A DNA stretch of 12,381 nt from Nitrospirota bacterium. Lineage in GTDB: Bacteria; Nitrospirota; UBA9217. Each line of letters opens with the position of its first letter. Position 1 is the first letter of the stretch. The stretch is taken from contig JAOUEV010000083.1 in NCBI GenBank assembly GCA_029858565.1, positions 1 through 12,381 of the forward strand, written 5' to 3'. The notes under the pieces were generated by a model. The model saw only the letters and a program-made list of their open reading frames with translations. It made no database searches and was not told the origin of the DNA. The translations under genes and the position numbers were made by a program. Below are positions 1 to 12,381 of the stretch, piece by piece.

Positions 1-124
1 GGTCAAGCCGAATACGGATCTTCTGACGGGCCATGATATCCTTCAGCCCGTCAAGCCATTCCTTGAACGGCTTATCGCCGGCCTCGGTAAGGTAATACGC
101 TATTGTGTAGGGGAAGCTTTCCAC
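1..124 (-). CDS. 5' part of a RelE/HigB-family type II TA toxin ('addiction module killer protein' type); runs off the left edge of the window
   Basis: Not in the ORF track. Manual translation from GTG at 124 gives MESFPYTIAYYLTEAGDKPFKEWLDGLKDIMARQKIRIRLD..., matching the Y-x-T-x-x-G-x-x-PF-x-EWL-x-x-L-x-D...I-x-x-RL N-terminus of this toxin family. A promoter with a palindromic operator lies directly upstream. Confidence 0.82.
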   Translation of the reverse strand, partial: MESFPYTIAYYLTEAGDKPFKEWLDGLKDIMARQKIRIRLD

Positions 125-131
125 GTGGGCT

Positions 132-159
132 ATTGTAGCATATAAGCTACAAAACGCAA
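132..159 (-). promoter_or_regulatory. Sigma70-type promoter with overlapping palindromic operator for the TA operon
   Basis: Minus strand reads TTGCGT-16 bp-TACAAT with a TGn extended -10, 7 nt before the GTG. The perfect inverted repeat TTGTAGC-N6-GCTACAA (133-152) covers the spacer and -10, as expected for antitoxin autorepression. Confidence 0.7.
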
Positions 160-408
160 GGACGATTTAGAGGAATGCCGAACGCCAGACTGTCCAAAGA
201 AAATCTGACAGTTGTCCGTTTTTTTACTTCCCTTTATCCCGCCTCGATATACGGCAGATGGTCAGCAATCGCCCCATAACCATCACGGCGGTTTAGCGGG
301 ACGATAAAAATCGACATGTGGATCTGCGACAAGCAGACCAGCACAACCGATTTCACGGCCATTGAGAATATATGTGCTTTCATTTAATCGAATATTATTT
401 CGAATACA

Positions 409-560
409 TCAGGCGTACAGATGGAATTGATACCGATTTCGATAGACGGTAAGCGTCAGGAGATACTTCTGATAGTCGGCTGCATCCTTAAAAATCCGCC
501 GCCGCTGGTTCCCGCGGACAGTGACGCGCCGGGGTATTCGCTGCGGGGTTTGCGTGGCAT
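409..560 (-). pseudogene. 5' remnant of a REP-associated tyrosine (RAYT, Y1/HUH) transposase, frameshifted and truncated
   Basis: ATG at 560 gives MPRKPRSEYPGA; after a frameshift near 526 it continues VTVRGNQRRRIFKDAADYQKYLLTLTVYRNRYQFHLYA-stop (409-411). This matches the RAYT N-terminus pattern MPR.PR...PG..YHV..RGN.R..IF....DY..YL..L......Y...LYAY.LM.NH.H. The 'YH' codons and the HUH motif are missing. Confidence 0.8.
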
Positions 561-566
561 GAAGCA

Positions 567-595
567 ACAATAGCAAAGAGGGCGGGAAATGTCAA
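567..595 (-). promoter_or_regulatory. Sigma70-type promoter of the RAYT remnant
   Basis: Minus strand reads TTGACA-17 bp-TATTGT with a TGn extension, ending 6 nt before the ATG at 560. There is no Shine-Dalgarno sequence. Confidence 0.6.
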
Positions 596-675
596 AATAT
601 TAGACCCTCTACGGCTCCATTTCAATGCAACGACCTTCGATATGCTCGAAAGGCTACTTGTCGGATCTCGAATGG

Positions 676-918
676 TCAAGCCACCTTGAATGTCTTTCCG
701 ATCTGGATGAACTTCTCGACATTATCTTCACGCAGTTTTTTTCTGATCTCGTCAAAACGGGCGATGTCATCGGGAGTATACAGCCGCTCCCCGCAATGCA
801 GGCAAACTTCGGCCTTCACTCGAATCAAAGCGGTATTGCTCCCGCCCATCAGGACTTTCTCGGAATCTTTTTCGATCAATTCACCACCGCATACAGGGCA
901 TTTATCAAAAAGTTTCAT
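676..918 (-). CDS. YgiT-type (MqsA N-terminal-like) zinc-finger protein, putative antitoxin, 80 aa
   Basis: CPVCGG ... AEVCLHCGERLYTP gives two CxxC motifs with YgiT-like spacing. The start is placed at the ATG at 918 because it overlaps the upstream stop (ATGA). There is no HTH domain. Confidence 0.82.
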   Translation of the reverse strand: MKLFDKCPVCGGELIEKDSEKVLMGGSNTALIRVKAEVCLHCGERLYTPDDIARFDEIRKKLREDNVEKFIQIGKTFKVA

Positions 919-1232
919 GGCTTCCTCCGTTGCTTCCAATCTATCCACCGCTCCGGATCAGGCCGGTACACGGTAATCAGGACAGACGATTTTGTTTCGA
1001 CATTATACGCCCAAACGCTGTGAATGGGCTCACCATTTTTATTCCTGCCATATATCAGGCAACTCGGGTACGGCTTATCATCGGGATATTGTTCGATGAT
1101 CTCACCTGTCCTGACAGCGGCGTAGATTTCATCGAACGTCAAGCTGTCGCTATACGCTTCTTCATCGGCGTGATCGGAAACGCGAAACGTTTTGGCGTTG
1201 ATACTTTCGGCTATTTGCTGTATCTGAAGCAT
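915..1232 (-). CDS. DUF4258-family protein, putative type II TA toxin
   Basis: Motifs SDHADEE, GEIIEQYPDDKPYPSCLIYG, PIHSVWAY and LITVYRPDPERW are characteristic of DUF4258. The gene is translationally coupled to a YgiT zinc finger, a commonly seen pairing. Confidence 0.82.
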   Translation of the reverse strand: MLQIQQIAESINAKTFRVSDHADEEAYSDSLTFDEIYAAVRTGEIIEQYPDDKPYPSCLIYGRNKNGEPIHSVWAYNVETKSSVLITVYRPDPERWIDWKQRRKP

Positions 1233-1243
1233 TCGTTACGATC

Positions 1244-1432
1244 CTATCGTCGATCTTCCTTCTCAACCTGGGCAGTAGCCCTAACATTGCCTAATCGCTC
1301 TTCGTATATCTCGTCCCGATTGAACACATACCCCTCAGGAAGGGCAATCGAGTGTTTCGCTGCCAGCTGCATAAATATCCTCTTGCTGTCCTGCAATCCT
1401 TTGGTATTTACCCTGTCTTTTTTCCTCTGCAT
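1244..1432 (-). CDS. Small hypothetical protein resembling a VapB-type antitoxin C-terminus (possibly a remnant)
   Basis: 62 aa. LPEGYVFNRDEIYEER resembles the 'F.RDE.Y.R' tail I recognise from antitoxins of PIN toxins. It has its own promoter-like sequence and lies 11 bp upstream of DUF4258. Confidence 0.4.
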   Translation of the reverse strand: MQRKKDRVNTKGLQDSKRIFMQLAAKHSIALPEGYVFNRDEIYEERLGNVRATAQVEKEDRR

Positions 1433-1437
1433 GTCTT

Positions 1438-1467
1438 ACAATATCACGATTCAATACAGGATGACAA
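1438..1467 (-). promoter_or_regulatory. Putative promoter for the 62-aa ORF / DUF4258 / YgiT unit
   Basis: Minus strand reads TTGTCA-18 bp-TATTGT with a TGn extension, 5 nt before the ATG at 1432. Confidence 0.45.
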
Positions 1468-1500
1468 GCTGAAACGCCTCTTTTTCACCACACGTTCATC

Positions 1501-2031
1501 ATGGAAATCGAGGAGGGCCAGAAGTCCCCCGCCTTCGACAAGGTCATGCAGCTGCTCCAGGCCTACCGATCTGATGTCCAGGACTTCCTGCGCGAGACGG
1601 GCTACCTGCCGAAGAACGTTGAGCCCGCTGCTACCGGCAAGATGCGGAAGGTCCCGGTCGTGTCCTGGGTGACTGCTGGCAAGTGGACCGAAACAGGCGA
1701 GTCGTTCCATCAGGAGGATGCAGTAGACTGGATCGAGAGCGACATCAAGGGAGAGCACAACTTCGCGCTGCGGGTGAAGGGCGATTCAATGGAGCCGGAA
1801 TTTAACGATGGGGATATCATCATCGTCAGCCCAACCGCAAAGGCAGTGACCGGCGACTACATCGTTGCGAAGAATGATGAGGAAGAAGCGACGTTCAAGC
1901 AGTACAAGAAGTTCGATACCACACGAGTCCTTCACCCTCTAAATCCGAAATACCCCGATATCGTTCTGAACAAGGATTTAGAGTATCGAATTGTCGGGGT
2001 GGTGATGGAGAAAAAGAAGCGTTACAAGTAG
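1501..2031 (+). CDS. CI/LexA-like S24 autopeptidase repressor, 5'-truncated within its XRE HTH domain (possible pseudogene)
   Basis: VPVVSWVTAG gives the Ala-Gly cleavage site, FALRVKGDSMEP the catalytic Ser and ATFKQY the catalytic Lys. The N-terminus (HTFI)MEIEEGQKSPAFDKVMQLLQAY is the second half of an XRE HTH. An in-frame stop at 1462-1464 leaves no room for the first helices. Confidence 0.85.
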   Translation: MEIEEGQKSPAFDKVMQLLQAYRSDVQDFLRETGYLPKNVEPAATGKMRKVPVVSWVTAGKWTETGESFHQEDAVDWIESDIKGEHNFALRVKGDSMEPEFNDGDIIIVSPTAKAVTGDYIVAKNDEEEATFKQYKKFDTTRVLHPLNPKYPDIVLNKDLEYRIVGVVMEKKKRYK

Positions 2032-2043
2032 CGGAGGCGCAAA

Positions 2044-2238
2044 ATGAAGAAGGGCGACATTGTGAAATTCAAAGAGACTGTTGATGTAGGCGACGAGAAA
2101 GTGAGAATGCGCCTATTGGAAGATCCTGACGGCGGTCGAGTTTTGGTAGAGGCGTTGGTCGGGATGCAGCTCAATCCGACATACGTTTATCAGGTCAAAG
2201 ATCTTGTCGAATGTGGAGAACCTGTGCTGAATAGCTGA
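2044..2238 (+). CDS. Small hypothetical protein (64 aa), beta-rich, possibly SH3/KOW-like
   Basis: GGAGG RBS just upstream of the ATG; 12 bp after the S24 gene. The MKKGDIVKFK start is typical of small beta-barrel phage/MGE proteins. Confidence 0.6.
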   Translation: MKKGDIVKFKETVDVGDEKVRMRLLEDPDGGRVLVEALVGMQLNPTYVYQVKDLVECGEPVLNS

Positions 2239-2297
2239 GCCAGAGCAAATGCATTGGTCCACAATCTGTCATGGTTTGGAGCAATCAGCGTTTGATA

Positions 2298-5200
2298 TTA
2301 TTTCCGATTGCGTACAACAGCTGGTTTTTTCTTCTTTGGAGCAGCCGGTTTAATGTCAGACCCGCCCTTCACCCTATAAACAATTTCAAAATTATTACCT
2401 TGGACATTCTCCGGCTTGGGAAGAAGCAAAGCAAAACCCATGACAGGTTGCAGGGGAATCGCTTTTGTTCCCAATTCATCCATCGGATATGCGGGATATA
2501 ATAACATCACGCCCCTTTTACGATCCTTCTTGAGACCGGCTGTGACAGTGTACCCCTCCCCCTCATTTCGTTCCAAATCAACCAGCCAGTGCGCAAAATC
2601 AGCGTGACGCGGTTCACTGAAAGCTTTGAAACGATCAGTTCCTGCTATCACAGTACGACCAAAGCTTGAAAGTTCGTGGCCACCTATGTTCCACACAGGA
2701 AAACGAGTTTTTGTAAGTTGGGGAATTACAATCACCCACTTAGGAATCTCTTTTCTATTCTTATGCAGAAAATTGAGTTCTGCCTGTATTGGAGAAATCT
2801 TATCAGGCCAAGGATACCTTTTGAGAATATTAACCAGTGTATCGGCACCCAATTCCAACCACTTAATCTGGAACGCAGTACCAGGTTTCCCAACCTTACC
2901 CTCGTGCATTTTAGCACTTAAGAGCGCTTTTTCAAAAATTGCCGCACCTATCTTTCGTGATGTGGCATCCATTTGGCGCTTAATCGGTTCGCGCCATTTT
3001 CCGTAAAAGCTGGCAGATACAAGTTCAGCATGATACATTTTATTTGCTGCTGCCGGTCTGAGTCTGGGATAACTATTGTACACAAGCGCAGGAACTTCGA
3101 GTGGCGTCAGATATTTACCATCGGGGCCCGGTTCACTGTACTGATCAAGTTGGCTGCGGAACTTCTCCTCGTCCTGGCACATAGCACCAAATGCCTCGTA
3201 AAGATCCATATTTTGCTTACCGTCATTTTCCATCCTGCCCATATACAAGCGAACCAAATCACGGTACCCCTTACGAAAACCGAACCACCTTCCCATCTGC
3301 ATTAATGTATCCGCTGCCTGAGCCCTTCTCCTAAAGTAAGATACTGTTAGGCCTTCAATCGTATAACCCCGAGAGAGTTTCGCACCGCCAACAATAATTT
3401 TCCATACTTTGTCCTGTAAATCAAAATCTGGCGTATCCGCATCCCTTTCACCATTTACTATTAACACTGGCTTATTATCACCGCCGATATTATCGATTGC
3501 TGCCCCAAGATATTTCTTGAGTGAATTAAAGCTTTCTGGAACAGGTAGTCCTGCTGCACGATCACGGTCGCGACGCCACAACTCGGCGAAGTCATTATCA
3601 TAGAGCATCTTTAATCGTGCCATACCTGCAGTGGAATCATATCCTTTGTGCTTCCACAGTTTTTCGAGAAGTTCTTTTTTATTCCGCTGGTCTATTTGCA
3701 GGTGTGACTCATGCACAAGCATTGTATGATGCCTGTATTCACCTGCGACACCCCTGCTTTTTCTGAACAATTTTATGGCTCCTGCAAGAACAAACGCATC
3801 CATAGCCTCCAGAAGTCTATCGATATCATTCCTGTCTTCACTATTCCATGACATACTTCCAGAGTAGCAGTTATCAGGCAGGAGAATCGTAGCGTCTCCA
3901 TCTTCGGCAATATCCTGATAATTACGTGGAATGCTTCTTAGATGTGCTGACTTATTTGAAATACCTGAGCTCCGTGTCTCAAAATCATGGAAATCGGTTA
4001 CCCCCATATACGCCTCGGGCTTGCGCAGAGAAAGAATATAATGCTTTGGATAAATATCATCTGAATCCGCCCGACTGACAAATACATTCGCGATAGGCGT
4101 GGCTGTATATCCAACATACTGTGCACGAGGCAACTTCTTAAGTAGATCTACTATCAGTTTATTAATAGCAGTCCTGCTTTTCTCATCAGTTATTTTCTTC
4201 GGGTTTAATGTATTGACTGATGCTTGATCGGATTCATCATCAATAATTAATGCCGGGGCATAATCGCGGGATTCTCTGTTAACTTCAGACAGATCTTTTA
4301 CAAGTTGCTTTAAGCGTAATTTATTCTTTTTAACGACAATAAGTCGTGCATTTGCATGGCCCAAATTCTCACGATAATATAGCGGTTTATTCTTTTCCTT
4401 TTTCTCAAACTCCAAGGCGCTTATTCCTTGCGCCAAGCTGCGAAAGTCATCCACAGCTCCTGTCAACCTGAAGATATCAACCGAACCAAGCCTGCTTGGC
4501 AAGGATCCATGGCTCATAAATCTGGGCCAATCTCTATCAAGGCTGTAGTCATGATCAGCCACTTCCGTTTCTTCATTTCCGCGTAAAATATTCTCTTTAC
4601 CGACGAGATCCATGTCGAGACGACGCTGTGTCTGGTTACGCAGCAAATCCATTGTCCCGGACAGCACTATTATTAGTCGATACCCGGCATCAATTGCCTT
4701 GGCAATCACTCCGGTAAAATGAGTCGTTTTCCCGCTTTGAACATATCCGACCACTAGCCCGCGACTGCGACGATCTTTCAGCAACCAAGGACAGTCAAGT
4801 CGCTCAACAACACTATATGTTGACTGATCCAGCAGCTCAAGGGATTCCGGAGTCCACTTCTTTGTCGTGCCAAGATAGCTCTTGAACTGCCCCCAATAAA
4901 AGTCGTTCGTACTTACAGCCGCATACCAGTTTTCGTGCTTGCCAGGATCCTCGATCAGAATCGGGGGAGGGCTATCGTAGAAAGGCAGCACATCACTTAT
5001 GATGGTTTTGCTCTCGGAGCTTATTTTAAGCAATTTGTAAATTAACTGCCGTCTACTCTCGCTATTGGGTTGCGTGCTTCCTGTCCACGTTGACGTCCTC
5101 GTATGATCCCATTCAGCAAGCTTCCTGTGCAGTTCTGATCTAACAAGGTCGTTTGGATCGCTTGAGACCCTCTGTATAACCTGCTTTTCAGTAACCTCTT

Positions 5201-5312
5201 TTTTCAATGAGGATTGCTTTGAATAAAAAGATAGAGCAGCGGAAAGAGGCATGGGAGAGGCATTCATCCCTCCGAGGGCGGCTTTAACGATATCATAGAC
5301 AACATCAGTCAT
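2298..5312 (-). CDS. Z1-domain-containing SF2 helicase/ATPase (R-M/MORC-associated), 1004 aa
   Basis: Walker A GLVVGYVQSGKT, Walker B LIIDDESDQAS and motif III YVGYTATPIANVF. Z1-region motifs HHTMLVHES, IIVGGAKLSRGYTIEGLTVSYF and DTLMQMGRWFGFR. AGGAG RBS in the 9-bp gap after the upstream gene. Confidence 0.92.
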   Translation of the reverse strand: MTDVVYDIVKAALGGMNASPMPLSAALSFYSKQSSLKKEVTEKQVIQRVSSDPNDLVRSELHRKLAEWDHTRTSTWTGSTQPNSESRRQLIYKLLKISSESKTIISDVLPFYDSPPPILIEDPGKHENWYAAVSTNDFYWGQFKSYLGTTKKWTPESLELLDQSTYSVVERLDCPWLLKDRRSRGLVVGYVQSGKTTHFTGVIAKAIDAGYRLIIVLSGTMDLLRNQTQRRLDMDLVGKENILRGNEETEVADHDYSLDRDWPRFMSHGSLPSRLGSVDIFRLTGAVDDFRSLAQGISALEFEKKEKNKPLYYRENLGHANARLIVVKKNKLRLKQLVKDLSEVNRESRDYAPALIIDDESDQASVNTLNPKKITDEKSRTAINKLIVDLLKKLPRAQYVGYTATPIANVFVSRADSDDIYPKHYILSLRKPEAYMGVTDFHDFETRSSGISNKSAHLRSIPRNYQDIAEDGDATILLPDNCYSGSMSWNSEDRNDIDRLLEAMDAFVLAGAIKLFRKSRGVAGEYRHHTMLVHESHLQIDQRNKKELLEKLWKHKGYDSTAGMARLKMLYDNDFAELWRRDRDRAAGLPVPESFNSLKKYLGAAIDNIGGDNKPVLIVNGERDADTPDFDLQDKVWKIIVGGAKLSRGYTIEGLTVSYFRRRAQAADTLMQMGRWFGFRKGYRDLVRLYMGRMENDGKQNMDLYEAFGAMCQDEEKFRSQLDQYSEPGPDGKYLTPLEVPALVYNSYPRLRPAAANKMYHAELVSASFYGKWREPIKRQMDATSRKIGAAIFEKALLSAKMHEGKVGKPGTAFQIKWLELGADTLVNILKRYPWPDKISPIQAELNFLHKNRKEIPKWVIVIPQLTKTRFPVWNIGGHELSSFGRTVIAGTDRFKAFSEPRHADFAHWLVDLERNEGEGYTVTAGLKKDRKRGVMLLYPAYPMDELGTKAIPLQPVMGFALLLPKPENVQGNNFEIVYRVKGGSDIKPAAPKKKKPAVVRNRK

Positions 5313-5321
5313 TGAATTCTC

Positions 5322-6332
5322 CTAAACTAATTTTGCGTTAAATGAAGAATGTGTAGATAGTATTCCCATACCCTCTAGATTCACACCATAAGAAACCCGA
5401 TCAATCCGCTGAATTAGATCCGAGCCCAAAGTATTAAGGGTGTCAGCAGTTATTGCAGGGAATTTCTTATCAACAGGTATTAGAGATGGCGGAGTTCGCA
5501 AAGTATAGCTGTCAATGTAATGTGATGCATGCTCCTCTCGCCAACCACAACTGAATAATCTCTCTTCTATCAATGCGGATGCGGAAGGACTTTTCTTTGC
5601 AGACACTGACAAGATTGCTGACACCGCTGCAGCTAATGTTCGTCCTTCAGGCGCTGGAGCCGGCGTGAATTGTATCGATAGAATGTAAAGTTGCCTGCCC
5701 TTCTTTGGTACAGCCTGCGTAAGGGAACCTATCTGATGAATACGTTTTTCTTTAAGTGTGGATTTAACCTCTATATCCGTCCTTGCCAGGGTAAAATCGT
5801 GCTCTTCTGCACCGGGCCCCTTCCATGCATCTGCTGCCGTCGACCAACCTGATCGACGAGCAAGGTAATCAAGAAACCATAGTTCACCTAACAAGCCGAT
5901 TTGGCGCTCATCTGAGAGAATTGAGAGTTTTTGAAGAAGACTCGCCCAAGCATGGAGAGTTTTTATTATTGCCGAACCAACATCCTGCTTGTCAACCTGC
6001 ACACGATCAGCAATATCTCTTACAAGGTTATAGAATTCCCTAAAGAGCTGACAATTGCTTGTAGATATTTCCACAACGTTCCGACTGGATATCTCTTTTC
6101 TTATGATTGACACTTCGCCGAGCGGACTTACCGGCATTACCTTCGGTAAGGAATAAATTCTCACACCAATACGCGTGCCTGAAGTGTCAATGAATGTGTC
6201 AACGCGGGGCTCACCGGGAATTCTTTCAAGATAGGGGACGCCCTCTTCAATTCGATCTGAAAAAATTTCCCAGTGAACATGCCTGGGATTTCTTTTATAC
6301 GTACGAGTGTTTTTTATGAGGTTGTTTTTCAT
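5322..6332 (-). CDS. PD-(D/E)XK motif protein (DUF4420 family), putative nuclease
   Basis: LSDERQIGLLGELWFL, WKGPGAEEHDF, IEVKST and IHQIGSLTQ match the DUF4420 pattern (GL.GEL..L / W.GP.....DF / IEVK(S/T)T). The start overlaps the MORC stop (ATGA). Confidence 0.88.
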   Translation of the reverse strand: MKNNLIKNTRTYKRNPRHVHWEIFSDRIEEGVPYLERIPGEPRVDTFIDTSGTRIGVRIYSLPKVMPVSPLGEVSIIRKEISSRNVVEISTSNCQLFREFYNLVRDIADRVQVDKQDVGSAIIKTLHAWASLLQKLSILSDERQIGLLGELWFLDYLARRSGWSTAADAWKGPGAEEHDFTLARTDIEVKSTLKEKRIHQIGSLTQAVPKKGRQLYILSIQFTPAPAPEGRTLAAAVSAILSVSAKKSPSASALIEERLFSCGWREEHASHYIDSYTLRTPPSLIPVDKKFPAITADTLNTLGSDLIQRIDRVSYGVNLEGMGILSTHSSFNAKLV

Positions 6333-7855
6333 CGATTCGCTTCGAGATTGATCGCCTTTACCAAGGCATCATTGATAACATCAAGCTTTTTCTTCTCAAG
6401 CTGCGTTTCATTAACAAGACGAAAGGTATCATTCAACAGAAAATAGAGCAACGTCCTAATGACAGGGATATCAGCGGCTCCTGCCGCATCTCCGTCAAGA
6501 AGGACATCTCGGTATTTTCTATTCAATATAAGTTCCTTATTATCTCGGTCGACCTCAAAAAATCGATTTCCTCGTATTTTATCCCATCTTAGAGCGATAC
6601 CATTACCCTGGCGCAACGGGATTGCAGCTTGCAGAATAACGTCTCGAACGGGAGCCGGGACACCTGTTCCAGGCTTCAGTATGGGGGGGAGTTTCTTCTT
6701 GCCCTTTGCACGATATACCTCCTCCGCTGTTTCCGTATACTGCTTGAAGGTGGTACCATCCTTGGCCCGCGCCTTGGCAAGATAGCCTGTAAAAGATGCC
6801 GGAGCATCAACCGCGGCCTTATTTGGCCGTACCTGAAGGTAACCCGCGTATGAGTCAGGTATATCAATTTCGACGCGTGCAAGACTCATATGTGGATCCA
6901 TTGTTCCGATCCAGCCATTCCATCCGCCGTCCTGGATAAGCCGATTGTGACGATAAAAGAAAAAGCCTTGGTGTTCAGCCACCTTCCCGCCACCCAGCTT
7001 GTATCCCTCATCCTTTGATTTCTTGGGCCAAATATGCGCGCGCAAAACCAGCGACCCCAGTTTTTTTGATGCACTCATGTAAAAGTTCTTGGGGTAACCT
7101 TTTACCGCTGTTATTACGGGAAACGGATTGAGAGCTTCAACTCGGCTGGGCAGAAACGTCGATCCACTTGAAATATCCTCTACGTCCATTTGAATCGATA
7201 CCGCTCGTTTCTGCAGGAAGCGATGAAGTTTAAGACCAAGATGATTCCTGATCTTACGCTTGATTTCTTCCAAATAAGCATCCGGATTTCCGTGCAGTCT
7301 CTGAAAATCCCTCACGTTATCCCATTGTATTACTGTCCCGACGGACAGTGTCCCAAGAGAACCCCAGGACCTGGTCAGATGTGCTTTTACCGAATCCGGT
7401 CCAAGTACAGCGCATTGCCAATTCCGCTTCTTAATCCCCGCCTCGGTCCACTGTCTTCCAACATATCCCTTCCCTTTGCGCCTCGACAGAACAGAAACCG
7501 TATCAGCCTGCGTCAGAGATGCCGTCTTCATGCCAATACCAAACATCCCCAGTGCTTCCTGGTTATAATCACGTTTACGTGCGAATTGCATTGCGCGATC
7601 GATTTCGTCATCATCCATGCCGTGACCGTTGTCGACAACGCAAAGACTAATTAGACGATTCTTTTCTCGAAAAATCCGGATTAGCACTTTTCCCGCATCA
7701 GCGTCAATGGAGTTGTCCACCAGATCTGCAATGCTCGCCTCAATTGGATAATCAACCTTGAGCGCATCAAGAACATCGGGAGTAGGTTGTATCGTTTTAG
7801 TTGATGTTATTTCAAGTTCATTTACCTTCAAAGACTTCTGGTCCGACTTCTTCAT
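6329..7855 (-). CDS. Prokaryotic MORC/MutL-like GHKL ATPase (HATPase_c_3 + S5-like domain)
   Basis: N-box IADLVDNSIDA, G1 VVDNGHGMD, G2 LGMFGIGMKTAS and G3 GTVIQW. S5-region motif QGFFFYRHNRLIQDGGW...LARVEIDIP. GGAG RBS. Confidence 0.88.
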   Translation of the reverse strand: MKKSDQKSLKVNELEITSTKTIQPTPDVLDALKVDYPIEASIADLVDNSIDADAGKVLIRIFREKNRLISLCVVDNGHGMDDDEIDRAMQFARKRDYNQEALGMFGIGMKTASLTQADTVSVLSRRKGKGYVGRQWTEAGIKKRNWQCAVLGPDSVKAHLTRSWGSLGTLSVGTVIQWDNVRDFQRLHGNPDAYLEEIKRKIRNHLGLKLHRFLQKRAVSIQMDVEDISSGSTFLPSRVEALNPFPVITAVKGYPKNFYMSASKKLGSLVLRAHIWPKKSKDEGYKLGGGKVAEHQGFFFYRHNRLIQDGGWNGWIGTMDPHMSLARVEIDIPDSYAGYLQVRPNKAAVDAPASFTGYLAKARAKDGTTFKQYTETAEEVYRAKGKKKLPPILKPGTGVPAPVRDVILQAAIPLRQGNGIALRWDKIRGNRFFEVDRDNKELILNRKYRDVLLDGDAAGAADIPVIRTLLYFLLNDTFRLVNETQLEKKKLDVINDALVKAINLEANR

Positions 7856-7906
7856 TGATTCTCCGATTAATCAGACGTGTCAATCAACTACAGCATCAGT
7901 CTGCAA

Positions 7907-8329
7907 TTATACATTATCTAGAAACGACCGCATACGGATTTCAAGCCGTTTCATTTTTATCGAATCTTTTATCCAACACTCCCATACTACAAGCGCATTC
8001 CATCCCAGCTTTTTAAGATCACGCCTATTACGAAGATCGCGCGCTCTATTTGATTCTCTTTTCTGTTCCCAAAACGCAGCGTTTGTTTGCGGAATCACCC
8101 GACCGTATCTGCACCGGTGCCTATGCCAGAAACATCCATGAACAAATATAACTTTTCTAAATTGGGAAAATACAAGGTCAGGCTTTCCTGGCAGATTCTT
8201 GCGGTGCAGCCTATAACGATAACCTAGGGCTCGCACCATTTTTCTGACAACCATTTCGGGCTTTGTATCTTTGCTCTTTATACGCGACATACACTTTCGG
8301 CGTTGCTCCGGAGTCAGTACGTCGGTCAT
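7907..8329 (-). CDS. vsr: Very short patch repair (G:T mismatch) endonuclease
   Basis: MTDVLTPEQRRKCMSRIKSKDTKPE, LPGKPDLVF, IFVHGCFWHRH, N..FW..K...N..RD and LGW...VVWEC are all present. The gene is adjacent to a C5 methyltransferase system. Confidence 0.95.
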   Translation of the reverse strand: MTDVLTPEQRRKCMSRIKSKDTKPEMVVRKMVRALGYRYRLHRKNLPGKPDLVFSQFRKVIFVHGCFWHRHRCRYGRVIPQTNAAFWEQKRESNRARDLRNRRDLKKLGWNALVVWECWIKDSIKMKRLEIRMRSFLDNV

Positions 8330-9498
8330 GATTGCGGTATCACTCCATGTATGAAGCTGATAAACCCGTCAAGACTCAGTAATTTAATACCAGAGTCAGC
8401 CGGATATTGTTTTTGTATTAACTCAGGAACGATTAAAGACACCTTGCTCTTATGCATTTCTGTGAGCTGATTTTTCGATATACCTGCCTGTGTGGTAAGA
8501 ATGTGCTTGTGAGGGATGCGCTTCGCTTCATTCAGGACCTGTCGCCAGCGATCCTTACAGGTTGTTTTCACGCCAACGATAAATAATTTTGAGGTCGGAT
8601 AAGAGTTATCGTCATATTGAGCCTTGCCGGGAATAACTATATCCGGTTTGCCATCTATATCAGGCCGCATATCGAAAGGCACACCGTTTTTTCTCAAGAT
8701 GAATTCAACATGATTTTCCAGTGAACGACCCGCTCGGGCTTTTCGTCGATTCATCAGCTTCGCAGCGGTTTTAATGAAATCATCAACATCCTTGAACAGT
8801 CGCGTGATCTCATTCTGGCAAAGTAGACGTTCCACAATTCGGAACAAGGCATACTCCGACTCAAGATATCTTATTAATTGTACGTCTGATTTTTTACCTG
8901 TGATATCCGGAAGGCATTCAAGGATTGCCATCCTTGCCTGCTCTGAAAACTGCGAGGTCGACGGGAAAGCCGTCAGGACCCGGCTGAACTCAGCATAATG
9001 TCTGCTTATGCACTCTTCTTCAGACTCCGGCGATGGCGGAGCCGACGCATCATAAAGAGCCCATGTACCGATTACATCAACGCCAAGAGCCGCCTGCAGT
9101 TCTTCAATATCATCATCACGATCGAGATCATAGCCGTGAATAGTTGATTCGTCCTGCGGGACCAGCATTAGGAGATCGCCGATGCAGTCAGGTGTGAGAA
9201 AGGGAAAGTCTCTGCCAAATCGAGTAATTCGATATTCGCTTCTAGTCCCCTTTCCATACCATTTCACCATTGATTCAGTTTCGCGTCCATCCTGCCAGAG
9301 AATCTTAACCGGATGATTGTGATTCTGTCCTTTGTCGGCGGGATGTGGCGTGAACAGGTGAGCTGCTTTTTTAGGAAGGTAATAGCCGGTCTGGTGACTT
9401 CCCGTGGTACCGACATCGTTCGGAGAAATGAATTTAAGAAGGGCCTTCCCGTGCTGAATCGCATCTGCAATCGCAAGCTCGAGAATGGTTGAACTCAT
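8326..9498 (-). CDS. EcoRII-like type IIE restriction endonuclease (N-terminal B3-like effector domain + PD-(D/E)XK catalytic domain), probable CCWGG
   Basis: The N-domain KFISPNDVGTTGSHQTGYYLPK ... RSEYRITRFG resembles EcoRII-N. The C-domain has NRRKARAGRSLENH, KPDIVIPG, VKTTCKDRWRQVLNEA and HILTTQAGIS, as in EcoRII-C. ATGA overlaps at both ends. Confidence 0.92.
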   Translation of the reverse strand: MSSTILELAIADAIQHGKALLKFISPNDVGTTGSHQTGYYLPKKAAHLFTPHPADKGQNHNHPVKILWQDGRETESMVKWYGKGTRSEYRITRFGRDFPFLTPDCIGDLLMLVPQDESTIHGYDLDRDDDIEELQAALGVDVIGTWALYDASAPPSPESEEECISRHYAEFSRVLTAFPSTSQFSEQARMAILECLPDITGKKSDVQLIRYLESEYALFRIVERLLCQNEITRLFKDVDDFIKTAAKLMNRRKARAGRSLENHVEFILRKNGVPFDMRPDIDGKPDIVIPGKAQYDDNSYPTSKLFIVGVKTTCKDRWRQVLNEAKRIPHKHILTTQAGISKNQLTEMHKSKVSLIVPELIQKQYPADSGIKLLSLDGFISFIHGVIPQS

Positions 9499-10712
9499 CG
9501 GGCGGCCTCCGCGTAACTCTGTTTACTGTTCTTCTTTCTATTCTTGCCCTTTAATAATCCATTCATATTGACATGCCAGTACAGAACCTCGACGATTTGC
9601 CTGCCAACAGCTTCAACTACTGTCGGCACAACAGCGTTACCAAATTGTTTGTAGGCCTGAGTATCTGATACTGCGATCTTAAGTTCGTCAGGAAAGCCCA
9701 TGAGCCGCGCTGCCTCACGGGGCGTCAGCCTCCTCGGATTTTTCCCCTTTCCCTGCGGGATAAGGATTTCCGACCCGTCCTTGTAATAGCGCGCGCTCAA
9801 TGTCCTCGTGATTCCATCAAGGTCACAGAGACCGAAGCCGAACCCGTTCCCCTTTTCCTTGTGCTTCTGAGCATACTGCTGAAGATATGACCACAGATGA
9901 TTCGACAATGTATATTTCGGATCAGGATTTTCCTCGAGGATATCCCTCAGACGATATTTTACAGAAGGTTTTTCCGGAAATTTAAAATCAACTCTGTCCC
10001 CGAACACCTTTCTGTCAAAACATACGATAATAATACGCTCTCGGTGCTGTGGGACGTATGCACTCGCATCTATGACCTGCGGGAAAACATGATATCCGAG
10101 ATCCTTGAGTGTGCTGTCAATAACAGCCCAAGTCTTCTTGCCGTCATGAGAAAGCAGATTTTTCACATTTTCAAGAAACAATACCGGAGGACGCTTTGCT
10201 TCGATAATAGTGGCGAGATGAAAAAACAGTGTTCCTTGGGTCGCGTCCTTGAACCCATGCGCTTTTCCAAGACTATTCTTTTTGGATACCCCTGCAATCG
10301 AAAAGGGCTGACAGGGAAAACCGGCAGCCATAACATCATGATCCGGGATATCTGACGGATTCAATTCTCTGATATCACCATGAGGCAGATCACCGAACCA
10401 AGTCTGGTACGTTTTCTGTGCATAATGATCCCATTCACTGGTAAATACACAGCGACCACCGGCCCTCTGAAGACCCAGTCTGAAACCGCCTATACCAGCG
10501 AACAGATCAATAAACGTGAACGGTATACGCCCAGGCGAAGGTTGAGAAGCAGGAGCAAAGCGATCAAAAAGGGAGGGCTGACCATAAGTGCTTGCACTTT
10601 CAAGGACCTGATGAACGAATTCCTGTTGGGTCATCCTGAGTCTGTCCCTTTCATCCTCAATCCATTTATGGACAGTGTCAGGGACAGAGCGAATAAGAAT
10701 ATCTTTCGACAT
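9495..10712 (-). CDS. dcm: DNA (cytosine-5)-methyltransferase, Dcm/M.EcoRII-like (probable CCWGG), with an N-terminal RHH-like extension
   Basis: Motif I FIDLFAGIGG, IV GFPCQPFS, VI LENVKNL, VIII PQHRERI, IX RRLTPREAARLMGF and X QAYKQFGNAV. The TRD GNGFGFG...RTLSARYYKDGSEILI is Dcm/EcoRII-like. The start is placed at the ATG at 10712 (GGAG upstream); the track's TTG start at 10748 abuts the -10 box. Confidence 0.95.
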   Translation of the reverse strand: MSKDILIRSVPDTVHKWIEDERDRLRMTQQEFVHQVLESASTYGQPSLFDRFAPASQPSPGRIPFTFIDLFAGIGGFRLGLQRAGGRCVFTSEWDHYAQKTYQTWFGDLPHGDIRELNPSDIPDHDVMAAGFPCQPFSIAGVSKKNSLGKAHGFKDATQGTLFFHLATIIEAKRPPVLFLENVKNLLSHDGKKTWAVIDSTLKDLGYHVFPQVIDASAYVPQHRERIIIVCFDRKVFGDRVDFKFPEKPSVKYRLRDILEENPDPKYTLSNHLWSYLQQYAQKHKEKGNGFGFGLCDLDGITRTLSARYYKDGSEILIPQGKGKNPRRLTPREAARLMGFPDELKIAVSDTQAYKQFGNAVVPTVVEAVGRQIVEVLYWHVNMNGLLKGKNRKKNSKQSYAEAAR

Positions 10713-10739
10713 AGGCTTTTTATCTCCGGGGGGAATTTT

Positions 10740-10780
10740 TGATATCAATGCTATCAGATATACCCAGGGGTGTCAATGCT
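10740..10780 (-). promoter_or_regulatory. Operon promoter with a CCWGG site in the spacer and candidate operator boxes
   Basis: Minus strand reads TTGACA (10776-10771)-17 bp-TAGCAT (10753-10748) with a TGn extension. CCAGG lies at 10764-10768. Tandem 8-mers TGATATCA (10740-10747) and TGCTATCA (10749-10756). Direct repeat TCAATGCT at 10745 and 10773. Confidence 0.72.
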
Positions 10781-10830
10781 TATATAGCGGGATGATTCAG
10801 GATACATAGTGAAGTACGAGCAGTGTCACG

Positions 10831-10857
10831 AAAAAGGCCTTGGGGTGCCCCAAGGCC
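10831..10857 (-). terminator. Rho-independent terminator after the integrase
   Basis: Minus strand reads GGCCTTGGG-GCAC-CCCAAGGCC followed by TTTTT, about 30 bp after the integrase stop. Confidence 0.8.
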
Positions 10858-10885
10858 GTGCTTTAGCTAATCTATGTCTTTATCA

Positions 10886-12100
10886 TCACCCCGCCATTTT
10901 TTGGAACGGCAGGATCTTCGCGCCCGCCTTAATCTCATCAAGGTAATCGCTCCAGAGTTGCATCATCTTCCGCCGTTCGTCCAAGTGGGCCGTACGGTTG
11001 TAAGCGCGGCCGTTCGGATCGCGTACAGCGTGCGCAAGTTGGTGCTCGATGTACTCAGGGCGGACGTGGAGCACCTCGTCGAGTATCGTGCGGGCCATGG
11101 CCCGGAAGCCGTGGCCGGTCATCTCATCCGTGCCGTATCCCATGCGCCGCAGCGCGGCGAGGATCGCGTTGTTGCTCATCGGGCGCTGATTAGTGCGGGG
11201 GCTCGGGAACACGTACTTGCTGCGTCCGGTCAGCGGCTGGAGGGATTGCAGCACCTCGACAGCCTGGCGTGAGAGCGGCACGATGTGGGGCTGCCGCATC
11301 TTCATCTTTTCAGCGGGAATCGACCAGATGCCCGCCTCGAGGTCGAACTCGGCCCATTCAGCGTTCCGCAGTTCCCCGGGCCGGACGAAGAACATGCCCG
11401 CGAGTTGCAGGGCGCATTTCACAACGAACGATCCGACATAGCCGTCGATCGCGCGGAGCAGGGCGGCAACGTCCTTCGGGTCCGTGAGCGCCGCAAGATG
11501 GGTCTTCGCTGCCGGCGGCAGCGCACCCTTGAGGTCAGAGGAACAGTCGCGCTCCGCCCGGCCTGTCGCCACGGCGTAGCGGAAGACCTGTCCGCAGATG
11601 CTCTTTACGCGGTGGGCAGTTTCCAATGCTCCCCGCGACTCCACGCGCCGCAGGACGGTCAGCAACTCCGGCGCTTTGATCTCGGCAATCGGCCGCTCCC
11701 CGATCCAGGGGAAGGCGTCCCGCTCAAGCCGCTTGATCGTAGTTTCTGCATGGACCGGCGTCCAGCGGGGAGAGAACTTCTCGTGCCACTCCCGCGCGAT
11801 GACCTCGAAGCTGTTCTCCACCTGGCCCCGCGCCGCCTTCTGTGCCTTGCGGACCTCGCCGGGGTCTATGCCGTTCGCGACCTGCTTCCGCGCATCGTCG
11901 CGCCGCACCCGTGCGTCTCCGAGGGATATTTCGGGGTAGGTGCCGAGGGAGATGAGCTTCTCCTTGTCGTCGAAGCGGTACTTGAATCGCCACCACTTCC
12001 CGCCATTCGCAGCGACCTGCAGATAGAGGCCCTGGCCGTCGTTCAGCTTATAGGGCTTGGCTTTCGCTTTCGCGCTCTTGACCTTGATATCGGATAACAC
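10886..12100 (-). CDS. int: P4-family tyrosine integrase with N-terminal arm-DNA-binding domain, 404 aa
   Basis: Arm-binding domain DGQGLYLQV...GKWWRFKYRF...KEKLISLGTYPEISL. Catalytic R (VRPGELR), HxxR (GHGFR), H (QLAH) and Y (RAYNR). The start is placed at GTG 12100 (GGAGG 10 nt upstream, giving MLSDIKVK) rather than 12157. Confidence 0.95.
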   Translation of the reverse strand: MLSDIKVKSAKAKAKPYKLNDGQGLYLQVAANGGKWWRFKYRFDDKEKLISLGTYPEISLGDARVRRDDARKQVANGIDPGEVRKAQKAARGQVENSFEVIAREWHEKFSPRWTPVHAETTIKRLERDAFPWIGERPIAEIKAPELLTVLRRVESRGALETAHRVKSICGQVFRYAVATGRAERDCSSDLKGALPPAAKTHLAALTDPKDVAALLRAIDGYVGSFVVKCALQLAGMFFVRPGELRNAEWAEFDLEAGIWSIPAEKMKMRQPHIVPLSRQAVEVLQSLQPLTGRSKYVFPSPRTNQRPMSNNAILAALRRMGYGTDEMTGHGFRAMARTILDEVLHVRPEYIEHQLAHAVRDPNGRAYNRTAHLDERRKMMQLWSDYLDEIKAGAKILPFQKMAG

Positions 12101-12117
12101 AGGGGAAACGCCTCCAA

Positions 12118-12180
12118 TTGGGGTAACTGCCGTTTTCACTGTTGCTGTTACCCCCAAAGTTACCCCAAAGTTACCCCAAA
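12118..12180. repeat. Three tandem GTTACCCC(C)AAA repeats plus one inverted copy: probable integrase arm-type binding sites
   Basis: GTTACCCCCAAA at 12147-12158, GTTACCCCAAA at 12159-12169 and 12170-12180, and inverted TTGGGGTAAC at 12118-12127. They lie between the att site and the int start, where P4-type arm sites are found. Confidence 0.75.
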
Positions 12181-12215
12181 TGTCAAGAAATCAGTGAAGA
12201 CCCCCTCGGACACAG

Positions 12216-12250
12216 AAATAAGAAAAGCCCCTATTTTCAAGGGGCTTTTG
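12216..12250 (-). terminator. Rho-independent terminator downstream of tmRNA (island-supplied)
   Basis: AAAAGCCCC-9 nt loop-GGGGCTTTT (12223-12249), followed on the minus strand by CTTATTT; about 30 bp beyond the tmRNA CCA. Confidence 0.75.
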
Positions 12251-12280
12251 CACTTCATTGGACTACCTTGGATTGTTAAA

Positions 12281-12381
12281 TGGTGGAGGCGGCGGGAATT
12301 GAACCCGCGTCCGAAAACCATCAGCTGAAAGCTCATACATGCTTATCCCCTCGTTTACAGCTCTCGCATCCTCCGGCGCCT
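12281..12381 (-). ncRNA. ssrA: tmRNA 3' portion (continues beyond the right edge); island integration site
   Basis: Minus strand reads ...GATAAGCATGTATGAGC...TTTTCGGACGCGGGTTCAATTCCCGCCGCCTCCACCA. This gives a T-arm, an Ala-type acceptor strand CUCCA-CCA and the TAAGCATGTA element of tmRNA. No anticodon arm or D-arm is visible at tRNA distance. Confidence 0.9.

Follow-up and report, generated by a model that had tools for sequence, protein, structure and literature searches.

The window analysed in this study, a stretch of 12,381 nucleotides from a Nitrospirota bacterium, carries a locus that probably comprises two restriction modules dependent on a single CCWGG-type 5-methylcytosine (5mC) methyltransferase (MTase), arranged in one transcription unit on a horizontally acquired island. 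The first module would be an EcoRII-like restriction-modification (R-M) cassette of MTase, restriction endonuclease (REase) and Vsr, and the second a trio formed by a MORC GHKL ATPase, a DUF4420 PD-(D/E)XK nuclease and a Z1 SF2 motor, belonging to an AIPR-less clade of the predicted MORC restriction-like systems. We infer an anti-phage function for the locus, as we do all of the biochemical roles assigned to the trio. What sets the locus apart is its EcoRII-like REase. The features concerned are:

2298..5312, minus strand: SF2 helicase/translocase with Z1 domain, 1004 aa (Z1, 5.4e-54; PADLOC MzaC, 1.5e-66)
5322..6332, minus strand: DUF4420 PD-(D/E)XK protein, 336 aa (DUF4420, 5.5e-42; PADLOC MzaD, 1.9e-15)
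6329..7855, minus strand: MORC-family GHKL ATPase, 508 aa (HATPase_c_3, 7.5e-25; PADLOC MzaB, 2.9e-22)
7907..8329, minus strand: Vsr very-short-patch-repair endonuclease, 140 aa (Pfam Vsr, 2e-34; TIGR00632, 144.3 bits against a cut-off of 97.85 bits)
8326..9498, minus strand: EcoRII-like type IIE REase, 390 aa, made up of an effector domain (N-terminal) and a catalytic domain (C-terminal) (EcoRII-N, 4.1e-19; EcoRII-C, 4.2e-54)
9495..10712, minus strand: C5 cytosine MTase of the Dcm/EcoRII family (PF00145, 6.9e-89; ORF listed as 9495-10748 from TTG)
10748..10776, minus strand: sigma-70-type promoter, TTGACA-17 nt-TAGCAT with TG upstream (promoter scan)
10836..10857, minus strand: terminator-like hairpin of 9 pairs, 7 of them GC, separating the promoter of the operon from the integrase gene
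10886..12157, minus strand: tyrosine integrase (Arm-DNA-bind_3, Phage_int_M, Phage_integrase), which marks the edge of the island

The ORF list and Pfam annotation bore out the six co-oriented genes reported in the preliminary description, all on the minus strand in the order MTase, REase, Vsr, MORC, DUF4420 and Z1, and the junction sequences likewise confirmed their tight packing, with ATGA on the minus strand at 9495-9498 (MTase/REase overlap), 8326-8329 (REase/vsr) and 6329-6332 (MORC/DUF4420) and intergenic gaps of 51 nt (vsr-MORC) and 9 nt (DUF4420-Z1). The single good promoter claimed for them matches at 10/12 positions, is among the three top-scoring sites of the window in the scan and holds a CCTGG (CCWGG) site within its spacer (10764-10768). 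Since the last base of its -10 hexamer, 10748, coincides with the TTG from which the MTase ORF is listed, translation more likely begins at the ATG at 10712, which has GGAGA 9 nt upstream and gives a product of 405 aa. The reported lack of an internal terminator also stood, as the window contains nine terminator-like sites against 11.5 +/- 3.1 in shuffles and the three inside the operon (8846-8828, 10533-10517 and 6177-6162) are weak (5-7 pairs, 3 GC pairs) and lie within coding sequence. It appears from this arrangement that the six genes are co-transcribed as one unit. The stop codon of vsr is overlapped by TATAAT, a candidate -10 element that the promoter scan did not flag; a separate internal promoter for the trio at this point is possible.

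Translational coupling and a single promoter would also fit an integrated six-protein machine, in which the EcoRII-like REase is a working subunit of a MORC-DUF4420-Z1 complex, and the overlaps and unconvincing terminators favour such a reading too. In one variant an ATP-driven motor or clamp would pair up two CCWGG sites so that the type IIE enzyme could act on them, while in another the B3-like N-domain of the REase would serve as the site reader of the trio, in the manner of the CglI R-protein. We consider the integrated machine unlikely on grounds which are set out below.

The MTase possesses an N-terminal extension of approximately 60 aa ahead of its PF00145 domain and shares 48% identity with E. 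coli K-12 Dcm, the TRD stretch included; its predicted specificity is CCWGG. Residues 19-386 of the REase align with EcoRII (1NA6; 1.6e-46) with conservation of PD...KTTCKDRWRQ...NEA, and the 390-aa protein matches stand-alone EcoRII end to end without an additional domain, which argues against the integrated machine. Under the two-module reading the MTase would mark host DNA, the REase would cut unmethylated sites when able to bind more than one, and Vsr would mend the T:G mismatches left by 5mC deamination. The genomic observed/expected ratio of CCWGG is 1.03-1.04, i.e. there is no avoidance, a result that is neutral with regard to a recent arrival and lends no support to long-standing restriction pressure.

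As had been reported, the catalytic motifs of Z1, MORC, DUF4420 and the REase are intact. Based on alignments of 110 MORC and 74 DUF4420 sequences, MORC retains D44/N48/D51 of the N-box, D75-G77-G79, G103-G106-G108-K110 and K346 (N-box, G1, G2 and K346 being conserved), and DUF4420 retains E150, D179 and E188-V-K190. The Z1 protein displays GKT at residue 194, DDESD at 358, TATP at 403 and DTLMQMGRWFG at 668, and its structure model resembles SF2 motors, HsdR of EcoR124I among them; the confident model of DUF4420 gave no significant fold match in the PDB. The analogy drawn with the Z1 ATPase of CglI/NgoAVII holds, the PADLOC 'Helicase_II' model matching the Z1 protein at 3.9e-32, in keeping with the account of Zaremba et al. 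2014 (PMC4267653). By that analogy, the Z1 ATPase would hydrolyse ATP and translocate on unmethylated DNA, DUF4420 would cleave DNA and a MORC dimer would clamp or license the complex. Since the trio here lacks an MTase of its own, the EcoRII-family enzyme, the only C5-MTase on the contig, would supply its self-mark, and the shared methyl mark that the preliminary description proposed for a backup layer of defence is to that extent plausible. No sequence or methylation reader was identified in any of the three trio proteins, which favours a reader borrowed from the REase, and the CglI R-protein, as described in PMC4267653, likewise couples a B3 reader to a Z1 ATPase.

The best PADLOC and NCBIfam matches of the trio are MzaB, MzaC and MzaD, so that the domain calls and the proposed distant kinship to Mza hold, although the NCBIfam scores of 95, 272.7 and 90.1 bits are far below the respective equivalog cut-offs of 850, 1500 and 420 bits. 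Domain annotation also detected no AIPR or sigma-like gene within the window, as claimed for AIPR, the only AIPR gene of the genome being on a different contig, where its neighbours are secA and a group II intron RT. These matches and absences would suit an inactive mzaABCDE remnant from which MzaA and MzaE, the AIPR effector, have been lost and which lies by chance beside a working EcoRII R-M system. We regard this as very improbable, since the low scores, the intact motifs and the retained overlapping reading frames all oppose it and a Z1 tree of 147 of the 160 related loci plus the window largely refutes it. A split with support 1.0 places all 19 loci with the order Z1-DUF4420, and none of the 70 with DUF4420-Z1, on one side; the Z1 of the window groups with the latter, apart from the 19 Mza-like loci. 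AIPR occurs in 10/19 of the former and 4/70 of the latter, being absent from 66 of the 70 loci in the clade of the window. Absence of AIPR and the order MORC-DUF4420-Z1, which had been taken for deviations from Mza, are instead the norm of a separate large clade.

Across the 160 loci, MORC is directly upstream in 126, Dcm lies within 8 kb in 109 and Vsr is present in 92; where at least 6 kb of flank is available on both sides (n=83), Dcm is found in 73/83 and Vsr in 63/83. The trio normally adjoins its own Dcm and Vsr. Such near-constant partners would be consistent with a repair kit, whereby MutL-like MORC, DUF4420 with its MutH/Vsr-like RE fold and Z1 in the role of a UvrD helicase help Vsr to correct T:G mismatches arising from the resident Dcm, lowering the mutational cost of R-M while foreign DNA is not attacked. 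In the window and in 7 of the 107 loci that could be evaluated (the 126 with MORC, less 19 in which it is at a contig edge), the gene immediately upstream of MORC is vsr, and the text of Iyer et al. 2008 (PMC2292703) offers a parallel to MutL-Vsr, MutH and UvrD. Nevertheless, this explanation seems improbable to us, as Vsr was undetected in 20 of the 83 fully flanked loci, the accessory genes of related loci are typical defence effectors (AIPR, HEPN, GIY-YIG nucleases), the setting is a mobile island that also carries an integrase and a toxin-antitoxin pair, the NCBIfam models are named 'MZA anti-phage system', and the related Mza (mzaABCDE; Gao et al. 2020, as cited in PMC9523054) is presented there as a validated anti-phage system.

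Upstream of MORC lies a variable slot, which holds AIPR, HEPN_Swt1 with DUF499, sigma70 with ankyrin, a sacsin-domain protein, SEC-C proteins or, in L109, a GIY-YIG/Eco29kI-like nuclease. Under the two-module reading, the REase would be an occasional accessory in this slot and not a built-in subunit of the trio. An EcoRII homologue is near the trio in just one of the 160 loci, L105, and there two other genes and a reverse-strand ORF part it from MORC, and the two do not share an operon; conversely, a Z1 gene adjoins the REase in 0/13 other EcoRII-bearing genomes drawn from a 400-genome sample. Two further trios, L042 and L098, have the same MTase family without an EcoRII homologue, the Dcm of the window being 57%, 54% and 57% identical to those of L105, L042 and L098, respectively. 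The recurrent link of the trio is to Dcm and not to the EcoRII REase, and the earlier suggestion that MORC and Z1 serve the two-site requirement of that enzyme is unsupported. A strict pairing of trio and CCWGG is not supported either, because likeness among the trio proteins is not matched by likeness of the Dcm: the Z1 closest to that of the window is found in L003 and L021, whose Dcm differs.

The same suggestion is weakened by the ancestry of the proteins. Relatives of the REase occur at 96, 85, 85, 81, 76 and 67% identity, continuing downward, whereas for DUF4420, a protein of comparable length, a single relative at 88% is followed by none above 49%; for Z1 the corresponding values are 78% and 51%. 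This contrast, in which close relatives of the REase are far more numerous than those of DUF4420, points to a recent joining of modules, although it could partly be a sampling effect of short metagenome contigs, the closest REase relatives being on contigs of 3-6 kb. The six operon genes have a GC content of 44-47% (GC3 37-47%) against 57% for the genome, the integrase and S24 peptidase genes being at 63% and 54%, and a search of 40 relatives, of which 3 share the genus and 21 the family, did not recover the locus. Judged by composition and distribution, the operon is foreign and horizontally acquired as a unit, on a strain-specific island.

In comparing the locus with known systems, we found the observations of the preliminary description confirmed and its overall interpretation partly supported, given that both the link between trio, 5mC MTase and Vsr and the full composition, presented as possible novelties, were already in print. 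Iyer, Abhiman & Aravind 2008 (PMC2292703) connected the trio with a 5mC MTase and with Vsr in predicted restriction-like operons, and the third type in their account shares the MORC GHKL+S5 ATPase, an SFII helicase with a C-terminal DThhQXuRhFG (the residue 668 motif here), a novel protein of RE fold bearing E-D-ExK, and Dcm and Vsr as frequent neighbours. EcoRII-like nucleases are mentioned there for the SWI2/SNF2 operon type and are not listed in the passages describing the third, and their presence in another kind of MORC operon favours the integrated machine. The putative defence system of Miller et al. 2022 (PMC9523054) has the same core of Z1 (~925 aa), PD-(D/E)XK (printed 'DUF4220') and cytosine MTase, and its 'type I', by the text description, likewise comprises six genes, three of them additional to this core, without AIPR and is strongly associated with DNA-repair endonucleases. 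The strain-specific island CDBH8_0988-0994 of C. diphtheriae BH8, as described by Puigbò et al. 2017 (PMC5379612) and compared by description, matches the locus in gene content, with an EcoRII-like REase, Z1 helicase, DUF4420 and a Dcm with an N-terminal DNA-binding extension; it differs in having its MTase joined to an Xre HTH in one protein, and three of its proteins are 'unclassified'. Those authors posed the same question, chance clustering or multicomponent system, and recurrence of the combination in lineages as distant as BH8 and L105 (in the latter nearby) speaks for the integrated machine. Our literature search found no experimental test of any AIPR-less clade member, and as late as October 2026 a preprint terms the role of prokaryotic MORC 'proposed'.

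The resemblance to Mza consists in distant homologues of MzaB (MORC), MzaC (Z1) and MzaD (DUF4420) and in the proximity of Dcm and Vsr, whereas Mza-like loci have the order MORC-Z1-DUF4420, often AIPR downstream, a Z1 only 27-33% identical to that of the window and, in L144 and L152, a sigma70+ankyrin gene upstream. CglI/NgoAVII, as portrayed in PMC4267653, similarly combine a 5mC MTase with an SF2+Z1 ATPase and a separate nuclease partner, the CglI ATPase being active only with that partner and unmethylated sites; in contrast, the CglI nuclease is B3+PLD, its N-protein is much shorter, and neither MORC nor DUF4420 is present. EcoRII R-M shares the full-length REase and the Dcm-family MTase, but in the enterobacterial plasmid pNDM-MAR R and M are convergent and vsr is not listed, whereas in the window the M, R and vsr genes point the same way, overlap and precede the trio. 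Because the predicted trio normally adjoins a cytosine methylase, the locus is a good test case for the predicted MORC restriction-like systems, an already described and experimentally uncharacterised kind, and does not represent a new kind of system.

The window is a complete contig of 12,381 bp. The operon occupies 8.5 kb of its minus strand, and ORF and Pfam analysis recovered all six of its co-oriented genes with clear domain calls, as follows.

Features of the six-gene operon
10776..10748, minus strand: operon promoter, TTGACA-17-TAGCAT, with TG upstream
9495-10748, minus strand: C5 cytosine methyltransferase (MTase; listed start TTG 10748), PF00145 6.9e-89
8326-9498, minus strand: EcoRII-like restriction endonuclease (REase) with EcoRII-N and EcoRII-C domains, PF09217 4.1e-19 and PF09019 4.2e-54
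7907-8329, minus strand: Vsr
6329-7855, minus strand: GHKL ATPase (HATPase_c_3) of the MORC family, PF13589 7.5e-25
5322-6332, minus strand: DUF4420 PD-(D/E)XK protein, PF14390 5.5e-42
2298-5312, minus strand: Z1-domain protein of 1004 aa, PF10593 5.4e-54

The arrangement reported in the preliminary description is exact as to its three ATGA overlaps and its gaps of 51 and 9 nt. The one good promoter is present, preceded by a strong hairpin at the end of the integrase gene, and the terminator-like sites within the operon are weak and fewer than in shuffled sequence. Every catalytic motif checked is likewise present. In the MORC protein, whose best PDB sequence matches are MORC2, MORC3 and MutL N-terminal domains, the N-box, G1, G2 and the S5 lysine K346 show conservation of 90% or more across 110 aligned relatives; the Z1 protein carries GKT, DDESD and TATP along with the Z1 signature DTLMQMGRWFG at residue 668; and E150-D179-E188xK190 of the DUF4420 protein is invariant in an alignment of 39 sequences. 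As the anatomy is exact and the motifs are in place, the observation of an intact six-gene operon is confirmed.

The −10 hexamer of the promoter ends on the TTG codon listed as the start of the MTase gene, and since GGAGA precedes the ATG at position 10712, translation probably starts at that ATG rather than at the TTG. The MTase is 48% identical to Dcm of E. coli K-12, including the target-recognition stretch TRTLSARYYKDG-EILI, and scored 316.6 with TIGR00675 (cut-off 100.65) and 364.6 with the Dcm subfamily model NF007772 (cut-off 710); this single MTase of the operon probably recognises CCWGG. One such site (CCTGG on the coding strand, 10764-10768) is located within the promoter (10748-10776), in the spacer that separates its −35 hexamer from its −10 hexamer, where methylation by the operon’s own enzyme could exert feedback on its expression. 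The genome shows no depletion of CCWGG, a result that is uninformative. MTase residues 1–60 (10533-10712, minus strand) form an N-terminal extension of approximately 60 aa ahead of the PF00145 domain, and Pfam sub-region scans of this extension, of the Z1 N- and C-termini, of the DUF4420 N-terminus and of the MORC C-terminus gave no match below E = 0.06. By eye the extension looks like a strand-helix-helix element of the ribbon-helix-helix type, a reading that, as the scans returned nothing, draws on the appearance of the sequence. N-terminal extensions are also carried by the Dcm of L105, one of the surveyed loci encoding Z1 relatives, and, in the form of an Xre HTH, by the Dcm of C. diphtheriae BH8 in the section on that strain in Puigbò et al. 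(2017, PMC5379612), and for this reason the extension may represent an autoregulatory domain. The genome possesses several 5mC systems, since a second C5-MTase with an adjoining vsr-like stretch is located on another contig (G000:C98:19327-20632) and three more C5-MTase loci on contigs C107, C79 and C46.

Relatives of the trio were surveyed in a sample of 160 loci encoding Z1 relatives, 80 of them from species-representative genomes (mostly of actinomycetes) and 80 from metagenomes, and the ORFs of these loci were searched with the window’s proteins and with rebuilt AIPR and EcoRII profiles; querying genome contigs with the single Z1 protein returned no relative, while an alignment query (A1) did find relatives. 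In 109 of the 160 loci a Dcm is encoded no more than 8 kb away, and in 92 a Vsr; of the 83 loci flanked by at least 6 kb on each side, 73 have a Dcm and 63 a Vsr. The trio is recurrently linked to Dcm. This link to a 5mC MTase is not new. Iyer et al. (2008, PMC2292703), in the part of their paper concerned with such operons, found cytosine methylases and Vsr to be frequent and suggested a function in restriction-modification. The link appears again in Miller et al. (2022, PMC9523054), in whose account of their system the core comprises a Z1 protein, a PD-(D/E)XK protein and a cytosine MTase, with a six-gene ‘type I’ associated with DNA-repair endonucleases and an AIPR-bearing ‘type II’ that resembles Mza. 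The literature searched yielded no experimental report on MORC-DUF4420-Z1 systems, and the role of prokaryotic MORC proteins is still ‘proposed’ in a preprint of October 2026. The locus is a further representative of a known, predicted restriction-like kind and has an uncommon accessory gene, itself previously noted, and the interpretation in the preliminary description overstates the novelty.

The preliminary description regarded the lack of AIPR as a deviation and gave MORC-Z1-DUF4420 as the usual gene order. The window’s own order, DUF4420 followed by Z1, occurs in 79 of the 160 sampled loci and the reverse in 19, and for the other 62, mostly Streptomyces loci in which MORC abuts Z1, no adjoining DUF4420 was detected. 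In a Z1 tree of the window and the 147 loci whose Z1 ORF reached 800 aa or more (13 loci were too short and were left out), a split with support of 1.0 set apart all 19 Z1-DUF4420 loci; on their side of it were also four loci without an assigned order, but not one of the 70 DUF4420-Z1 loci. AIPR is encoded in 10 of the 19 Z1-DUF4420 loci, downstream of DUF4420, and in only four of the 70 DUF4420-Z1 loci, there upstream of MORC, so that its absence from the window is the rule for this order. The split in the tree and the distribution of AIPR indicate that the order given there as usual, which holds for the Mza-like clade, does not hold for the clade of the window, which is separate, larger and one in which AIPR is the exception. 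Where MORC abuts Z1, as in many Streptomyces loci (among L004-L082, e.g. L030:7089-8099 and L041:6994-8019), the ORF immediately before MORC is often approximately 340 aa long, and a SEC-C motif is present in 16 of the 74 upstream ORFs scanned; such loci may constitute a separate MORC-Z1 subtype in which another protein is the partner.

Mza itself has the order MORC-Z1-DUF4420 against MORC-DUF4420-Z1 in the window, and, in agreement with the separation of the clades, the window’s proteins scored 95, 272.7 and 90.1 bits with the NCBIfam MzaB, MzaC and MzaD models, for which the equivalog cut-offs are 850, 1500 and 420. Two Z1-DUF4420 loci carry a sigma70+ankyrin gene upstream of MORC, which matches the ‘mzaA (a sigma factor)’ named in the Mza text of Miller et al. 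(2022, PMC9523054). AIPR (MzaE) is absent from the window, as is a sigma70 domain (sigma-like MzaA) from the window ORFs scanned. The only AIPR gene of the genome (G000:C62:48213-49904, L002) is a solitary gene with secA on one side and a group II intron reverse transcriptase/maturase on the other. Payne et al. (2021) do not use the name ‘Mza’ in their main text.

The REase, which comprises an N-terminal effector domain and a C-terminal PD-(D/E)XK catalytic domain, aligns end to end with EcoRII (1NA6, residues 20–399), retains the PD, KTTCKDRWRQ and NEA stretches, and is approximately 34% identical to plasmid EcoRII-like genes. We take D299, K324 and E337 to be the catalytic residues of EcoRII. 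CCWGG specificity and a need for two or more sites are predicted. An EcoRII homologue was found near the trio in only one of the 160 sampled loci with the rebuilt EcoRII profile, namely L105, where a Dcm-Vsr-REase block lies 3.7 kb upstream of the trio and the interval contains an uncharacterised gene, the gene of an AspBHI-like type IV enzyme and an ORF on the reverse strand. Of 400 further genomes from this phylum, 13 have an EcoRII-C gene, and only one of the 13 has any Z1 gene, which is on another contig; in a plasmid survey, 2594 records contained REase relatives and 21 contained Z1 relatives, with no genus common to the two among the genera listed. An EcoRII-like REase beside the trio is uncommon, yet not without precedent. 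A strain-specific island of C. diphtheriae BH8 encodes an EcoRII-like REase, a Z1 helicase, an HTH-fused Dcm, DUF4420 and three unclassified genes, and the passage describing it leaves it as either chance or a multicomponent system (Puigbò et al. 2017, PMC5379612), while Iyer et al. (2008, PMC2292703) mention EcoRII-like nucleases in the context of another MORC operon type. The AspBHI-like enzyme of L105 (L105:4860-6161; RE_AspBHI_N and Mrr_cat) is 5mC-dependent, and as its place is between the Dcm-Vsr-EcoRII block and the trio, methyl-dependent and methyl-sensitive nucleases occur there side by side with a Dcm.

The ORF immediately upstream of MORC was assessed as a variable slot, a rule that replaced a listing of unassigned neighbours (435 ORFs, noisy in high-GC loci). 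In the 126 loci with an adjoining MORC the slot was a contig edge (19), contained no ORF (17), or held Vsr (7), Dcm (7), AIPR (2) or other ORFs (74), and among the 25 of 50 families listed in the Pfam tally of these 74 were SEC-C (16), DUF499 (5), HEPN_Swt1 (4), sigma70/ankyrin (3) and single others. A 1096-aa sacsin-domain protein occupies the slot on the Arthrobacter plasmid p2MP, while the gene between Vsr and MORC in locus L109 has a GIY-YIG motif and a marginal match to RE_Eco29kI (31.1 bits; cut-off 30.8). A role as one of several interchangeable accessory genes would suit the window’s own EcoRII-like REase. Large HEPN_Swt1+DUF499 proteins are encoded directly upstream of MORC in two loci with trios of the window’s clade (L106:4063-7479 and L078:3715-7368), and it is possible that these are abortive-infection-type accessories in the role of AIPR.

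The ancestry of the operon appears to be modular. The window’s Dcm is 54–58% identical to those of L105, L042 and L098, the latter two trios having no EcoRII homologue; their Z1 proteins, at 36–39% identity, are no nearer to that of the window than are the Z1 proteins of loci in which the Dcm gene is unrelated, for example L003 at 42% and L021 at 41%. Relatives of the REase occur at 96, 85, 85, 81, 76 and 67% identity and then downward, with at least 5982 proteins at E ≤ 1e-30 among the 8000 scored, whereas the DUF4420 protein, of similar length, has one relative at 88% and none else above 49% (259 at E ≤ 1e-20), and the closest relative of Z1 stands at 78% and the next at 51% (more than 7,700 at E ≤ 1e-20), all three being lists that short contigs may bias. 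The longest contigs of the 88% DUF4420 relative and the 78% Z1 relative are equal in length, at 27,828 bp, and this length recurs for no REase relative among the matches listed, which hints weakly that the closest trio is without an REase of this kind.

The operon is flanked by a tyrosine integrase gene on one side, while the other side carries the gene of an S24 peptidase and a putative toxin-antitoxin pair of the DUF4258/MqsA-like type. The six genes have a uniform GC content of 44–47%, compared to 57% for the genome (3.92 Mb) and 54% for the S24 gene, and the locus was found in none of 40 relatives, three of the same genus and 21 of the same family. The locus is a foreign block which arrived or lived as a unit. 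The integrase gene (10886-12157; GC 63%, GC3 80%) lies above both the island and the genome in GC content, and as the window contains no tRNA gene, this contig does not include the attachment site. The S24 (LexA/UmuD-like) peptidase of 176 aa, in which no HTH was detected, and a following 64-aa ORF (1501-2238, plus strand) are directed towards the end of the Z1 gene in a convergent arrangement and have a GC3 of 73%, unlike the operon. The DUF4258 (915-1232) and MqsA-like zinc-ribbon (676-948) genes, on the minus strand with an overlap of approximately 34 nt (window 676-1232), probably form a toxin-antitoxin module that belongs to this island.

In the Z1 model (pLDDT 75), the SF2 core is similar to translocases, among them HsdR of EcoR124I. 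The DUF4420 model, though of high confidence (pLDDT 92.4), has no significant fold match in the PDB (best Foldseek E = 0.024, with weak EcoRV rows). PDB sequence searches with Z1 and DUF4420 gave no match, and Pfam detected no sequence- or methylation-reading domain in the trio proteins. Complex prediction for Z1 residues 1–620 with DUF4420 gave a median score of 0.31 against a mark of 0.32, which is taken neither for nor against binding. The Z1 ATPase of CglI, in the part of its description that concerns assembly and activity (PMC4267653), is active in ATP hydrolysis only when its nuclease partner is present and the sites are unmethylated, dimerises via Z1 and binds the nuclease via its DEAD domain. 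The likeness of the Z1 model to SF2 translocases and the CglI analogy would suggest that the trio acts as an ATP-dependent nuclease held in check by the operon’s MTase, with the EcoRII-like enzyme as an independent second nuclease under the same methyl mark and Vsr offsetting the deamination of 5mC. It appears improbable that the REase and the trio cooperate beyond this shared mark, for instance with the trio, having no reader of its own, being aimed or loaded in this rare subtype by the REase through the B3-like N-domain of the latter or the breaks that it makes. Were this the case, the two-site type IIE enzyme would be the trigger of an ATP-driven, processive DNA-degrading machine, and the conventional nucleases in the slot (EcoRII-like here, in L105 and in BH8; GIY-YIG/Eco29kI-like in L109) would be signs of a general ‘type II nuclease plus MORC-Z1 motor’ design.

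Bacterial MORC proteins are the presumed ancestors of eukaryotic MORC ATPases, which are responsive to DNA methylation. MORC-DUF4420-Z1 systems are widespread, their restriction-like role having been predicted in 2008, and the value of the present locus lies in the tidy experimental entry point that it provides. As it is compact, with intact motifs and a single MTase of probably known specificity, it is convenient as a construct, and E. coli Dcm may mimic the operon’s MTase at CCWGG. It is suited to asking whether methylation protects against the trio and which protein reads the mark, and whether the co-encoded type II enzyme adds to defence or is merely a passenger.

Concerning known systems, the Z1 ATPase of CglI/NgoAVII is partnered by an R-protein with B3 and PLD domains, whereas Pfam detected no PLD domain in any of the six proteins of the window. 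With the type-3 MORC system of Iyer et al. (2008) the window shares a MORC-family GHKL ATPase with intact ATP-binding motifs, an SFII helicase with the C-terminal DThhQXuRhFG (Z1), an adjoining RE-fold protein with E-D-ExK, and cytosine MTase and Vsr neighbours, here in one operon.
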